This document shows positions 1 through 64,000 of a DNA stretch of 64,000 nucleotides, one piece after another. The translations under genes were made by a program, and so were the position numbers. The notes beneath the pieces were generated by a model. It worked only from the letters and a program-made list of their open reading frames with translations. It searched no databases and was not told the origin of the DNA. This stretch comes from a virus, in the IMG/VR virus record IMGVR_UViG_3300047560_000724, positions 1 through 64,000 of that record; one strand, given 5' to 3'. The first letter of the stretch is position 1. Each line of letters starts with the position of its first letter.

Positions 1-920
1 ATACCTAACTTTCCCTGTAGTGCTTCTACTTCTGGACCAACACTTCCAACACCTAATGTTCCAGCAGGCCAACCTTTCTTCTGTCCACTTGCACCACCAG
101 CAGGTGTTGTAGTATCAGCTGGTTTAGCTGCATCAGCAGCAGGAGCCGCAGGTGCAGGATTGTTTTTCATGTTCATGAATTCGCTATATGCTTGACTTAG
201 TTCCTTATGTCCTTGAGCGGTTTCATCTGGATCTAAATCAGCTAGACGCTTCATAATCTTATCCATAGTTTCTTGATCGTCTTCTGCAAGATAACCAAAA
301 CTTTCAATTAATGACTTAGCAAGTAATTCGGCACTTTCTTTCTTAACAGGTGCAGCAGGTGTTTTTTGTGCAGATGCTCCAGCGGCCGGTGCAGTTGCAG
401 TAGCTGGTGCAGCAGGTGCCGCTGTCTTTGCTTCTTGTTCTGCTTTAAATGCTGTAACTAGTTTTAAAAGTATAGCATTTCCCTTGGCAATTAACTTTGG
501 AATTCTTGCTTGTGCTTCTGCAGATGTTTGATTAGCTACAGCCTGTGTGCTAGCTTTGCGTAAGTCTGCATCATATTGGTCGCCTGATTGACCAAATGCC
601 TTTCCTAAGAAAGTTGATGTATTTGCATTACCTGGAATTAGTCCCAGTGGAGCAAGTTTAGCATCGTCAGCTTTAGATGCTGTTGCAGAAATACGAGGTT
701 TTTGTTCTGGCCAGTTTGATGTGTCAGGCATTGCTGAAACAAAGTATCCTGATATTGGATCATATAAACCAGGTAGTCCTTCTTTCTCGGCCATTTGCTG
801 TAAAATCTTAGCACGACCTTGTTCGTCTTTTTCTTTTCCAACTAACGCAGCTGCAATACTCTTTTGTGTAACAGCTTCATTAAGTGTGTCTAATTTACTA
901 ATTAGGCTTCTAAAATCCAT
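1..920 (-). CDS. Partial CDS running off the left edge; Ala/Pro-rich virion-type protein entering a probable peptidoglycan-binding (PG_binding_1) domain
   Basis: ATG at 920 after a GGAG RBS, begins MDFRSLISKLDTLNE; last residues TLGVGSVGPEVEALQGKLG fit the PG-binding pattern. Confidence 0.6.
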   Translation of the reverse strand, partial: MDFRSLISKLDTLNEAVTQKSIAAALVGKEKDEQGRAKILQQMAEKEGLPGLYDPISGYFVSAMPDTSNWPEQKPRISATASKADDAKLAPLGLIPGNANTSTFLGKAFGQSGDQYDADLRKASTQAVANQTSAEAQARIPKLIAKGNAILLKLVTAFKAEQEAKTAAPAAPATATAPAAGASAQKTPAAPVKKESAELLAKSLIESFGYLAEDDQETMDKIMKRLADLDPDETAQGHKELSQAYSEFMNMKNNPAPAAPAADAAKPADTTTPAGGASGQKKGWPAGTLGVGSVGPEVEALQGKLG

Positions 921-933
921 TTTATTCTCCGAC

Positions 934-1386
934 TTATTGTTTTGATGTTGCTCTTAGCATCCAACCGTGTTTACGGTGAGCGTCCATGCGCTCTGCTAAA
1001 AAGTTACTTAGACCATGTGCGCCTTCTCTTTCAGCAAGATCATATGCAAGTTTTAATGCTTCCATCAACTTAGCGTTGTCGGCAAGTAAATTTTCAATCA
1101 TAGTTTCGTAAGGAACAATTTCTCTTTCATCTTCAATGATTGAAAGGTCTTGAAATCTTCCTAAGCTAGCAGGGGTATAAGATCCAATAGCACGAATCTC
1201 TTCTGCAAATCTATCAATAGAACCATATACTTCACTATAAATTGTGTCAAATAGTGCATGTAGTTGTGGGAACAATGGTCCTTCTACATTCCAATGGTAG
1301 TTTGCTGCTTTTAAATAAAAGCTAAAAGTACTAGCAAATGTAATTTTCATTGCTTGTTTTAATTCAGTCATTTCAGTATCCTGCAT
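934..1386 (-). CDS. dps: Dps ferritin-like DNA protection protein
   Basis: YHWNVEGPLFPQLHALFD, DRFAEEI and HRKHGWML motifs; 150 aa. Confidence 0.9.
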   Translation of the reverse strand: MQDTEMTELKQAMKITFASTFSFYLKAANYHWNVEGPLFPQLHALFDTIYSEVYGSIDRFAEEIRAIGSYTPASLGRFQDLSIIEDEREIVPYETMIENLLADNAKLMEALKLAYDLAEREGAHGLSNFLAERMDAHRKHGWMLRATSKQ

Positions 1387-2768
1387 TATTCGCCTATATT
1401 TTTATCAATGCCTCGAGCATTGGTTCCGCCTTTACGGCGTCTAACGACTAATTCATTTATCCCGTGACGAATTTGTTCTAGGTTTTGTTCTAGACCCATA
1501 AACATTCCGCCTTTAGACAAACGAGTAATCTTTTCCCATGTAACTAAATCATCAGTCTCTGCCATTTGTGCTAGTTCTTTTAACTGAGCACGAGCTTGCA
1601 TAATGCGACCTTTTAAGCTCATAGGATTTGCTTTTTCGTGTCCGTATACAACTGGATCATTAGGATCATCAGTTGCATCAATTGGAGCTTCATTTACTGG
1701 CTTACCTTTTTTAACACGCTTTGGTAGTGTGTTTAGTTTTTTGCCAGTATCAGCTTTATTAAATTCTTTAGCAACAGATCCTTTAATGCCAACTTTCTTA
1801 GCAAACTCTGGATTGTGAGCAGCCGCTGCCATTGTGCGAGCTTGTGCTTGACTCACTGATCGTTCTTCTACACGACCTTCTTTGACTAATACGCGATCTG
1901 CCACTACACTAGCGTATTGACGGATCAGTTGTTTTCTTTCAGCTTGCTGTCGTTGTACTTCTGCTTCTGCTTCTGCAAAATACTTTTTAATAACGCTATC
2001 TCTAACAACGGCTTTCTTTGCTGGTTGTTGATAGTGTTGCATTGCCATCTGAACAGGAAGTGCTACTTTGTGTGGATTAGCACCTTCGTTTATTGTTGAT
2101 TCGTCTTGATATTTCTGATTAAGATTAACAGGCGCTGCCGCAGGTACAGCAGGATCTGGAGCATCATACTCCGCCGCCGCATCAATACCTTTAGCTTTTA
2201 ATCCAGCAGCCATTTGAGCTAATTTTGCTCTCATCTTATCCATGTTAGCAGTTACTTCTGGAGACACACTTGAGTAAGTGTTTTGACCAGGAGTATCATG
2301 TAATGCATCGTAACCGTCTATTTGTGCTCTAAGTTGATTATAAGCAAGTTGTTCTGGTGGCAATGTTGACTCGGTGGTTTCTAATTGCGCAGCCATAGCT
2401 GAATGGTTAGCGTTTGCCTGCGCCATTGAATCAGCATTTTCTTTTTGTCTTGCTTGTTCCCATGCTTGTAAATTAGCACCTGCTAGTTGTGCAGCTTTTG
2501 CTTTAATAGCATTAATTGAAGCAACAGCATCTGGACTTGCGCCTTTTTCAACACCACTATTATCGGGTAGCATTTCTTTAGCAAGCATATCATACTTTGC
2601 CATTAGTTGTGCGTACTCTACATATTTAGGATCTTGAGCTGGAGCAGCAACAGGTTGATTTAATTCAGCCTCGGATACAATGCGTAAAAATTTAGACATT
2701 GATGAAGCACCTTCCACAGGCTTTGTAGAAACGCCATCCATAGCCTGTAGAATTTTCTTCATATCCAT
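1386..2768 (-). CDS. Hypothetical virion/internal head protein
   Basis: 460-aa ORF with an internal duplication and an SQAQARTMAAAAHNPEFAKK segment of a type seen in large-phage proteins. Confidence 0.6.
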   Translation of the reverse strand: MDMKKILQAMDGVSTKPVEGASSMSKFLRIVSEAELNQPVAAPAQDPKYVEYAQLMAKYDMLAKEMLPDNSGVEKGASPDAVASINAIKAKAAQLAGANLQAWEQARQKENADSMAQANANHSAMAAQLETTESTLPPEQLAYNQLRAQIDGYDALHDTPGQNTYSSVSPEVTANMDKMRAKLAQMAAGLKAKGIDAAAEYDAPDPAVPAAAPVNLNQKYQDESTINEGANPHKVALPVQMAMQHYQQPAKKAVVRDSVIKKYFAEAEAEVQRQQAERKQLIRQYASVVADRVLVKEGRVEERSVSQAQARTMAAAAHNPEFAKKVGIKGSVAKEFNKADTGKKLNTLPKRVKKGKPVNEAPIDATDDPNDPVVYGHEKANPMSLKGRIMQARAQLKELAQMAETDDLVTWEKITRLSKGGMFMGLEQNLEQIRHGINELVVRRRKGGTNARGIDKNIGE

Positions 2769-2773
2769 AAAAC

Positions 2774-4387
2774 TTATCCTTTAAGGATCTGTGTTAAATG
2801 TTTGATTCGTGTTAGTTCAGCTGATTCGTTAACAGCTTCCGGCATTGCCATTGCTTTGTCCATCATCTCTTTTCCACGACTTGGCATGATTGCCATTTGA
2901 TGCTTTGCTTTTGCAATAGCATCTTTCTTTTCTGGAGAATAGTTAGCTGACGCATCAGTAGCTGGTGCATCTGTTGCAGGTGCGTTACGGCTTGGATATA
3001 CAGCACTTTGAATTTCTTGTACATCAACAGGCTTGCCATCCTTACCTACTACTTCACCTTTGTCTAAACTAACGCGATCTTTTTGTTGAGTAATTCTTTT
3101 CTCTAAAGCAGCTTTAGCTTCTGGGCTTTGATACTTAGGATCTTTGCGGAGCGCAATTAACTTTTGTAGTTGTGGGCTTTTCTTTGCTAGGTTGTTTTCT
3201 GTGTCCATGCCTAGTGCATCGCCGATTGCATCAACTACACCTTCTGCAACTTTCTTCTTAGCATTCTTCCACATAGCGGCAGCGGCAATCTTCTCGCCTT
3301 TCTCCCCGCCACCAGCAGCCTTGGCTACTTTGTCAAATGACTTGCCTACTTTACCAATGTCTTTACCAGCTTTAGCTTTTTTAACTAAAGAAGACTTTGC
3401 TTTCTTAGACATGCCCGCACTTGGTTTGGCGCTTTCATTTGTAGAACATTCGCACTTAGCCTCGATCATTCCACATTCTTCACACTTTTCATCAGTAGCT
3501 TCTTTAACTTTCTTTTTCTTGCCACCCATTTCGTCTTTACCTAAACGACCAGCGACAACATCACCCTTAGTTACTTTGTCGTATGGCTTGGCATTGTTAG
3601 CTAAATTGCCGTCGTTACCTTCTTTAACTTTCTTGCCTATTGCTTTTTTAATAGCAACATCTTTGTTTTGTTTGTACTCGTCGGTATCAGGCTCGTCCTT
3701 ACCATCGTTATCCATGTCGCCTTTGTCAGACTCGTTAACTTTCTTACCATCTTTATAACGGCTTACAGTACCAGGATGTTTCTTTTCGTATGCTTTGCTT
3801 TCTTTCTCAGCAGCTTTGTCAGCAGCCTTGTCGCCTGCTTTCTCAGCGGCCGAACGGCTTTTAACTTTGCTTGCTGGCTCAGCGTGTTCTTCATCGCTGT
3901 GGCTAGTATTAATATGCTTAACACCTGTTGCAGTTTTAGTTGCTACACCTGTACGAGTTTTGAATGAATCACCTTCTTTAGATTTCTCATCGAAACCTTC
4001 TTCAACCTTTTTATCTTTTAACTTTTCAGCTTGTTGCTTTTTAAAGTTTGCAACTTGCTTTTTAGCTTCCATTAGCTTGTTCTTAAGCACAGCTTTTTGG
4101 CTTTCGCTTAATGTATCGCTATTGTCTAAATGATGTCCGTATTCTGTGAACTTCATTTCATATTCTAAATAGTGATATACGCTGGCAATATAGTCAGCAG
4201 CTTTGGTAATTTTAGCTTGTACCCAAGATTCTAATTGTGTATCATCTTGCATATCCTTGAATAATTTCATAGAATATTTTGCTAACTTGTATAAGTCAGC
4301 TTTGGCCATAGCGCCTTCGTGATCTGTTTCTGGGCTAGGCATATTTGTTGGTTCTTGAGGTTCTAAAGGTTGCATTTCGTCGTGCAT
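2774..4387 (-). CDS. Lys-rich hypothetical internal head/scaffold-like protein
   Basis: 537-aa highly charged ORF with many (V/I/L)xE sites. Confidence 0.6.
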   Translation of the reverse strand: MHDEMQPLEPQEPTNMPSPETDHEGAMAKADLYKLAKYSMKLFKDMQDDTQLESWVQAKITKAADYIASVYHYLEYEMKFTEYGHHLDNSDTLSESQKAVLKNKLMEAKKQVANFKKQQAEKLKDKKVEEGFDEKSKEGDSFKTRTGVATKTATGVKHINTSHSDEEHAEPASKVKSRSAAEKAGDKAADKAAEKESKAYEKKHPGTVSRYKDGKKVNESDKGDMDNDGKDEPDTDEYKQNKDVAIKKAIGKKVKEGNDGNLANNAKPYDKVTKGDVVAGRLGKDEMGGKKKKVKEATDEKCEECGMIEAKCECSTNESAKPSAGMSKKAKSSLVKKAKAGKDIGKVGKSFDKVAKAAGGGEKGEKIAAAAMWKNAKKKVAEGVVDAIGDALGMDTENNLAKKSPQLQKLIALRKDPKYQSPEAKAALEKRITQQKDRVSLDKGEVVGKDGKPVDVQEIQSAVYPSRNAPATDAPATDASANYSPEKKDAIAKAKHQMAIMPSRGKEMMDKAMAMPEAVNESAELTRIKHLTQILKG

Positions 4388-4411
4388 GGTAAACTCCGTT
4401 ATTCTATATAT

Positions 4412-5086
4412 TTAGCGTCTTTTGATAGTTGGGCCACCAAAAATGCTTGTGCCTTTCATATCTAATGCGTTATCTGTAGGCTTTTGTGCCTTTGGTTTAG
4501 GCTGTGGAGGCGCCTTAGTACCTGATTTGCCTGGGCTTCCGATGTAGCTTTTCTTGCCACGGGCCTTACCTGGGCTGATGTGCGGTGCATCAACAGTACC
4601 AATGCTAGCAGCACTTGTTGCGCCAGCTGTAGCTGTTTCATTCATTCCACCTAGGATCTTCTTAGCGTTTTCTAAGTCACGAACTTTGCCTTGTAAGCTG
4701 TGATAATCATCACGGCCTTGGCTCCAAGTATTACGGGCACCGTATTGGTAATCGTTGTATGCTTTGTCCATTGCAGGCTTTAATTTAGCAATTTCAGCAT
4801 CGAGATCTACTCCAGCATATTTGTCGCGAACTGATTGCTCGTGATCTGCTTTTGCTTTTGCTTCTCTGTCTGCCGCCCATTTATCAGAGCGTGCCTTAGC
4901 ACGACCTAATCCAATCTCACGGCGGTCAATTTTATGTGAATGCTTTGCTTTTGTTTCGTCGCTTTGATCGTGACCAAATGCTTTGCTCATAGCACGACTA
5001 GCTTGATCTAATTTTGCTTTTCTAGTATAGTCGCCTAGAGAAATCTCTGATAGCTGACTTTCAGTTAGTAAGTCTGTAATTTTCAT
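4412..5086 (-). CDS. Hypothetical protein with MKITDLLTE leader
   Basis: 224-aa ORF abutting its neighbours. Confidence 0.65.
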   Translation of the reverse strand: MKITDLLTESQLSEISLGDYTRKAKLDQASRAMSKAFGHDQSDETKAKHSHKIDRREIGLGRAKARSDKWAADREAKAKADHEQSVRDKYAGVDLDAEIAKLKPAMDKAYNDYQYGARNTWSQGRDDYHSLQGKVRDLENAKKILGGMNETATAGATSAASIGTVDAPHISPGKARGKKSYIGSPGKSGTKAPPQPKPKAQKPTDNALDMKGTSIFGGPTIKRR

Positions 5087-5087
5087 A

Positions 5088-5381
5088 TTATTTTCCTGTA
5101 GGCTTTTCGCCAGTCATGTATGGTAAACTAAACCATAGTCTAAACCACTCTGGTGTTCCAGGTTTGATATTTTGTTCGCGTTGTATGCGTCCTTTATCAT
5201 TACCTGTAACACTAATGTTACTACCTTGATTTACACGGTATTCATGTAAACGACCTTGACCGTTTATACCACCAAGGTATTGTAAAACTTTTATTTCATT
5301 AATAGGGTCGCTAGGATCTAGATAGCAATCGTCTTGACTATCTAAATTTAAATGTTCGCTAGTGACTCTGTACTGTTTCAT
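5088..5381 (-). CDS. Hypothetical protein
   Basis: 97-aa ORF, ATGA overlap with upstream gene, IKPGTPEWFRLWF motif. Confidence 0.65.
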   Translation of the reverse strand: MKQYRVTSEHLNLDSQDDCYLDPSDPINEIKVLQYLGGINGQGRLHEYRVNQGSNISVTGNDKGRIQREQNIKPGTPEWFRLWFSLPYMTGEKPTGK

Positions 5382-5968
5382 TTCTTAACTTTTTCTGGAT
5401 ATTCTTTAAGGTATCTTGCTACTAGGTCAAAAAACTTAACACTACGCTTGCCTACCTTAATAGGAGTATCTGCGCTTACACCTGCCGCCGCACTAAACAA
5501 TTCTCTGTCGCCTTGGCGGACAGCAGCTCTTAGTGCTGTTGCTGAACTTAATCTAGGTGTCGGTTCATGGCTGATACTTGCAAATTTATAAAATCCATGC
5601 GGCCCTTCGATCCCATTATATTTTTCTAAGCTAGATGTTAACCATGCTTCGTCTGTACACACTTTTAAATGAGCATGATGACCGTGCTTTTGTGAAATGC
5701 GTGTTGCTAGTGTAAACAAGTTTTGCTCTGGAATTACATGTCCTGCAACTTCGGGCCAAACAGTTTCCATAGCTACTAATTTTACATCGTATGGTAACGG
5801 GTCGTTTGGACCTTGAGTGTTTTGATTTGTGCCAATGTAGAATGTATCAAACTGTGCGGCAGTTTCCCATGCAGCCTTATGACCTTTATGTGGAGGATTC
5901 CAACGGCCATAACATACGCCAATAGATGGCCCATGCTCTGCATTTTCAAATAATTCTCTTAGTTTCAT
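5378..5968 (-). CDS. HIGH-motif nucleotidyltransferase (cytidylyltransferase-like)
   Basis: YGRWNPPHKGH and LSSATALR motifs; start reassigned to MKLRELFE (ATGA overlap). Confidence 0.8.
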   Translation of the reverse strand: MKLRELFENAEHGPSIGVCYGRWNPPHKGHKAAWETAAQFDTFYIGTNQNTQGPNDPLPYDVKLVAMETVWPEVAGHVIPEQNLFTLATRISQKHGHHAHLKVCTDEAWLTSSLEKYNGIEGPHGFYKFASISHEPTPRLSSATALRAAVRQGDRELFSAAAGVSADTPIKVGKRSVKFFDLVARYLKEYPEKVKK

Positions 5969-7182
5969 ACTCGCCCTGCCCCAGGTGCCCATGTTGTTGG
6001 CACTATTTTAATATTTCCGTATTTGTGATTCTTCTGTGCATAACGGACATGCCCTTCACCGTTAGTATCCCAAATCTCTTTTCTAGGCTGTTGTTTAATT
6101 GCGGCATCAACCTGATCTTTCATATTTCTAATACCTTTAATCAAGTGGAATATTGCATCAAGGCCACCTGGATGTTCTTGAGTCATAGCAATAATATGTT
6201 GTTGCTTCTTTTGACTTACACCCTTTTCAATCATCCAGTCGATAAATGTTTTTCCAGATATTGTGTTAAAGTCTTGTTTGCCACTAGCGTGTAAGTTACT
6301 CATATGATTAAAGAACGGATAAAAGATTCCATTCTTATCTGGATCTGGCAGGCTAGCTAAGAATCCGTCAATGATTGCACCATTTGTATTAGTATATTCA
6401 ATCATTTGATCAATAGCAGGAGTTTCAAATTCAGGTGCTGTGTCAACATATATAGGACCTTGAACAATTAGTCCTGGAGTACTATTAAACATTTCAAAGT
6501 CGTCAACTGGTCGTTGTGCTTTATCAGGAGCACCAAAAGAATCAAACTCGCCATGACCGACTACCATAACCTGTGCCTTACCAATGCGTTGACCTAGTTC
6601 GCTTGCAGCATCAACATGGTAACAAGTATTTGATTTAGGATTAGGACAGAATGTCCATATACCTGCAGGATATGCTTGTGTAGGCTTTTCTAATTTTTTA
6701 GGATTACCCGGTTCAACGCCGAACAAGTTATCAGCATATACAAAGCCTACAAAATCTTTAGGAGTGGCCGCATCGAACAACGGATATAAATTTGCAAAGT
6801 TTGTAGCAAAGTCTTGTCTTTGCTTTACTTGCTCAGGTGTTGTTGCTTTACCGCTTTGATTGGCAATAAAGTCATAGACTTCGTGAGGACTAGTTGCCTT
6901 AACTCCTCTACTCCATTGATTATGTCCTGCTAATATTAAAGGACCACCTGCTGCTTCTCTACCCCAGTATACTTGAGGGTTACCATCCCACTTACGACGA
7001 ATAGTAGTCTTACCTTCTTTCTCATCAGCTATTTCTTTAAAATGCTGAAGTGCTTCCATTGTACCTGCAGAGCCTTTAAAGAAAACTAAATGCTCTGGAT
7101 GATTGAACGCTCGTCCGTATTTTTCCATACTGTCATCAGTAGGAGCACTTGCTTCACGAAAGAATAGTTCTCTTAGTAACAC
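5965..7182 (-). CDS. DUF6267-like protein with ligase-type KxDG motif
   Basis: HPEH...RKWDGNP and EGHV motifs; adjacent to a HIGH nucleotidyltransferase as in T4-like phages. Confidence 0.6.
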   Translation of the reverse strand: MLLRELFFREASAPTDDSMEKYGRAFNHPEHLVFFKGSAGTMEALQHFKEIADEKEGKTTIRRKWDGNPQVYWGREAAGGPLILAGHNQWSRGVKATSPHEVYDFIANQSGKATTPEQVKQRQDFATNFANLYPLFDAATPKDFVGFVYADNLFGVEPGNPKKLEKPTQAYPAGIWTFCPNPKSNTCYHVDAASELGQRIGKAQVMVVGHGEFDSFGAPDKAQRPVDDFEMFNSTPGLIVQGPIYVDTAPEFETPAIDQMIEYTNTNGAIIDGFLASLPDPDKNGIFYPFFNHMSNLHASGKQDFNTISGKTFIDWMIEKGVSQKKQQHIIAMTQEHPGGLDAIFHLIKGIRNMKDQVDAAIKQQPRKEIWDTNGEGHVRYAQKNHKYGNIKIVPTTWAPGAGRV

Positions 7183-7191
7183 GCTAGATCC

Positions 7192-7545
7192 TTAGTACAT
7201 CTTTTTCTTGATGTTTTCAACTTCGTCTTCTTTAATCTTTTCGCATACTTTACTAAAGTCTTCTTGCTCTAAACTTTCAGGTAAAAGCATGTCATTAAAT
7301 TCTGCGATGTAACATTCGTATGCGTGTTTTACTACAGGAGCGAACGATTCTGCTGTTACTCGTTGTCCTTTTTTAATAGCATTTTTGCATTTAATTAGGT
7401 GAGGATAATAGTGACGACGATAGAAATCATCGTTGTTGTGCATATAATAGATTAGGTCTTCACAAATATCAAATGTTGACTGTTCTTCTTTATCTTCTTC
7501 TTTGAGCTTTGGTGAAAAGTTTTCAAAAAGTTCCCTAATTTTCAT
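7192..7545 (-). CDS. Hypothetical protein with MKIRELFE leader
   Basis: 117-aa ORF downstream of a TAAATA motif. Confidence 0.65.
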   Translation of the reverse strand: MKIRELFENFSPKLKEEDKEEQSTFDICEDLIYYMHNNDDFYRRHYYPHLIKCKNAIKKGQRVTAESFAPVVKHAYECYIAEFNDMLLPESLEQEDFSKVCEKIKEDEVENIKKKMY

Positions 7546-7581
7546 ATCAGATCCTATTTTTAGTATATTTATCAGTATAGC

Positions 7582-7971
7582 TTACTGGTGTGCTAGTTGT
7601 ATAACGCCTACAGAACCGAAGGTGTATGTTATGCTAGCCCTAATAAATGTATATTTTCCTATAAAATTATCAACCCCAGTAGCAATATCAGTATCTCTAT
7701 CGAACGATCTGTTTGGGAAGTCATAAGTTTTAACTGTAAACCAGTCAGCTTCTGTGGGTTCTAAACACACAGTAGCTTGTATATCGATTGACCCTATAAA
7801 ATTAGTTACAGAATATTGTATAGTGTGGTGCCCAGCACCACCGCCATAGAATCCAGCACCACGACGAGCAGGTCCAACTGTAGTTACAGGCGGGCGAGTA
7901 AGCCCTAAGCTAGGGTTAATATGTGGGTAAAATTGTGCTGTTAATAAATGTGTACTAATTACGGTCATCAA
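7582..7971 (-). CDS. Hypothetical beta-rich protein
   Basis: 129-aa ORF in gene run. Confidence 0.55.
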   Translation of the reverse strand: MMTVISTHLLTAQFYPHINPSLGLTRPPVTTVGPARRGAGFYGGGAGHHTIQYSVTNFIGSIDIQATVCLEPTEADWFTVKTYDFPNRSFDRDTDIATGVDNFIGKYTFIRASITYTFGSVGVIQLAHQ

Positions 7972-8615
7972 GTATTTATTGCTTTTACAATGCGCTCTAT
8001 TTTAGATATAGAGCCACCGAGATGCATCTTTGCCATGAGCAAATTCTTCTCTCCAGTGATGTAAAAGTGCGTACCGCCCCAGGTTCTATTCTTCAATAGG
8101 TCCTTTTTACAGCTTTTTGTCAACTTGATTTTTGTACTAGCTTCAGCCCAATTAACAAATGTACTATGCTCTTCAGTAGTTTTTCCAAGGGTAACTCTGT
8201 AGTCAAAGTCAGTCTTGGGCATAATAATTACTCCCACATCTAGCGTTGTATTTGCAGGAGGAACGCTTATATACTTTACCTTATCTTGATCTAGCTTGAT
8301 TAAATCATCAACATTTGTCTTGGTGTTTGTATAGATAGAAATCCAAGGGCTTTCAACACGAACATCTATGTCAGTTAATGACGATAACTTGTTTTGCAAC
8401 TTAAAAGCATAATCAAGATCATCTTTACTTTTAATAGAAGTCCGGTGTAGTCTATAAGGTGACAATGGATCTTTTTCTGTAATATCAATTTTTTTAAGTT
8501 GATTAAGAGTTGATTCAAAATCACCTGATCGAAACATAGACGCACCGGCGCATAACAGTACAACCTTGTACTGATATACGCCTCTAAATAACTTAGTCGT
8601 TGTCTTGGTGAGCAT
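7968..8615 (-). CDS. Hypothetical protein
   Basis: 215-aa ORF overlapping the clpA 3' end. Confidence 0.6.
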   Translation of the reverse strand: MLTKTTTKLFRGVYQYKVVLLCAGASMFRSGDFESTLNQLKKIDITEKDPLSPYRLHRTSIKSKDDLDYAFKLQNKLSSLTDIDVRVESPWISIYTNTKTNVDDLIKLDQDKVKYISVPPANTTLDVGVIIMPKTDFDYRVTLGKTTEEHSTFVNWAEASTKIKLTKSCKKDLLKNRTWGGTHFYITGEKNLLMAKMHLGGSISKIERIVKAINT

Positions 8616-10869
8616 CTTCAGTTATGCTTTCAATTGCAAGTAGCGGAACTTTTGGAGCCTTTGGTTTTGAAATTAATGAAATCTTGTCATCAACTACAGT
8701 AATAGTTAACCAACCACCGTTCTTCAAGTCACCAAATAACATCATACGAGCAAGATCTCGCTTAATTTCTTTATCGATGACTCGTTGTAGAGGACGGGCG
8801 CCCATCTTAGCATCAAAGCCTTTGTCAATAAGCCAGTTAATAGCATCCTTATCAATTTTAATACGGATAGCTTTTTCTTTAACTTGCTCTTTAAGCTCGT
8901 CAATAAACTTCATAACAACCTTAATCATTGTTTCTTTACCTAGCTTGTTAAAGGTAATGATACCATCTAAGCGGTTACGGAACTCTGGGGTAAAGAATTT
9001 ATTAAGTTCTTTGTCGCTATATTGTTTTTGTTGACTACCAAAGCCAATGGCATTTTTATCAGCGTCAGCTGCGCCAGCATTAGTAGTAAGGATAAGAATC
9101 AAATTACGGCAATCTGCTTTCTTACCATTAGACCCTGTTACAAAACCATTATCCATCATCTGCAACAGTACAGTCGACACATCAGGATGTGATTTTTCAA
9201 CCTCGTCAAACAACAGAACAGCGTTTGGATTTTCTTGAATCTGTGTAATCAACAAGCCTGCATTTTCTTCAAAACCAACATAACCTGGAGGGCTACCGAT
9301 TAGCTTAGAGATGCTATGCTTCTCTTGGTATTCTGACATGTCAAAGCGTAGTAGCTTAACACCTAAGTTCTTAGCAAGAGACTTAGCAGTTTCGGTCTTA
9401 CCGCAACCAGTTGGGCCCATGAATACAAATGATCCAATGGGTTTATTTTCAGATTTCAAACCAGCTTGTGCAACAATAATCTTGTCTACCACTTCTTGTA
9501 CAGCAAGATCTTGTCCGTATACTTCGTCTTGAAGTTTTGTTTGTAGAGTTGCAAGGTTATTGCTTTCTGTTTCTGCAACCTGCTCTTCAGGCAAGTTAAT
9601 CATCTTAGCAAGTTCAAACTGGATCTCGCCTTCTCCAACCACACGCTCGTCTGCAAGTTTTAAGTTAAAGCGTGAGCAAGCTAAGTCAATCAAGTCAATA
9701 GCCTTATCCGGCAACTTCTTGTCTGTTTGATATTTGACAGATAATTTAATAGCCGCCTGTAGTGCGTCATCTTTAATTTTTACATTGTGATGACCTTCAT
9801 AGTATTTCTTAATACCTTTAAGGATCTGAAGAGTAACTTCTGTAGTTGGCTCGTCAACAGTAATGCGTTGGAATCGACGCATCAATGCACGATCCTTCTC
9901 AAAGTGCTTGCGATATTCTTCCCAGGTAGTTGACGCTACAACTTTAATGTTGCCTTTGCTTAGTGCAGGCTTCATCATGTTAGCAAGGTCGTTAGCTGAA
10001 TTGCTAGCGGTACCTGCACCAGAGATCATATGCGCTTCGTCAATAAACAAGACAGTTTTGCCTTTCTTCTGAAGTGCTTTAATAACAAGTTTAAAGCGTT
10101 CTTCAAAGTCTCCGCGATACTTACTGCCAGCTAACATAGCACTAATATCTAGGTTATAAACTGTGTAGTCTTTTAAGAAGTCTGGAACCGCACCTTTAAC
10201 AATGTTGTAGGCAAGACCTTCTGCAATCGCAGTCTTACCAACACCCGGATCGCCTACTAAGATCACATTGTTCTTGCTTCTGCGCCCCATTGACAATGCA
10301 ATGTTTTCTAGCTCATCTATACGACCAATCACTGGGTCAATTTTATTCTTCTTAACTTGATCGTTAAGGTTTGTCGTAAATGCGTTTAGTGCTTTGCTAG
10401 AATTACTGTCTTGCGGTTCATCGTCGCCCGCTTCGTCCATGTTGTTGTTAAGGTAATCAGCAAATTTCTCTTTATCAATTTCTGCTTGTGCAATATAAAA
10501 GTGTGCCCAGCTACGCTTCTCGCCCATCATAGCAAGGAACACATCTGTAGGTTCAATGCGTTGACGACCATTGAATAGTACTTGTGTAAATGCACGATTA
10601 AGTACACGCTCGACTGATTGTGTTTTCTTTGGCTTAACTACTACTTCTTGTGTTGTAATTTCGGAACACTTGTGTTGTAAGTAGTCAGCAACATGTTTTT
10701 TTAAGTCATCAGCGTTAGCACCGTATCCTTGAACGCATTTTGTAAATGACTCGTCAAGAAGCATAGCAAATAACAAATGCTCGATGGTTAAGTATTCATG
10801 GTGTAGTTTTTTAGCAGTATCAATTGCTTTTTCAAAAACTGATTGTAAATTGTCGCTTGGTTCAACCAT
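8593..10869 (-). CDS. clpA: ATP-dependent Clp protease ATP-binding subunit ClpA
   Basis: Clp N-domain, two Walker A motifs (GDPGVGKT, GPTGCGKT), IGF ClpP-docking loop, no ClpB middle domain; 758 aa. Confidence 0.92.
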   Translation of the reverse strand: MVEPSDNLQSVFEKAIDTAKKLHHEYLTIEHLLFAMLLDESFTKCVQGYGANADDLKKHVADYLQHKCSEITTQEVVVKPKKTQSVERVLNRAFTQVLFNGRQRIEPTDVFLAMMGEKRSWAHFYIAQAEIDKEKFADYLNNNMDEAGDDEPQDSNSSKALNAFTTNLNDQVKKNKIDPVIGRIDELENIALSMGRRSKNNVILVGDPGVGKTAIAEGLAYNIVKGAVPDFLKDYTVYNLDISAMLAGSKYRGDFEERFKLVIKALQKKGKTVLFIDEAHMISGAGTASNSANDLANMMKPALSKGNIKVVASTTWEEYRKHFEKDRALMRRFQRITVDEPTTEVTLQILKGIKKYYEGHHNVKIKDDALQAAIKLSVKYQTDKKLPDKAIDLIDLACSRFNLKLADERVVGEGEIQFELAKMINLPEEQVAETESNNLATLQTKLQDEVYGQDLAVQEVVDKIIVAQAGLKSENKPIGSFVFMGPTGCGKTETAKSLAKNLGVKLLRFDMSEYQEKHSISKLIGSPPGYVGFEENAGLLITQIQENPNAVLLFDEVEKSHPDVSTVLLQMMDNGFVTGSNGKKADCRNLILILTTNAGAADADKNAIGFGSQQKQYSDKELNKFFTPEFRNRLDGIITFNKLGKETMIKVVMKFIDELKEQVKEKAIRIKIDKDAINWLIDKGFDAKMGARPLQRVIDKEIKRDLARMMLFGDLKNGGWLTITVVDDKISLISKPKAPKVPLLAIESITEDAHQDND

Positions 10870-10921
10870 TAGGCTTCCTTATATTGGTGATGTGTTATTT
10901 TATAACTAAACTTTACAAATG

Positions 10922-11782
10922 TCAAGACTTAATCAAGTCATTTATTTCTTTTAATTTCTTAACCAGTTCCGGATCAGTAATATTTGGCGATTCAATTTGA
11001 ATTACGGTAACAAATCTACCTTTAAGTCCGTTATGTGGATTTGTAAATCCTTGCCCAGCACTTGCGTATTCTCTTCCGGGCATCACTCCACCCCGGATAT
11101 CCAAGTCCATTTCTTGTCCAGTAATTAACTTAACTTTCTTCTTACAACCGATCATTGCCTCAATTGGATTAATAACAATCTCAGTATATAAGTCGTCATC
11201 GATTCTCTTATAGTTTGGATCAGGAAGAATAACGATAGTAACATTTAAATTACCACGAGGCGCATTTGGCATTGTATCATCGCCTAGTCCAGTATAACGA
11301 ATAGTTTCACCGTGGCTAACACCAGGGGGGACATTAATTGCTACAGTCTGGCTCTTACCGCTAGGCAATTTGTAATTTGCTTCTAGTTGTTTACCTATGT
11401 AAGAATCAAGCAAGGTGATTTGGCACTGAATGTTTAAATCGCGATTGCGTCTTATATGTCTGCCAAATATATCACCAAACGGATTTCCATTGCCAAACGG
11501 TCCTCCAAAGTGTGCGCTGAACATATCGTTCATGTCTTGAAAGCCCGGGCCGCCTGTATGGAATCTAAATTCTCTAGGGCCACCGCCTTGGCGTTGCATA
11601 TCATATTCGGCTCGTTTATTAGAATCACTTAGAGTATCATATGCTACACTAATGTCTTTAAATTTAGCTTGGTCGCCACCTTTATCAGGGTGGTGTTTAT
11701 TGGCCAGCTTGCGATAAGCCTTTTTAATTTCGTCAGGGCCAGCTTGCGGGCTAACACCTAATGTTTGATAGTAATCAGTCAT
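10922..11782 (-). CDS. DnaJ-class co-chaperone (CbpA-like, no Zn finger)
   Basis: J-domain with HPD, G/F-rich linker, DnaJ C-terminal domain. Confidence 0.9.
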
Positions 11783-11850
11783 AGTCGTAAAAATAGGTCC
11801 AATAATAATGTAATATACACTATTTAATTGGACCTGTCAAGAGCTAAAAA

Positions 11851-12063
11851 TTATTTCTTTTTAGCTGGCTCTGGAACTGCTTCACCTTCTACTTTTTTAT
11901 GTACTTTGATCTTCTTACACTCTTGTACAGGCTTGCCGTCTTTGCCGTTAACTACTTTACCGGCTTTATCAGTTTTGTCTTTGCAAACTTCTTTCATTTC
12001 ACCACCAGCGTATGCTGTACCGGCTAATGCTAAACTTGCTACTAATGCTAGAATTAATTTCAT
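11851..12063 (-). CDS. Small secreted protein
   Basis: Signal peptide ending AYA; two Cys. Confidence 0.6.
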   Translation of the reverse strand: MKLILALVASLALAGTAYAGGEMKEVCKDKTDKAGKVVNGKDGKPVQECKKIKVHKKVEGEAVPEPAKKK

Positions 12064-12074
12064 TTTAGTTTCCT

Positions 12075-12620
12075 TTAAATTGCTGGTTGATCAAAATCTG
12101 GAACGATTTTTTTACCACTTGCTGTTACGGCTGGAGTCGCTGTTGCTCCAAAGCCTGTACTGCCACTAAAGCCTCCTGCTGCTGGCGCTGTAGGTACGCC
12201 TCCAAACCCGCCTCCGCCAAAGCCACTTGCGGCTGGTGCTGGTGCTGGAGAACCGAAGCCCCCACTCGTTGCACCAAATCCTGCTGAAGGTGTGCTAGGT
12301 GCTGTAAACCCGCTCGGTGCTGATGATTGTAGTCCGCCATTGTTGGCTCCTCCTAACTTCTCTTGTGTGCGACCAAATGCCGCAATACCTAACACAGCAC
12401 CCATTGCGATATGGAACAATCCAGCACCTTGCAGTGTTAATGGTTGCCATTGTGTAATCTGTGTATGGGTCATTGTTTGTAATAAACTCCATAGGATCGG
12501 AAATATTACCATGTCCATAGTACATACTAACATATACATCCAACCCATCATTGGACGCCATTTAGCATTCATCCAATCTTCTTTTTTCTGCTCGCTTGCG
12601 CTTTTAACTTCGTCTGCCAT
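12075..12620 (-). CDS. Holin-like membrane protein (3TM gene-transfer-release holin type)
   Basis: NAKWRPMMGW motif, hydrophobic helices, FGRTQEK; adjacent to spanins and endolysin. Confidence 0.7.
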   Translation of the reverse strand: MADEVKSASEQKKEDWMNAKWRPMMGWMYMLVCTMDMVIFPILWSLLQTMTHTQITQWQPLTLQGAGLFHIAMGAVLGIAAFGRTQEKLGGANNGGLQSSAPSGFTAPSTPSAGFGATSGGFGSPAPAPAASGFGGGGFGGVPTAPAAGGFSGSTGFGATATPAVTASGKKIVPDFDQPAI

Positions 12621-12654
12621 GGTTTTCGCTCCTTGTTGGCTTTAATAGTAGTAT

Positions 12655-12924
12655 TTATTTGATACTATCCCAAATCTTCTGTTGCCCTTTATACCAAGTA
12701 GCCCAGTCGTCTACTTTTGACTTACAGTCGTAGTATTGTGCATAGTTGTCAGTAACTGTTTCAATTACTGTGCTAAGTTTGTCGTTTGCTGGATCTATAG
12801 TTTTTAAATCAGGACAAGCTACTAATAATTCCTTAGGAATATCGGGGAATTTAGGAATAACAGGCGGTGTGGTTAAACACCCTGTAAGCATTAATGCCGG
12901 CAATAGCAGTGCTAATTTTTTCAT
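12655..12924 (-). CDS. o-spanin (Rz1-like lipoprotein)
   Basis: Lipobox LTGC, Pro-rich, overlaps the i-spanin end. Confidence 0.75.
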   Translation of the reverse strand: MKKLALLLPALMLTGCLTTPPVIPKFPDIPKELLVACPDLKTIDPANDKLSTVIETVTDNYAQYYDCKSKVDDWATWYKGQQKIWDSIK

Positions 12925-13397
12925 TTTGCACCCTCCGGATTTTTAGCGGCCTTGTTAATTAATTCGTTAACTTTAGGATCTAAACGACAGTCAGCATTAA
13001 TTTGCTTTTCAACTTCTTTAATTTCAGTTTTAACAGTATTGTAATACTCAACACGAACTTTTTGCTTTTGTTTACGAGTATCGCTTAGTTGTTTGTTAAG
13101 TTCTTCGCTTTCTCTTTCAGCAACAGCAATCTTTTCTTCTAGTTTATGTACGCGATCACGCCAGGACACTTCAGTAGCATAACCGCCGTAGAGGAATACA
13201 CCACCGACCATTAAAATAACACCAAGCCATTCTGCAAGTAATGGATACTGGCCGACCATAGGCATCCATTTAAATGGTGGATATTTTAAGAATTTACTTG
13301 CAAGATACAGCACAGCACCGCTTACTAGGATAACCCAGTAGATCCAGTATAGCATACTATCTGGAATTAAACTGAGTGCCCACTGAAATTGCCACAT
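12921..13397 (-). CDS. i-spanin (Rz-like)
   Basis: N-terminal TM helices, coiled coil, C-terminal Cys; between endolysin and lipoprotein. Confidence 0.7.
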   Translation of the reverse strand: MWQFQWALSLIPDSMLYWIYWVILVSGAVLYLASKFLKYPPFKWMPMVGQYPLLAEWLGVILMVGGVFLYGGYATEVSWRDRVHKLEEKIAVAERESEELNKQLSDTRKQKQKVRVEYYNTVKTEIKEVEKQINADCRLDPKVNELINKAAKNPEGAK

Positions 13398-13403
13398 GGT
13401 TAA

Positions 13404-14033
13404 TTAACCTTGCAACACATGAATGGCGTGATTGTAATGCTTAGTACGGTCTTCTAAGCCTAATGTTCCGCCGTTAATGCGTTTTGTTAATGTAAGGATA
13501 TCACCCTTGTCTGCCCATTGGTTTAAGTTGTTAGCTTCCCAGAACCAAGCAGCTGATTGCACACAACCTTCAAATGTTGTTAAATGCTCGCTTGCTTCGT
13601 CTAGACTAATTTGTAAACTTTCAGCATAGCGTGAATAGTTGTCTTTACCAGTCAATTGAATAAGTCCTCTTCCACAAAATTTCCAACCATCGCCTGACTC
13701 TTCTGGGCCGTTACCCATACGATTAGCGTAGGCTCTGTTGGCAATACGCTCTGGTTGTTGTGCGTATTGACGAGCAACATCAATGTTAGGAAAGTATCTT
13801 GGCCATACACGGCAAAGGCTTTCTGCTTTGTAGTTTAAGTTTTCTTTGATTGCTTTATAGCCACCTGACTCGTGAGCTGTCTGTGCTAAGAAAGCTGCGA
13901 CACGAGGAACTGTGTTAATATCATAGTCAGGAAGAATTTCACACAATGCTTCAAACCAATGATCAGCATAAGGATTTTTTCCTATAATTGCTTCAAACTT
14001 TGCCTGTGTAAATTCAAATTCAAATCCGCTCAT
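13404..14033 (-). CDS. Glycoside hydrolase family 19 endolysin
   Basis: AAFLAQTAHESG, GRGLIQLTGKDNY and TKRINGG motifs; start reassigned to MSGFEF. Confidence 0.9.
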   Translation of the reverse strand: MSGFEFEFTQAKFEAIIGKNPYADHWFEALCEILPDYDINTVPRVAAFLAQTAHESGGYKAIKENLNYKAESLCRVWPRYFPNIDVARQYAQQPERIANRAYANRMGNGPEESGDGWKFCGRGLIQLTGKDNYSRYAESLQISLDEASEHLTTFEGCVQSAAWFWEANNLNQWADKGDILTLTKRINGGTLGLEDRTKHYNHAIHVLQG

Positions 14034-14752
14034 TATTTTTTCTCCAGTAATACAGCCCAATTGCTGTTTTCAAAAATCAAGGTATCTTTAATTTTTGTAA
14101 TGTTATAGTTTCCAATAAACTTAGTTAAGAACATAACTTCAGCCATATCCTTACCTTCTAATAAGATAGGACCATCAACTTGCTGGTACATATCTTGTTT
14201 TGGCCCGCTATTAATAATATTAAAAGAAATAGGATCCTTCCATATTCTGTGGAAAGTAATTGACTCGTCAACTACCTCGATATTATCTGCAAAGCTGTTT
14301 TGGAAAAAGTTGTTAAAGTTATTAAGATGATTTTGTTCAATAGCAATGTTGTATGAATCACGGTCAAGCGGAACAAGGTTAGTTAAGTTATCTTTAGTTG
14401 CTTCGAAGCTCTTAAAGCTCTTGTGATATCTAAATCGTATGTCTTCTAATCCTGTTAGCTTTTTAATACCTTCGATGATTTCTGCAATTTGCTCAGGAAC
14501 ATATCTATTTCGCTCCATCTCAACAAACACTTTGTAGACACCTTCGTCTGTTTCACCTTCAGTTACATCTGCGTCAATAACAAAAGAATACCCCATCTCT
14601 AGGAAGTTTTCAAGATCGAGAGCGGGCTCTTTTGAATCAACAGTGAAACTTAGTACAACAATATTTTCGTCATCTCCTAGTTTACTTTTGTAACTGTCAA
14701 TTTCAAAAATATGTTTTACTAAATTTTCTAAATCGTTTTCTCTAAGACTCAT
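14033..14752 (-). CDS. Hypothetical protein
   Basis: 239-aa ORF with RBS. Confidence 0.65.
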   Translation of the reverse strand: MSLRENDLENLVKHIFEIDSYKSKLGDDENIVVLSFTVDSKEPALDLENFLEMGYSFVIDADVTEGETDEGVYKVFVEMERNRYVPEQIAEIIEGIKKLTGLEDIRFRYHKSFKSFEATKDNLTNLVPLDRDSYNIAIEQNHLNNFNNFFQNSFADNIEVVDESITFHRIWKDPISFNIINSGPKQDMYQQVDGPILLEGKDMAEVMFLTKFIGNYNITKIKDTLIFENSNWAVLLEKK

Positions 14753-14761
14753 ATTCTGTCC

Positions 14762-15322
14762 TTAAGCCGCTGGCGCCGCAGGTGCTGCTGGTGCAGCTGT
14801 TGCGCCACCCGGTGCTGCCGGAGCACCTGCTGAAGCTGCATCCATAGGTGCTGGGGTTGTTGTTTTTAATTCTTCAGAATTGCCTTTGATCTCTTCTCTT
14901 AGTTTTGACATATAACCTTTGTATACATCAAACACTAATTTACGAGGCATAGTAATTTCAACCATCCATATTGGATTATGTTCTAGTTTACCTTTATTTG
15001 TACCTGGACGAAGGTCTTCAGGTGTCTTAATTGGCTTAGGTGCTATTAAGTGAGTTGTTTTATACTTTACATTACACCCGATATCTGCTAGGCGTTTAGC
15101 ACCTACTGGATCAGGCATGCTACTATATGGCCACATAAAGCCAGCTTTAACCCAATGACGGCTAACTTCTGGGCCATAGGCTAATTCGCCGTCTTCCCAG
15201 TTTTCATAGACATAAACATCCATTTCGTCAAGGACACGCTCGAAGTCTTTTAGCACCGCTAAGTTGCTATTGCTTTCGTATAGTTCTTTTATGTTCTTGA
15301 TAACATCTAATATATCGTGCAT
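14762..15322 (-). CDS. Hypothetical protein
   Basis: ORF from MHDILDV with RBS, after a TAAATA motif; Ala/Pro tail. Confidence 0.65.
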   Translation of the reverse strand: MHDILDVIKNIKELYESNSNLAVLKDFERVLDEMDVYVYENWEDGELAYGPEVSRHWVKAGFMWPYSSMPDPVGAKRLADIGCNVKYKTTHLIAPKPIKTPEDLRPGTNKGKLEHNPIWMVEITMPRKLVFDVYKGYMSKLREEIKGNSEELKTTTPAPMDAASAGAPAAPGGATAAPAAPAAPAA

Positions 15323-15492
15323 GATAATTCCTAGAATCTTTCTTACTGTATTTAGCACAGTTCGAACGAGGCGCAAACAATAACATAACAGTTAATTATT
15401 TGCGGGATTCATTAAATAATAGTGTAGGACCTCTGTAGTTATCGAGGCGGTCGCTACAAGTCCTGCTTTTAAAAGAGTAGGAGCACAACTAG

Positions 15493-16206
15493 ATGACAAA
15501 AAGAGTGAAAAAACGCTTTACATCAGAAGTTAAAGTAATTGACTTTCAACCATATCTTCCGCAGAAGAAGCAGCGTGTAAGCCTGTACCCTCGCAATGAG
15601 AACCAGAAAACTTACATACAAAAACTCCAAGACGAACAAAAAAGCATTGTATTTGCTATCGGGCCTGCAGGCACGGGCAAAACTATGTTAGCTGTTCAGC
15701 ACGGAATTAAGCTCTACCAAGAAGGCGTGATTGATAAGATAGTTGTTACAAGACCCGCCGTGTCCGTAGACGAAGATTTAGGATTTTTGCCAGGTGACTT
15801 GAATGAAAAGATGGCACCGTGGACAAGACCTATATTTGATGTCTTGGGCGAATATTATAAGCAGTCAGATATAGCAGAAATGCTAAAGGAAGGTGTTATC
15901 GAGATAAGCCCACTTGCGTATATGCGTGGCCGCACATTTAAAAACGCATACATCGTCGCAGACGAATGTCAGAACACAACAGTAAATCAAATGAAGATGC
16001 TACTAACACGACTTGGCGAAGGATCCAAAATGGTAGTGACAGGAGATTTAGCCCAGGCAGACAGAATGAATGACAATGGTTTAATTGATTTCTGCAATTT
16101 ACTCACAGGAAAAAATTTAAAACACATTGATATTATTGAGTTCGATCATAGAGATATTGAACGACACGATGCTGTTCGGGAGGTGTTAAAAGTATACGGT
16201 GATTAA
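15493..16206 (+). CDS. phoH: PhoH-like ATPase
   Basis: GPAGTGKT, LGFLPG, YMRGRTF, DECQN and GDLAQAD motifs. Confidence 0.93.
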   Translation: MTKRVKKRFTSEVKVIDFQPYLPQKKQRVSLYPRNENQKTYIQKLQDEQKSIVFAIGPAGTGKTMLAVQHGIKLYQEGVIDKIVVTRPAVSVDEDLGFLPGDLNEKMAPWTRPIFDVLGEYYKQSDIAEMLKEGVIEISPLAYMRGRTFKNAYIVADECQNTTVNQMKMLLTRLGEGSKMVVTGDLAQADRMNDNGLIDFCNLLTGKNLKHIDIIEFDHRDIERHDAVREVLKVYGD

Positions 16207-16214
16207 CTACTCAT

Positions 16215-16241
16215 AAAAAAAGGACTCTTAGGAGTCCTTTT
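16215..16241. terminator. Bidirectional intrinsic terminator
   Basis: AAAAAAAGGACTC-TTAG-GAGTCCTTTT between convergent genes. Confidence 0.75.
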
Positions 16242-16680
16242 CTATTTGCTCTACTTGTATTCCCGATTGTTTGAGGAATTGTACTCCATCTTCGTTACGA
16301 TAAGCATCACGATAATAGACAACATTAATGCCACTTTGATAAATGAGCTTGGCACAATCAAGGCAAGGACTATGAGTAATAAACATAGTAGCATTGAGCC
16401 CAGACTCAGTACTTCTAGCCAACTTAGCGATTGCATTTGTTTCAGCATGTAATACCTCCGGTCTAGTTTTTAAAATAACTTCAGGTTCGTCGTCACCATT
16501 TTCTTCATATATTTCAAATTCGCAGTTGTTATCCCAGCCTGCCGGCATACCATTGTAGCCGATTGAAATAATCCTATCGTCCTTAACAATGATAGCACCT
16601 ACATGGAGTCTTCGGGCATGACTTAGTTCCGCAAATGTTTCTGCGGTTTCCATATAGGCGGCTTTTAACTTTGTTTTCAT
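16228..16680 (-). CDS. dCMP deaminase
   Basis: GYNG, HAETNAI and SPCLDC zinc motifs. Confidence 0.92.
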   Translation of the reverse strand: MKTKLKAAYMETAETFAELSHARRLHVGAIIVKDDRIISIGYNGMPAGWDNNCEFEIYEENGDDEPEVILKTRPEVLHAETNAIAKLARSTESGLNATMFITHSPCLDCAKLIYQSGINVVYYRDAYRNEDGVQFLKQSGIQVEQIEKDS

Positions 16681-17591
16681 AGATGTGCTAGTCTGATGAG
16701 CGTTGCTGCGAGGTTAATCTCTGGATCGCTGACCAGTGTGTGATCAACAAGACCTTGCTTGATAATGAGAATAGCTTTGTCTTGAGTCTGTTCGTCTCCA
16801 AAGATGGTGATGTTATCATACAGCCATCTATAAATCTCTTCCATCTCCTCTGGGCGAGCCTGACCGCAGACGAGTTTACGGGCCTCGCTAATTTTGCCCG
16901 CTTTGAATAGCTGGACCATTTCAAGTTTGTAATCTGCTTCACCGGTATCACCCTTTTCTGGAGTGTGCAATTTTCCATCTAAACTATTCATCTGCACAGT
17001 ATTAATACATTTACGCAAGTCTGGGTAAGTTGCCTTGACAAATGTATCAAGTGTATCGAGATCGAACTCGATATTTTCTTCTACCAAAATCGTAGCAACA
17101 CGAGCAGTGAACTCAGTAACATCAACACGCTCAATATGAAAACCCTGACATCTACTGTGTAGGGCAGGAATAATTCTATTAGGATAATTGCAAGTGAGGA
17201 TAAACCTAGCAGTAGTATGGTATTCCTCCATAACCCCGCGAAGCGCCGCTTGAGCGTTGGGAGACAAATAATCTGCTTCATCTAATAGTACTACCTTAAA
17301 GTCTCCAAACGGGATCATTTGGACAAAGTTAACAATCTTATCACGAACATCTTCAACTGAGTTAGTGCGTGAAGCGTTAATCTCTAAAATGTCTAACGGA
17401 TTAACATCTAGTTCATTAAACAAGATCTTAGCAAGTGTTGTCTTACCAATACCTGCATTACCACTAAACAACAAGTGTGGTATAGTGCCTTGTTTAATCC
17501 AGCTTTGTACTTGTTCCTTTTGATGGTTATCTCTAAAAACATAACCGTCAATTTTGCTAGGGCGATACTTCTCTACCCACAATTCTTTCAT
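16677..17591 (-). CDS. Sliding clamp loader subunit (RFC small subunit / T4 gp44-like)
   Basis: LWVEKYRP, GNAGIGKTT, LLDEADYL and SRC motifs. Confidence 0.9.
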   Translation of the reverse strand: MKELWVEKYRPSKIDGYVFRDNHQKEQVQSWIKQGTIPHLLFSGNAGIGKTTLAKILFNELDVNPLDILEINASRTNSVEDVRDKIVNFVQMIPFGDFKVVLLDEADYLSPNAQAALRGVMEEYHTTARFILTCNYPNRIIPALHSRCQGFHIERVDVTEFTARVATILVEENIEFDLDTLDTFVKATYPDLRKCINTVQMNSLDGKLHTPEKGDTGEADYKLEMVQLFKAGKISEARKLVCGQARPEEMEEIYRWLYDNITIFGDEQTQDKAILIIKQGLVDHTLVSDPEINLAATLIRLAHL

Positions 17592-17824
17592 ACTAGTTCC
17601 TCTACAATGCCTAATGCCTCAGCGACAATAAGACCTACACCGCACCATATTGGGAATCCAACTACTAAACAGACACCTGCCGTAATACGGATAAAACTTT
17701 TAGCAAGGCTAACATATAAATGCTTTTTGGCATCTGGATGCTTAATTCCTTGCTCTGGACGGATAGAATCTAATGCTTCTTTTGCTTTTTTAATATCTTC
17801 TAATGCTTCGCTATGTGTACTCAT
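17588..17824 (-). CDS. Small membrane protein
   Basis: MSTHSE start with GGAG RBS, C-terminal hydrophobic helices, sigma70 promoter upstream. Confidence 0.6.
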   Translation of the reverse strand: MSTHSEALEDIKKAKEALDSIRPEQGIKHPDAKKHLYVSLAKSFIRITAGVCLVVGFPIWCGVGLIVAEALGIVEELV

Positions 17825-17890
17825 AAGGTTCTCCTTTTTTATATTATAAAGGAGAGGACAGGGCTTGTCAAGAGCCCTGTTACTCAAAGT

Positions 17891-18283
17891 TTATAGATTG
17901 ACGAAGTCTTGTGGGTTGTGTACAGACCCGTGTGACGGAGTAGCATGAGCACCAAACATAATATCGTTTGGCTTATCATCTGCTGACAGTAAAATTGCTT
18001 TAGTGTCTACACGCCTAATGATAATCTCATCACCGTTTTCATCTTCAACGGTTACACCGCGGGTCCAACGACCGTGTTCAATTAAAATCCATTCACCGAC
18101 TTTAACATCAATTTGTTCTGGACCAATTGCCCAAACACGACCCCACCGAGGTTTAATACCTTCAGTTTTTCCATCATCACTGCGGAGGATAATTCCGCTA
18201 GCCGTTTTCTGTTCATCAAAACTCATATCCGTAATTAAAACATTATCACGGAGTGGTTTTAGTTTACCCTGAACTACATTCAT
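17891..18283 (-). CDS. groES: GroES-like co-chaperonin
   Basis: LKPLRDNVLI, KTASGIIL and AIGP...VKVGE motifs. Confidence 0.85.
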   Translation of the reverse strand: MNVVQGKLKPLRDNVLITDMSFDEQKTASGIILRSDDGKTEGIKPRWGRVWAIGPEQIDVKVGEWILIEHGRWTRGVTVEDENGDEIIIRRVDTKAILLSADDKPNDIMFGAHATPSHGSVHNPQDFVNL

Positions 18284-18285
18284 TG

Positions 18286-18531
18286 TTAGGCCTTTCTTCT
18301 AGGTGTAACTTCGTCCGGAACAGAATTTTGATTCGCACTTTCATACGATTTTAATACATCTTCTCTTGTACGGACAATTCTGCCACCTGGGCCTAATTCA
18401 TCACCGCGAGCGTTAACTTTTACATTACCCACGGCAACTGTCATCTCGTTTTGTAAAGCTAGTTTACCCATGTCAATTTCTTTGCCCTGCATTGAGCGAT
18501 AAGTTTGACGCTGTTGTTCTTTCATTGCCAT
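18286..18531 (-). CDS. Hypothetical protein
   Basis: 81-aa ORF with AVGNVKVNARGD motif. Confidence 0.6.
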   Translation of the reverse strand: MAMKEQQRQTYRSMQGKEIDMGKLALQNEMTVAVGNVKVNARGDELGPGGRIVRTREDVLKSYESANQNSVPDEVTPRRKA

Positions 18532-18557
18532 ATTAATCTCCTCGATTATAATACTAC

Positions 18558-19070
18558 TTATCTCAGGAATTCACGCCAGTCTAAATTATATTTGATAGGA
18601 TCTATGCTGTGTACTCCGATTAAGTATAGCACATAACTTGCTACACTTGATCCTCGTCCTAGCCCCCACAACACTTGCTCTTTTGTACAAGTGTCAACAA
18701 AGTATTTTAACCACCTAAGCAAATCAATCATATTTCGAGCTTTAAACTCAGCAAGCTCTTCTTGCAATCTAGTTGCTTCTGGATCCCAAGGTGGCGCCTG
18801 CTCAAATAGCCATTTTTCAATGTCTAATGTTTTGTACTCGTCTGGCATGAACCAATCGGATTGTAATGCTTGATCATAGTCTGCAATACTAATTGAGTCT
18901 AAGTCGTTGTTATATTTTTTAAATGTAATTTCTGATATAGTTTCTAAATTAGAAATTTCAGTGCTTGGCTCAACTGTTAGCTCAGAAAGAAAATCTGTTT
19001 GACCCTTATAAAGGATATCAAACAGATCTTGTTCATTAAAAATAGGATTACCAAACTTGTCTACATTCAT
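18558..19070 (-). CDS. Stand-alone fragment of DNA polymerase III alpha (DnaE)
   Basis: RLQEEL...GLGRGSSVASYVLYLIG...IDPIKY segment of DnaE; only 170 aa. Confidence 0.8.
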   Translation of the reverse strand: MNVDKFGNPIFNEQDLFDILYKGQTDFLSELTVEPSTEISNLETISEITFKKYNNDLDSISIADYDQALQSDWFMPDEYKTLDIEKWLFEQAPPWDPEATRLQEELAEFKARNMIDLLRWLKYFVDTCTKEQVLWGLGRGSSVASYVLYLIGVHSIDPIKYNLDWREFLR

Positions 19071-19079
19071 TGCTTGAGT

Positions 19080-19307
19080 TTAACTGATATTAATCAATTT
19101 GTCAAGCCCATTGTCCTGGTTTTTCTGTGCATCTTCCCATTGTTTGGCGCTGCGTACTTCGACTTCTGCGTTGTACATATCCAAAACATTAGCAATCTGC
19201 ATTTTGACCTCTGAGTTAGTTGTCATAAAATATTTTCTGGTTAACTCAGAAATACGGTTTTGAAGGTCCGGATCCTTCAAAGTAGATAAGTCTACTAACG
19301 GGTGCAT
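19080..19307 (-). CDS. Hypothetical protein
   Basis: ORF from MHPLVDL coupled to the upstream stop. Confidence 0.6.
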   Translation of the reverse strand: MHPLVDLSTLKDPDLQNRISELTRKYFMTTNSEVKMQIANVLDMYNAEVEVRSAKQWEDAQKNQDNGLDKLINIS

Positions 19308-19864
19308 TAGTATTCGCCTAAGTATCTCAAGTAAACAGTACCGCCAGCATCGTATGTCCACGCTTCAAACACTTTTTCAACTTGAGTAGTTGGTAAGCTA
19401 ACTGGTGTAGTTACTGATGCTTCAGCAATTACAGTACCGTTATTTTCTGTACTAATAGTACAAGTTCTAATAGACACGCCGTCACCTTTAAGATGTAATC
19501 TTACTTGTCCAAAATGTCCTGCATCAGGCCATCCTGCAAAAGTTAAAGTAACATCAGCACCTAAAACAAAAGTCTGTAAAGTACCATCGGCGATAGTAAC
19601 ATTAGTATTTTGTGTAATTGTGCCAGCGTCTTTAGTAATGTTGTACAAACGGCTAACTTCGGCGTTGTCAATTAAGACACCGTTAAAATTATTGTCAGTG
19701 TTTAATTTTGCTGAATTATTTTGTAAATCAGTGATTTCGCTTTTTGCAACTGAGAATGCTGTTTTAATCGAGTTGAAATTGTCACGGAATCCTTGACTAT
19801 TATTGTCCTGTCCTGCTACTGGGTAAGTAGCATCAATTGTTGATGTGGTAATCTGGCTGGTCAT
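19307..19864 (-). CDS. Virion structural protein (tail/baseplate associated)
   Basis: YPVAGQDNNSQGFRDNF N-terminus; Thr-rich beta content. Confidence 0.55.
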   Translation of the reverse strand: MTSQITTSTIDATYPVAGQDNNSQGFRDNFNSIKTAFSVAKSEITDLQNNSAKLNTDNNFNGVLIDNAEVSRLYNITKDAGTITQNTNVTIADGTLQTFVLGADVTLTFAGWPDAGHFGQVRLHLKGDGVSIRTCTISTENNGTVIAEASVTTPVSLPTTQVEKVFEAWTYDAGGTVYLRYLGEY

Positions 19865-22056
19865 ACTGTTGTCCTGTCCTTAGTGAATGCAAGATATTTA
19901 TCGCTATTATTGCCGGTCACTGCGTCAATTATATATCGATCTACAGTGAAGTCGATAGATTTAAAATCGAAGTCACTGTGCTTAATGTTTAGAATCATAT
20001 CGTCTGCTGATCCTGGATTACAGAAGCAAATTGGCATGGCTAGCACATAATCGAGCTCAAATAATGATCCGGGCTGTATGCTACTCATCCATTGCGGTAG
20101 ATATGTTCTTTCTAAATCGCCCACAGTTTCAATTGTCTTGCGCCAATTTGTAATACTGTTAGCATAATTATTTTCGGTATTCTTAATATACTTTCCGTTA
20201 ACTTCTAACGGATCTATAACTGTAATGTAAACAACTTCGTATAAAACAGCACCAGTTAATTTATCTATTGCTGATGCTTTTTTAACATCACCGAACTTTA
20301 ACTTTTTAGTTTCGTTTGACATTGCCATTGCTGTAACATAAGATGCCGCGGTTGTTGTTTCAATACCTGCATAAACTAACACTCGCATATCTTTTCTTAC
20401 ACCATAGTTTGGATCTAACGGACGATACAAATAGTCTAGATCAAAAATTGTATTATCTTCAATAAACTGATTCCATACTTGTCGTTGAGATTGTTTAACT
20501 AACGGTCTAATATAAATGTTGCTGTATTGCTTGTCATCGAACGCATCGACAGAAAGTGTAAATGTCTTAGTGTTGTATGCGTAACCGTATTGGTCGCTAG
20601 CTTCAACAGTAAATGTATAAGTTCTATCAATGATTGTTTCACCGCTGTCTAGTGTAAAATCACTACCGTCAATAGTTGTAAGACCTGGATAGATGCTATC
20701 TGGGAACTGACGGACCTTGCCTGCAATTTTGCCGTCAGGTGTAAGTGCCAAGCCTGGCGGTAACTCACCGCTAATTAAATTATAAATTACTTCTGCATCA
20801 GGTACTGTAGTAGTTGCTTCTATTTGTAAAGTAGAAAGTCTATTAGCTCTAATAGTTCCAATGTGTGCATCAGTTACCCACGAAATAAAGCTATCAACTT
20901 CACCAATAATTTTTACACTAAATGATCTACTAGATGAAGTTTCATCGTGGTTAGTACCATATCGAGTCGCTGTTATAGTCCAAGAATACGATTTAATTAA
21001 ACCTGCTTGATACGGTACAACACCATAAACATCTCCAGTGCGTGGATTAAATTCTAATCCAGGCGGTAGATTATCTAAGCTATCAATGTCGTATTGTATA
21101 TTGCCGGTGTCATAGGCATTAAAAGTTTCAATTACTAAAGTGATATAATTGTTAGCTCGATAAACACCTAAGTCCGATGGAGTGATCCAGATTGGTTCTC
21201 TTAGATAGGTCACATCGGCTGTGAATAAGCCAAAGTCTGCTTCAGTGTTGTCTGCACGGAAATAATCATCCCCAACTACAAATATACCAAATTTCTTTTT
21301 GCTAACAGTATCACCGTCAGTTACTGAAACATAAAATTCGTATCTGCGATTAAGTTTTTCTTTAGCTATAAATGGAGTAATGAAATCAAAGAACGCTGTG
21401 TCATATCGATAGGTATCATATCCGTTAAATGGCTTGCGCCCGTAATCGTACAATACAGTATCGTAATAAGTATCATCATAAGTACCGTCACCTTCTTTAG
21501 GTTTGATACTTAGTACCGCTTGTATAAAACCAGATATTAAACCAGTTCTACTTAATGTTAGTCCGGGAGGTAACTCACCGTCTCCGCTACCGATGAAGAA
21601 ACTTAATTGTTGCCCGGTTGAAAGATCGTCATCAATTGCTTCTATCTGATAATTGATCCATGAATTATCTAGAGCATATAACTGTGTTAAGTAATCATCA
21701 AATGGGTGTATTGGGTATACATTAACTGGCGGTAAAACACCAACAGGTAAGTAACCAGCATTTGAAGTTATTAGCGGACTGTCTGCGCCTGCAACAGTCA
21801 TAGTAAACACGCGATCGCTAATTTCGCCGTTTGAACTAGCTCTTATACAAAATGTTGAAGTTCTTGGTCTAGGAACCTCGTGCGGAATACCAACTAAGCG
21901 GTCGTCAATTAACCGTACCCCAGCTGGTAATTTCCCAGAAATAACTGAATATGAAACACTCGGATCTGATACAACAGGTAAGCTAAGATCTAGCTCTTCT
22001 CGCTCCTGATATACGCCAAGGTTAAAGCCAGTAGATTGTGTCCAAACAGTAAGCAT
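19861..22056 (-). CDS. Baseplate/tail protein with repeated putative Ig (He_PIG) domains
   Basis: Repeated G.LPPGL.L...G.I.G motifs. Confidence 0.7.
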   Translation of the reverse strand: MLTVWTQSTGFNLGVYQEREELDLSLPVVSDPSVSYSVISGKLPAGVRLIDDRLVGIPHEVPRPRTSTFCIRASSNGEISDRVFTMTVAGADSPLITSNAGYLPVGVLPPVNVYPIHPFDDYLTQLYALDNSWINYQIEAIDDDLSTGQQLSFFIGSGDGELPPGLTLSRTGLISGFIQAVLSIKPKEGDGTYDDTYYDTVLYDYGRKPFNGYDTYRYDTAFFDFITPFIAKEKLNRRYEFYVSVTDGDTVSKKKFGIFVVGDDYFRADNTEADFGLFTADVTYLREPIWITPSDLGVYRANNYITLVIETFNAYDTGNIQYDIDSLDNLPPGLEFNPRTGDVYGVVPYQAGLIKSYSWTITATRYGTNHDETSSSRSFSVKIIGEVDSFISWVTDAHIGTIRANRLSTLQIEATTTVPDAEVIYNLISGELPPGLALTPDGKIAGKVRQFPDSIYPGLTTIDGSDFTLDSGETIIDRTYTFTVEASDQYGYAYNTKTFTLSVDAFDDKQYSNIYIRPLVKQSQRQVWNQFIEDNTIFDLDYLYRPLDPNYGVRKDMRVLVYAGIETTTAASYVTAMAMSNETKKLKFGDVKKASAIDKLTGAVLYEVVYITVIDPLEVNGKYIKNTENNYANSITNWRKTIETVGDLERTYLPQWMSSIQPGSLFELDYVLAMPICFCNPGSADDMILNIKHSDFDFKSIDFTVDRYIIDAVTGNNSDKYLAFTKDRTTV

Positions 22057-22089
22057 GTTTCGTCCTTGATGCTATATTTACCACTAATT

Positions 22090-25000
22090 TTATGTTCTGC
22101 CTACTGCTACTTCGATAACCCCTAAGTTGCCATCTTCTTTATCTTCTAGTGCTTTTCCGATAATTGCACCCAATGTTGGGTTTAACGCTTTTACAGCGTA
22201 CCCGGCAGTTGCACTAGTTGTTAGCATATCGCCTTTTTTAATTCTACCTAATACTTTACAAGGTACACGACCCTGCAATGCTATACACACTCTAGTACCA
22301 GTTAATCCTTCGTTCATTACATACGCAGGATCTGTAGTAACAACCCCAGCTAATCTAGTGTCGTTAACAATCTTAGTAGTAGTTGTTTCAGCAGCACCGC
22401 CAAACACAACTACAGTTCCGGGCTCGTATTCTGCATCTGAAGAATAGTATTCTGCCAAGTCAGCATAGGTAGCATTTAATTGCGAACCAGCTGTTAAGCC
22501 CCACTTACCTGTAATAGTACCAGTAGTAGTTGCTAGTCCAGTAGTAATCTTTCTAGTATTAATAGCACCAGTTGCTGTTGTTTTTACAAGACTATTTGCT
22601 GCACTAACTGTTGAAATAGGTGTTGACGAATATGTATTATTAGTACCAACTGTAACAGTTAATGCACCAGAAGTTGATACAATTGAATCAAACCCTTTAG
22701 TTACTACTGTACTTAAACTAACTTCTTGAGGATATGTACTTGCACCGCTAACATTACCTAAAACTTTAGCAGTACTCATATTTGCCATTTGTTGGCGAGT
22801 AACTGTGCTTGGCGGAATAATAAATCTTAACAACCCGTTGTCGTATGTTAAAACTCCGTCACCAGTCATAGTAGCGTTGTTCCACATACTAGTATGACCG
22901 TTATAGACTAGCATATCTGCATTGCTAGTGACTGCTGTTAATTTAATGCCGTCTGGTAATACACCGTTTGAGAATACTCCAGGATCACTACTGTAACTTA
23001 AAGTTACACTAGTCAGTGATCTTGCTGTTGATGTAAACACACCGTTGTATGCTAGCGGTCGAACATTTTCAACTATAAACAATGTACCAACCGGATGCGT
23101 TGGCTGTCCTGGGAATGTAAATGTTACTAACCAGCTACCGCCATTTGAAATCTTTGACTGATATGATATTGGCCCAGTTATGGTAGTGTTTAAATCTAAA
23201 TGAACATCTTCTAGTCTGCTTAGTCGTCTGTAAGTCCAGTTAACATAGTCAACATAATATTTGTTAGCAGCATCTGATAATGTTTCAGGAGCATCGAAGT
23301 TAACTCCTCGATTACCACTTAGGTTTAAGTTGCCCTTCATAGGAAGGCTACCGTCTAATGGTAAGTATCCTGGGCCAATTAGTCTACCAGCAGAAACTGT
23401 ACTGCCTGTTTGAGTTTTACCTAATCTACGGTCTACATAATTTCTAACAGCAGATTGCGTAGGTACAATATCAACAGCGTTAGCGGTCATTGAATCATCT
23501 GTTGAAAACTCGTTAATTACAACACCGCGCTTAAATCCTAGGCCATCAAGATTGCTTAATGCGGCTGATCCTGAGATAGAAATAGTACCAGTGTTTTGAT
23601 CAACACTAAAATATCTACCAACTCTAAATACACCGTCTTGGTCTGTTGTTGTATAAATTACAACACCTGACGCTTGTTCTAAAACTTCTTTATCTTGAGA
23701 AACAGTACCTGCTGGTACTCCATTTAGTTTTTTAGGATAGTTAGAAGCATTAATGCCGCCGCCGCCGATGTCAACAAAGGAATGGTTAATAGCATAACAC
23801 ACACTCATGTCGGTTATAACATTAGCTGATGCGCCTGCAACTGGCCCTGCTCTTAATACTACAGGGCTACTAAATCCAGTGATGTTTGCTGTTAGAGCAG
23901 GAGAAAAGTTTAATCGACCGTAGAGTGCTCCGGTAACTGTGGGAGTATCAAAACTTGTAACAGTATGAATAGTTCCCTTCCATCCAAACTGGTAGCCTAT
24001 GATTCTAGTTCTATCAGCGGTAGATAAATTATAAACAGCAATTTTAGTATCGCCTATTGTACCATGAGTAGCAGGTTGTGATATGAAACTAGTCACATCA
24101 ATGTAACTGTAATGTTCTCTAAGATTTGCTAAAGAATATCCAGCAACAGAATTGTCAACGCTAATAATTCTATAAGTTAAATCAGTACTATCGGCAAATA
24201 CTAGTGATTCATCTTCAGCAAGTTCTGTAGTTACACTAAAATTAATAGAACCAAGACATCTAACAGTCATTGGTGTGCCATTTGGAATAGTTGCCGCTAG
24301 GGCAAAATCCGGCGATAAGTTGTTTTGATACTGTCCAAGATTTAATTTTGCAACGCCAACAGGTAAAGTTCCGCCTTCTTCAACATTGGTTATAAAATAT
24401 CTTTTTACAGTTGTGCCTTCTACAATTTCAATCTCAGACTGACCTCTTGGCAAATAGGTATAGCTGGTAACATATACTGATATGTCACCTTCTGCATTAG
24501 TATATGAGCCAGTTGTGTACGCTGTTACACCTTGTGACAAATCTTCAGTAGTTGCTACAGTTGCTGGTGTGCGATTTAAATTGTAACCATATGATCTTAA
24601 ACCATAGTCACCAAAAGTGTTTGTACTTAGGTTTGAACGAATTTGGCCGCCATATAGTGTATAAAAACCTACATGACAGAATTCTGTTTTAACATTTTCT
24701 AAATCAGCTGAACCAGTATTTGTTGCTAATACACCATAACCTAAGTCTGATTTAATTGTAGTATTAGTTACTTGTATTCCAGTATATCCAGCTGCCTCTA
24801 AAGTAATAACAGTACCAACAGATCCTGAATACGGAGTTGCCGGATCTAATGTAATTGTAGTGTTACCTGAACTAGGTGTATATGCGGTAATGCCAATTAC
24901 TTTGTATTCTACTCCGCCTTCAAAGAATGAACTAGGAACATGCGGTTCTCTAGACTGTAACCCATAACCGCCAGTTAGTGCAATAGTTTTACCGCTGTTA

Positions 25001-27099
25001 GTTACAGATGCAACTGTGCCTCTTAGTCTACCAGCATAACCGTCAACAAATGCACCACCACGAATATTATGCTCGTTGGAACTTGCACTTATGAGTATAC
25101 AATTTGATATTTCAGGCAAACTATTAACAATATTACCAGCGGGGTCTAATACTGCCGCAAACGCATTATAGCGATCAACTGTTAAGTTTTTAATTACACT
25201 TGAATCGTTTAATAAAAATACATCAATGTCGTTATTATTTTTAGCTGCACTAGATTCATCTGCAATATCTGTTAGGTAATGACGACCATGATTAGCAGAA
25301 GTAAACGGTAGTGTATCTACTGTAATATTTCTAAAAAAGTATACTTGAGTTAGACCGCTTTCACTAATACGATCTAGTGGACGGATGATAGTTCTTTCTT
25401 TATCATCGCCTATAATTGATACATTGGCCGGAACACGAATTGGAAAGTCTTCCTCATATACTCCTGATTCAACATAGATAGTAATACCTAATGATGGAGC
25501 GCCGTGAGCAAATTCAATAGTTTCGCCTGCCTCAAAGAATACTGGTTTTGTTAAATGTAATGTAAATGTATCATAAGCCTCTCCGGTAACAGGAAAGTCG
25601 CCTTGTGTATATGATACAATATCAGCAACAGCAGATGTAATAATTCCTTTTAATACTTTGCCTGGAATTATTTCACAGTTAGCAGGATCGCCCTGCATAA
25701 CAGAAACAGCTTCGCCATTATTAATTCTAACTCGATATACACCGGTGCCAAAAGTATAGTCTGGCGCTGAGTTAGCACCATTGGTTATAATACTAATAAA
25801 TGTATTAAGATTGCTGTCTACGCTATTCTTAGCAGGTACAGATGATACTTTAGATAAATCAGTTACTTGAACAACCGAAGTTTGGTATCTAGTTGTTGTA
25901 ACATTATTAAGAACTTGTAAGACTACAGTTTTAAAATAATTAATTGCGCCAATGCTATTAGTAACTTGGTCAGCATGGTCTTCAGCTTTTACCTTTACAT
26001 CATAGTATTGATCTTTGGCAGCATGGATAGATTGGTATGTGCCACCTGTAATTAGATCAATTAATAATCCGTTTACAAGATTTCCAATAACAGCTTGATA
26101 TTCTAATGCGTTATATGGAAAGGCACTATACACCTCAGCAACATACGCTGTAAGCTCTGCAATTAAAAAATTCTTATTGTGCTCTAATAACCAGTAAGCA
26201 TTAGTGTAACCAACTACAGTAGCATTGCCATTAATAAATTCTGCTGTTGAAACAGTAGAGAAATTAGTACCCGATCCATTGTCGTAAGTTATTAGTTGTT
26301 TGAAAGAATTAGGTTCTTTTACAGACTGTGCAATTAATTGTTCAGCAGCTTCACAGGCTGCACGAATTGATCTAAATGAATGAGATAAGCTACGACCTTC
26401 TTTTCCAGACGGTGAATTAGTTTGACTATCGTCACCACTTGTAGATACAAAGAAATTAATTTCGCTAGCAAATGCAGAGTTATCCACATAGAATTTTGTA
26501 GCAGCATCTTGGTCGTCAACTGGCTCGCCAACATTTTTAATTTGGTTTGAATTTACATCTATTGAATCAGTTACTTCTAAATTAGTAGCTGTAAGTGTAC
26601 CTTCTTGAGTAGCCGAGCCACTAATGGGCAAATAGTTACTATCAGCATACCCGCGAGTCATTGCTAGCGAGTTTACATTTGGAATTGTAATTCCAAGCGG
26701 CCCGTAAATTGCATTAAAGGCATCGACAATTTCTTGTGTTGGATCTGGCAAGTTACCGAGAGCAAATCCATCTGCATTAATCGGACCTTCTAGTGTAGGA
26801 GTAGGATTAGATGCTGTAATAATAACTTCAGAGTCTGAAGATGCATCGATATCGATACCTGTACCTGCAACAAGGTCTCTTGCTGTTAATCTATTGCCTT
26901 CATTGTTTGCAATAATTATTTGATTTGAGTCATAGTCGGTAGGAGCGTCAGAAAGTTTTGTAAATGGAATAGTTCCGTCTATACCTAAAACTGTATAGAT
27001 TTCGTTAAAGTTTTCATTTACTTTCTTAAACGACTCACGGATACCATCACCGGTACCGTCATTACCTTGTACACCAATATCAATTATCTGTTTTGCCAT
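22090..27099 (-). CDS. Large tail fibre/baseplate protein
   Basis: T4 gp9/gp10-like N-terminus (IDIGVQGNDGTGDGIRESFKKVNENF), DAATKFYVD-type repeats, C-terminal ADLAEYY...PGTVV chaperone/peptidase-G2-like domain; 1669 aa. Confidence 0.8.
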   Translation of the reverse strand: MAKQIIDIGVQGNDGTGDGIRESFKKVNENFNEIYTVLGIDGTIPFTKLSDAPTDYDSNQIIIANNEGNRLTARDLVAGTGIDIDASSDSEVIITASNPTPTLEGPINADGFALGNLPDPTQEIVDAFNAIYGPLGITIPNVNSLAMTRGYADSNYLPISGSATQEGTLTATNLEVTDSIDVNSNQIKNVGEPVDDQDAATKFYVDNSAFASEINFFVSTSGDDSQTNSPSGKEGRSLSHSFRSIRAACEAAEQLIAQSVKEPNSFKQLITYDNGSGTNFSTVSTAEFINGNATVVGYTNAYWLLEHNKNFLIAELTAYVAEVYSAFPYNALEYQAVIGNLVNGLLIDLITGGTYQSIHAAKDQYYDVKVKAEDHADQVTNSIGAINYFKTVVLQVLNNVTTTRYQTSVVQVTDLSKVSSVPAKNSVDSNLNTFISIITNGANSAPDYTFGTGVYRVRINNGEAVSVMQGDPANCEIIPGKVLKGIITSAVADIVSYTQGDFPVTGEAYDTFTLHLTKPVFFEAGETIEFAHGAPSLGITIYVESGVYEEDFPIRVPANVSIIGDDKERTIIRPLDRISESGLTQVYFFRNITVDTLPFTSANHGRHYLTDIADESSAAKNNNDIDVFLLNDSSVIKNLTVDRYNAFAAVLDPAGNIVNSLPEISNCILISASSNEHNIRGGAFVDGYAGRLRGTVASVTNSGKTIALTGGYGLQSREPHVPSSFFEGGVEYKVIGITAYTPSSGNTTITLDPATPYSGSVGTVITLEAAGYTGIQVTNTTIKSDLGYGVLATNTGSADLENVKTEFCHVGFYTLYGGQIRSNLSTNTFGDYGLRSYGYNLNRTPATVATTEDLSQGVTAYTTGSYTNAEGDISVYVTSYTYLPRGQSEIEIVEGTTVKRYFITNVEEGGTLPVGVAKLNLGQYQNNLSPDFALAATIPNGTPMTVRCLGSINFSVTTELAEDESLVFADSTDLTYRIISVDNSVAGYSLANLREHYSYIDVTSFISQPATHGTIGDTKIAVYNLSTADRTRIIGYQFGWKGTIHTVTSFDTPTVTGALYGRLNFSPALTANITGFSSPVVLRAGPVAGASANVITDMSVCYAINHSFVDIGGGGINASNYPKKLNGVPAGTVSQDKEVLEQASGVVIYTTTDQDGVFRVGRYFSVDQNTGTISISGSAALSNLDGLGFKRGVVINEFSTDDSMTANAVDIVPTQSAVRNYVDRRLGKTQTGSTVSAGRLIGPGYLPLDGSLPMKGNLNLSGNRGVNFDAPETLSDAANKYYVDYVNWTYRRLSRLEDVHLDLNTTITGPISYQSKISNGGSWLVTFTFPGQPTHPVGTLFIVENVRPLAYNGVFTSTARSLTSVTLSYSSDPGVFSNGVLPDGIKLTAVTSNADMLVYNGHTSMWNNATMTGDGVLTYDNGLLRFIIPPSTVTRQQMANMSTAKVLGNVSGASTYPQEVSLSTVVTKGFDSIVSTSGALTVTVGTNNTYSSTPISTVSAANSLVKTTATGAINTRKITTGLATTTGTITGKWGLTAGSQLNATYADLAEYYSSDAEYEPGTVVVFGGAAETTTTKIVNDTRLAGVVTTDPAYVMNEGLTGTRVCIALQGRVPCKVLGRIKKGDMLTTSATAGYAVKALNPTLGAIIGKALEDKEDGNLGVIEVAVGRT

Positions 27100-27105
27100 A
27101 TTGTT

Positions 27106-27429
27106 TTAAACCCCAAAGCTGCTACCGCAACCGCATGTGTTAGCCGCGTTGGGATTTTTAATTGTAAAACTTGAGCCCATGAGGTCTTCTTTGTAATCTA
27201 TTTCTGCGCCTTGCAGGTATTGCATACTCATAGCGTCTACTAACACTTTCCACGCACCGCACGGCACTTCAAAATCGTCTTCGTTCTTCTCACTGTCAAA
27301 TGTAAATCCATAGCTAAACCCTGCACAACCGCCACCTTGAACAAAGGTGCGTAGGCACAAGTTTTGGTTGTTTTCTTCTGCTAGCAAGTCTTGTATTTTT
27401 ATCTTTGCTGATGGTGAAATTGTGATCAT
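27106..27429 (-). CDS. erpA: Fe-S cluster carrier, ErpA/IscA (HesB) family
   Basis: GGGCAGFSY and [12 protein letters not shown] motifs. Confidence 0.88.
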
Positions 27430-27526
27430 AATCAGTCCTTATGTGATATTTATCAATAGCATTTTATAAGACTTGCAGCCAAGAAAAAAGCGTCCTAAGA
27501 CGCTTATAAGTGAATGTAGTGTAGTT

Positions 27527-28087
27527 TTACTCAGCTAATCCTGCTCTAGCACTAATTACATTCCAATTGATGATTTTCCATTGGTTTTCTAAGTACTTCT
27601 TCTTGTCTGCTTGATAGTCTAATGCCCAAGCGTGTTCCCACCAATCAATAAGCAATACAATATCAAACTTAATATCGTGGTTCTTTATAGTCTTTATTTT
27701 TCCATCTTTTGCCAAGTATACCCATCCGCTACCTTGAATTGCCATCGCTTCTTTAGCAAATGCTTCTTTAAACTTGTCAAAAGTCTTAAAATGTTTAGTA
27801 ATAAGTTCACTTGCTGAACCGCTAGGAGCATTAGAATTTGTTGGCTTTTGAAATTGTGTAAAGTACAGATCGTGTAAGAATGCACCTGCTTCATTAAAGT
27901 CTGCATCGCCTTCTCCGTTATTAAACCGGTCAACATAGGCTTTATATAACTTACCATAATGGTAATCTAATGACTGTTTACTTAAACTTTTACCTAACTC
28001 ATTACGGTCGTACGGTAACGCTGTCTGTGTTAAAGTTTTAGGTGCTTTGCCTTCATTTAATGAAACATATCTGATAAAGTTATACAT
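27527..28087 (-). CDS. Fe/Mn superoxide dismutase-like protein
   Basis: LPY, YHYGK, LHDLYF, GSGW and DWWEHAW motifs. Confidence 0.85.
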   Translation of the reverse strand: MYNFIRYVSLNEGKAPKTLTQTALPYDRNELGKSLSKQSLDYHYGKLYKAYVDRFNNGEGDADFNEAGAFLHDLYFTQFQKPTNSNAPSGSASELITKHFKTFDKFKEAFAKEAMAIQGSGWVYLAKDGKIKTIKNHDIKFDIVLLIDWWEHAWALDYQADKKKYLENQWKIINWNVISARAGLAE

Positions 28088-28093
28088 AATGAT

Positions 28094-28108
28094 ATTTAGC
28101 TATAAATA
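28094..28108. promoter_or_regulatory. Back-to-back T4-late-type promoters (CTAAATA on -, TATAAATA on +)
   Basis: TATTTAG-C-TATAAATA; TAAATA also precedes many genes, e.g. near 7565, 15412, 22075, 27447, 32775, 40975, 49311, 51342, 59347, 60055, 62002. Confidence 0.65.
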
Positions 28109-28113
28109 ACACG

Positions 28114-28212
28114 GTCAAGCGGTCAACTGGGCATCCAAGGATCCTTAAGCCACTGCTTTCTCAGTTTTCAAGTGGCACAGCCAATGTGGCTACAGGCAAA
28201 TTGGCGCTTGAC
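28114..28212 (+). ncRNA. Candidate ~100-nt structured RNA
   Basis: Terminal stem GTCAAGC/GCTTGAC extended by GTCAA/TTGGC, inner hairpins GCCACT/AGTGGC and AGCCA/TGGCT, directly after TATAAATA. Confidence 0.45.
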
Positions 28213-28269
28213 ATTTTTATAATAATGGGTTTTTTTATTATAAATAAAAAACCTAAGGAGACACATAAA

Positions 28270-28515
28270 ATGTTAGGATTATTGAAAAAACTATTTGGCG
28301 GTAAGCCAGCAGAAGCAGCACCATACAAGGTTGAAACTCCAACCGCAGAAGCAGCACCACAACCAGCTGTTGCTGTTGAAGGTGCCGGCGCTGTTGAAGT
28401 TGTTGCTGAAAAGCCTGCTAAACCAGCCAAAGCTAAAAAGGCACCAGCTGCTAAAAAGCCAGCTGCACCAAAAGCTAAAAAGCCACGCAAGCCTAAAGCT
28501 AAGCCACAGGCATAA
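28270..28515 (+). CDS. Small Lys/Ala/Pro-rich (histone H1-like) protein
   Basis: AAGGAG RBS, TATAAATA upstream, AKKPAAPKAKK tail. Confidence 0.65.
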   Translation: MLGLLKKLFGGKPAEAAPYKVETPTAEAAPQPAVAVEGAGAVEVVAEKPAKPAKAKKAPAAKKPAAPKAKKPRKPKAKPQA

Positions 28516-29533
28516 TACCTAGTTCTATTGCTTGCTCGTATAGAGCATAGCTAGCTAAGTTTTTACCTTTGGATTCGCACATGATATCGTGCGTGCCTGC
28601 AAAGCTCAGAGCCCATTCGTTAGATTTTTTATTCCAATAAAAATCAGAGTGCGCTCTGAGCTTTTGCTTTTTATATCCGTCTAGAAGGAGCTGGGCATGA
28701 ACAGGTGCGGTAAGCCGGTCATGGTCCACAAGATAATCTTCACGACTAACTGAATAATGAAGTGTAGGGCGCACACCGCGCCAACTATCCACAACACGGC
28801 TAATGCGAGGATCGTCCGCAGAGATGTATTCCCCTTCACGGATCCAATGGTGATGTATATCGAGCACAATAGGAACGATATCGCTAATAGATAAACAGTC
28901 ATTTAATCCCCATGCGTTTTCTTCGTTTTCGATAGTAATACAGTTTCTTGCTTCTGGCGATAATTTTGCGTAGGCACTGCGGATACCGGCTGGACCTTCT
29001 TTACCGGAGATGTGGACATTGATCTTGAAGTCCTGAAAGGACTTGCCGTAACCCATCCAACGAGCCATATCCGCATGATATTCAAATTCCTCTATTGACC
29101 GGTTGACAATACCGGGGTTGCTAGATGCCAAAACTGTAAACTGACCAGGATGCATACTAAGTCGAACACCGTGAGCTCTAGCAATATCACCCACTCGTTT
29201 AAAGTTGGTTTCGGCGTATGATACAACAGAAGGTTCGCGCCAATAACTAGCATAATCGTCGTGAGTATAAACAGGCAGAATGTCGCTAGACAAGCGTACC
29301 ATACGCAAAGGTTCAGGAAGCTGGCTAACACGCTCTACCAACTTGCGAGTTGCTTCGATATTGCCTACCATTAGGTCCCATAGTTTTTGCTCCGCGACAT
29401 CTCTTGATTGTCTATTTAACCAAGCTACGGTAGTTGTGCTAGTATTGTATTGTTTTGCATCGTCTTTGGCGCCGATGCCATTAACTTGTTCAGGATGATC
29501 GATCCATTTACATGCGAAGCCTATTTTGCCCAT
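28499..29533 (-). CDS. uvsE: UV damage endonuclease (UvsE/UvdE)
   Basis: RLSS, RLSMHPGQF, IENEE, LDIHHH, AHSD and DIMCESK motifs. Confidence 0.9.
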   Translation of the reverse strand: MGKIGFACKWIDHPEQVNGIGAKDDAKQYNTSTTTVAWLNRQSRDVAEQKLWDLMVGNIEATRKLVERVSQLPEPLRMVRLSSDILPVYTHDDYASYWREPSVVSYAETNFKRVGDIARAHGVRLSMHPGQFTVLASSNPGIVNRSIEEFEYHADMARWMGYGKSFQDFKINVHISGKEGPAGIRSAYAKLSPEARNCITIENEENAWGLNDCLSISDIVPIVLDIHHHWIREGEYISADDPRISRVVDSWRGVRPTLHYSVSREDYLVDHDRLTAPVHAQLLLDGYKKQKLRAHSDFYWNKKSNEWALSFAGTHDIMCESKGKNLASYALYEQAIELGIMPVA

Positions 29534-29540
29534 TTGTGCC

Positions 29541-29705
29541 TTACCAGTGACGGATTACTCCTGCCACAATAAAAATGTTAGTGATAATGTATGTTAACAC
29601 AATACAAGTACGAATGCAAGCAATTCGGTCCGCTTCTGCGTCCGAATTACCTGCTTTTTCTCCTAATGCTTTAGCCCAAAGTCGCCAAACTTTATTGTTT
29701 ATCAT
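29541..29705 (-). CDS. Small membrane protein
   Basis: 54-aa ORF: WRLWAKALGEKA followed by a TM helix (below the ORF-track cutoff). Confidence 0.6.
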   Translation of the reverse strand: MINNKVWRLWAKALGEKAGNSDAEADRIACIRTCIVLTYIITNIFIVAGVIRHW

Positions 29706-29838
29706 CTTTCGGTACTACAATGCCATATTGCTTGTACATCCAATTGATAAAATGTTCAATAGGATAGCTAGGGCCTACTTCTTTTGTATAAGCCTTATAT
29801 GCAATACTTACACGCTCTAGCCATTGTTTATCGTTCAT
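29692..29838 (-). CDS. Small hypothetical protein
   Basis: 48-aa ORF MNDKQWLERV, ATGA-coupled to queD. Confidence 0.5.
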   Translation of the reverse strand: MNDKQWLERVSIAYKAYTKEVGPSYPIEHFINWMYKQYGIVVPKDDKQ

Positions 29839-30350
29839 GCAAACAAATCCTCGTTCCATTCACGATGACCTTCACGGAAAGCCATATTGCTTTGTGTTTC
29901 TCTAACTTCTACACGATAGCACCATAGTCTTGCTGCTTCGCCTGGGCCCCACATTTCTGGAATGTAAACACCGTTAACATATTTGTAAAGCATATCGCTA
30001 AGACCTTCACAACCTAGTCTTGGTAGTACCACTACCTTAGCCATTTTCTTTTCTACTAACAGCTTATATGTTTCCATTTCTGGATCATCAGCGGCTACAA
30101 TAAGTGTGTGGTCAAATTGATCTTCTAATGTTTTCTTTAGTTCTTTAAGACCACCGTAGTCAGCAGCCCAATTACGGACATCTAAATCGTTGGTGCCAAA
30201 GTAAAATTTCATACTAAATGAATAGCCGTGAATTAGATTACAATGACTATCAGCTCGCCATTGGCGATAAGCGCAGGGAAATGCGTCGTGATATTCTTTT
30301 GTACTTGTATATTTGTATGTGATTGGTTTTGGATCAATTATTGTTGTCAT
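29835..30350 (-). CDS. queD: QueD / 6-pyruvoyl-tetrahydropterin synthase family (copy 1)
   Basis: CNLIHGY, DYGGLK, FDH, GCE and VRET motifs. Confidence 0.8.
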   Translation of the reverse strand: MTTIIDPKPITYKYTSTKEYHDAFPCAYRQWRADSHCNLIHGYSFSMKFYFGTNDLDVRNWAADYGGLKELKKTLEDQFDHTLIVAADDPEMETYKLLVEKKMAKVVVLPRLGCEGLSDMLYKYVNGVYIPEMWGPGEAARLWCYRVEVRETQSNMAFREGHREWNEDLFA

Positions 30351-30776
30351 TTATATTCCTACGGTTACATTGCATTTTCTTGTTTCTTCAATATTAACTG
30401 ATACTAGTTTAACACCAGTGCCATCTAATTGTCTAGGACCTATTTCGTCAATTAAATACTGTCCCATATTTTCTGCGGTTGGATTAAAGTCTACTACTAC
30501 TACACCTTCTGGGTCTGCTAAAGGCAATGTTTTTGCCAAAGGATCTTTATCCCAAACAAGAAATTTGTGATCCCATTCTTCCTCTAGCCAGTAGCCCAGT
30601 CGTTCTTTAATTGCGGAAAAGTCCATAACACGCCCGACTGAATCGAGTTCGTCTGCTTCCACTGTTAAATGGATTCTATAGTTGTGGCCATGTAAATGGG
30701 CGCACTTTGATTCGTGTCCGTAAACACGATGACCTGTTGAAAAGTCGTGATAGCGAGTTGCTGTGATTTTTGCCAT
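30351..30776 (-). CDS. queD: QueD / 6-pyruvoyl-tetrahydropterin synthase family (copy 2)
   Basis: GH, CAHLHGHNY, MDF, WDH, NPTAEN and EET motifs. Confidence 0.88.
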   Translation of the reverse strand: MAKITATRYHDFSTGHRVYGHESKCAHLHGHNYRIHLTVEADELDSVGRVMDFSAIKERLGYWLEEEWDHKFLVWDKDPLAKTLPLADPEGVVVVDFNPTAENMGQYLIDEIGPRQLDGTGVKLVSVNIEETRKCNVTVGI

Positions 30777-30796
30777 TGTTAATCTCCATTAAGCAA

Positions 30797-30843
30797 TGAC
30801 ACGCAGAATTTATAATGCGGGATGAGCGTCTAAGGCCGCATAC
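30797..30843 (-). promoter_or_regulatory. Candidate riboswitch-like pseudoknot (preQ1-I-like) in the queD leader
   Basis: P1 AUGCGG/CCGCAU, loop ACGC pairs with downstream GCGU across an A/U-rich linker; starts at the predicted +1. Confidence 0.5.
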
Positions 30844-30847
30844 TGTA

Positions 30848-30875
30848 ATTATACAGTATTTGATATTAATGTCAA
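30848..30875 (-). promoter_or_regulatory. sigma70 promoter for the queD pair
   Basis: TTGACA-N16-TATAAT. Confidence 0.7.
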
Positions 30876-30877
30876 TG

Positions 30878-32755
30878 TTATTGGCGTCCAATACCGCCAA
30901 ATGGTTCCCATTGTCCTGGAGTACCAGTTACTACACAAACCCAACCTACATAACTGTGAACTTGTGGTTTGGTATTCCAACAGATATCACCTACTTGGAA
31001 TGAACCTTGGGTAGGTACTTCGGACCCAGTGATAAATTTCTTACCATCAATCCTTGCAGGGCCTTTTACAGTTAAGTCAACATCTGCGTCTGGGTTGTTA
31101 ACACCAACGCTTAGTTTTCCGTAAACATTAATAATCTTTGCTGGATCTAACTTGTTGCCAATACCAAAAGTATCTTTTGTAATTTGTAAGCGGTTAAATC
31201 CGTAAAATCCAACATTGAATGAACTAGTTGGATTAACACCAGTTGGTGTAAATGTTAAAGTATTAACATCATCTTTTACAGCAATGCTGCTAGATAAAAT
31301 CTTATTAGCGTTAAGCTCTCCTGAAAATTCAGATGCGCCTTGTACGCTTAGTGTCTTTAGTGCGCCTAGTGTAGTTAATTTTGATTCTACCACTGAGTCG
31401 CCGAGTGCGGTTTCTGTGATAACCGTCTGCTTGTTTATGCTGAATACTTTTGTTTTAGCAAGATCGATAGATTCAGTTGACCAAATTCTATCAGGACCAT
31501 TCATTAACATAAATTGCTTAGGACCTCTAGGACTAGACCATAGCAAGCCCATACCATATACAGGGTTATCTGGAGTTTCCGCAAACTCTAACGGAGTTGA
31601 TCTAGTTAGTCGTGTATCGCTAACAACTTTATCAGCATGAAGTTCGCCGAACACTCTTAGGATACCGTTACGGGTACTTTCGTTTCCAATATGTACCTCA
31701 CCATTACTTTTTAATATAATGCGATCAGTGTTGTCTGTAACCAGTGATAAGTCATGACTAGTATGAGTACCAATCTTACCTTTACCAAGAGTAGGTGCTC
31801 CAAACACAAGTTCTACATCATTTTCTGCAAGACTTAAAAGCGCATTTGGAACATCAGTACCTAAGCCTAAACGACTGTCAGTAAAGAATGCAAATTGACT
31901 AATGTTAGCATTACCATTAACTGTTAATGAAGTTAAGTTACCTAATCGTCTTAGGTTACTGCTTACAATTGAATCGCCAAGCCTGTCTGCAAGGATAACA
32001 GGAATGTTGTTTACACGATATGATTTATCTTTAGGAATATTAAAGTTAGCATCAGTAAAGATGTTACCACCTGCTTGGTATGCTAGTTTGTAGTTTAAAG
32101 AATCAATGTGCCATGACAAACCTTTATTAACGACATCAGCATCTACAGCACCTTTAAATTTTCCAAACTCTAATGTTGAGCCGTCTTCTGTTAAGATGTT
32201 TTTTGCTTTGATTGTTTCGGCTTCAATGCCTTTTACTTTTAAAAGTCCAGTAACTGTTAGTGTTTTAGATGCAGCATTTACTTCGACAAAACTTGATAAT
32301 TTTACATCGCCGCGAACATCTAAAGTTAATAGCTCACCAACTTTAGTTAAGTTACTGTTTGTAACAGTATCACCAATTGTTGTTGTATTAATTACTAATG
32401 AGTTGTTAATCTTGTATTCTTTATCTTTAGCTAGATTAACACTAGTGTCTGCAAAAATTGTTCCGTTAGCTTGATATACTAACTTGTAAGATTTTGCATC
32501 TGTGTGCCAGAACATACCTGTATTTTGTATGCCAGCATCTTCCATACTGCGGTATACACCTGGCTCTGCGTAGGATCCGTTGTCTGTAACAATTTTGCTG
32601 GCTCTTAGCACACCGGTTACAGTTAGGTTATTGTTAACATCAACCGCACCCGCTACAATTAATTGGCCAGTATGGTTAACTGTGCCCTCTATTTGTGCAA
32701 CTTTAAGTTTGTTAATAACGACCTTGTCGTCTTCAATATTGAAAATTTGGCTCAT
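30878..32755 (-). CDS. Virion structural protein with internal repeats (fibre-like)
   Basis: Three repeats of a LGDS.V.S.L...G.L..L.V.G module; 625 aa; TAAATA upstream. Confidence 0.65.
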   Translation of the reverse strand: MSQIFNIEDDKVVINKLKVAQIEGTVNHTGQLIVAGAVDVNNNLTVTGVLRASKIVTDNGSYAEPGVYRSMEDAGIQNTGMFWHTDAKSYKLVYQANGTIFADTSVNLAKDKEYKINNSLVINTTTIGDTVTNSNLTKVGELLTLDVRGDVKLSSFVEVNAASKTLTVTGLLKVKGIEAETIKAKNILTEDGSTLEFGKFKGAVDADVVNKGLSWHIDSLNYKLAYQAGGNIFTDANFNIPKDKSYRVNNIPVILADRLGDSIVSSNLRRLGNLTSLTVNGNANISQFAFFTDSRLGLGTDVPNALLSLAENDVELVFGAPTLGKGKIGTHTSHDLSLVTDNTDRIILKSNGEVHIGNESTRNGILRVFGELHADKVVSDTRLTRSTPLEFAETPDNPVYGMGLLWSSPRGPKQFMLMNGPDRIWSTESIDLAKTKVFSINKQTVITETALGDSVVESKLTTLGALKTLSVQGASEFSGELNANKILSSSIAVKDDVNTLTFTPTGVNPTSSFNVGFYGFNRLQITKDTFGIGNKLDPAKIINVYGKLSVGVNNPDADVDLTVKGPARIDGKKFITGSEVPTQGSFQVGDICWNTKPQVHSYVGWVCVVTGTPGQWEPFGGIGRQ

Positions 32756-32806
32756 AATAAGTCTCTCGTCCAGTATTTATCTTAGACTGTGAGCATTACT
32801 TGAGCC

Positions 32807-32834
32807 AAAAAAAAGCGGCATTTAAGCCGCTTTT
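32807..32834 (-). terminator. Intrinsic terminator
   Basis: AAAAGCGGC-ATTTAA-GCCGCTTTT with a longer T-run on the minus strand. Confidence 0.7.
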
Positions 32835-32837
32835 GGG

Positions 32838-34040
32838 TTATGCTACTTTGAGTAGAATGGTGTCTTCGTTGAGACGACCATTCATTTTAGTGTCTGTAGC
32901 GTTGATATCTTCTAGGAACTTACGCAACTGTACCTTACCCGCCGCTTTAAACTCTTTGAGCTTTTCTTCTGGCTTGCGGATAGTTTTACAGATACTCTTG
33001 AACTCGTCGAATCCTGTAAGACTTGTGCCTTTAACCCCTAAATCCGCAAACTCAGATGCAACATACTTGCCTAGCTTACGAGTTTTAGTGTTATAGATCC
33101 AAAGCTCTTTTGCACCAATGATATCTGTAGGGCTAACTGATACCAGCTTCAACGGTTCGTCACTCTTCTTAAATTTAAGTTTAGCAACAACCTTCTCTGC
33201 TGGTACTGTCTTTTTAGCACGAGGCTTGCGGTTAACCTTAGCTTCTTGTGCAAGCATTGTACAAGCAGAGTCAACTTCTTGATAGAATGCAATTAGAGCT
33301 TTAATCTGCTTCTTGCTACGGTGTGAGTAACCTTCACGCAACTGTTCGTCAGCTTTGCCGCTAGCAAGCTCAAGCAATTCATTCAAGTCTTTGCTATAAA
33401 AGTCTTTGATAATACGAGCATGAGCGGCTTTGGCTTCTACAGCCTTGAGCAAGTTAAGAACCTTAAATGCTTTTGGATCAAAGTTCTCAGCATCTGTTTG
33501 GAAACTTTCAATCGCATTTTCGATTTCCTCAGTCATACGATAAGCGGCTTCACGAACACGCTCTTGAATTGACGGAGTATAAACTGCAGGCTTGTCTGCT
33601 TCTTTAGCCTTTTCTGCTTCTTCGTCGATGTCATCTTTACCTTGAGAAATCACATCGACAATTTGTTTACGCAACCATTCAGCAGTATCACGACCTTCGT
33701 TGAAGTCTGCTCGCTGAGGAGTCATTCCGCGAAGCAAACAAGATGCAATAGCACCCATTGTTGATCCGCAACGGTTGTCTTTAGTTTTCTTAAATGCGGC
33801 AATGTCAGCTTTAGTGCAACCAACTTTTTCCATCCACTTAATTACAGCAGGCTTGAAACTCTTGCTGTCTGCTTCAAGGCGATAGTAGTTCATTGCCACT
33901 CGAAAGTGTTTATGGAACTGATCAGCAGGCCAAGTTTCGCAACCATCCCAAGTTGGGCTATAGTCCTTAGCCGCCTTAGTGCGGTGGGCAATAACTTGCT
34001 TTTTGGTTACACGAGTTTTGGTTGCAGATTTTGTAGCCAT
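32838..34040 (-). CDS. Hypothetical basic protein
   Basis: 400-aa ORF with AGGAG RBS and TTGACA-N17-TATAAT at about 34070-34098. Confidence 0.7.
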   Translation of the reverse strand: MATKSATKTRVTKKQVIAHRTKAAKDYSPTWDGCETWPADQFHKHFRVAMNYYRLEADSKSFKPAVIKWMEKVGCTKADIAAFKKTKDNRCGSTMGAIASCLLRGMTPQRADFNEGRDTAEWLRKQIVDVISQGKDDIDEEAEKAKEADKPAVYTPSIQERVREAAYRMTEEIENAIESFQTDAENFDPKAFKVLNLLKAVEAKAAHARIIKDFYSKDLNELLELASGKADEQLREGYSHRSKKQIKALIAFYQEVDSACTMLAQEAKVNRKPRAKKTVPAEKVVAKLKFKKSDEPLKLVSVSPTDIIGAKELWIYNTKTRKLGKYVASEFADLGVKGTSLTGFDEFKSICKTIRKPEEKLKEFKAAGKVQLRKFLEDINATDTKMNGRLNEDTILLKVA

Positions 34041-34095
34041 TTAAGTCACTCCTAACTGTTAATATGTATTATTATAGCACGAACAATAGGTTGTG

Positions 34096-35166
34096 TCAAC
34101 CGGGCTGTTGCTGATTGAATTCGAATACTTTGTCCAAATCTTCTTGTGTGTAGTCCGAACGCAATTGGCTACCATCAACAATATCACGCATTGGTACCAT
34201 ATCAAATTGGACCCGATGCTTACTGTTATCGTCAAAGTTGTGCCAGCCAATTTCTGCTTTTAAGCTATCGGCAAAATTAATACTCTGTTGGATTTCTCCA
34301 GGTTTAGTCATTAATTTGACAATTATTTTTTCTAATCGAGTAGGATTATTTCTTATTACTTCAACCACTTTGGAAAAGTTTTTTGTAAACAATTCCGGCT
34401 TCATAAATTCAAAGTGAGCACTAAAAATTAATATGTTATAGTTGTCTGCATTCTTAGCCCAATAACTAGGGCCTTGACTTCCATTGGATACTAGCATTAC
34501 ATGTTGGTTGCGTTGAGCAAGATGTTCAACAAACGGTTCAAAGTCTGGATTAAGTGTAGGTTCACCGCCACCAAAGTACCAACGGATAGGATTACCTTCA
34601 CTCCAATTGTCAATTATGTTGTCTGCTGTTCTTGTTAGCAATGCTAGTGACTTATGCGGATCAGTAGTGTTATGTACTCCCGGCCAGCAATAACTACAGC
34701 TATAGTTGCATCTCCTACCAATATCCCATAATACTTGTTTTGGTATTTTTACTTTTAATTTTAATGCAGACGGGCTAGTGATATTTTTTAAAGGTATTAA
34801 TGTGTAGGTAAAATTGTCTTTTAAGAATTCTGTAGGGCTGTCTTTACATTTTGTAATAACAATGTCAGAACCGCACCCGCAACTATTGTAAGGGCATACT
34901 ACTCCCGTCTTAGGTAGTACATATTCTTTTCGTATATTACCGCGAAACCCCCAAGGCCGCAAACCACTCTTTATATCATAGTTTAGCCTAGCATCTGAAC
35001 TTGCACAGTTAGCGACCCACATATAACCATCAAAGTCTATATACAAGTTTTCAACTCCTGCAGAACAGTTCCATCCTTTAAAAGAATTAAGTTTAGACGA
35101 CACAAGATCTTCAATGCTTGCTTCTGCTATTCCGCTCTCGCCTTGTAAAATTAAAGTCTTGCTCAT
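34096..35166 (-). CDS. Radical SAM protein with N-terminal Cys-rich (SPASM/twitch-like) module
   Basis: CNYSCSYC and GGEPT in the C-terminal half; CSAG...IDFDG...C...CPYNSCGC at the N-terminus. Confidence 0.85.
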   Translation of the reverse strand: MSKTLILQGESGIAEASIEDLVSSKLNSFKGWNCSAGVENLYIDFDGYMWVANCASSDARLNYDIKSGLRPWGFRGNIRKEYVLPKTGVVCPYNSCGCGSDIVITKCKDSPTEFLKDNFTYTLIPLKNITSPSALKLKVKIPKQVLWDIGRRCNYSCSYCWPGVHNTTDPHKSLALLTRTADNIIDNWSEGNPIRWYFGGGEPTLNPDFEPFVEHLAQRNQHVMLVSNGSQGPSYWAKNADNYNILIFSAHFEFMKPELFTKNFSKVVEVIRNNPTRLEKIIVKLMTKPGEIQQSINFADSLKAEIGWHNFDDNSKHRVQFDMVPMRDIVDGSQLRSDYTQEDLDKVFEFNQQQPG

Positions 35167-36110
35167 TCTTCTTTAGTACACATAATGTCAAAGTTACAAT
35201 GACACATTGTTTTATTACATACTATTGGCTCATCTGGAAATGTTAAGTTAGGATCGTCAATACGGCCAATAGGTCCGCCTACCTTACACCAACCTCTGTG
35301 TACAGTACCGTCCATGTCTACAATTAATTGTTCAAGTCCTGCATAACATTTCCAACCTGACCAGTCATTTGCATTCCTAGCAATAAACTGGTGTGCGCCT
35401 GCAATTTTAAATTGCCCTGCAGAGTTTACCATCTTCATAGCACCGCGATATGTTCGCATTTCTTTATCATGCTTAATTTTAGGTGTAAACACTTGATGTT
35501 GGGTATCAAACACTTTCTTTTGTTCTTCAGTGTAATTGTACAGCGTATCACCAAAATCAACAATCAGCGGCTGTAGTGCCAATGATATGTTTGAGTATTC
35601 TACTACACGCTCTGCAAGTTTGTAACACTCGTCAAACTTTTCAGGACTCATCATAACATTGACATGCGTTCTTATGTCGTTATGTACGGTGCCTAGTATT
35701 TTTAAAAAGTGTTCAGGATCTGCAAATTCAGGATGGAAACTTAAACATACATGATCAAACAGTAGTTTATTTTCTTCCCACCAGCGTTGTGTTCTAGAGC
35801 CGTTTGATATTAGACCAATCTTTACATCTTGATCTTTACAGAACTGTGCTAGTTCTAAGAAATGTTTGTAGACTGTAACTTCACCACCGGTGAATTCAAA
35901 GTATAGTTTCTTATTAGCAAAGCGTTCTTTAACTTTAAGAATAAAGTTTTGTATTGTTTCTAGTGCCGGCCAACCTTGGCTACCGTCATGTAACCCTTTA
36001 GGGCAATATGAACAAGCATAGTTACAAGTGTTACCGAGACACCAATTTACTACAAACCAATCGGCATTTGTAGGATCAGCATGGACAAGTTTAATATATT
36101 TTTTAGGCAT
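35163..36110 (-). CDS. Radical SAM protein with C-terminal SPASM/twitch-like module
   Basis: CNYACSYC, GGEVT, CYAG...VDMDG...WC...CNKTMCHC. Confidence 0.87.
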   Translation of the reverse strand: MPKKYIKLVHADPTNADWFVVNWCLGNTCNYACSYCPKGLHDGSQGWPALETIQNFILKVKERFANKKLYFEFTGGEVTVYKHFLELAQFCKDQDVKIGLISNGSRTQRWWEENKLLFDHVCLSFHPEFADPEHFLKILGTVHNDIRTHVNVMMSPEKFDECYKLAERVVEYSNISLALQPLIVDFGDTLYNYTEEQKKVFDTQHQVFTPKIKHDKEMRTYRGAMKMVNSAGQFKIAGAHQFIARNANDWSGWKCYAGLEQLIVDMDGTVHRGWCKVGGPIGRIDDPNLTFPDEPIVCNKTMCHCNFDIMCTKEE

Positions 36111-36117
36111 ATAGTAA

Positions 36118-36342
36118 TTATGTCCAGCGTAACAAAAACCAGTCTAAGTCCGACTTCTTTTTAAATTCGAAGATGTGATACGCAGTCCGAGCATGATACC
36201 CGAGTGTATCTAAGCACCAGTTGTTTATTTCTACATACTGTTCTTCGGCAAACGGTTCAGGCTGTCCAAATTTAGCCGGAGCATTTTCCGACCAAACTTC
36301 AGCCATCCACTTCTTACCTCTTTGCCGTATCTCTATGTCCAC
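36118..36342 (-). CDS. Hypothetical protein
   Basis: 74-aa ORF ending DWFLLRW. Confidence 0.55.
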   Translation of the reverse strand: MDIEIRQRGKKWMAEVWSENAPAKFGQPEPFAEEQYVEINNWCLDTLGYHARTAYHIFEFKKKSDLDWFLLRWT

Positions 36343-37163
36343 AAACTTTGACGAATTTTAATTAGACGAATCATCATTTGCTCGTCTTCTTTTTCGTAAG
36401 CGGCTTCGATTTTACGAAGCAACTTGTGCGACTTATTGCTCATTTTACGAAGTTCGGCATTATCTTGTTCACCGAAGTTTAATCTTCCACCGTTGGCCTG
36501 ACGACTAGCTTCGCAATATTCACTCCACCCGCTAGCATCGTAAGGGTCAGGACGATTGCGATAAGTAACAGTCCACCAAGTGTAAAGCTCAATAATTTCC
36601 TTAGCGGCTTTAGCTTGGTATGTGGGTTCTGCTTTGTGTTTCTCACCTTCTTCAAGGAATTCTTCATTAGTAAGAGTGGCCGCCCAGCGTAGATATTCTA
36701 AGCCAGCTTCTGGGCAACGCCAGGTACGCCAGCGCAACCAACCACTACGATACCAAGGCACATTGAACTTAGTTTTAGCTTCGTCACTCCAAATGCAGTG
36801 ATGCCATGCCTGTTCTATTTCAACGAAATCAACAAGCTCATTAAAAAGGCAAGGAAGGAACCGACTGCCAAGATCAGACCAACTACCGGGTTTAATGTCT
36901 CGGGGATGAGCTGTAAGACTATGAGACCTAGAGACCCAACGATTATTAATATAGTATCTAACATCATTAAGTTTGTCCGGAATCCAGTAAACAATTTTTT
37001 GAGCATAATCTAATCCTTCTTCTGCAATCCACCACCGGACAGGATGTGCAGACTTAGCCTGCTCTTCCCAGTTGTTCCATTCTGCACTAGTACCCATTTT
37101 AAGTTTTGGTGTACCACGCAACCAATCTGCAAACGGACTAATTGTCCAGTAGTGACTACGCAT
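36333..37163 (-). CDS. Hypothetical Trp-rich phage protein
   Basis: 276-aa ORF with RBS. Confidence 0.7.
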   Translation of the reverse strand: MRSHYWTISPFADWLRGTPKLKMGTSAEWNNWEEQAKSAHPVRWWIAEEGLDYAQKIVYWIPDKLNDVRYYINNRWVSRSHSLTAHPRDIKPGSWSDLGSRFLPCLFNELVDFVEIEQAWHHCIWSDEAKTKFNVPWYRSGWLRWRTWRCPEAGLEYLRWAATLTNEEFLEEGEKHKAEPTYQAKAAKEIIELYTWWTVTYRNRPDPYDASGWSEYCEASRQANGGRLNFGEQDNAELRKMSNKSHKLLRKIEAAYEKEDEQMMIRLIKIRQSLWT

Positions 37164-37165
37164 TT

Positions 37166-37303
37166 TTATTCCTTAATCAAATCGATTGCATATACTTGGC
37201 CGAAGCCGGCCTTGTATACGCAAAACATTGTTGCTTCGTGGAAGTTTGGAAAGACTTTGCTGACTAGTGTTCCTCCACTTAGATAATACTTAACTCTATA
37301 CAT
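37166..37303 (-). CDS. Small hypothetical protein
   Basis: 45-aa ORF MYRVKYY filling the gap, TGATG coupling. Confidence 0.45.
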   Translation of the reverse strand: MYRVKYYLSGGTLVSKVFPNFHEATMFCVYKAGFGQVYAIDLIKE

Positions 37304-38001
37304 CAGTCCTTCTTATCCCCAAACAACTGTAGCAAGCTCAAGAAGATGTTAATAAAGTCTAGGTACAAGGTCAACGCACCGATAACTTCAACAGCCGGGC
37401 TTGAATCTTCACTGATCATTTCTCGAATTTGTTGTGTGTCGTAAGCGGCTAATCCCATAAAGATGATAATAGCTAACGCACTGATAACCATTTGCATTAC
37501 TGAGCTACCAATAAAGATATTGATGATACTAGCAATGATAATAGCAATTAATCCAACAAACATAAATTTACCAAGGCTGTCTAGATTCTTCTTGGTAAAG
37601 TATCCGTAGAAACTCATAGTGCCAAACAAGACAGACGCACCCATGAATGCACTAAAAATACTGCCCATAGTGTAGACAGCAAAGATGACAGCAAAACTCA
37701 AACCCATTACAGCCGCAAATCCTGCTAACAGAGCGATTGCAATTTCTTTTGGAGGGTTAGAGTTAAGTGCAATAGTAATTCCAAACACCGCTAATAGTGG
37801 TGCAAAAATTACCACATAGTGCATTATGCCTGTGAAGAAAAATTTCACAAGCTCCGGGCTAGTTCCAACAAAGAAACTAACCAACATACTAACTAATGTA
37901 GCAAGACCCATGTAACCATATACACGGCCCATTGCCTGATTTACTTCCCCGGCAGTACGGTAGTTAATAATTCCACCGTCTGTGTAGTTATGTCCAAACA
38001 T
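37303..38001 (-). CDS. Bax inhibitor-1/YccA family membrane protein
   Basis: Seven hydrophobic helices; AYDTQQI and ALTLYLDFINIFLSLL motifs. Confidence 0.88.
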   Translation of the reverse strand: MFGHNYTDGGIINYRTAGEVNQAMGRVYGYMGLATLVSMLVSFFVGTSPELVKFFFTGIMHYVVIFAPLLAVFGITIALNSNPPKEIAIALLAGFAAVMGLSFAVIFAVYTMGSIFSAFMGASVLFGTMSFYGYFTKKNLDSLGKFMFVGLIAIIIASIINIFIGSSVMQMVISALAIIIFMGLAAYDTQQIREMISEDSSPAVEVIGALTLYLDFINIFLSLLQLFGDKKD

Positions 38002-38013
38002 AGTATTTTTCCT

Positions 38014-38376
38014 TTATACAAATGGTTTAAGATTAGGTGGCACCCAACCTACTGGTTTTAAAACTTTCCCGTCTTCACGCTTACGAACTTTGCCAGTATC
38101 TTTATCGATCTTGGCAAAGTTAGTTTGCATGACTTCTTTCCACGCACCTTCTGCGTCACTACCCATACTATGGATAGCACCAATAGTAACAACTAGAATA
38201 TCAATAAGAGCATCTAGCGTTTCTAATTGATCGTTATTATTTACAGCAACTTGGAGTTCTTTATATTCTTCATCGATAAGACCAAGATACATTTTAAATT
38301 GTTCCTGGTCAAACTCGCCGCCTGTAGTTTGATCACAGGCCTTCATAAACTTTTCTTGATCTCTAAACGGGTTCAT
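38014..38376 (-). CDS. MazG-like nucleoside triphosphate pyrophosphohydrolase
   Basis: LIDEEYKEL, LDALID and N..K...KREDGKVLKP motifs. Confidence 0.82.
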   Translation of the reverse strand: MNPFRDQEKFMKACDQTTGGEFDQEQFKMYLGLIDEEYKELQVAVNNNDQLETLDALIDILVVTIGAIHSMGSDAEGAWKEVMQTNFAKIDKDTGKVRKREDGKVLKPVGWVPPNLKPFV

Positions 38377-38385
38377 ATCTTTCCT

Positions 38386-38622
38386 TTAAACACTATTTTC
38401 AATTGTTGGCTCAACACCTTCTCGGCAAGGTATTGGATGACCGTAATAATCGAGCATTAATGATCCCCACACCTTACCGTTTTCTTCAAACTCTACAAAC
38501 ACTCTACCGTAAGCACAGAACGCCCTTGTTTCTGTTGTAGGCTTTGATTTGCTAATAAACAACCAAATCAACAGAGTAACTACAATTAGCCACCCGATCA
38601 CAATGTTTCTTACCAGTTTCAC
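38386..38622 (-). CDS. Small membrane-anchored protein
   Basis: N-terminal TM helix. Confidence 0.55.
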   Translation of the reverse strand: MKLVRNIVIGWLIVVTLLIWLFISKSKPTTETRAFCAYGRVFVEFEENGKVWGSLMLDYYGHPIPCREGVEPTIENSV

Positions 38623-38867
38623 TTCATTGCTTCCATGGTCTGCCTCTTAGCCTCTTCTTTAACTTCTTGTTTGTGTATAGTTTGAAGACCCCTAAACATG
38701 TCTTCAACTACATGGATTATAGCATCCTTGCCATCTTCTGTCAAGTGGCTGTACTCTGGACTTACACTACTTTCATGCCAAACACGCTGATTTTTTACAA
38801 GTTCTAGCAATGCACCGTAGAGCATGTCTTTGTGCATACTTCGTTTGATATCAAATTTTCTCGCCAT
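38619..38867 (-). CDS. Hypothetical protein
   Basis: ORF from MARKFDI overlapping the ligase 3' end. Confidence 0.5.
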   Translation of the reverse strand: MARKFDIKRSMHKDMLYGALLELVKNQRVWHESSVSPEYSHLTEDGKDAIIHVVEDMFRGLQTIHKQEVKEEAKRQTMEAMK

Positions 38868-40176
38868 CTTTAAAGCCTCTGAAATGGAGAAACCGTGGAA
38901 AGCGCAAAGAGTAACTACCGTCTTGATTCTGTGTAATGGCGTCGGCTCGTACTTCAACGATCTTCCCAACCACCGCATTACGATCCTTCCAATAATCATC
39001 CCGGTTGCTATCAGTGAACCCGCTACCAACATTGACCCGTATAGACTTTCCGTCATCTTCACCCTCACATACTAGTGCGCCTAACTTACCTACATTACGA
39101 CCAGTGCCTTCTTCAATTGCTGTTACTGTCAAAGACACTTCAATGAACGGCTTCAACTTCAACCATGCTACTGAACGCTTACACTCATAACCTGCTTCTG
39201 GATCTTTAAGCATAATGCCTTCGTATCCCCCAGCAATGGCACTACTATTAATTTCTTTATAACGCTTCTGTCCAGCATCTGTGTCCAAATCAACAAGTTC
39301 GTGTCCGACTACAGTAACATTAGGCAACATGTCTTTGTAAGTCTTGTGCCAGTAGTAAACCATGTCACTGCGTGTTGATTGATCTTTATCCCAGAAACCT
39401 TTTTCAAAATCTGCTAATGGAATAACATCAAACAAATTAAGGATAGCATCACCTGCTTCTACATTGTCCTTGCGGTGTACTTGTTTCATTAAGTCTTGGA
39501 AACTGGACGACATAATTTCGCCGTCTAGTACAACATCCATATTTTGACTAGAGCCATGCTTCTTAACTACAGCACTAATCTGTTCTACAATGTGTGGAAA
39601 ATTGACCAGCTCTTTACCATTTCGGCTAAACATATCAACCCGGCCATCAGCACGAACAATCGTAATAACGCGAACGCCATCGAGTTTGACTTCAATAAGT
39701 TTCTTCCCTGCAACCTTTCCTTCATGATTAGCACTATCATGAGCAAGCTGGCAACTGAAAACAGGAATAGAATATTGTGCATGGTTCTTACCTACAACTT
39801 TGTTAACGGTGGCTTCGCTAAATCCAGCTCGCATGTCTTTGATAAGAATACGGCGGTACCAATCATTCCATTCTGCTTTTGTAGCAATAGCAAGACACAA
39901 TTCAATCGCCGTCTTTGCGTCATTGCCTGTTAGTTCACGCTTTTGAAGTTTACTTGCAAGTTCAGTAAACACATTCCAAGGCAAGCCTTGACCATCTGGG
40001 CCACTGTGTGTTGGAACTTTCTTGACACCAAATGTAATCATTGAGTCAAGTGCAAGTTTACAGCCTTCAAAGAATGTAGAGTTACCTGCGTCTAGTTCTT
40101 CTTTAATAATGGATTCTTTAACCAAGCGACTGTTGTCTGCTTCAAGTAGAGAAATTACTTGCCAAGGTTGACGCAT
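38851..40176 (-). CDS. ATP-dependent DNA ligase
   Basis: EVKLDGVR, LDGEI, EGIMLK, WLKLK and SLRFPRF motifs. Confidence 0.93.
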   Translation of the reverse strand: MRQPWQVISLLEADNSRLVKESIIKEELDAGNSTFFEGCKLALDSMITFGVKKVPTHSGPDGQGLPWNVFTELASKLQKRELTGNDAKTAIELCLAIATKAEWNDWYRRILIKDMRAGFSEATVNKVVGKNHAQYSIPVFSCQLAHDSANHEGKVAGKKLIEVKLDGVRVITIVRADGRVDMFSRNGKELVNFPHIVEQISAVVKKHGSSQNMDVVLDGEIMSSSFQDLMKQVHRKDNVEAGDAILNLFDVIPLADFEKGFWDKDQSTRSDMVYYWHKTYKDMLPNVTVVGHELVDLDTDAGQKRYKEINSSAIAGGYEGIMLKDPEAGYECKRSVAWLKLKPFIEVSLTVTAIEEGTGRNVGKLGALVCEGEDDGKSIRVNVGSGFTDSNRDDYWKDRNAVVGKIVEVRADAITQNQDGSYSLRFPRFLHFRGFKDGEKI

Positions 40177-40225
40177 TTTTGCTCCTAAGAATTTACTGTA
40201 ATGTATGTATTATACAGCAGAAATC

Positions 40226-40954
40226 TTAGTATGTCAAGTGATTTGTGGTCTTAAATGGCTTGCCGATACAGGCGTATTCTAATTGGGTCATTATTTTACG
40301 CTTCATTTGTCGGACTTTTGGATGGTTGTGATTGTATTCAAACGCTTTCATAAAGCGTTCCCAATCATTTGGACGGATCCGTTTTGTTACCTTAGCATCC
40401 ATATATTCTCGGATACCTTTTGGATTCCACCCAAATTTATCAATCATCATCTGGGCAATGTTAAAAGCATGGGCACCCATTTCATCTCGGTCACCATAAT
40501 ACTCTTGCTGTTTACGATCTCGAGCATAGTAGGCTGTGCTTTCATATCCTGGGATAGGTTTGAAATTACGAGCACGATGTTGTCTAGCGTGGATAATTTC
40601 ATGTAGCATTATGTCAGCAAAAACTGTACAAATTCTTTCCCAACGATATGGGCTAGTCTTCATAGTTTGAGCATCTGTTGGGTAAGCTATCTGGACTTCG
40701 ATAAAACGCTTCTTACCGGCTTTATCTTCTCCAGAATAATAAACTCCACCTAGCCAAAGCTCGCCCTTTTTAACTGGTTTGTACTTACCGCTGGTTACTT
40801 TTACAGGGAGATGTTGTTTGATATGTTTGCTTAAGAGCTTGACGATTTGACCAATAGGTAATCGCTTGTCTACGATCTCTGATTTAAGTTCGTAAAGCAT
40901 AGAGTACAAGGTATCTCGATCCAGTAAGGACCAGTTGAAAGCCTGACGGGCCAT
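40226..40954 (-). CDS. HExxH-motif protein (paralog of 47282-47956)
   Basis: LHEIIHARQ...DEMGAHA. Confidence 0.6.
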   Translation of the reverse strand: MARQAFNWSLLDRDTLYSMLYELKSEIVDKRLPIGQIVKLLSKHIKQHLPVKVTSGKYKPVKKGELWLGGVYYSGEDKAGKKRFIEVQIAYPTDAQTMKTSPYRWERICTVFADIMLHEIIHARQHRARNFKPIPGYESTAYYARDRKQQEYYGDRDEMGAHAFNIAQMMIDKFGWNPKGIREYMDAKVTKRIRPNDWERFMKAFEYNHNHPKVRQMKRKIMTQLEYACIGKPFKTTNHLTY

Positions 40955-41012
40955 AATACACTCCTAACATAGTTATTTATAGTGTACTACGGCCAACCAT
41001 TATATACGCACT

Positions 41013-41633
41013 TTATGGGCGTTTTGTAACAACTTTATCAGCCAAGCCATAAGCAACGGCTTCTTCTGCGCTTAAAAATGTGTCAAATTTCATGGTTTCG
41101 AACAGTTCTTCGTAACCCTTACCCGCTGTATTATGGCGAACATACAGTTCTGTAAGACGCTTATTGATACGAACTGATTCCTCAAACGATCGTTTTGCGT
41201 CTTCAAACTGAAGATCCTGCACATGAACTGAGCCACGGGTTCCAGGAGTACCTGAACTTACACGATGGATCATAGTACGACTTTCTGGCAACACCATCCG
41301 TTTTCCAGGGGTGCCTGCTTGGGCTAGGAAACTACCCATGCTTGCAGCTTGCCCAATTACAATAGTTTGAATCTCGGGCTTGATAAACTGCATAGTATCG
41401 TAGATAGCCAAGCCGGCAGTTACACTACCGCCCGGACTGTTAATGAAGAACTGGATGTCTTCGTTTCCTTGACTCTCTAAAAAGAGTAACTGAGCCACAA
41501 TGACACTAGCCGAATGTTCGTTAACATCTGTATCTAGCATTACAATACGGTCTTTAAGCAGACGACTGTAAATGTCGTAACTGCGTTCACCTCGAGCTTC
41601 TTGCTCAACAACCATTGGTACCAAATGTGGCAT
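41013..41633 (-). CDS. clpP: ATP-dependent Clp protease proteolytic subunit
   Basis: [23 protein letters not shown] (Ser), MIH (His), DTF (Asp). Confidence 0.93.
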
Positions 41634-41642
41634 CTTATTCCT

Positions 41643-42197
41643 TTATTGATCTAATTCTTTAAATGCTTCAGGCGCCCGTTTAAGAGCGATTTCACGCTGA
41701 CGAGCCGCCTCTTTTGCCTTACGCAAGATGTTTGCATCACCAGTGGGCAATGCTACTAGGACATAAGTTCTAAAACGAGGACCTTCGGCAATGCGTTTAA
41801 TTTCTTTGACCTCTACACCAGTAAGGTCAACTTCTTTACACGAAGCACGAATTGCCTGTTCGCTGAACTCAGTGCTAGTGTTTTCGGAATCTGTACGGTA
41901 AATCTTAGTACGCTGACTAGCGGTACCGCCAGCTGTCATACAAATCTTACCATAAGCGGCTGCTTTGGCTTTTGCATCAGCCATTGAAAAATCCCCACTA
42001 ACCGCAGTACCAGCTTCATAAACCGCACTATTACTAATTGGGATATCAGTCATCCACTTAGGAGCCTTGTCAATTGCTCGCTCGACATATTTTTCTTGTC
42101 GTTCGCGTTCGTACTCGGCTCGCTTTTGATAAGGGTCACTAGTACCGCAAGCCACTAACAATGCCGCAACGGGCAATAATGTAATAAGTTTTTTCAT
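41643..42197 (-). CDS. Lipoprotein (LPP20-like)
   Basis: Lipobox LVAC; APKW motif. Confidence 0.65.
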   Translation of the reverse strand: MKKLITLLPVAALLVACGTSDPYQKRAEYERERQEKYVERAIDKAPKWMTDIPISNSAVYEAGTAVSGDFSMADAKAKAAAYGKICMTAGGTASQRTKIYRTDSENTSTEFSEQAIRASCKEVDLTGVEVKEIKRIAEGPRFRTYVLVALPTGDANILRKAKEAARQREIALKRAPEAFKELDQ

Positions 42198-42198
42198 T

Positions 42199-42321
42199 TT
42201 ATTTTCCTGTCATCTTTTCTTTAGTCCAATCTGCCATGCCGGAAATATCGTTTCCAACACCCTTAACTGTACCACAAGCGGTAAGCATAACAGTGATAAA
42301 AATTACTAATGCCTGTTTCAT
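42199..42321 (-). CDS. Entericidin EcnA/B-like small lipoprotein
   Basis: MKQALVIFITVMLTACGTVKGVGNDI. Confidence 0.65.
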   Translation of the reverse strand: MKQALVIFITVMLTACGTVKGVGNDISGMADWTKEKMTGK

Positions 42322-42446
42322 TTTGCCATCTCCTGACTCTGTGTCTTAACTGTGTCTACACCTTTATCAAGCATACGAGCAATGCCGGAGAACCCAACAG
42401 TAGCCAGTACCAATCCAAAGATAGTGCCTGCGATAAATGCCTTCAT
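42318..42446 (-). CDS. Small membrane protein
   Basis: 42-aa ORF MKAFIAGTIFG with GAGG RBS; TTGACT-N17-TATAAT upstream. Confidence 0.55.
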   Translation of the reverse strand: MKAFIAGTIFGLVLATVGFSGIARMLDKGVDTVKTQSQEMAK

Positions 42447-42508
42447 AGTGTGCCTCTCTGTGTGTTAATGATGTGTATATTATAAATGAACAAAACCTAA
42501 AAGTCAAG

Positions 42509-43060
42509 TCACCATTTGTCCACAATTAGCCAATCTTCTGCATGACCGCCAGTTTGGCAAATAACTCCGTGATTAACAACCATTCTACCCTCTGCCGGGT
42601 ACTTTTCTCTAAACATACGGCATTTGGATTTGCTATGTGTAAAGTATTGTTCAATGCCTGGAACTTTGGCTACTTCATTTTCCAAAATAACTTGTCCAAT
42701 TTTAATTGGCTTAAAGTCTGGATTGATGCCTTCCTTACAAACATTAATCATTTCGGTTTTATATTTGCCACCTAAGTTGACTAGAATGTTACTACGGCCT
42801 TGGGCGATTGCTTGATGACACAGCATTTCGTCTGGGAGCATACCATTAACCGTTTCGTTTACTTGATATTCTTGTCCATCAATTTTAAGTTTGAATTGAA
42901 CATTACATCGACCAGATGCTTTGTTCTTAACAACATCATACGGTGCCGAAACTGTATATTCGTTTGACAGTTGAGTTGCCGCCCGCAATGAACATTCTGC
43001 GTGTGCAACCACAGATGACAGCAGGTTAATTGTTAGTAGAATCTTCTTCATAGCGATCAC
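42509..43060 (-). CDS. Secreted hypothetical protein
   Basis: Signal peptide, six Cys. Confidence 0.6.
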   Translation of the reverse strand: MIAMKKILLTINLLSSVVAHAECSLRAATQLSNEYTVSAPYDVVKNKASGRCNVQFKLKIDGQEYQVNETVNGMLPDEMLCHQAIAQGRSNILVNLGGKYKTEMINVCKEGINPDFKPIKIGQVILENEVAKVPGIEQYFTHSKSKCRMFREKYPAEGRMVVNHGVICQTGGHAEDWLIVDKW

Positions 43061-43304
43061 AAGTATATGAATACCACCAAATGGTTGATTTGAGTCTAGC
43101 GTTATAAAGTTGATCTTGCTCGTCTAGCTTTTCTATTTCTTTTGGAAAGGCTTTAATTTTTTGTATTGCTTTGAGCTGTGCCATTTGAGTTTCTCGCTTG
43201 GCACAGCTAACTGGAAATTCTTTTAGCTCTTTGTAAGATAATACCTTGGTAGCATTACTGTCACACCCTGCAAGTATGACCAATGCAAAGATAAGATATT
43301 TCAT
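43026..43304 (-). CDS. Lipoprotein
   Basis: Lipobox LAGC. Confidence 0.6.
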   Translation of the reverse strand: MKYLIFALVILAGCDSNATKVLSYKELKEFPVSCAKRETQMAQLKAIQKIKAFPKEIEKLDEQDQLYNARLKSTIWWYSYTCDRYEEDSTNN

Positions 43305-43720
43305 CAGTGTCTTTCTTCAAGTGAAGTTGAAGTTAGTTGTGCTAGGTTCTGGAACTTATCCCAAGCACCTTTAAGGGTAGGATTTTTATCTAGCTCTTCG
43401 CTAGGTAATACGGTCTCAACCCAAATGTAGGGCAATCGTCGAGGATGTGCGCCAAACTTACGAGGCTGATGTAGTTTGCCTTGATTCCAAAGATCAATAC
43501 TCACTGTACGGAACTTGTCTTCGTCTTCGTTGGGGTAACTAGCCCATTCTGGATTAGAGAAAGGACTGTATCCGTGGTATCCTTGCCAAATACCTGCCCA
43601 CTGATCGTCATTAGTTGGATCAAAATCTGTACGAGAAATAATAACAAGGACATCATCGATGTCAATATTACCATCAACGATGTCACGGACGCACCGACTA
43701 TAACTAAGTCCAATTTTCAT
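43304..43720 (-). CDS. Hypothetical protein
   Basis: 138-aa ORF MKIGLSYSRCVRDI. Confidence 0.65.
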   Translation of the reverse strand: MKIGLSYSRCVRDIVDGNIDIDDVLVIISRTDFDPTNDDQWAGIWQGYHGYSPFSNPEWASYPNEDEDKFRTVSIDLWNQGKLHQPRKFGAHPRRLPYIWVETVLPSEELDKNPTLKGAWDKFQNLAQLTSTSLEERH

Positions 43721-43721
43721 T

Positions 43722-43973
43722 TTAACCCCTACTACTGGTTTGTGTTACTGAAATTTTAGGTCCTGCGCTAGTAAAGTCCATTCCGGCCATTCTGCCTTCG
43801 TAGATTTTACCATTCCATTTCATTGGAAGTTTTACGCTTTTGTTTAGTATAACATCGAGCCGTTCGTTTTCCCTAAAGTCTTGGACAACCGCTTCAACAA
43901 ATTTTCCAGTACCTTCTTGTTTGACTTGGCAAGTGTCACTGTGTCTGCGTAGCTGACTCATTTTCTTCCCCAA
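43722..43973 (-). CDS. Hypothetical protein
   Basis: 83-aa ORF. Confidence 0.55.
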   Translation of the reverse strand: MGKKMSQLRRHSDTCQVKQEGTGKFVEAVVQDFRENERLDVILNKSVKLPMKWNGKIYEGRMAGMDFTSAGPKISVTQTSSRG

Positions 43974-44274
43974 TAGTAAACTCTACTCGTTTGATAGAAT
44001 CCCAACGGAAACTACGCCAAGATTTAGCATCAAGGTCATAAACGGGCATAACATCTTCATTAACCTTTTTAACTTTTGGAAAGTCAATAGGATTGTCGGT
44101 GTTAGTTTCGTGAGCCTTTGATTCAACTAGCGGAACAAGATCTGCATTGGTTGTGCATTTCATTACCCGTTCTGTACCGTCCTTTTTGGTAAAAACTACA
44201 GTTGTAGGTCCGTAAGCCAAATGGCTCTTAAGCCATTTCTTAAACAGCTTTAGTTCTTTTTCGTTTAGGTTCAT
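43936..44274 (-). CDS. WYL_2 / Sm-like SH3 beta-barrel protein
   Basis: FTKKDGTERVMKCT...YDLDAKSWRSFR pattern. Confidence 0.7.
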   Translation of the reverse strand: MNLNEKELKLFKKWLKSHLAYGPTTVVFTKKDGTERVMKCTTNADLVPLVESKAHETNTDNPIDFPKVKKVNEDVMPVYDLDAKSWRSFRWDSIKRVEFTIGEENESATQTQ

Positions 44275-44440
44275 TTTGTTTACTTTCAAGTTCTACAATA
44301 CGACTTTGCAATCTTACCACTTCTTGTTCTAACTTTTCTATATGTTCAGAAACATAGAACATAAAGTTGCTGGTGTTTTCACCGGTCACCCGTAGCATAT
44401 CTGCTACAGATGGTGGTGTTAGGTCTTCAGGATTATTCAT
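44240..44440 (-). CDS. Small coiled-coil protein
   Basis: 66-aa ORF. Confidence 0.5.
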   Translation of the reverse strand: MNNPEDLTPPSVADMLRVTGENTSNFMFYVSEHIEKLEQEVVRLQSRIVELESKQNEPKRKRTKAV

Positions 44441-45286
44441 TTAAATCTCCAATACAATGTTAGGATCCCATCCGCTATCAGGCTCATACCCTTCGTAACC
44501 ACGGGGATTACAAACAATACGAGTCTCGCCGATCATATAATCAAACGCATGATGAGTGTGCCCATGTGTCCACAGTTTGATCTGCGGACGATCTAAGATA
44601 AACTCACTCAAGTCACTGTGATAAGCACCATTCATCAAAGTTTCTCCTCTGTACTGTTCATGTACGCTTTGGAAACTTGGACTGTGATGTCCTACTACAA
44701 CAAACTTTTCGTCTGGGCGTTCTGCTACTACAGTTTTAATATAGCCGAGCATATGGCGATGGCGCAAGACTGTGTCATGCGGCTTGAGGTTAGTGTAGCC
44801 TTCATCTTCTTTTTTGATAACACGGAAGTCGTTCATCATGTCACGAACAGCATGAAGTGTAAGCGGATCGCCTTTGTTCATATCAGTCCATAAGGTTCCA
44901 CCGATAAATGTTACATCATCAATTTTCTTTGAGCCTGCTTCTAAGAAGTAAACATTAGGAAACTTGCCGCACTCGTCAAATAATACCTTAGGTGTACGAT
45001 TCCACTTTCCGTGGTAGAACTCGTGGTTGCCAGCAACATAAACAGTATGCGGGAATTGGAAACTACAACGCTTTAAGAAGTCGCGGAACCGTTGGACACG
45101 CTGTTGCTTGCGGCCAAGATCTGGAATAGCGCCATACATATTGTAGCTAGGCAATTCCATATGGTCGTAGAGTTCTTCGGCAATCATAATATCGCCTGAA
45201 AGAATTAGCACATCACAATTATTATCGTTTGTGATGTTGATATCAGAAAACTCTAAGTGGAGATCTGATACAAGTTTAATCCTCAT
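44441..45286 (-). CDS. Calcineurin-like metallophosphoesterase
   Basis: SDLHLE, GD, GNHE, HH and HGHTH motifs. Confidence 0.9.
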   Translation of the reverse strand: MRIKLVSDLHLEFSDINITNDNNCDVLILSGDIMIAEELYDHMELPSYNMYGAIPDLGRKQQRVQRFRDFLKRCSFQFPHTVYVAGNHEFYHGKWNRTPKVLFDECGKFPNVYFLEAGSKKIDDVTFIGGTLWTDMNKGDPLTLHAVRDMMNDFRVIKKEDEGYTNLKPHDTVLRHRHMLGYIKTVVAERPDEKFVVVGHHSPSFQSVHEQYRGETLMNGAYHSDLSEFILDRPQIKLWTHGHTHHAFDYMIGETRIVCNPRGYEGYEPDSGWDPNIVLEI

Positions 45287-45839
45287 CCTGTTCCTCTAAC
45301 CATTTCTGCGCCTTTTCTTTAGTAAGACGCCCTGCTTCAACTTCTACAAGAGCATGCCGTAGTGCTTCTTCAACAAACTCGTTAAAGGTCATATCACGCT
45401 CGTGCGCCATTTTCATATATTGTAACAGATCTTCATCGGAGAAGTCAACCTCCATTTGGACCCTAGTGTCATAATCCTCGCCTGCAGCAATAGCTAAACA
45501 CTTTTGGATAAAGTCGTCATCTACATCTAAGTCAATGTAGTCAACATTATCCCATGCTTCTTTCTTGCTAACATCTCGCCGTTTGGCTTCCTTTTTCATT
45601 TTCTTTTGGAAGTCTTCATTGACCATACGATACGCACGATTATGGACATAGTCGTGTGCTTGTACTTCGTAAACAGTTTGATCTTTAGTATCAAAAATGA
45701 TAGTAAAGCTGTGACCATCCTGATCACCATTCCAACTGTCTAGCATATAGGCATTCGGACCGTAACATTCCCAACAGTAATTACTACCTTCAGTGATCCG
45801 GTAGTCAACGATCTCCATCCATTCTTTTAGAGTAATCAT
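45276..45839 (-). CDS. Hypothetical protein
   Basis: 187-aa ORF; C-terminal ribbon-helix-helix-like segment. Confidence 0.65.
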   Translation of the reverse strand: MITLKEWMEIVDYRITEGSNYCWECYGPNAYMLDSWNGDQDGHSFTIIFDTKDQTVYEVQAHDYVHNRAYRMVNEDFQKKMKKEAKRRDVSKKEAWDNVDYIDLDVDDDFIQKCLAIAAGEDYDTRVQMEVDFSDEDLLQYMKMAHERDMTFNEFVEEALRHALVEVEAGRLTKEKAQKWLEEQDED

Positions 45840-46273
45840 AGTTCCAAGCCATCCTTTCTTGCTTGTTCTTCAATCCGAGCATTTCGCTCTGCTTCGTGTA
45901 TATCACACAATGTACGCACCCATCCACCACTACGGCGTGTACCAATACCGCCACATGCTTCACAGGCAACACCAGCCCACGACTCTGCCATACTAACTAG
46001 CCCATGAACATATTCGTCTCCGCCTTCGTAGTAAAACCTAAGTCCACCGAACTTTTCTTTAACTTGCATTACAACAACTTGCGGACATACTTCTTCTTTT
46101 CTATTAGCAAACTCAATATGTTGCTGAATGCTATGACTCAATCGTTCAATAATTGGCCACCAACCCTTGCCTACGGCAAATCCCCCATACGCACCAGGAT
46201 ACATCTTTGGATACGATTTTTCCATACGCTGGGCAAATGCTTCGTAGTCTTTAAATTCTTGATCGTCGTTCAT
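45836..46273 (-). CDS. Hypothetical Zn-binding protein
   Basis: QVKEKFGGLRFY, CEACG and TLCDIH motifs. Confidence 0.65.
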   Translation of the reverse strand: MNDDQEFKDYEAFAQRMEKSYPKMYPGAYGGFAVGKGWWPIIERLSHSIQQHIEFANRKEEVCPQVVVMQVKEKFGGLRFYYEGGDEYVHGLVSMAESWAGVACEACGGIGTRRSGGWVRTLCDIHEAERNARIEEQARKDGLEL

Positions 46274-46524
46274 TTTATCTCATCCGATGTTTCAATAAAA
46301 TCATTAATAATTAAATTCAATGCTTCAATTCTGCGTATGTTACCTGTTACATCTTCTGGGTGTAGCCAGTAACCATCTGGGTTATCTTCTGTCTTAGGAT
46401 TCTTTTTCCATTGTGCTAATTCCTTTTTAAGGTAAGAACGATAGTCTTTTAAGTTAAGACTAGTGATTCGATCCGCAGTTTCCCCGTCAATCCATTGATA
46501 CGGTTTGTGTTTTGCTTTACTCAT
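46270..46524 (-). CDS. Hypothetical protein
   Basis: ORF from MSKAKHK, ATGA-coupled. Confidence 0.55.
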   Translation of the reverse strand: MSKAKHKPYQWIDGETADRITSLNLKDYRSYLKKELAQWKKNPKTEDNPDGYWLHPEDVTGNIRRIEALNLIINDFIETSDEIK

Positions 46525-47246
46525 TGTGCGGCCTTTACATAATTTAATCGGGTTACTGGAATTTCGTGTTTCCAATGCTTGTTGTGGTCTTTGACTTTTG
46601 CCTTTACAACAACACACGGGCCAAGTTTTAAATCAACTTTGCTCATCCATGAGACCATCTTATTTTCAATTATAGCATCAACATTCCAAGCATCAAAGTT
46701 TTTTGAGCGTTGGCTTGATAAGATTTCGCAATCCTTATCAAAGATGTTATCGCCAATTAAGCCAACATATTCTTGATCAAATGTTTTGATACGCTTTTCT
46801 ATTTGAGTCCTAGCATAGTCTCTTTTGTACACACTTGGTAGGCAAGCAATGAATCCTAACTTATTCAACGGAACTTCTTCGCTGTTAAGTAGACTGTTAA
46901 CCTCAGTTTGAAATTCGTTATCACCTTGGATTGCAGAAAATGCTAGCCTTCGAAAATATTTTTGGATATCAGTTGCTAATTCTCGATCTTCAAGATTAGT
47001 ACATAGTAAAGGAGGTTTTGGAATATCACCCCAATTAGCTTTATCCTCTCCTAGTGTGACTAGCATTAAATCTCGGTTTGAATAGTTGTAATACATCACC
47101 TTGCTACCTTTTGAACCAAAAGTATCTTCGGGATCAGCATACACTGGCATGACTGTTTTAATGTAGTCTTTATTGTGCCGTTGAGCGGCACAGGCAAGCT
47201 CAAGGAGTTGCTGTAAAGGATATTTAGGTGCTGTGAAGCCAGGCAT
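46521..47246 (-). CDS. Hypothetical protein
   Basis: 241-aa ORF; TTGACA-N17-TAAAAT upstream. Confidence 0.65.
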   Translation of the reverse strand: MPGFTAPKYPLQQLLELACAAQRHNKDYIKTVMPVYADPEDTFGSKGSKVMYYNYSNRDLMLVTLGEDKANWGDIPKPPLLCTNLEDRELATDIQKYFRRLAFSAIQGDNEFQTEVNSLLNSEEVPLNKLGFIACLPSVYKRDYARTQIEKRIKTFDQEYVGLIGDNIFDKDCEILSSQRSKNFDAWNVDAIIENKMVSWMSKVDLKLGPCVVVKAKVKDHNKHWKHEIPVTRLNYVKAAQ

Positions 47247-47281
47247 TCTTGCTCACGATGTTTATTTAAGATAGTACTATT

Positions 47282-47956
47282 TTAAACGAAAATCGCGTCT
47301 GTGTCAACTTTTTGTAGCCGTACATAGACTTTTTTGGCTAGTTGTTTTAGGAGTTCCGGGTTGTGATCTTTAAAGTGAGCTACATACGCATTTAAGTTTG
47401 GGCTAACATATTGATCTTTGATTTTAAGTTTGGCTAGTAAAGTAAATTTGGGCATGTATCTTAATGCTCGATACTTGCCCAAAGTCCTGCACAGTTCGAT
47501 TGCAATGCTCAAAGCATACGCATCGAGCTCGTCCGGATCTTGCAGGTAGATTTGATATTGTGTGCCACCGTCATGCCGTTCCCAGAATGTTTGAAACTTT
47601 CTTTTGCGGCTTTGGCGTTGGTGTTTGTATTCATGAACTACAGCATCAAAAATTTGTACTAGCAAATCAGTAGTATGTTTCTGATCCCAGAGGACTTCTT
47701 TATTAAAGTTATGATAGATTATAACTTCTATAGGAGTTTCTTTTTGTTGATCTTCTTCAGCATCGTAATATGCGTTAACATAAAACTCTTCTGAATCTAA
47801 ATATTTTTTAGTTTGTGACTTTAAAGATAAGTCAAAGCCTTGTCGTTTAAATTCTCGGCGGACTAGACTCAACAGTTTCTGGAAACTTAGGCCATGCTTG
47901 CTATTCGCTTTTACTGTAGTGCAAACAGAGCAAACCGTTTCCATTATACTGTTCAT
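47282..47956 (-). CDS. HExxH-motif protein (paralog of 40226-40954)
   Basis: VHEYKHQRQ...DELDAYA. Confidence 0.6.
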   Translation of the reverse strand: MNSIMETVCSVCTTVKANSKHGLSFQKLLSLVRREFKRQGFDLSLKSQTKKYLDSEEFYVNAYYDAEEDQQKETPIEVIIYHNFNKEVLWDQKHTTDLLVQIFDAVVHEYKHQRQSRKRKFQTFWERHDGGTQYQIYLQDPDELDAYALSIAIELCRTLGKYRALRYMPKFTLLAKLKIKDQYVSPNLNAYVAHFKDHNPELLKQLAKKVYVRLQKVDTDAIFV

Positions 47957-47957
47957 A

Positions 47958-48176
47958 TTATAACCTATAAGTTACTCTACCCTTAGATAGATCGTATGGA
48001 CTTACTTCTATCTTTACCTTATCCCCAAGGATAATTCTAATTTTATGTTGTTTTAATTTGCCACCCATATAGCACAATAATGCGTTAGGAATGTTATCAA
48101 CTTTAACCCTAAACATATTGCCGGGTAACACTTCTTCAACGGCGCCTGTTAATTCAATAATATCGTCTTTAGCCAT
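47958..48176 (-). CDS. infA: Translation initiation factor IF-1
   Basis: MAKDDIIELTG.V.E.LP..MFRV...IRIILGDKV.IE.SPYDLSKGRVTYR; 72 aa. Confidence 0.92.
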   Translation of the reverse strand: MAKDDIIELTGAVEEVLPGNMFRVKVDNIPNALLCYMGGKLKQHKIRIILGDKVKIEVSPYDLSKGRVTYRL

Positions 48177-48345
48177 TTACTTTGGACAGTACCATGGCAC
48201 CGTCTTTTACCTCAATATTAATTGTATCGCCTTCTTTCCATCCCTGTGCCTCACAGATTTCTGGGGGAAGTTTCATCATGACATTATCTGGATCTCCAGG
48301 AATGTCTTCAAACAGTTCTTCTACCGTATAGGTTAATTTAGTCAT
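48169..48345 (-). CDS. AbrB/MazE/SpoVT-like small DNA-binding protein
   Basis: 58-aa ORF with KLPPEICEAQGWKEGDTINIEV. Confidence 0.65.
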   Translation of the reverse strand: MTKLTYTVEELFEDIPGDPDNVMMKLPPEICEAQGWKEGDTINIEVKDGAMVLSKVNG

Positions 48346-48357
48346 AATGTATTTACT

Positions 48358-48753
48358 TTAAACTCCGTCATCATCGTATGGTACAGGAATCCATCCTAGG
48401 TCGTAAAGATCTTTGGCAATTTCTTCTGTAACATGGCCTTCTGGCACAAAATTTTTTCTAGCCATATACTCTTCACCTTCTTTTAAATCGTAAGTAGCAA
48501 CGCCGCCCATACCCGAACAATAATAGTCCATGTAGTCTTCGCCTTTGCCGCGAAGGTCTGCTATAATCCCGCCAGCACCTCGCCAACTTGCCGACCAGTA
48601 TCTTTCGGATAACACCGGCCATAGTTCTCTCTTACACCATTGCATATTGCACCATGCCGCATACAAGTTTTGGGCATAGTCATCACGAGTCTTTATCTTT
48701 TCCATTAGCCACGGACAGTCGCGGATTTCTTCTTGTAAATCGTATTCTTGCAT
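48358..48753 (-). CDS. Hypothetical protein
   Basis: 131-aa ORF with YAQNLYAAWCN and SWRGAGGIIA motifs. Confidence 0.65.
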   Translation of the reverse strand: MQEYDLQEEIRDCPWLMEKIKTRDDYAQNLYAAWCNMQWCKRELWPVLSERYWSASWRGAGGIIADLRGKGEDYMDYYCSGMGGVATYDLKEGEEYMARKNFVPEGHVTEEIAKDLYDLGWIPVPYDDDGV

Positions 48754-49094
48754 TACTTTTGGCCGTTTTCAGAGTGCCAATCACCTTGGAAACAATGTCT
48801 AACTTCGTGACCGAGGCTGTGCATAGTAGTATCTTTTCCTGTAACAATGGTACAGGTATTACCTTCCCAAAAAGCACACGCTTGGAGAGTAAATCCAAAG
48901 TTATGATACCCTCTACTCTTTGCTTCTTTATTACATACAGCTTGAGGATTAGCGGCAGTTTTCCATGTAATAGTAACTGTCGTGTACCTGTTGCTAGATG
49001 TCGAAAAGTTTTGTGTAGGAGATTCGTCATACGCTGGACTTGCAAGTACACTACCTGCAAACATTACAGCAATAATTAGAGCTAACTTTTTCAT
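48753..49094 (-). CDS. Secreted HExxH protein
   Basis: Signal peptide; LGHEVRHC. Confidence 0.6.
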   Translation of the reverse strand: MKKLALIIAVMFAGSVLASPAYDESPTQNFSTSSNRYTTVTITWKTAANPQAVCNKEAKSRGYHNFGFTLQACAFWEGNTCTIVTGKDTTMHSLGHEVRHCFQGDWHSENGQK

Positions 49095-49119
49095 ACTTGC
49101 CTTTCTTGTGCCTATAAAT

Positions 49120-49235
49120 TGGTGTAGATGGTAGGATTCGAACCTACAAAGTCGCCCTGTGGGCTAGACCTGTTCCCTCCGCAACCAGTGGGGGCTGGCT
49201 TTGGAGGAGGTATACCATGTTCCACTCACATCTAC
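49120..49235 (-). ncRNA. tRNA-like RNA (116 nt) with an aberrant, extended anticodon arm
   Basis: Acceptor GTAGATG/CATCTAC-A-CCA, T arm GTAGG-TTCGAAT-CCTAC, no canonical 7-nt anticodon loop; own sigma70 promoter. Confidence 0.75.
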
Positions 49236-49241
49236 CTTTGT

Positions 49242-49270
49242 ATTATATATTCTTTTGGACTCAGTGTCAA
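49242..49270 (-). promoter_or_regulatory. sigma70 promoter for the tRNA-like RNA
   Basis: TTGACA-N17-TATAAT. Confidence 0.75.
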
Positions 49271-49321
49271 CCTGAAATGGCAGAATATTTTTGGCTAATA
49301 ATAATAGCACTAAATAACTTC

Positions 49322-50074
49322 ATGAAATATCCATCTCAAATAATGCCAGGTTTCTCAGAAAGTGTTGTCGATTTTTATAGAGATCGAAATGTAGAGCCAC
49401 GGTTCAGCGGAATTTATGCTCAAGGTATAGACCGTTGGCTATTAGTTGACGGATACGATCCTTGGATGACTTTTGAAACAGCCAAAATTTTATCATCAAA
49501 GTTGCCTGTACTTACATTCTTATTGCCTAATAATATTGGATCAATGACTAATCAAAATTGTATGAACTATTATATTTTTAAGAAGTTACATATCAATACA
49601 GGACGACAGACTCCTACCTTTACAAGGATCTGGGATCCTGCACAGATCAACTACTTAGGTGTTCCAGAAGATTTTAAAAATGAACAAGGTCTTGCAATGT
49701 TAGAAAAGTTACAGGCGTTTGCTAATTTTGTTCATGTTGTAGTGTATGCTGCGTCATGGATGGATGCATCGAGCAACGTAGACAATACACAAGACATAGC
49801 AGAAAGATTTTTACCAGACGGCTGGTCTGACACTATGTTTTCAAATGTTGACCGTTCTCAAACTAAGAACGGAATGGCTACTGAAATTAAAAAAATACTG
49901 TATAATTCTAATACAATTGAAGAAGCAGATTCTGCAATATACAATTTATGGTTAACTCAGTCTGCTGATATACCTTGGCAACGAAATGCCTACTATAAAA
50001 TTCTAGGCCGTGATGTTCCACAAGCCCTTTCTAACTTACCAGGCACTGGTAAATTTACTTATTTCTCAGTATGA
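49322..50074 (+). CDS. Hypothetical protein
   Basis: ORF from MKYPSQ directly after CTAAATA. Confidence 0.6.
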   Translation: MKYPSQIMPGFSESVVDFYRDRNVEPRFSGIYAQGIDRWLLVDGYDPWMTFETAKILSSKLPVLTFLLPNNIGSMTNQNCMNYYIFKKLHINTGRQTPTFTRIWDPAQINYLGVPEDFKNEQGLAMLEKLQAFANFVHVVVYAASWMDASSNVDNTQDIAERFLPDGWSDTMFSNVDRSQTKNGMATEIKKILYNSNTIEEADSAIYNLWLTQSADIPWQRNAYYKILGRDVPQALSNLPGTGKFTYFSV

Positions 50075-51318
50075 TTGATATTAACGACACAATTTATTGG
50101 CACAACATTAGCCTTAACATCGATACCGCAGATATATGGAGTAGTATTAGAGAACAAGCAAGTCCTGCTGGTCAGTTTTACATAGATATTAGTAAACGAA
50201 TTAACCCTGGTAGGTTTGTTACTCGTAACGGCGAATGGAGTTTACCTTGGAAACAAGAACTACTGCCAGGATATGAGATGCCTGTTTACAACCCTAACTA
50301 TTCTAAATCGTTTGATCAAGTGACTAATGAACGGGCAATAGAGATTAAGCAACGAATTACACATGGTGAGAAGTTTGCTGTAATGTTTAGCGGCGGCATT
50401 GACAGTACAGTTATAATGGCTGCACTGATTAAAAATCTAACAGTCGAAGAATTAAAATCAATTACTGTTTGTTGTAGTGTACACACTATGTTAGAAAACC
50501 CTACTTTCTTTGAAAAGTTTATTCACGGAAAGTTTGACACAATTGATTCGAGAACTATCAAGTATGACGACTTGATTGAAAGAGGATTTACTCCTATCAC
50601 AGCAGACGAAGGTGATTGTATCTTTGGAACCATGTTTGGATTAAACATGTATAACAACTTTGAAGTGCTTATCAAAGATTTTTCACCTGATGCAAAAGCA
50701 AATTTAAGAAAAATTAAGTTTGATGTAGCTAATCCAGATGTACATTACAGTAGGTATAAAGATCTTATCATAAAACATTTTGGTATAACAACTGATCCAG
50801 ACTTTGGTCGTTTATTCTACGAGAAGTGTGTTAAGAATGTAGAAACAGCAAGTGTTCCAATTAATAGCTTGCATGATTTCTTTTGGTGGCTAATTTTTAA
50901 TATCAAGTATTTGAACTGTGCTGTTAGAGGTGCATTGTATTTTAATGATAGAATTGATTGGCAAGTGTGCATGAATCGGATTGTTAACTGGTTCGGGCAT
51001 CCGGAATACCAACGATGGTCCATGGCTAATAACAACAATGGTCAGAAGATTAGGAAAACACAGTCAACTTACAAGTGGGCCGCTAGAGAATACATTTACG
51101 ATTTAGATAAAAACGATTGGTATAAGTTTTTTAAAATTAAATTAGAATCGCTGTATCTAGTAGTTAATCAACAGCCGAGACTATTAGATCTCGAAGCAAG
51201 TAAGCGTCCTAATTTTAGAGCAGGACTAACTAAAAATTACAAAATGCTCTACTTGCAAGACCAAGAAACACAAGATTTCTTTAAACATCACCTTGCAAAC
51301 TACCAACAAGACTGGTAA
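50071..51318 (+). CDS. PP-loop ATP pyrophosphatase, asparagine-synthetase-C-like
   Basis: MFSGGIDST and TADEGDCIFG motifs; no glutaminase domain. Confidence 0.7.
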   Translation: MIDINDTIYWHNISLNIDTADIWSSIREQASPAGQFYIDISKRINPGRFVTRNGEWSLPWKQELLPGYEMPVYNPNYSKSFDQVTNERAIEIKQRITHGEKFAVMFSGGIDSTVIMAALIKNLTVEELKSITVCCSVHTMLENPTFFEKFIHGKFDTIDSRTIKYDDLIERGFTPITADEGDCIFGTMFGLNMYNNFEVLIKDFSPDAKANLRKIKFDVANPDVHYSRYKDLIIKHFGITTDPDFGRLFYEKCVKNVETASVPINSLHDFFWWLIFNIKYLNCAVRGALYFNDRIDWQVCMNRIVNWFGHPEYQRWSMANNNNGQKIRKTQSTYKWAAREYIYDLDKNDWYKFFKIKLESLYLVVNQQPRLLDLEASKRPNFRAGLTKNYKMLYLQDQETQDFFKHHLANYQQDW

Positions 51319-51398
51319 GTTAGCCCAAAATCTCCTAACAAATAAATACTAGAGCAAGGAAAAACCCTTGCTAAATTCATTTAAATGGAGAATTAAAC

Positions 51399-52346
51399 AT
51401 GGAAAAAAGACATGTAAAGTGGGTCATTGCCCATGAACCAATTGGTTTATTTTTAAAAGTTGCAGAGCGTTTTGCTAAAGAAGTTAATGAGCAAACTAAC
51501 GGTATGTTCGATATCGAAGTTCTTTCATTATCAGACTATAGTGAAAAATACAATGGCGGCAAGCGAGTTACGAAGAACGATTTGATGGACCTAATAAATA
51601 CCGGTGCTATCGAAATGAGTCATATCTACACAACTTGGTTAGCTGACTATAACAAAGATCTACACGCATTAGATCTACCTTTCTTATTCCAAGATCACGA
51701 TCATGCTGATCGCGTTCTAGAAGGCGAGATTGGTGCTGAGTTACTTGCAGGTGTTTCTAAACAAAGTAACATTAAAGCTATGAGTTTCACATACTCAGGC
51801 GGTTACCGTGTTGTTCCTGCTAACTTTGAAGCAGACACAGTAGAAGCATGGGCTGGCAAGAAAGTTCGTACAAGCCGCAGTCCAGTTGCTGTTGATACAT
51901 TCAAGCTATTAGGCGCACAACCTTTTGAAGGTATTGCACTTGAAGAAATGAATGAAGCAGCAGACGCAGGTATTATCGAAGCTGGTGAATCCACTTATGT
52001 TCGTGTGTTCCCTCTAGATCAATACAAGAGCTTCGAAGTTGTTAACGATACAGCACACAGTCTGTTCCTAACTTCAATCATTGTTAATCAAGACTTCTTT
52101 AAACAATTTGATGCTGAAGTACAAGAAATCTTATCAACAGCTGCATTCAATGCTGCTCGTGCAGAGCGCCGTGAATCAGTTGCCGACATTCCAAACATTC
52201 TAGCACAATGCGAAGAAAAGGGTGTTAAAGTTATTAAGATGGATTCAGCAGAAGAAGCAAAGTTCAAGTCAGTTACTTCTAAAGTATATGACATGTACGC
52301 AGACTACTTCACTCCTGGTCTAGTACAAAAGATTCAGTTACACTAA
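51399..52346 (+). CDS. TRAP transporter substrate-binding protein (DctP family)
   Basis: LDLPFLFQD..HA, G.KVR and E.Y..V motifs; no signal peptide visible. Confidence 0.82.
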   Translation: MEKRHVKWVIAHEPIGLFLKVAERFAKEVNEQTNGMFDIEVLSLSDYSEKYNGGKRVTKNDLMDLINTGAIEMSHIYTTWLADYNKDLHALDLPFLFQDHDHADRVLEGEIGAELLAGVSKQSNIKAMSFTYSGGYRVVPANFEADTVEAWAGKKVRTSRSPVAVDTFKLLGAQPFEGIALEEMNEAADAGIIEAGESTYVRVFPLDQYKSFEVVNDTAHSLFLTSIIVNQDFFKQFDAEVQEILSTAAFNAARAERRESVADIPNILAQCEEKGVKVIKMDSAEEAKFKSVTSKVYDMYADYFTPGLVQKIQLH

Positions 52347-52363
52347 TCTTTACTAGTCAAAAT

Positions 52364-52389
52364 AAAAGGGCTCTTAGGAGCCCTTTTTT
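52364..52389. terminator. Bidirectional intrinsic terminator
   Basis: AAAAGGGCTC-TTAG-GAGCCCTTTTTT between convergent genes. Confidence 0.78.
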
Positions 52390-52401
52390 ATTTGTTAAAC
52401 T

Positions 52402-53319
52402 TTATTTGTTATCTAATTTAACTTTTGATGCAAGTGTTTTCCAGTAGCTAGTATGGAAGGCGAAGAATTTATCTAGCCCGTCATATGTAACTGTTTGCGG
52501 CTCGCAATAGTCAACAGCGTATGCAGCTCGAACAGCATCGGACTTTGCAGCCATAGCAAAGATTTCATGGAACTCTTTACGCTTACTTGCTTCAGTCTTT
52601 ACTGGAATTAGCATATGATGACCGACATTCATGTCAGCAAAGCTCTTATCGAATCCTTGCTTAACTAATGGTTGATATCCGTTAACAACTTTAGAGCCGG
52701 TAATACCTAATACAGTAACCTTACGATCTGATTTAGTATTCTCTTTGCTCCATTGTTCAGCTTCACTAATAAAGCCAATGTGGAAATCAGTTTGACCTGA
52801 GATCATGCTTAACATTGAATCGTTTGTACTCTTAAAAGGTACAATGTTCATATTAGGATACTTTGATTGAAGTTCAATCGCGGCCAAGTGTGTTGTAACA
52901 CCTAAGCCAGAAATGCCTACGCTAACCTTTGCATCACTCTTAACATCCTTCCATGACTTGTATTTTGTACTAGTCACAGCCATCGGTGCCATACAGTGAA
53001 CATATTGCTCTTGGTATTGTGTCAAGTCATAACTTTCATTAGGATAAACTACTGGTCGTACAAAGAATGCAGTGCTATGTGCTAGTATACTGTTTGATTC
53101 TTTTAGTACATGGTTGGCTGCAATGGCACCGCCTGCACCCGGTTTGGTATCAAAAACAAAATTATATTTGTCTTGAATCTTGTTTGCTTCATTAGCAATA
53201 GTACGATGGTAATTTGCTACAGAGTCACCAGGGCCCCATGCGTAATAAATTACGATGTTTTCTTTAGCGATTGCTGTAAGACTTAATGTTGTTAGCAATG
53301 TTGCTAATAATTTTTTCAT
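52402..53319 (-). CDS. Tripartite tricarboxylate transporter substrate-binding protein (TctC/Bug family)
   Basis: Signal peptide; KPGAGGAIAANHV, SGLGVTTHLA and VPFK motifs. Confidence 0.8.
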   Translation of the reverse strand: MKKLLATLLTTLSLTAIAKENIVIYYAWGPGDSVANYHRTIANEANKIQDKYNFVFDTKPGAGGAIAANHVLKESNSILAHSTAFFVRPVVYPNESYDLTQYQEQYVHCMAPMAVTSTKYKSWKDVKSDAKVSVGISGLGVTTHLAAIELQSKYPNMNIVPFKSTNDSMLSMISGQTDFHIGFISEAEQWSKENTKSDRKVTVLGITGSKVVNGYQPLVKQGFDKSFADMNVGHHMLIPVKTEASKRKEFHEIFAMAAKSDAVRAAYAVDYCEPQTVTYDGLDKFFAFHTSYWKTLASKVKLDNK

Positions 53320-53558
53320 GCTGATACTTCCTCTTCTTTAATTTCTTTTCCTGCATCAATTCTATTCCAAGCCCGTTCGTGGAAGTAGTAAAGGATACTG
53401 TTAACGACTAAAGCAAAGCTAACAACGCCTAGCCCTACCGCCCAAGATCCTGATGCTAACCAACCTCCAATGAAGTTTGTAATTGTAACAAGGATACGCC
53501 AAGTAACTACCTTACCTAGACTACGCATTGCTTTTTCGTAAAATTTTGTATTAATCAT
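53316..53558 (-). CDS. DUF2061-like membrane protein
   Basis: RSLGKVVTWR...LYYFHERAW. Confidence 0.75.
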   Translation of the reverse strand: MINTKFYEKAMRSLGKVVTWRILVTITNFIGGWLASGSWAVGLGVVSFALVVNSILYYFHERAWNRIDAGKEIKEEEVSA

Positions 53559-53614
53559 TTTTTCTCCGAATACAGATTGCATTTTACTTATCATCCGTAG
53601 AAATACTAGTCAAG

Positions 53615-53639
53615 AAAATAGGCCCCGAAGGGCCTATTT
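53615..53639 (-). terminator. Intrinsic terminator
   Basis: AAATAGGCCC-CGAA-GGGCCTATTT (UUCG loop on minus strand). Confidence 0.75.
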
Positions 53640-54102
53640 ACTGTGCGTACCAAATTTGGCTAAAGCCTTCATCTAAGGTCGGTTCTTCCCATCCGTCAAT
53701 CATTTGATCTACAACATATTTTGGAATATGCTTACCAGGACGACCTGACAACCTTACATCTAACTCATCGCGATTCGGTGTACGGAATACAATAGCAATG
53801 TGTTCGTAATCCGGCAAGGTATTAAACTTTCGGGTACGACTCGCGATAGTGGTACTAGTCTGATCCCAGATTAAATCCAAATTGTTTGCTTGACAAATTA
53901 ATGCTTGATTAACCATTAACTTAACTGCAATTGGCATATAATCTTTAAATACTTCGGAATAAGTTTTACCTTGTTCCTTAGCATAGGCTTCTACAAACGA
54001 ATCTGTACAGACTACAGGCATATCCTTAGCCCAATCTTGATTAGAAATCCAGGTGCTTTTTCCAGCACCCGGAACTCCTACTAGTTGATAACACTTTGGC
54101 AT
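53638..54102 (-). CDS. P-loop kinase (AAA_33 / polynucleotide-kinase-like)
   Basis: GVPGAGKST, DQTS...SR, R..R and PTLDEGF motifs. Confidence 0.8.
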   Translation of the reverse strand: MPKCYQLVGVPGAGKSTWISNQDWAKDMPVVCTDSFVEAYAKEQGKTYSEVFKDYMPIAVKLMVNQALICQANNLDLIWDQTSTTIASRTRKFNTLPDYEHIAIVFRTPNRDELDVRLSGRPGKHIPKYVVDQMIDGWEEPTLDEGFSQIWYAQ

Positions 54103-54110
54103 ACTACTCC

Positions 54111-54716
54111 TTACATCGTTGGGCCGTTGCCCGATCTGAAACCAACAACACCGCCTTCTTCGGCGATACGCTTTAACACATCTTCAAATAAGATAGGTGC
54201 AAAGTCCGGTGTTTGTTCCACACAAACGCAATGGTAGCGTGGATCAATTTCATCACCATATAACACTTCGCCGGTCTTGGCATCAACACCACGAGCTTTC
54301 ATAACACGATTTGCGTGTAAGTGTCCGTGAATGTTAACACCAAAACGACCTAAGCTATCTGCGTGTACAGGAATATGGCTTAAGATCATTCCGTTCATAA
54401 CATGGTATGCTCGTAATTCTCTAAAGTACTGCCTGTACTCGTCATCTCTAAAGATGTCGTGGTTACCACGAATTAAAACCTTATCACCGTTCAAGCGATG
54501 TAACACTTTTAAGGCCTTGCGGTTAATAACAACATCGCCTAAATGGTAAACCTTGTCAGTAGGCTTGACTCTTTCGTTCCAAGCCCTGACCATAGCTTCG
54601 TCCATTTCGTCCGGGTCATCCCACGGCCTTAACTTTGTAAACCCGTCGTTCCGGGTGAAGCGACATACACCTGTGTGACCAAAGTGCGTATCGCTAACTA
54701 AAAATACACTAGGCAT
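54111..54716 (-). CDS. Calcineurin-like phosphoesterase
   Basis: SDTHFGH, HLGD, GNHD and HGHLH motifs. Confidence 0.88.
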   Translation of the reverse strand: MPSVFLVSDTHFGHTGVCRFTRNDGFTKLRPWDDPDEMDEAMVRAWNERVKPTDKVYHLGDVVINRKALKVLHRLNGDKVLIRGNHDIFRDDEYRQYFRELRAYHVMNGMILSHIPVHADSLGRFGVNIHGHLHANRVMKARGVDAKTGEVLYGDEIDPRYHCVCVEQTPDFAPILFEDVLKRIAEEGGVVGFRSGNGPTM

Positions 54717-55213
54717 TATATGTCTCCTTCATAGTTCTTTGGCACAATCAAACCACTGTCTAATTCAATGCCGTTAATCGTATGGGGCTCGTTTTCATCG
54801 TAAGTCCAACCGAGCACCTTCATCATTTTATGCTTGACCATCAAGTTAGGGCTACGAAAAACTTCAGTATCACGGAAGCCCATCATAACTCCAACCTCGC
54901 AGACTGCACCCGAACGGCACACACCTGCAACACAATGCACAACAACATTCATTCGTTGTTCCATTGCATGTTCTAGCAATCGAACAAGTCTTTCGGCTTG
55001 CTCGTCTGTAACCTTAAAGTCGTCGCCCCACTTGTCGTCTTGTTCCAAATCCAAGAACTCAAACTGATGAGTTTCACGGAACTGATGCCTAGGAGTAGGG
55101 AACTCCATAGCAGGGTCAACTATTTGAATGAGCATACTGTTAATGCCCGCATCAATGTGATGGCCTTTTGGAATGTCAGCAAACGAGACATTTTGAATCC
55201 ACGGGGTTAACAT
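54716..55213 (-). CDS. Cys-based (tyrosine/dual-specificity-like) phosphatase
   Basis: HCVAGVCRS CX5R motif. Confidence 0.85.
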   Translation of the reverse strand: MLTPWIQNVSFADIPKGHHIDAGINSMLIQIVDPAMEFPTPRHQFRETHQFEFLDLEQDDKWGDDFKVTDEQAERLVRLLEHAMEQRMNVVVHCVAGVCRSGAVCEVGVMMGFRDTEVFRSPNLMVKHKMMKVLGWTYDENEPHTINGIELDSGLIVPKNYEGDI

Positions 55214-55236
55214 GTCGCTCTCCTTATTATTTGTAT

Positions 55237-55265
55237 ATTATAGCACAAAATTTTGGCTAAGTCAA
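55237..55265 (-). promoter_or_regulatory. sigma70 promoter containing a TTAGCCAAAA box
   Basis: TTGACT-N17-TATAAT. Confidence 0.72.
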
Positions 55266-55268
55266 TCT

Positions 55269-55295
55269 AAAAAAATAGGGCCCAAAGGCCCTATT
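55269..55295 (-). terminator. Intrinsic terminator after the DUF2828 gene
   Basis: AATAGGG...CCCTATT hairpin with a T-run on the minus strand. Confidence 0.7.
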
Positions 55296-55322
55296 CAAAC
55301 TGTGTTGTATTTCTACAACAGT

Positions 55323-56732
55323 TTACAGGTCGTAGCGTGGGACCATTACAGTCTTAAGCATAATACCTTCTGGAGTGAACTGATCAAGATCAGCACTCAA
55401 AAGAGCTGTCATAATGCTTGGGCTGAACCCTGACACCAAAGCAGCTCCTGTCTTGTCTGCCTTAACAGGTACATTGTCTGAACTGTTTAGGTTCCAGAAA
55501 ACAATCTGTGGCATTGCATAGCCAGCGGCTTCGAACTTGCGTTCGATCATTTCCATTGCGCTATCGTCGTAACGGGCGCATTGGTTGAATTGCATGTCTG
55601 ACAAGATTAGTAGCATAGCTGGCATATCGCTAGCAGGAACATTTCCCTTAACTGCTGTGCTTAGGATCTTATCCATAGCGGCATGCAGGTTAGTACTCAT
55701 TTCCCAGTTGCTACGAGACATTTGGTCAACCTTTTCAACAATGTTACCCTTTAGAGTAACAAGTTGTGGCTTGCTTGAGAAAGTCAAGAATGTGTCCTTG
55801 AACGCACCCTTGTTCTTGTCTGCAAGGTACAAGCCTAGGCTTACGGCTACATCAAGACAACGAACACTAGTGTCACGACCTGCTGGGCAAGTCATAGAAC
55901 CAGATACATCAACTAGAGGTAGGATACTTGCGTTGCCTACATAGTTTGGCAGAGCATCCCATTGTGCGATCACATGGTTAGTCTCTGTCTTGTCCAAAGT
56001 CTTGTAGCCGTGTGCGATGCCCTTTAGGACATCATGTGGGAAGATTGCGTTGGCGTTAACCTTAACAGTCTTATCCCCTGCCACCAACTTGGCCACATAC
56101 TCTGCAAACGCAGGTGTGTGACGGTTGAATGCCTTCTTGTATTGGCGAGCCGCTACAGAAGGAACATGGCTAAAGTTGATGTTATCCCAATCTCCTGCAC
56201 ACATTTGGGTTTCAACAACCTTTGTAAGTGCCACAAGGCTCTTACGGTATTGCTTTGGAGTCATGCCAAAGAAGGCACGGATCTCAGCGGCAATCTGACC
56301 CTTACGAGGAGTCCACTTTGCAGCCAAACCGTTCTTAGCACGAAGGGCATCGCCCAACATGGTATAAGCGGCTGACTTCAGAACTGGGTCTGAGAAGACA
56401 AAGATGTCATCCCAACGACCAACTTCTGGAACCTTGCGAAGCAAAGCCAAAGCGGCGTCTGGGTCACGCTTTTCTAGATGAACTAGAATGTCGCGGAACA
56501 GTTGACGCTCACCTGCACCACCACGGACATCTCGTGCCCATTGTGCAATGCGAAGTGCAACATCAGAGTTTTCCACATAGGCTGCAGTGAAGTCAGCCTT
56601 AATATCCTTACCACGGCTTGCGCCGATCTTGTAGAACAAGTCAACACACGCCTTAGCTGTGGACTTACGAGCCTTCATGCCATTGGCAGTACGGGCTTCT
56701 TGATTTGCGATTGCGTTTACAAATGCGTTCAT
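55323..56732 (-). CDS. DUF2828 family protein (Ro60/TROVE-like helical domain plus vWA)
   Basis: RDVRGGAGER, GRWDD, AAKW.PR and VPSVA motifs; vWA MIDAS DVSGSM...LSDMQF...VFWNL...LVSGFSP. Confidence 0.85.
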   Translation of the reverse strand: MNAFVNAIANQEARTANGMKARKSTAKACVDLFYKIGASRGKDIKADFTAAYVENSDVALRIAQWARDVRGGAGERQLFRDILVHLEKRDPDAALALLRKVPEVGRWDDIFVFSDPVLKSAAYTMLGDALRAKNGLAAKWTPRKGQIAAEIRAFFGMTPKQYRKSLVALTKVVETQMCAGDWDNINFSHVPSVAARQYKKAFNRHTPAFAEYVAKLVAGDKTVKVNANAIFPHDVLKGIAHGYKTLDKTETNHVIAQWDALPNYVGNASILPLVDVSGSMTCPAGRDTSVRCLDVAVSLGLYLADKNKGAFKDTFLTFSSKPQLVTLKGNIVEKVDQMSRSNWEMSTNLHAAMDKILSTAVKGNVPASDMPAMLLILSDMQFNQCARYDDSAMEMIERKFEAAGYAMPQIVFWNLNSSDNVPVKADKTGAALVSGFSPSIMTALLSADLDQFTPEGIMLKTVMVPRYDL

Positions 56733-56743
56733 TTTATTACCTC

Positions 56744-56800
56744 ACAGAATGTATTGTTTTTCGATATGCTTGAAAATTGAAAGTTGCTGTTAACATTCTA
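56744..56800 (-). ncRNA. ACAGCAA-stem RNA element 1 (Y-RNA-like candidate)
   Basis: AGAATGT-TA-ACAGCAA...ACATTCT-GT; ends at the DUF2828 RBS. Confidence 0.65.
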
Positions 56801-56807
56801 AAATTCT

Positions 56808-57041
56808 AACAGGATGATTGTGCCAATTTGTTTATTATTCTGGTCTGACCAATTACGGCACTCAGACCCTAACAACAATTCATGTTGTCTATCTTGTATT
56901 GTGTCTGTACAAGCATCATATTACGGATTCTCCGTACCTATCTATTCCTTCGGCGTCTATTTCTAGAAAGCATTTCTGCTTGTCCTCCGACCGCCTTCTA
57001 TAGCTGTAGTCGTAGTAGTTTAAATTGCTGTAGTCATCCTA
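56808..57041 (-). ncRNA. ACAGCAA-stem RNA element 2 (Y-RNA-like candidate)
   Basis: AGGATGA-CT-ACAGCAA...TCATCCT-GT; interior has several hairpins including GAAA tetraloops. Confidence 0.7.
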
Positions 57042-57046
57042 TGACT

Positions 57047-57216
57047 AACAGGATCGTTGTTGACTGCTTTTATTAGACTCAGGCCATCACTCTGAGCTCG
57101 TCCAGGGCATTTCAATAGTTACCTTCAACATACTCGGGCGAACCTCTGTACTCCAATAACTACCATGCACTATCCAGACCTTTCATAGTAATATGAATGT
57201 TGCTGTGCCGATCCTA
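57047..57216 (-). ncRNA. ACAGCAA-stem RNA element 3 (Y-RNA-like candidate)
   Basis: AGGATCG-GC-ACAGCAA...CGATCCT-GT. Confidence 0.7.
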
Positions 57217-57247
57217 AAACTGTTTGTTAATTGCTTAACATGTATCT

Positions 57248-57290
57248 ATTATAGTACAGATTGTACTTCTTGTCACTATATTTTGGCTAA
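57248..57290 (-). promoter_or_regulatory. sigma70 promoter for the RNA array and DUF2828, with upstream TTAGCCAAAA box
   Basis: GTGACA-N17-TATAAT; box at 57281-57290. Confidence 0.68.
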
Positions 57291-57307
57291 ATTCGCAAAA
57301 TATATTT

Positions 57308-57385
57308 TGGAGCAACGGGAGGGATTTGAACCCCCGGTTTTACGGATTTGCAATCCGTTGCATTGGGCCGCTCTGCCACCGTTGC
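57308..57385 (-). tRNA. tRNA-Cys(GCA)
   Basis: Cloverleaf, loop TTGCAAA, CCA encoded. Confidence 0.9.
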
Positions 57386-57390
57386 ATATT

Positions 57391-57466
57391 TGGTGGGTCC
57401 TGACGGGCTCGAACCGCCGACATTCTGCGTGTAAGGCAGACGCTCTACCAACTGAGCTAAGGACCC
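57391..57466 (-). tRNA. tRNA-Val(TAC)
   Basis: Loop CTTACAC, CCA. Confidence 0.92.
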
Positions 57467-57473
57467 AAATGCT

Positions 57474-57704
57474 TTACTTGACTCGCTTCAAGTACTCTTT
57501 ACCAATCTTACCTTCTTGAATTTCTTCTAAGGCTGTAATGATAGGAAAAATATGTTCTCGCTTAGTGCTTTCTTGATTGTGTCTTTTGATTTCTCTAGAC
57601 CTTGCCGCAGCAATTAATACAAGATCAAATCTATTCTCCCCTGCATTAGTAACACACTTGTCAGTGTCAATACCAGTACCACGACTATCACTTAGCTTTC
57701 TCAT
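57474..57704 (-). CDS. rpoZ: RNA polymerase omega subunit-like protein
   Basis: NRFDLVLIAAARSREI...ALEEIQEGKI. Confidence 0.82.
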   Translation of the reverse strand: MRKLSDSRGTGIDTDKCVTNAGENRFDLVLIAAARSREIKRHNQESTKREHIFPIITALEEIQEGKIGKEYLKRVK

Positions 57705-57732
57705 ATAATATCCTCTTTGTGTATTTAATACT

Positions 57733-57807
57733 TGGTCCCGTTACCAAGAATCGAACTTGGATCTAATTCTTAGGAGGAACTTGTTCTATCCATTGAACTA
57801 TAACGAG
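57733..57807 (-). tRNA. tRNA-Arg(CCT)
   Basis: Loop CTCCTAA, CCA. Confidence 0.88.
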
Positions 57808-57808
57808 A

Positions 57809-57898
57809 TGGTCCCCCGTTGAGGAATCGAACCTCATCCTGGACCTTATCTAGATTAAGGTGTTATAAGCACCCCTGCTCTCCATGAGCTAACGGGGG
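57809..57898 (-). tRNA. Atypical tRNA-Ile(TAT) with an enlarged variable region
   Basis: Acceptor CCCCCGT/ACGGGGG, loop CTTATAA, about 20 nt before the T arm, CCA. Confidence 0.65.
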
Positions 57899-57905
57899 AT
57901 GAAGT

Positions 57906-57979
57906 TGGTTGCGGGTCCCGGAATCGAACCAGGATCTCGAGCTTATGAGACTCGTGAGTTACCGTTTCTCTAACCCGCT
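57906..57979 (-). tRNA. tRNA-Met(CAT), initiator-like
   Basis: Loop CTCATAA, 1x72 mismatch, A11-U24; lacks three consecutive anticodon-stem G-C pairs. Confidence 0.8.
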
Positions 57980-57985
57980 ATAAAT

Positions 57986-58062
57986 TGGTCGGAGTACAAG
58001 GATTCGAACCTTGGACCCCCTGGTCCCAAACCAGGTGCGCTACCAGACTGCGCCACACTCCG
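57986..58062 (-). tRNA. tRNA-Pro(TGG)
   Basis: Loop TTTGGGA, CCA. Confidence 0.92.
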
Positions 58063-58064
58063 AA

Positions 58065-58277
58065 TTAAACTGTTGTTTTCTTTTTCCTAGTCTTCTTAAC
58101 TGGAATTTCTGCACTCGCTACACTAGCAATAGCTTCTTGGACATCACGCATAAGGGCTTCGTCGTCCCATATAAGTTCTGTACTTCCGTCTTCAAATGTC
58201 TTAACGGTTAGGTGACTACCTTGATTAATCTTTGGCCATCCGTTAGCTTCTACATTTTTTAATTTCTTAGTCGCCAT
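58065..58277 (-). CDS. Small hypothetical protein
   Basis: 70-aa ORF with AGGA RBS between tRNAs. Confidence 0.6.
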   Translation of the reverse strand: MATKKLKNVEANGWPKINQGSHLTVKTFEDGSTELIWDDEALMRDVQEAIASVASAEIPVKKTRKKKTTV

Positions 58278-58295
58278 TTGCTAGTCCTTAAAATT

Positions 58296-58368
58296 TGGAG
58301 CGGGTAGTCGGATTCGAACCGGCTTCTTTAGCTTGGAAGGCTAAGTCCTCTCCCAGGAGAATACCCGC
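58296..58368 (-). tRNA. tRNA-Gly(TCC)
   Basis: Loop CTTCCAA, U73, CCA. Confidence 0.85.
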
Positions 58369-58370
58369 AT

Positions 58371-58570
58371 AGTGTTTAGCTACTCCCACCACAGGAGCCC
58401 TAAACTGAGCTGTTACTCTGTCCACTAGCCTTTCCATCTAGACGGTGCTGAGGTCCGCCTTTGTGATTTCTCAAGTCGCTTTACACAAGCCTTGCGGTAG
58501 ATCCAATGCACCGAGCTATTAAGGTTTAAGCAATTACCTAACTCTATTACGCTGAGTTAACGCGGGGTTT
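58371..58570 (-). ncRNA. Candidate ~200-nt structured RNA between tRNA-Thr and tRNA-Gly
   Basis: GC-richer spacer with hairpins, GCAA/GAAA loops, GGTGC/GCACC and GTTTAG/CTAAAC helices. Confidence 0.45.
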
Positions 58571-58571
58571 T

Positions 58572-58647
58572 TGGTGCCCCTTGTCCGACTCGAACAGACC
58601 ACCTACTGATTACAAATCAGTTGCTCTACCAGATGAGCTAAAGGGGC
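58572..58647 (-). tRNA. tRNA-Thr(TGT)
   Basis: Loop TTTGTAA, CCA. Confidence 0.9.
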
Positions 58648-58653
58648 GTATTG

Positions 58654-58914
58654 TTATTTAATTTCGTTACCTGCTAGGTCTGCTTTTCCAGTCTCATAAA
58701 GTTCTTTGCGTCTTGCAAATTCATCTTCACTTAAACCGTGCCAACCAATACACTTGCCAGTTGGGCTACGGCCACACCCGCATCTTCCAACTTCGTCTAT
58801 ATTTTCTTTTACTCTTACTTGCATATCTTTATCTTTTTTAAAAATTGCATCCCAGTTACTATCAAATGTAGTTAATGGAACACTTAACGGTCTTGCTTTA
58901 CTGCCTTTACCCAT
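58654..58914 (-). CDS. Small CDGSH-like Cys/His protein
   Basis: CGCGRSPTGKCIGWH; start MGKGSK with AGGAG RBS. Confidence 0.6.
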   Translation of the reverse strand: MGKGSKARPLSVPLTTFDSNWDAIFKKDKDMQVRVKENIDEVGRCGCGRSPTGKCIGWHGLSEDEFARRKELYETGKADLAGNEIK

Positions 58915-58942
58915 TAGATAATCTCCTGTGTGTTTGGTGGAC

Positions 58943-59329
58943 TTATCGTTTAAGTCCCCTTGCCTGTCTGCCCTTACCTTTATTCTTAGCAACAAATGTA
59001 TCTGTTTGACTATGGCAGTTTGGACACAACAGTCTTAAATTTTTTGGCTTATCATTACCTGCATCACCGTCTATATGATCTAATTGTAGCACTAAAGGTA
59101 CATCGTTGTAAACCCCTTCATTGCCACAACTTACACATCTATAACCATGCAAGTGTGTTAAGCATCTTATTAAAGTTCTTCTTGTAGAAATTTCGCCTTT
59201 TAAAAACTTAGACAAAGTTTCTGTTTCAAATTGATGTTGCTGCTGACAAGTGTTATTACAATACTTGTTTGCATAATTCCTTTTTACAGGATTCTCTTTA
59301 CCGCAACATAAACAATTGAATGTATTCAT
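58943..59329 (-). CDS. HNH endonuclease (free-standing homing type)
   Basis: CVSCG...LQLDHIDG...N....NLRLLCPNCH; start MNTFNC. Confidence 0.88.
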   Translation of the reverse strand: MNTFNCLCCGKENPVKRNYANKYCNNTCQQQHQFETETLSKFLKGEISTRRTLIRCLTHLHGYRCVSCGNEGVYNDVPLVLQLDHIDGDAGNDKPKNLRLLCPNCHSQTDTFVAKNKGKGRQARGLKR

Positions 59330-59369
59330 AATGTAGTCCTCTACATTATTTATACAGAACTCTACATTT

Positions 59370-60050
59370 TTAAAGAACTTTGGTGGAGGTAACAGGGATC
59401 GAACCTGCGACATTTTGGTTGCAAACCAAACGCTCTCCCAGCTGAGCTATACCCCCGAATAACGCTTTTTTAGCATCATCAAAATAAACAGCGCCTGGAT
59501 TAACATCTCTTAATGTTAGCACCATTCTTTCATTTTTTGATTTGCTGTTATCAAAATCGTGAAAAATTTCTGTATTAAAAAGAATACACTCGCCCTGTTG
59601 TGCGGTCATACGCTTTAATGGAGTATGTTTTTTAGAATCAAATCCTAAACATTCTCTACTTTGTTTCCTTTCAATAGGATCAGGATCAATTGGGTATTCT
59701 TTTAACTCTTCATCGGAATACCAACTTGTAACACAATCGTTATCAAGAATCTTAACTGTATAATTAAGACTGTAGCGATGGTCTAACCCGTCCTTATGTG
59801 CTCTATAATAATATCCTGGCTGTGTTGTAAACAACGACACTCGCCATTGATTTAATTTTAGTTCTTCATTCAATGGTATACTATCCATAATATCTTTTGC
59901 TTGTGCTGTAGGATATATGTGATGTGTAAATCCTTTTGTAAAGGACATACCCCATACATACGCCAGGCATTTAGTTATTACAGTATCTAGTCCTTCGTGT
60001 GTAAAACGAATATAGTACGGACTACAGTCTTCTATTATAGTATACTTCAT
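59370..60050 (-). CDS. 2OG-Fe(II) oxygenase/cupin-like protein; C-terminus runs through tRNA-Ala
   Basis: AHKD...FNTEIFH...R..L motif. Confidence 0.6.
   Translation of the reverse strand: MKYTIIEDCSPYYIRFTHEGLDTVITKCLAYVWGMSFTKGFTHHIYPTAQAKDIMDSIPLNEELKLNQWRVSLFTTQPGYYYRAHKDGLDHRYSLNYTVKILDNDCVTSWYSDEELKEYPIDPDPIERKQSRECLGFDSKKHTPLKRMTAQQGECILFNTEIFHDFDNSKSKNERMVLTLRDVNPGAVYFDDAKKALFGGIAQLGERLVCNQNVAGSIPVTSTKVL
59381..59456 (-). tRNA. tRNA-Ala(TGC)
   Basis: Loop TTTGCAA, G3-U70, CCA. Confidence 0.92.
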
Positions 60051-60060
60051 TGTATATTTA

Positions 60061-60137
60061 TGGCTCCCCGAGCTGGGCTCGAACCAGCGACACCTTGATT
60101 AACAGTCAAGTGCTTCTACCAACTGAGCTATCAGGGA
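60061..60137 (-). tRNA. tRNA-Asn(GTT)
   Basis: Loop CTGTTAA, CCA. Confidence 0.9.
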
Positions 60138-60143
60138 ATATTC

Positions 60144-60593
60144 TCATATCTCTTTATGTAGCCTATAAAATTTAGGGTACATACCGACCTTGGCCGCTGA
60201 TGCTAAACGACTCTTGTTGTTTACTTCAACAAGACTACTTAACATATAAGCGCCTAATTTTTTACAATCTGCCTCGTAGTACTCGTGGCAAATTTGATTT
60301 AATCCTCTTCCTCGGAATTCTGGTTCAGTAAAACTAAGAACTAACCAGCCCATTCGTTGATCTGGATAGTATTCATAAGCAATACCGCCTTGAACATTAC
60401 CACTAGTATCTTGCACCCAAACAACTCTGTTTGAAATCTTAAATGCAAAAGTGGGTAATGAAAACCCTTTATCAACAAGTTCAGCCCAAACTTTTAAAAA
60501 CGGAGCAACAACTGGAGTATATTGCATCGTATCCGATTGCCAAACTTCAATTGGGTTACCTAGCTTGTCTTGAGCATCTGCTATCTTCTTCAT
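60144..60593 (-). CDS. GNAT-family N-acetyltransferase
   Basis: PEFRGRGL acetyl-CoA motif and N..S......K.G motif. Confidence 0.78.
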   Translation of the reverse strand: MKKIADAQDKLGNPIEVWQSDTMQYTPVVAPFLKVWAELVDKGFSLPTFAFKISNRVVWVQDTSGNVQGGIAYEYYPDQRMGWLVLSFTEPEFRGRGLNQICHEYYEADCKKLGAYMLSSLVEVNNKSRLASAAKVGMYPKFYRLHKEI

Positions 60594-60634
60594 ACTTACA
60601 CCTTTAAAAATGTAAATTACTTATCACTACTAAT

Positions 60635-60728
60635 TGGCGGTGAGCGAGAGATTCGAACTCTCGATGCAGGTTTATGCCCACATGCCTCCTTAGCAGGGAG
60701 GTACCTTCGGCCACTCGGTCAGCTCACC
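60635..60728 (-). tRNA. tRNA-Ser(GCT)
   Basis: Loop CTGCTAA, long variable arm, CCA. Confidence 0.9.
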
Positions 60729-60931
60729 ATTAGTTGTATTGTCTTGTTATGGACAACAATAACCCTATTGCCGTTTGCTTTTAACGAGCACAACTTGTAT
60801 GAGTCCTCCTGCAGAAGGTTGTCTCACTTTCATTATGCATCAACAGTATTGGCCGCGCTAGCTAGACGGAGGACCCATTGACTGTGCATTACCCAGGTGT
60901 ACACTGAGTTTTTCCAAAACAATACAACTAA
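60729..60931 (-). ncRNA. Candidate pseudoknotted ~200-nt RNA between tRNA-Tyr and tRNA-Ser
   Basis: Perfect inverted repeat 60725-60742/60919-60936; internal TGGGTCCTCC/GGAGGACTCA pairing. Confidence 0.55.
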
Positions 60932-61016
60932 TGGTGGACAGGGACGGATTCGAACCATCGTAGCCTGAGGCGGCAGATTTACAGTCTGCTGGTATTAACC
61001 ACTCACCCACCTGTCC
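60932..61016 (-). tRNA. tRNA-Tyr(GTA)
   Basis: Loop CTGTAAA, CCA. Confidence 0.9.
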
Positions 61017-61022
61017 ATTGTT

Positions 61023-61107
61023 TGGTGCGACCTCCCGGAATCGAACCGGGACGACTTTCGTCGAGAGATTTTAAGTCTCTTGTGTCTACCTATTTCACCA
61101 AGGTCGC
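61023..61107 (-). tRNA. tRNA-Leu(TAA)
   Basis: Loop CTTAAAA, CCA. Confidence 0.9.
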
Positions 61108-61112
61108 ATATC

Positions 61113-61316
61113 TTACTGACTTCTGCGCTTCATCCAAGTGTAGTCTACACCGTCTGGACACTTTCCGTCATTAACGCTGTCAGCACCAAAGATGCCAACA
61201 ATTTCCATTTCGTTACCTTTTATAGTAACAAATTCATTCATGTGCTTTGCAAGGTTCATTGCTTCTGCAAGTGTAAGAACCTTAAATGTTTCTTCTTTAC
61301 CTATTACTTTATACAT
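61113..61316 (-). CDS. Small hypothetical protein
   Basis: ORF from MYKVIGK between tRNAs. Confidence 0.55.
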   Translation of the reverse strand: MYKVIGKEETFKVLTLAEAMNLAKHMNEFVTIKGNEMEIVGIFGADSVNDGKCPDGVDYTWMKRRSQ

Positions 61317-61366
61317 TGTTAATTTTACTTTCTTTTTCACTCATCACAACAATGACGACAATTAAA

Positions 61367-61440
61367 TGGCGTACCCCCAGGGACTCGAACCCCGACCGAC
61401 AGTTTTGGAGACTGTAATGCTGCCATTACACTAGGGATAC
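61367..61440 (-). tRNA. tRNA-Trp(CCA)
   Basis: Loop CTCCAAA, CCA. Confidence 0.9.
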
Positions 61441-61447
61441 ATGTCCT

Positions 61448-61539
61448 TGGCGGAAGCTGAGAGATTCGAACTCTCGGACGGGATAAACCGTCGGCAGTTT
61501 TCAAGACTGCTGCAATAAACCGGACTCTGCCAAACTTCC
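61448..61539 (-). tRNA. tRNA-Ser(TGA)
   Basis: Loop CTTGAAA, long variable arm, CCA. Confidence 0.9.
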
Positions 61540-61544
61540 ATTAT

Positions 61545-61627
61545 TGGTGCCCCCTCCGAGACTCGAACTCGGACGCTCTCGCACTGGCTTCTAAGACCAG
61601 CGTGTCTACCAATTCCACCAAAGGGGC
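61545..61627 (-). tRNA. tRNA-Leu(TAG)
   Basis: Loop CTTAGAA, CCA. Confidence 0.9.
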
Positions 61628-61636
61628 ATAATTCTT

Positions 61637-61732
61637 TACCATATAGAAACACACTAGCGGGCATATCTAGGTTGCCGCTTATCGCACCTTAGTCCTAGTA
61701 CTGAGTATAGGCTAGTGCATTTTTATATGGTA
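61637..61732 (-). repeat. Long-stem cassette A (conserved ~20-bp stem, variable interior)
   Basis: TACCATATAAAAATGCACTAGC...GCTAGTGTGTTTCTATATGGTA. Confidence 0.75.
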
Positions 61733-61803
61733 CTCGGTAGGGGAATCGAACCCCTCTTCCCGCCGTGAAAGGGCGGTGTCCTAGACCGATAGACGAACCG
61801 AGC
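61728..61803 (-). tRNA. tRNA-Glu(TTC)
   Basis: Loop CTTTCAC, CCA. Confidence 0.92.
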
Positions 61804-61863
61804 AAATTAACCGTTAAATTTTTAATGAACAATTATACTACTGTGTTAACAGCGTATGTATCT

Positions 61864-61907
61864 ATTATATAGCCTACCAAGCATTGTGTCAATACTTTTT
61901 TGGCTAA
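61864..61907 (-). promoter_or_regulatory. sigma70 promoter inside the tRNA array with upstream TTAGCCAAAA box
   Basis: TTGACA-N17-TATAAT; box at 61898-61907. Confidence 0.75.
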
Positions 61908-61923
61908 CAATGCAAATATATTT

Positions 61924-61998
61924 TGGCCGGGCTTAGAGGAATCGAACCTCTACCTGCGGTTTCGAAGACCGTAATGATATCCATTTCACCAAAGCCCG
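61924..61998 (-). tRNA. tRNA-Arg(TCG)
   Basis: Loop CTTCGAA, CCA. Confidence 0.85.
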
Positions 61999-62011
61999 CA
62001 ATAAATATTCT

Positions 62012-62554
62012 GTGAAAAATTATTATCCAATACTAGTTGACAATTTAGAATCATTAAGGGAAAAAGTACTTGCCAATCTTCCTGAACGAGTTTTTAACTT
62101 TACTGCCGTTACTTACGACCATGCACTTGCTTATAACATAGCAAGACTACCCGAAGTAGTTTCTGCACTCGAACAGTTTGGAGGTATTAAACAAATTGAG
62201 TCAATTGCGTTTAATGTAACACCACCTAACCGTACTGGGAAGATACATACCGACACTGGCGGATATGCTTACACTTTTAATATTCCATTATTAAATTTTA
62301 GAAACACATTCTTACGGTTACACAGGAAAACTAAAGAACCTATTTCTAAAACTTATAAAGATCCGCAAGGTAATGATATCAATTATCACTTATACAATAA
62401 AACAAACTGTGTGTTAGATCAAACAATAGAAACGCTTGAACCACATATATTTAATACAACAGTTCCACATCAAGTAGTTAATCCTAACGATACTATCAGA
62501 ATTAATATGCTGATTAGATTGAAGTTAGATACTGACTTTAGTAAATTTAATTAA
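62012..62554 (+). CDS. 2OG-Fe(II) oxygenase-like protein, antisense to the tRNA array
   Basis: IHTD...FNTTVPHQV...R motif; ATAAATA directly upstream. Confidence 0.62.
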   Translation: MKNYYPILVDNLESLREKVLANLPERVFNFTAVTYDHALAYNIARLPEVVSALEQFGGIKQIESIAFNVTPPNRTGKIHTDTGGYAYTFNIPLLNFRNTFLRLHRKTKEPISKTYKDPQGNDINYHLYNKTNCVLDQTIETLEPHIFNTTVPHQVVNPNDTIRINMLIRLKLDTDFSKFN

Positions 62555-62555
62555 C

Positions 62556-62630
62556 TGGCACCGCGAGTTGGATTCGAACCAACATCTTACACTTTAGAAG
62601 AGTGTTGCCTATCCCTTAGACTATCGCGGT
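62556..62630 (-). tRNA. tRNA-Arg(TCT)
   Basis: Loop CTTCTAA, CCA. Confidence 0.9.
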
Positions 62631-62631
62631 A

Positions 62632-62705
62632 TGGTGCTCTTAGATAGAATCGAACTATCATTACCTCCATACCAAAGAGGCGTTCTACCATTTAACTATA
62701 AGAGC
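62632..62705 (-). tRNA. tRNA-Thr(GGT)
   Basis: Loop TTGGTAT, CCA. Confidence 0.85.
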
Positions 62706-62707
62706 AA

Positions 62708-62786
62708 TGGTACCCCTGCTCCGATTCGAACGGAGAACAACTTCTCCTTTTGAGAGAGACGACTTTACCAATTTGTCCACAGGGGC
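62708..62786 (-). tRNA. tRNA-Leu(CAA), short variable arm
   Basis: Loop CTCAAAA, CCA. Confidence 0.82.
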
Positions 62787-62843
62787 ATAGAATTTGTCTT
62801 AGATTGTTCACCGCACAATCTAAGAAAGCGGGGGTCTGTTGAA

Positions 62844-63056
62844 TTTGTAAGTAGTTCCCCCATCGTTATAGGAACCATTCACCCGTGTAATTAAGCCGGC
62901 CGGGACTCGGTACGCCACTAGGGATACTAGTCCAGTTTAGCAACCTGTTTGCAACCGTCCTTCCGGGCGGCCGGGAGTTGAACCCGCAACCTTCTACTAT
63001 TTCGGTCCTTCGAAGAAACCTAGATAGCGTGACATTCTCTTGCTGACACTTACAAA
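62844..63056 (-). ncRNA. Structured ~213-nt RNA with an internal T-arm/closed-hairpin/D-arm-like module
   Basis: 9-bp terminal stem TTTGTAAGT/ACTTACAAA, then GT-CAGCAA; CGGG-TTCAACT-CCCG. Confidence 0.6.
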
Positions 63057-63061
63057 ACTGT

Positions 63062-63137
63062 TGGGGTGCTAGATGGGGAACGATCCCATACTATCGCTTT
63101 CACAGAGCGAGGTGCAGACCACTACACTACTAACACC
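63062..63137 (-). tRNA. tRNA-His(GTG)
   Basis: Loop CTGTGAA, G-1/C73, CCA. Confidence 0.85.
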
Positions 63138-63145
63138 ATAGAAAA

Positions 63146-63264
63146 AACAGGATACATTTTATAGCGCACTACCAATTGTGCTAACTTGGCATGAAGCCAA
63201 ATGTTGGACTCGAACCAACAACCTCTCGCTTAGAAGGCGAAAATTGTTTGCTGTTAGTATCCTA
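63146..63264 (-). ncRNA. ACAGCAA-stem RNA element 4 enclosing a circularly permuted tRNA-Arg(TCT) (YrlA-like)
   Basis: AGGATAC-TA-ACAGCAA, anticodon arm, T arm, loop-closed acceptor stem, D arm, GTATCCT-GT. Confidence 0.8.
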
Positions 63265-63268
63265 AACT

Positions 63269-63344
63269 TGGAGCGGGAGACGAGGTTCGAACTCGCGACA
63301 TTTACCTTGGCAAGGTAATGCTCTACCAACTGAGCTACTCCCGC
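63269..63344 (-). tRNA. tRNA-Gly(GCC)
   Basis: Loop TTGCCAA, CCA. Confidence 0.93.
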
Positions 63345-63352
63345 ATGAGACT

Positions 63353-63429
63353 TGGCGCGGTGGACGGGGCTCGAACCCGCGACCCTTGGCGTGACAGGCC
63401 AATACTCTGACCAACTGAGCTACCACCGC
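63353..63429 (-). tRNA. tRNA-Asp(GTC)
   Basis: Loop CTGTCAC, CCA. Confidence 0.92.
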
Positions 63430-63452
63430 GTAATTTTAATTATCTTTTATTT

Positions 63453-63526
63453 TGGTTCCTCCAACAAGAATCGAACTTGTAATGACCGGTTATCAGCCGA
63501 TTGTTATACCATTTAACTATAGAGGA
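63453..63526 (-). tRNA. tRNA-Ile(GAT)
   Basis: Loop CTGATAA, CCA. Confidence 0.88.
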
Positions 63527-63532
63527 ATAATT

Positions 63533-63607
63533 TGGTGGTGATGAGTAGAGTCGAACTACCACCAGACTCCGTATGAAGGAGGCGCACTACCATTATGCTA
63601 CATCACC
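63533..63607 (-). tRNA. tRNA with CAT anticodon (elongator Met or Ile2)
   Basis: Loop TTCATAC, CCA; identity not resolved by eye. Confidence 0.8.
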
Positions 63608-63700
63608 ATATAGAAACACACTCGTGCCTTTTTCGTCAGAGGAAGGTGGCCTTTCCCAGTACCCGGACTATGTCCGGTGTCGAATATGTTTTCATATGGT
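63605..63700 (-). repeat. Long-stem cassette B
   Basis: ACCATATGAAAACATATTCG...CGAGTGTGTTTCTATATGGT. Confidence 0.75.
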
Positions 63701-63702
63701 AA

Positions 63703-63790
63703 TACCATATAGAAACACACTGGCTTGCAAGACTTCTACTAACCTTTCGATGGATGTCGCAGTTAGTATTCAATGTGTTTTTATATGGTA
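63703..63790 (-). repeat. Long-stem cassette C
   Basis: TACCATATAAAAACACATTG...CAGTGTGTTTCTATATGGTA. Confidence 0.75.
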
Positions 63791-63859
63791 GGGGCACAGA
63801 GAATCGAACTCTGATTAATAGGTTAAAAGCCTACTACTTTGCCGTTAAGTTATACCCCC
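63786..63859 (-). tRNA. tRNA-Lys(TTT)
   Basis: Loop CTTTTAA, CCA. Confidence 0.87.
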
Positions 63860-63862
63860 GTA

Positions 63863-63937
63863 TGGTCCACGCTCTGAGAATCGAACTCAGTTCCTCCGGG
63901 TAAGAGCCGGTTACTTCGCCACTAAAGTTTAGCGTGG
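63863..63937 (-). tRNA. tRNA-Lys(CTT)
   Basis: Loop CTCTTAC, CCA. Confidence 0.82.
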
Positions 63938-64000
63938 TTGGTCGTAATTAAATTGATTTAATGTGCCAACCAGGACCAATACGGGGTCAAGGTCGACACT

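What the first reader, a model, noticed from the sequence alone, without database searches (positions are those of the whole stretch)
61637..63790. Three cassettes with an invariant ~20-bp stem and unrelated ~50-nt cargo in the tRNA array
Seen at 61637-61732, 63605-63700 and 63703-63790. The 3' arm AGTGTGTTTCTATATGGT (minus strand) is identical in all three. The 5' arm varies only through G-U wobbles and always leaves an A-C mismatch at the same position. Interiors of about 48-56 nt are unrelated and some have their own hairpins (CCGGAC/GTCCGG; TACTAAC/GTTAGTA). Two cassettes start in the ACCA end of the upstream tRNA (Glu, Lys). Inference: processing stems of RNase III-substrate size, or protein-binding handles, that release distinct small RNAs. 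This is a second constant-frame, variable-cargo RNA family separate from the ACAGCAA one.
Basis: partly seen in the sequence, partly recalled or inferred. Interest (0 to 1): 0.7.

Follow-up and report, generated by a model that had tools for sequence, protein, structure and literature searches.

The report
Clamp-stem RNA cassettes in phage tRNA array
Three small hairpin RNAs between this uncultured lake phage's tRNA genes share one 19-base-pair stem that starts on a tRNA's CCA end; they belong to a large, apparently undescribed, phage-only RNA family whose stem probably serves as a cutting or binding handle for hundreds of different small folded RNAs.

Summary
The three cassettes are members of a large family.

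The family lies on the tRNA-sense strand. It is absent from GenBank phages, has no Rfam match here, and in cellular genomes occurs only on six short freshwater MAG contigs.

The stem is a 19-bp RNA helix:
- 11 of 19 pairs change on both sides (0 of 500 shuffles reach this).
- G·U outnumbers A·C 299 to 27 outside position 9.
- Position 9 is non-Watson-Crick in 71% of copies. The same holds in a second, sequence-different stem class.

The interiors fall into about 156 families. Each is conserved and its hairpins covary. They are swapped between slots and between phages.

The element sits mainly behind tRNA-Lys(UUU): 105 of 128 genes, and 12 of 22 in a sample not chosen for the element.

Best reading: a processing stem of RNase III type that frees the flanking tRNAs and releases a stem-capped small RNA. 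Cleavage itself is not shown, and what the cargo RNAs do is unknown. A protein-binding handle remains possible.

This scan had already noted the same family on seven other genomes, with the same reading.

The parts
63704..63789 (-). Cassette 3. 5' arm 63789-63771, cargo 63770-63723, 3' arm 63722-63704. Its ACCA is the 3' end of tRNA-Lys(UUU).
   Evidence: z -5.7; 66 bits. The cargo family has 6 distinct members in 9 loci, with covarying hairpins. A 97-nt contig of an RNA library is identical over 63705-63801.
63605..63700 (-). Cassette 2, in tandem 3 nt behind cassette 3. 5' arm 63700-63682, cargo 63681-63624, 3' arm 63623-63605. Its last GGT is bases 1-3 of tRNA-Met.
   Evidence: z -4.9; 53 bits. 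The cargo family has 5 distinct members in 7 loci. An RNA-library contig covers 63574-63701 with 10 differences.
61638..61731 (-). Cassette 1. 5' arm 61731-61713, cargo 61712-61657, 3' arm 61656-61638. Its ACCA is the 3' end of tRNA-Glu(UUC). A 10-nt spacer separates it from tRNA-Leu(UAG).
   Evidence: z -4.0; 52 bits. The cargo family has 3 members.
63786..63859 (-). tRNA-Lys(UUU). Its discriminator and CCA form the base of the cassette 3 stem.
   Evidence: ARAGORN and Rfam tRNA at 65.5 bits.
61728..61803 (-). tRNA-Glu(UUC). Its discriminator and CCA form the base of the cassette 1 stem.
63533..63607 (-). tRNA-Met(CAU). Its first three bases, GGU, close the cassette 2 stem.

Best explanation
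The cassettes are co-transcribed with the tRNAs. Each folds into a 19-bp clamp helix with three features:
- 8 bp at the base, ACCAUAUA paired with UAUAUGGU;
- a non-Watson-Crick pair at position 9;
- about 10 further bp, including a U·G at position 17.

The helix pairs the CCA end of the upstream RNA with the leader, or the first bases, of the next tRNA.

Inferred mechanism: a double-strand-specific endonuclease, most likely host RNase III, cuts near the central mismatch. The AU-rich 8-bp base then falls apart. This leaves the upstream tRNA with a trailer of a few nucleotides for exonuclease trimming. It leaves the next tRNA with a short leader for RNase P. The cargo is released as a small RNA capped by the upper half of the stem.

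The cargos are independent small structured RNAs. They are exchanged between slots and between phages, probably by recombination in the conserved arms.

Shown: the RNA-level helix, its strand, its junctions with tRNAs, conservation and covariation of stem and cargo, cargo swapping, and presence in RNA libraries.

Inferred: the cleavage, the enzyme, the released product and any function of the cargo.
For: Size of the family:
- This gave 234 distinct elements in 161 loci.

The helix:
- 94% of cells are paired, and 11 of 19 pairs change on both sides.
- 0 of 500 shuffles reach this, and structures slid by 1-3 columns score far lower.

Strand:
- All 234 elements could be oriented by the neighbouring tRNAs without ambiguity.
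- G·U outnumbers A·C 299 to 27 outside position 9.
- The sense strand scores higher with the covariance model.

Junctions:
- 170 of 258 instances start exactly on the NCCA of a tRNA.
- 81 of 258 end in the first bases of the next tRNA.

Length and mismatch:
[quoted passage not shown] Internal loops are known to shape cleavage there (PMC1540722).
- Position 9 is non-Watson-Crick in 71% of copies.
- The same holds in a second stem class of different sequence, ACCATAAGAATGACAAT paired with GTTGTCATCCTTATGGT.

The stem works without or with any cargo:
- Minimal copies with 8-12 nt between the arms exist between two tRNAs.
- A conserved RNA of about 220-270 nt stands alone in the window. It lies inside the second clamp stem in L507 and L521.

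Cargo:
- Cargo hairpins covary.

RNA libraries:
- RNA-library contigs cover cassettes 2 and 3.
- The opposite-strand ORF inside the array has zero depth in all four runs.
Against: No cleavage or RNA end has been observed. Contigs of RNA libraries cannot show ends, and such libraries may contain DNA.

No RNase III gene is present in the five phage records tested, two of them complete. The enzyme would therefore have to come from the host, which is unknown.

The arm sequence is conserved well beyond what pairing needs. Several pairs are invariant in all 234 copies. This fits a sequence-specific protein, or recombination-driven homogenisation, better than the weak sequence preference of RNase III.

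The proximal and distal box rules of E. coli RNase III could not be applied without a known cut site.
Confidence: 0.5

Rival explanations
1. The stem is a protein-binding handle, and each cassette is the RNA part of a ribonucleoprotein built like a Y RNA. A phage or host protein binds the constant stem with its mismatch. The variable head recruits or mimics something else.
For: - The arm sequence is conserved beyond pairing, and the mismatch is conserved in two stem classes.
- 16 of 112 cargos carry a T-loop motif just before the 3' arm.
- The L030 element aligns end to end with Rfam YrlA at 29.6 bits, with T and D arms in YrlA order.
- A DUF2828/DUF7788 gene, which an earlier unchecked note calls Ro60-like, lies beside the array in the window and in 20 of 177 loci.
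Against: - The stem has none of the Ro-binding motifs quoted in PMC4201824.
- The YrlA score is far below the gathering score of 69.
- TROVE is absent from six records.
- DUF2828 is absent from G003, which CheckV rates 100% complete and which carries the element.
- No protein family is tightly linked to the element.
- The ACAGCAA family is the better partner for the DUF2828 protein.
Confidence: 0.2
2. The element is mainly a DNA-level mobile or recombination cassette, like a MITE or an integron site. The inverted arms are the sites at which cargo DNA is moved. The RNA fold is a by-product.
For: - The same arms and cargo occur behind different tRNAs, for example one 44-nt cargo in L037, L047, L088, L098 and L108.
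- The same Lys-Met junction holds many different cargos.
- There are 156 cargo clusters among 234 elements.
- HNH endonuclease genes lie in the arrays.
Against: - Orientation is fixed relative to the tRNAs.
- The excess of G·U over A·C is specific to the sense strand.
- Compensatory changes maintain pairing.
- No target-site duplication is visible, and the ends coincide with tRNA ends.
- No GTTRRRY core of attC sites is present.
- Cargo hairpins covary.

Swapping by recombination is compatible with the best explanation and is part of it.
Confidence: 0.15
3. The stem is a cis-acting control of the upstream tRNA, chiefly tRNA-Lys(UUU). By holding the CCA end in a helix it would delay, gate or protect the maturation of a tRNA that host anticodon nucleases target. 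The cargo would tune this or act as a decoy.
For: - 105 of 128 tRNA-Lys(UUU) genes are followed directly by an element. The next most frequent are Gln(UUG) at 14% and Glu(UUC) at 11%. All other tRNAs are at 7% or less, and Met is 1 of 223.
- In a sample chosen by the DUF2828 gene, 12 of 22 Lys(UUU) genes are followed by an element, against 9 of 1,030 other tRNAs.
- The slot behind Lys(UUU) holds 70 cargo clusters.
Against: - 88 of 258 instances do not abut a tRNA.
- Tandem cassettes carry their own ACCA.
- The link to anticodon nucleases rests on general knowledge, not on a test here.
- The Lys/Gln/Glu pattern was noticed after the fact, and the loci are related to one another.
Confidence: 0.1

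Closest known systems
RNase III processing stems: the stalks flanking 16S and 23S rRNA, phage T7 early sites such as R1.1, and 23S rRNA intervening sequences
   Same: - A helix of about two turns, formed by sequences flanking the RNA to be released.
- It sits in a polycistronic precursor.
- A central non-Watson-Crick element lies where known sites have internal loops (PMC1540722).
- The interior is variable and the stem conserved, as in intervening sequences.
   Different: - One nearly constant stem sequence is shared by hundreds of phages.
- The stem starts on a tRNA CCA end.
- It holds about 156 unrelated cargo families.
- Cleavage has not been shown, and no phage RNase III gene was found.
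Phage T4 stable RNAs species 1 and 2 (rnaC, rnaD) in the T4 tRNA cluster
   Same: - They are small non-tRNA RNAs co-transcribed with phage tRNAs.
- rnaC has a T arm next to a stem formed by its two ends.
- Their roles are unknown (PMC3014915).
   Different: - There is no sequence or model match; the stem model finds nothing in the T4 tRNA region.
- T4 has two fixed RNAs, not a constant stem with swappable cargo.
Bacterial Y RNAs (YrlA) bound by Ro60/Rsr
   Same: - A stem formed by the 5' and 3' ends, plus a variable module that in YrlA mimics tRNA.
- One cargo (L030) aligns with the whole YrlA model.
   Different: - No Ro-binding motif and no TROVE gene.
- Most cargos are not tRNA-like.
- Scores are far below the Rfam threshold.
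Promoter-early stem-loop (PeSL) cassettes of T4-type phages (from my own knowledge of the literature; not read here)
   Same: Short conserved motifs flank swappable units in T4-type genomes and are thought to mediate shuffling by recombination.
   Different: PeSLs flank protein-coding genes and contain a promoter. Here the arms are inverted, pair as RNA, and enclose small non-coding RNAs.

Membership tests
RNase III processing stem | Double helix of about two turns, formed by the sequences on both sides of the released RNA | tested here: met
   19 covarying pairs. RNAfold extends pairing into the cargo ends in the three window copies.
RNase III processing stem | Lies between mature RNAs in one precursor transcript | tested here: met
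   The ends coincide with the tRNA 3' CCA in 170 of 258 instances and with the next tRNA's 5' end in 81 of 258. Co-transcription is inferred from shared strand and spacing.
RNase III processing stem | Staggered cleavage by RNase III, leaving 2-nt 3' overhangs | not testable with these tools
   Only contigs of RNA libraries were available, and they cannot show ends.
RNase III processing stem | Proximal and distal boxes free of inhibitory base pairs (E. coli rules, PMC1540722) | tested here: inconclusive
   The cut site and the host are unknown. I only note a conserved U·G at position 17 and a mismatch at position 9.
Y RNA / YrlA | Ro/Rsr-binding motif in the stem (GNCGAAN0-1G or GGUCCGA; PMC4201824) | tested here: not met
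   The stem is ACCAUAUAAAAACACAUU paired with AGUGUGUUUCUAUAUGGU; neither motif is present.
Y RNA / YrlA | Encoded next to a Ro60 (TROVE) gene | tested here: not met
   PF05731 is absent from six records. DUF2828 is present in only 2 of 5 records.
Y RNA / YrlA | Reaches the Rfam YrlA gathering score | tested here: not met
   No hit in the window's three cassettes at E up to 1. The best family member, L030, scores 29.6 bits against a threshold of 69.
MITE-like transposable element | Terminal inverted repeats with a target-site duplication, inserted in either orientation | tested here: not met
   Inverted arms are present. Orientation is fixed relative to the tRNAs, and no duplication is visible at the tRNA junctions.
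Integron attC site | R''/L'' and L'/R' boxes with a GTTRRRY core | tested here: not met
   No such core is in the arms, by reading the arm consensus. I did not search for an integrase.
tRNA | Cloverleaf recognised by ARAGORN or the Rfam tRNA model | tested here: not met
   ARAGORN at a relaxed threshold finds no tRNA inside 112 elements. The L044 cargo, which looked like a cloverleaf by eye, has no Rfam tRNA match.

The most novel reading that the evidence does not exclude
The clamp stem is the universal handle of a phage system for exchanging RNA cassettes. One hypervariable slot lies mainly behind tRNA-Lys(UUU). Phages load it by recombination from a pool of hundreds of small structured RNAs. 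These RNAs act as decoys or aptamers against host immunity that targets tRNAs, such as anticodon nucleases, or against other host factors. This would be an RNA counterpart of the variable anti-defence gene islands.
Probability: 0.2. Interest if true: 0.85.

Novelty: new variant of a known kind. Interest (0 to 1): 0.72.

Why it matters
Phage tRNA arrays are usually read as tRNA supply only. Here a large share of the longer spacers between tRNAs are ordered RNA modules. In the sampled arrays, 91 of 468 distinct gaps of 30-150 nt are of this one family.

A single conserved helix frames about 156 different, individually conserved small RNAs in uncultured freshwater T4-like and jumbo phages. None of them is in Rfam or in cultured phages.

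If the stem is a processing site, it defines a large set of new phage small RNAs that could be made and tested one by one. It would also give the 50-year-old puzzle of the T4 tRNA-cluster RNAs a much broader comparative base.

The strong tie to tRNA-Lys(UUU) suggests a testable link to the arms race over that tRNA.

Tried and rejected
- **Antisense or guide targets.** The three cargos matched against the phage's own 80.6 kb gave only matches of 11 nt or less, which is chance level. No host genome is known, so host targets could not be tried.
- **Cultured phages.** No match to the cassettes, and only chance partial matches to a minimal hairpin, in 50,697 GenBank records.
- **Cellular genomes.** 40 hits of the 17-mer is about what chance predicts. 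Only six have the partner arm, all on MAG contigs of 1.5-4.9 kb, probably mis-binned phage.
- **Literature.** The arm sequences occur in no paper of the library. Word searches gave nothing relevant.
- **Phage-encoded partners.** RNase III, RtcB and TROVE are absent from the records tested. Among ORF families in the loci, the most frequent is in only 38 of 177 loci. All ten examined lie a median of more than 1 kb from the nearest element. These include RNaseH_like PF04308, a metallophosphatase, Rpb6-like, a DSP phosphatase, DUF2828, a deaminase, HNH and radical SAM.
- **Cargo seeds.** The 14-15-nt seeds for cargos 1 and 2 gave mostly chance hits and had to be filtered by the arms.
- **RNA-library contigs.** Their ends at 63705 and 63801 cannot be read as RNA ends. 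Parts without cover are not evidence.
- **L044 cloverleaf.** My by-eye reading was not supported.
- **Terminator reading.** Rejected because no U-tract follows the 3' arm.
- **Empty sites.** No Lys-Met or Lys-His junction lacking an element was found in the element-seeded loci.
Full report
**Setting.** The window is the first 64 kb of an 80.6-kb uncultured viral contig that CheckV rates 21% complete. Its minus strand carries 28 tRNA genes between 57.3 and 63.9 kb. The contig carries a T4 gp9/10-like baseplate domain and a DUF2828/DUF7788 gene at 55323-56732. Three of four larger element-bearing contigs tested have a T4-type gp23 capsid gene. Close relatives, judged by the DUF2828 protein, reach 300-356 kb.

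The three cassettes lie at 61638-61731, 63605-63700 and 63704-63789 on the minus strand.
- The 3' arm is identical in all three. The 16-mer occurs three times, which 0 of 100 shuffles reach.
- The 5' arms differ only by changes that keep pairing.
- All three have A opposite C at position 9.
- Cassettes 1 and 3 begin with the discriminator and CCA of tRNA-Glu(UUC) and tRNA-Lys(UUU). Cassette 2 ends with the first GGU of tRNA-Met.
- All three fold with the arms paired, z -4.0 to -5.7.
- Rfam has no match in them at E up to 1.

**A large family.** In almost every case the partner arm lies 8-112 nt away. Oriented by the neighbouring tRNAs, the loci hold 234 distinct elements (258 instances in 161 loci), with no ambiguous orientation.
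- The loci are dense tRNA arrays: 2,722 tRNAs in 177 loci.
- A covariance model of the stem (R1) finds exactly three copies in the whole contig. It finds none in the T4 tRNA region.
- The element is missing from 50,697 GenBank phage records at the sensitivity used.
- Among 185,579 species genomes it occurs only on six short freshwater MAG contigs.
- DNA runs holding half or more of the stretch's sampled words, and all six RNA runs, are labelled freshwater metagenomes.

**The stem is an RNA helix under selection.**
- On 60 diverse copies, 94% of cells pair and 11 of 19 pairs change on both sides. No shuffle of 500 reaches any of the five measures, and structures slid by 1-3 columns score far lower.
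- On all 234 copies, positions 7, 8, 12, 13, 15, 16, 17 and 19 show compensatory pair types. Examples are U-A to G-C at position 7 and A-U to U-A at position 8.
- Outside position 9 there are 299 G·U pairs against 27 A·C oppositions (146 against 27 if position 17 is also left out). This points to the tRNA-sense transcript as the selected molecule.
- Position 9 is A·C in 61% and another mismatch in about 10%. It is Watson-Crick in 28%.
- Position 17 is U·G in 65%.

**A second stem class has the same design.** In close relatives chosen by the DUF2828 gene, the slot behind tRNA-Lys(UUU) holds one of two things. One is the stem described above. The other is a stem of different sequence, ACCATAAGAATGACAAT paired with GTTGTCATCCTTATGGT.
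- It has the same ACCA/UGGU base.
- It has a mismatch at position 9 again (A·C four times, plus G·U, C·C and U·U or A·A among the ten strand-readings listed).
- It is mostly U·G at position 17.

Only about six independent copies were seen. They suggest that helix geometry and the central mismatch are what is selected.

**The cargo RNAs are real and are swapped.** The 234 interiors fall into 156 clusters.
- Within clusters the inner hairpins show compensatory changes.
- The three window cargos each have relatives, always inside the same stem: 6 distinct in 9 loci, 5 in 7, and 3 in 3.
- In the cassette 3 family two nested hairpins covary. A 3' tail containing the palindrome CUUGCAAG is invariant.
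- The same stem and cargo occur behind different tRNAs, and the same Lys-Met junction holds many different cargos.
- Minimal copies have only 8-12 nt between the arms.
- 16 of 112 cargos carry a T-loop motif close to the 3' arm.
- One element (L030) aligns end to end with Rfam YrlA at 29.6 bits, far below the threshold of 69.
- ARAGORN finds no tRNA in any cargo.
- A conserved RNA of about 220-270 nt stands alone in the window (62787-63062, minus). It is found in 62 loci. In L507 and L521 it lies as cargo inside the second clamp stem, between tRNA-Lys and tRNA-Met. The clamp can therefore be added to an RNA that exists without it.

**Position in the arrays.**
- 170 of 258 instances start exactly on a tRNA's NCCA, and 81 end in the first bases of the next tRNA, mostly Met or His.
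- 105 of 128 tRNA-Lys(UUU) genes are followed directly by an element, with 70 different cargo clusters.
- Gln(UUG) follows at 14% and Glu(UUC) at 11%. Every other tRNA is at 7% or less, and Met is 1 of 223.
- These loci were found through the element, so the 82% is inflated.
- In 61 tRNA-bearing loci found through the DUF2828 gene, the figures are 12 of 22 for Lys(UUU) and 5 of 43 for Glu(UUC). Four further elements follow other tRNAs, making 9 among the 1,030 non-Lys(UUU) tRNAs. Gln is 0 of 20.
- The preference for Lys(UUU) is robust. The Lys/Gln/Glu trio was noticed after the fact and is weaker.

**Expression.** Four freshwater metatranscriptome runs were laid as contigs.
- One run holds a 97-nt contig identical to 63705-63801 (cassette 3 plus the end of tRNA-Lys). 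It also holds a 145-nt contig over 63574-63701 (cassette 2) with 10 differences.
- The opposite-strand ORF inside the array (62028-62482) has no depth in any of the four runs.
- This is weak support for transcription. Contigs cannot show ends, strand or level, and DNA can be present in such libraries.

**Mechanism.** I commit to a processing stem of RNase III type at 0.5.
- A helix of about two turns with a central non-Watson-Crick element matches what is described for E. coli RNase III substrates. There, internal loops shape the cleavage (PMC1540722).
- A cut near position 9 would leave an AU-rich 8-bp base that can melt. That gives the upstream tRNA a short 3' trailer and the next tRNA a short leader. 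It would release the cargo on the upper half of the stem.
- None of this is shown.
- Against it, the arm sequence is more conserved than pairing requires, and no phage RNase III gene was found.
- The main rival is a protein-binding handle in the manner of Y RNAs (0.2). The stem lacks the Ro motifs, TROVE is absent, and DUF2828 is missing from a complete genome that has the element.
- A purely DNA-level mobile element (0.15) is contradicted by the fixed orientation, the strand-specific wobble excess and the compensatory changes. Recombination in the arms remains the likeliest way the cargos are swapped.
- A cis-acting role on tRNA-Lys(UUU) (0.1) is suggested by the slot preference.

**What is known.**
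- The closest described things are RNase III stalks and intervening sequences, the T4 tRNA-cluster RNAs rnaC and rnaD, and Y RNAs.
- The roles of rnaC and rnaD are unknown (PMC3014915). rnaC also has a T arm beside a terminal stem.
- I found no description of this stem. The arm sequences occur in no paper of the library and in no Rfam family.

**Earlier notes of this scan.**
- Seven earlier notes describe the same family on other genomes, with the same reading. I reached my reading before opening them, and they are not independent evidence.
  - the second stem class with the same mismatch;
  - the preference for tRNA-Lys(UUU), including the less biased sample;
  - the nesting of a free-standing RNA inside a clamp stem;
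  - the wobble asymmetry;
  - the RNA-library contigs.

Noticed in passing
window 62787-63062 (-): A conserved RNA of about 220-270 nt lies between tRNA-His and tRNA-Leu(CAA). It opens with a CAGCAA-type stem (GTAAGTG...ACTTAC) and contains a T-arm-like hairpin. It has no Rfam match. It is found at 77-88% identity in 62 related loci and shows very high summed depth in two RNA libraries (about 1,400 and 200). In L507 and L521 it sits inside the second clamp stem.
   Followed up: partly
L531, L467, L506, L507, L521, L082, L059 (relatives): A second clamp-stem class, ACCATAAGAATGACAAT paired with GTTGTCATCCTTATGGT. It has the same ACCA/UGGU base, a mismatch at position 9 and mostly U·G at position 17. 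It holds cargos of about 170-205 nt (elements of 205-241 nt).
   Followed up: partly
window 63137-63268 (-): A circularly permuted tRNA mimic in the order T arm, closed acceptor stem, D arm. It matches the tRNA-like core of Rfam YrlA at 28.3 bits, below the threshold of 69. It belongs to the ACAGCAA family, which recurs in many of the related arrays with covarying stems (AGGATAC/GTATCCT and variants).
   Followed up: partly
161 related loci; window 61728-61803 and 63786-63859: Apart from tRNA-Lys(UUU), the tRNAs most often followed by an element are Gln(UUG) and Glu(UUC). From general knowledge, these three tRNAs carry 2-thiouridine at position 34. This was noticed after the fact, the loci are related, and Gln drops out in the DUF2828-chosen sample.
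   Followed up: partly
window 55323-56732 (-): A 469-aa protein with DUF2828 and DUF7788 domains lies just downstream of the array. Relatives of 86-93% identity occur in 344 viral stretches.
   Followed up: partly
window 62012-62554 (+): A 180-aa ORF lies on the strand opposite to the tRNAs, inside the array. It has only a weak sub-threshold Pfam match (Asp/Arg hydroxylase) and zero depth in four RNA libraries.
   Followed up: no
window 58943-59413 (-) and 60144-60593 (-): An HNH endonuclease gene and a GNAT acetyltransferase gene are embedded in the tRNA array. HNH genes recur in 19 related loci.
   Followed up: no
window 63723-63740 (-), cassette 3 cargo: The 3' tail of this cargo family (AGUCUUGCAAGC) is invariant in all six members and is predicted unpaired. 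It contains the 8-nt palindrome CUUGCAAG, which could pair between two molecules.
   Followed up: no
related loci, inter-tRNA gaps: Gap lengths between tRNAs are bimodal: most are under 20 nt, with a second peak at 70-79 nt. Of 468 distinct gaps of 30-150 nt, 91 are this family and 207 others are predicted to close with a stem of 8 bp or more. Several gaps of 50-60 nt look like sigma-70 promoters.
   Followed up: partly

What the first reader, a model, noticed from the sequence alone, without database searches (positions are those of the whole stretch)
63146..63264. Complete circularly permuted tRNA-Arg(UCU) carried inside the ACAGCAA stem
Seen on the minus strand, in order: AGGATAC-TA-ACAGCAA-ACAATT; anticodon arm TTCGC-CTTCTAA-GCGAG; variable AGGTT; T arm GTTGG-TTCGAGT-CCAAC; acceptor 3' strand ATTTGGC; loop TTCAT; acceptor 5' strand GCCAAGT; U8-A9; D arm GCAC-AATTGGTA-GTGC; G26; linker; GTATCCT. 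All tRNA parts are present but opened between positions 26 and 27, with the acceptor end sealed and no CCA. The T stem and anticodon loop match the normal tRNA-Arg(TCT) at 62556-62630. Known: bacterial YrlA Y RNAs have this T-before-D, closed-acceptor layout, but there the Ro-binding stem replaces the anticodon arm. Here an intact anticodon arm is kept. Inference: a non-chargeable tRNA mimic, such as a decoy for anticodon nucleases, or a precursor matured by ligation and re-cutting. It independently supports the Y-RNA reading of the motif family.
Basis: partly seen in the sequence, partly recalled or inferred. Interest (0 to 1): 0.88.

Follow-up and report, generated by a model that had tools for sequence, protein, structure and literature searches.

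The report
Handle-tagged permuted tRNA-Arg mimic in phage
A 119-base RNA gene in a freshwater phage's tRNA cluster encodes every part of a tRNA-Arg(UCU), rearranged so that the acceptor end is sealed and the RNA's own ends form a conserved "handle". That handle marks the likely partner RNAs of the phage's Ro60-shaped protein, so this is most likely a Y-RNA-like tRNA mimic and not a working tRNA.

Summary
On the minus strand, 63146-63264 reads: 7-bp closing stem, ACAGCAA, a 5-bp/7-nt anticodon-type hairpin (CUUCUAA), AGGUU, T arm, a 7-bp acceptor closed by 5 nt, U8-A9, D arm, G26, linker, closing stem.

- **tRNA test:** rejoined in canonical order it is called tRNA-Arg(tct). In native order it is not called.
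- **Family:** it belongs to a large phage RNA family with the same handle and a T-acceptor-D core, and four helices covary. 13 of 35 long-spacer members carry a correctly placed anticodon-like arm (0.7 expected), with many different anticodons. Close relatives with the same stem have another arm or none.
- **Arm alone:** handle RNAs that carry only an anticodon hairpin also exist, one of them in this genome (Lys-UUU).
- **Partner:** a DUF2828+vWA protein 6.4 kb downstream, whose model matches only Ro60 structures over its full length.
- **Classification:** it works like YrlA but fails YrlA membership (28 bits against 69; no GNCGAA motif). It lacks A20, and the phage has a normal tRNA-Arg(UCU). 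Maturation into a decoding tRNA is therefore unlikely.
- **Function:** a role as decoy, bait or repair platform is inferred, not shown.
- **Prior notes:** this scan has noted the family before in more than 200 other genomes. I found no published description.

The parts
63257..63264 (-). P1 5' strand (U)AGGAUAC of the closing stem (handle)
   Evidence: Pairs with 63148-63155. 42 of 50 family members have a perfect 7-bp P1 with differing sequences.
63248..63254 (-). Invariant ACAGCAA handle motif, predicted mostly unpaired
   Evidence: Invariant in alignment A2. With the preceding AC-TA it fits the conserved positions T3, C6, C9, A10, A11 of the Dictyostelium Class I 11-nt motif.
63225..63241 (-). 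Anticodon-arm look-alike UUCGC-CUUCUAA-GCGAG (C32, U33, UCU, A37, A38)
   Evidence: Recurs at the same position in 13 of 35 relatives against 0.7 expected. All 5 pairs covary.
63220..63224 (-). Variable-loop look-alike AGGUU (U48 opposite A15)
   Evidence: Family-wide 15-48 covariation: A15-U48 16, G15-C48 9.
63203..63219 (-). T arm GUUGG-UUCGAGU-CCAAC
63184..63202 (-). Sealed 7-bp acceptor stem AUUUGGC-UUCAU-GCCAAGU, no CCA
   Evidence: All 7 pairs covary. A natural variant in run X3 keeps pairing.
63165..63183 (-). U8-A9, D arm GCAC-AAUUGGUA-GUGC, G26 (U20, not A20)
   Evidence: (YrlA model positions 24-84).
63146..63164 (-). 3' linker CUAUAAAAU, P1 3' strand GUAUCCU, tail GUU followed by a U run
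   Evidence: The tail CUGU(U) is shared by relatives.
55323..56732 (-). Probable protein partner: DUF2828 + DUF7788 (vWA with MIDAS) protein, 469 aa, Ro60 fold
   Evidence: Pfam. DxSGS/T/D invariant. AF2 pLDDT 81.7. The 12 best Foldseek hits shown are all Ro60/TROVE over the full length.
56746..57216 (-). Three further handle RNAs without a tRNA module, directly upstream of the DUF2828 gene (57049-57216, 56810-57041, about 56746-56800)
53638..55213 (-). Downstream same-strand genes: dual-specificity phosphatase, metallophosphoesterase, P-loop kinase (AAA_33), typical RNA-end-healing activities

Best explanation
The element is one of at least seven handle-tagged small RNAs of this phage. Its 5' and 3' ends pair into a 7-8 bp stem that, with the adjacent single-stranded ACAGCAA and the 3' CUGU, forms a conserved handle. 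By analogy with Y RNAs on Ro60, this handle is the binding site of the phage's Ro60-fold DUF2828/vWA protein (inferred). The cargo held by the handle is a complete tRNA look-alike. Topologically it is a tRNA opened at the 26/27 junction, where the handle is attached, with a sealed acceptor end. It sits 4 nt after tRNA-Gly and about 10 nt before tRNA-His, so the enzymes that process its tRNA neighbours probably release it from the tRNA operon transcript (inferred). The body (D arm, T arm) is generic to the family. The anticodon arm is a swappable module that differs between close relatives. I think the particle most likely displays a tRNA-Arg(UCU)-shaped bait to proteins that recognise tRNA anticodon arms, such as anticodon nucleases of host defence or tRNA repair and modification enzymes. 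This would either soak them up or bring them to the Ro60-like ring and the neighbouring end-healing enzymes. It is not a decoding tRNA.
For: Structure and rejoining test. Family with the same architecture: 50 distinct elements, with covariation in all four cargo helices (94.8% paired, 17 of 21 pairs with double changes, 0 of 500 shuffles). The anticodon-arm geometry is non-random: 13 of 35 against 0.7 expected; loop Y32 12/14, U33 13/14, A37 13/14, A38 12/14. The arm can be the only cargo: the Lys-UUU hairpin RNA at genome 64050-64114, and 15 of 54 short handle RNAs against 1.2 expected, including another UCU arm in L045. Partner: Ro60 fold, and a homolog in 39 of 231 loci, in 16 of the 47 element-bearing loci, in about ten of those within roughly 0.2-1 kb of an element. 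A non-permuted version, with the handle hairpin inserted at 26/27 of a tRNA that has a free NCCA end, lies next to the same gene in Cronobacter phage S13 and Citrobacter phage Ci1. Not a real tRNA-Arg: U20 where all three genuine phage tRNA-Arg have A20; no special similarity to tRNA-Arg(tct); and a normal tRNA-Arg(tct) is present. End-healing genes lie beside the partner gene.
Against: No binding, expression or processing data exist for this RNA, and the RNA-library contigs were inconclusive. The element is 6.4 kb from the DUF2828 gene, not adjacent. The arm is absent or different in the closest relatives (L230, L152, L114), so it may be dispensable. No RNA ligase, RtcB or CCA-adding enzyme was found in the 80-kb fragment. 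The bait or decoy function is pure inference. KVP40 has the protein but no such element.
Confidence: 0.72

Rival explanations
1. Split tRNA made by RNase P. The 7-bp acceptor hairpin is cut 5' of G1 by RNase P, the 3' overhang is trimmed and CCA is added. The two halves stay together through the acceptor stem and P1. The product is a two-piece, handle-bearing tRNA-like RNA that may even be aminoacylated.
For: M. smegmatis YrlA, the one YrlA with a 7-bp acceptor stem, is cut by RNase P in vitro and in vivo and gains CCA, and both halves remain on Rsr (Chen 2014). This element also has a 7-bp acceptor. The S13 and Ci1 relatives have the open-acceptor topology with an encoded NCCA.
Against: The loop is only 5 nt. 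There are no data here. For Arg charging it lacks A20, and the discriminator would be U (ArgRS identity from general knowledge). This reading is compatible with the best explanation and is not exclusive of it.
Confidence: 0.25
2. True permuted tRNA gene. The transcript is circularised or ligated at 26/27, the handle is removed, the acceptor loop is opened, and a normal tRNA-Arg(UCU) results, as for the permuted tRNA genes of red algae.
For: All tRNA parts are present, and the rejoined sequence is called tRNA-Arg.
Against: The handle is conserved on RNAs with non-tRNA cargo, so it is a functional module and not a splice signal. P1 with 15-nt and 9-nt linkers is not a bulge-helix-bulge motif. 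A normal tRNA-Arg(tct) already exists. The body is family-generic and lacks A20. Close relatives have no arm. No ligase was found.
Confidence: 0.03
3. Decayed remnant of two neighbouring or duplicated tRNA genes (3' part of one, 5' part of the next), with no function of its own.
For: The YrlA model also scores 24.8 bits on the junction of tRNA-Asp and tRNA-Gly. This shows that tandem tRNAs can imitate the T-before-D order.
Against: The two acceptor strands pair 7 of 7, and a 7-bp outer stem closes the whole. The same architecture recurs with compensatory changes in dozens of contigs. A natural variant keeps pairing.
Confidence: 0.02
4. The tRNA-like fold only stabilises the RNA against nucleases, as Chen et al. 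proposed for YrlA. The anticodon-like hairpin would then be an ordinary V stem-loop whose resemblance to an anticodon arm has no target.
For: YrlA commonly has a variable V stem-loop at this position. The arm is labile between relatives.
Against: Loop length and the identities at positions 32, 33, 37 and 38, plus the 5-nt spacer, are far more tRNA-like than chance allows. Anticodon hairpins also occur as the sole cargo, where they cannot be serving a tRNA fold.
Confidence: 0.15

Closest known systems
YrlA-type bacterial and phage Y RNAs bound by Ro60/Rsr (Rfam RF02553; Chen et al. 2014, PMC4201824)
   Same: The ends pair in a stem that carries the protein-binding site. The internal tRNA-like module has the order (V)-T arm-closed acceptor stem-D arm. 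There is Levitt 15-48 covariation. The RNA is encoded on the same strand as a ring-shaped Ro60-fold + vWA protein, and several different RNAs share one protein-binding module.
   Different: The handle is P1 + ACAGCAA + CUGU instead of GNCGAAN0-1G. The partner is DUF2828/DUF7788, which the TROVE Pfam model does not detect. The score is 28.3 bits against a gathering score of 69. The V-position hairpin has full anticodon-arm geometry followed by a 5-nt variable loop, so the mimic is a whole tRNA.
Thermus phage phiLo Ro60 with Yrl1/Yrl2 (PMC12135203; PDB 9KOP, 9L5Y)
   Same: A phage-encoded Ro60-fold protein with phage-encoded partner RNAs. It is the best structural match of the DUF2828 model.
   Different: The phiLo RNAs were defined by a CGAA motif in a stem-bulge-stem, and the term tRNA-like does not occur in the paper's main text. 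Sequence identity between the proteins is only about 16%.
Dictyostelium Class I RNAs (Kjellin et al. 2021, PMC7919456)
   Same: A short stem joins the 5' and 3' ends. An unpaired 11-nt motif lies next to the 5' strand, and its conserved positions (T3, C6, C9, A10, A11) all fit AC-UA-ACAGCAA here. There is a 3' CUGU whose C pairs with a 5' G, and a variable interior.
   Different: Class I RNAs are eukaryotic, 42-65 nt, have no tRNA-like cargo described, and their known binder is an RRM protein. The full motif sequence is recalled from memory, because the paper's text gives only the positions. Common descent is untested.
Circularly permuted tRNA genes of Cyanidioschyzon merolae and other algae (Soma et al. 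2007; recalled, not read here)
   Same: The 3' half lies upstream of the 5' half, and the acceptor strands are joined by a short intervening sequence.
   Different: Those genes are matured through a circular intermediate, using a bulge-helix-bulge motif and the splicing endonuclease, into working tRNAs. Here the ends form a conserved protein handle, the breakpoint is 26/27, and a working product is unlikely.

Membership tests
YrlA (Rfam RF02553) | Scores at or above the family's gathering score (69 bits) | tested here: not met
   28.3 bits, model positions 24-84 only. A tRNA-Asp/tRNA-Gly junction scores 24.8.
YrlA (Rfam RF02553) | GNCGAAN0-1G Ro-binding motif near the 5' end | tested here: not met
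   No such motif in 63146-63264. ACAGCAA occupies that place.
YrlA (Rfam RF02553) | T arm, closed acceptor-like stem and D arm in that order, with 15-48 covariation | tested here: met
YrlA (Rfam RF02553) | Encoded within about 4 kb of a TROVE-domain Ro60 ortholog on the same strand | tested here: inconclusive
   Same strand, but 6.4 kb away. The protein is DUF2828, with no TROVE Pfam hit but a Ro60 fold. In L230, the closest relative found, the corresponding element lies 264 nt upstream of the gene.
Y RNA in the functional sense (RNA bound by a Ro60-type ring) | Physical binding to the Ro60-type protein | not testable with these tools
   Only gene adjacency and fold similarity.
Functional tRNA-Arg | Canonical gene order with a free acceptor end | tested here: not met
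   ARAGORN finds nothing in the native order. The tRNA model scores 26.7 bits (below 29) only by borrowing the upstream CCA-AGUU and skipping the D arm.
Functional tRNA-Arg | A20 in the D loop (major ArgRS identity element; general knowledge) | tested here: not met
   The element has GGUA (U20). All three genuine phage tRNA-Arg have GGAUA.
Permuted tRNA genes (algal type) | 3' half upstream of 5' half, rejoinable into a full cloverleaf | tested here: met
Permuted tRNA genes (algal type) | Bulge-helix-bulge motif at the termini for circularisation | tested here: not met
   The termini form a plain 7-8 bp helix with 15-nt and 9-nt single-stranded linkers. The same helix + ACAGCAA closes RNAs with non-tRNA cargo.
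Dictyostelium Class I RNA | End-joining stem, 11-nt motif with T3, C6, C9, A10, A11, and 3' CUGU | tested here: met
   Sequence compared with the description in PMC7919456. No Rfam match of that kind was seen.
Dictyostelium Class I RNA | Dictyostelid origin with the DUSE promoter; length 42-65 nt | tested here: not met
   Phage tRNA operon; 119 nt.

The most novel reading that the evidence does not exclude
Phages use a Ro60-like ring plus interchangeable handle-tagged tRNA and anticodon-arm mimics as a programmable counter-defence or repair particle. Each anticodon cargo (here Arg-UCU, Ser-UGA-like and Lys-UUU in one genome) would be matched to a host anticodon nuclease or tRNA-targeting toxin, which it traps or whose damage it helps repair. 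The same handle in Dictyostelium Class I RNAs would then point to an ancient, cross-kingdom RNP.
Probability: 0.22. Interest if true: 0.9.

Novelty: new variant of a known kind. Interest (0 to 1): 0.72.

Why it matters
Y RNAs with tRNA-like domains are known, but what the tRNA mimicry is for is still open. This family shows the mimicry carried to completeness, with a full anticodon arm and rapidly changing anticodons, and it also shows the arm displayed alone on the same handle. That points to the anticodon arm as the working part. It makes the question testable in culturable phages that carry the same gene and RNAs, such as Cronobacter phage S13 and Citrobacter phage Ci1. It also bears on genome annotation: these RNAs are currently unannotated or labelled tRNA-OTHER or pseudo-tRNA.

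Tried and rejected
- **ARAGORN with a free cut point:** I used it as a family-wide test of tRNA-likeness, but it also called 427 of 620 shuffled spacers, so I discarded it. I replaced it with a strict positional test.
- **Megablast of the region against isolated phages:** no match.
- **TROVE Pfam model on the genome:** no hit. Sequence search of the protein against PDB found nothing relevant. The single-sequence AF2 model was unusable (pLDDT 43.8).
- **KVP40:** it has the protein, but its only pattern match lies inside gene 44, a chance hit.
- **RtcB, RNA_ligase and PolyA_pol searches of the 80-kb record:** no hits, uninformative for a record that is 21% complete.
- **Read laying:** RNA-library contigs gave low and patchy cover over 63170-63223, so nothing can be said about expression or RNA ends. 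The joints at 63158/63246 are cross-mapping of the paralogous handle RNA at genome 65161-65223.
- **CCAAGUU upstream of the element** (used by the tRNA model hit): I considered it as a duplication footprint and rejected it. It is the CCA end of tRNA-Gly plus the usual A(G)UUU(U) spacer, also seen in L115.
- **Derivation from the phage tRNA-Arg(tct):** not supported.

Full report
**Context.** The window is part of an 80.6-kb IMG/VR virus record, estimated 21% complete, so probably a very large phage. Sequencing runs that hold the stretch are freshwater metagenomes. The minus strand between 57308 and 63937 carries 28 tRNA genes. The finding lies between tRNA-Gly(gcc) (63269-63344) and tRNA-His (63062-63136).

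**Observation.**
- An unconstrained RNA fold of 63140-63268 gives an outer 8-bp stem enclosing four hairpins: a 5-bp/7-nt hairpin, the T arm, a 7-bp acceptor closed by 5 nt, and the D arm. Energy is -36.2 kcal/mol, z = -3.05, and no shuffle of 200 folds as well.
- ARAGORN finds no tRNA in the native order. When the 26-nt 5' half is placed in front of the 47-nt 3' half, it calls a 73-nt tRNA-Arg(tct) with a regular cloverleaf.
- Rfam models see the two halves separately. YrlA matches positions 24-84 (T arm, closed acceptor, D arm) at 28.3 bits, against a gathering score of 69.
- The tRNA model reaches 26.7 bits only by borrowing the CCA-AGUU that follows tRNA-Gly as a 5' acceptor strand and skipping the D arm.
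- As a caution, the YrlA model also gives 24.8 bits to the junction of tRNA-Asp and tRNA-Gly. That score alone proves little.

**Not an artefact, not a relic.**
- A contig from an independent freshwater DNA run covers 63154-63242 in the same order. Its only two differences turn acceptor pairs A5-U68 and G6-U67 into G-U and A-U, so pairing is kept.
42 of them have a perfect 7-bp outer stem of differing sequence.
- On an alignment of 11 such elements (A2), the four cargo helices are 94.8% paired. 17 of 21 pairs show changes on both sides, and no shuffle of 500 or slid register comes close.
- The elements were chosen partly by pairing. The percentage is therefore inflated for helices 1 and 3, but the double changes are not.
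- Position 15 of the D loop covaries with the base before the T stem (A-U 16, G-C 9), as Chen et al. reported for YrlA.

**Is the hairpin an anticodon arm?** Chen et al. [quoted passage not shown] The new feature is its geometry.
- Among 35 family members with a spacer long enough, 14 have a 5-bp (at least 4 paired) stem with a 7-nt loop placed exactly 4-5 nt before the T stem.
- 13 of these have U33 and a purine at 37. Shuffled spacers give 0.7 on average and at most 4 in 2000 trials.
- Loop positions read Y32 12/14, U33 13/14, A37 13/14, A38 12/14.
- The anticodons differ: UCU here; GAU, UGA, UUU, GAA, GCU, UGU, GUC, GUU and UGG elsewhere. One GUU case, L129, is probably an ordinary tRNA.
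- The arm is evolutionarily labile. Among elements with the same AGGAUAC stem, L149 has a GAU arm and L152 and L114 have short hairpins with (AU)AAAC loops. L230, the closest relative found (partner protein 80% identical), has no clear arm and a longer acceptor stem.

**Anticodon arms as cargo.**
- Just beyond the window, the same genome has a 65-nt handle RNA whose only structure is UUUGA-CUUUUAA-UCAAA, a Lys-UUU look-alike.
- It also has a second tRNA-like handle RNA with a UGA-type arm. This confirms two notes by other first readers.
- Across all fetched loci I found 145 distinct handle RNAs. 69 contain a T loop.
- Of 54 short ones without a T loop, 15 carry a perfect 5-bp/7-nt Y32-U33-R37 hairpin, against 1.2 expected and at most 6 in 500 shuffles. 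UUU is the commonest, and one (L045) is again UCU.

**Topology.** In Cronobacter phage S13 and Citrobacter phage Ci1, RNAs sit next to the homologous gene, annotated as a 121-nt tRNA-Ser (S13), tRNA-OTHER, or pseudo-tRNA. They have the normal order: acceptor 5' strand, D arm, a closed hairpin followed by UAUUCAGCA, an anticodon-like arm in the second RNA of each phage (UCC in S13, UUC in Ci1), variable loop, T arm, acceptor 3' strand, NCCA. This is the exact circular permutation of the window's element. In both forms the handle is attached at the 26/27 junction.

**Partner protein.**
- The ORF at 55323-56732, on the same strand, is DUF2828 + DUF7788. Homologs conserve a vWA MIDAS signature.
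- With a 26-sequence alignment, AlphaFold gives pLDDT 81.7.
- The twelve best Foldseek hits shown in the PDB are all Ro60/TROVE proteins aligned over their full length. They include Thermus phage phiLo Ro60, Xenopus and human Ro60 and D. radiodurans Rsr (E 5.6e-9 to 4e-6, TM 0.40-0.61). Isolated vWA domains follow.
- The TROVE Pfam model itself does not detect the protein.
- Three handle RNAs without tRNA modules lie directly upstream of the gene.
- A homolog is present in 39 of 231 fetched loci, and in 16 of the 47 loci that carry a closed-acceptor element; in about ten of these it lies within roughly 0.2-1 kb of an element. It also occurs in 711 isolated phage records, where RefSeq calls it RNA-binding protein.
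- Downstream are a dual-specificity phosphatase, a metallophosphoesterase and a P-loop kinase, activities typical of RNA end healing. No ligase or CCA-adding enzyme was found in this fragment.

**Not a working tRNA-Arg.**
- The phage has a normal tRNA-Arg(tct).
- The rejoined element is no closer to it than to other tRNAs: best identity is 0.67 to Ser, Leu and Ile, and tRNA-Arg(tct) is not among the eight closest.
- Its D and T arms are the generic ones of the family.
- It has U20, whereas all three genuine phage tRNA-Arg have A20. A20 is the main ArgRS identity element (general knowledge).
- The handle also closes RNAs with unrelated cargo, so it is a functional module, not a splice signal. 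It does not form a bulge-helix-bulge.

**Mechanism.**
- Shown: the sequence, the fold prediction, family-wide covariation, the non-random anticodon-arm geometry, both topologies, the Ro60 fold of the neighbouring protein, and the gene-RNA association.
- Inferred: the protein binds the handle; the RNA is released from the tRNA operon transcript by the enzymes that process its tRNA neighbours; and the particle presents a tRNA-Arg(UCU)-shaped bait to anticodon-directed proteins. The bait would act as a decoy or as a way to bring such proteins to the ring and the end-healing enzymes.
- The M. smegmatis precedent (a 7-bp acceptor is cut by RNase P, CCA is added, and both halves stay on Rsr) makes RNase P opening of the acceptor loop a realistic extra step.

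**Comparison and novelty.**
- The element works like YrlA but fails its membership tests (score, Ro-binding motif, TROVE partner).
- It resembles the algal permuted tRNA genes in gene order only.
- Its handle fits the published description of Dictyostelium Class I RNAs. That lead came from earlier notes of this scan.
- I found no paper describing the ACAGCAA handle RNAs or an RNA partner of DUF2828. Iyer et al. 2021 mention only that some jumbo phages have a ROT/TROVE protein with a tRNA-like partner.
- This scan has noted the same family in more than 200 other genomes. One earlier follow-up describes a permuted tRNA-Thr of the same design.
- I rate it a new variant of a known kind: a Ro60/Y-RNA-type particle with a new handle, a divergent partner, and a complete tRNA as cargo.

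Noticed in passing
genome G000:C1 64050-64114 (L232, minus strand), 50 nt beyond the window end: A 65-nt handle RNA (P1 AGGAUGU) whose only cargo is UUUGA-CUUUUAA-UCAAA, a Lys-UUU anticodon stem-loop look-alike.
   Followed up: yes
genome G000:C1 64199-64318 and 65161-65223 (L232, minus strand): A second tRNA-like handle RNA (P1 AGGAUAG; UGA-type arm with 4 of 5 bp; short 4-bp acceptor with a GAAA loop), and a third RNA that reuses P1 AGGAUAC with poorly structured cargo. Contigs matching the latter's cargo, exactly in X16, occur in RNA-library runs X15 and X16.
   Followed up: partly
L236 9896-10138 (Cronobacter phage S13, NC_028773) and L237 about 9893-10125 (Citrobacter phage Ci1, OR515478): RNAs annotated as a 121-nt tRNA-Ser (S13), tRNA-OTHER or pseudo-tRNA, just downstream of the DUF2828 gene. 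They are non-permuted versions: a tRNA with a handle hairpin (CAAACU-GAYA-AGUUUG + UAUUCAGCA) inserted at 26/27, a free NCCA end, and UCC or UUC anticodon-like arms in the second RNA of each phage. S13 also has a permuted-type handle at 10154-10288.
   Followed up: partly
window 61637-61732, 63605-63700, 63703-63790 (minus strand): Three other intergenic cassettes in the tRNA array end in the same GUGUGUUUCUAUAUGGU-type 3' arm, with unrelated interiors. This is a different repeat family from the ACAGCAA handle.
   Followed up: no
alignment A2 and the short handle RNAs: Position 36 of the anticodon-like loops is U in 9 of 14 tRNA-like members and in most short ones (UUU, CUU, UCU, UGU, GCU, GAU, GUU), always followed by A37. 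These are the anticodons of ANN-decoding tRNAs, which normally carry t6A37. A recurrent A-C mismatch sits at stem pair 28-42 in several members.
   Followed up: no
window 49217-53319: Beside the RNA-repair-like genes, the phage carries DctP- and TctC-type periplasmic solute-binding protein genes. This is unusual cargo for a phage.
   Followed up: no
window 63141-63148: The outer stem is followed by GUUUUUUC, a terminator-like or U-tail feature 5 nt before tRNA-His. Relatives also have U-rich tails after CCUGU.
   Followed up: no
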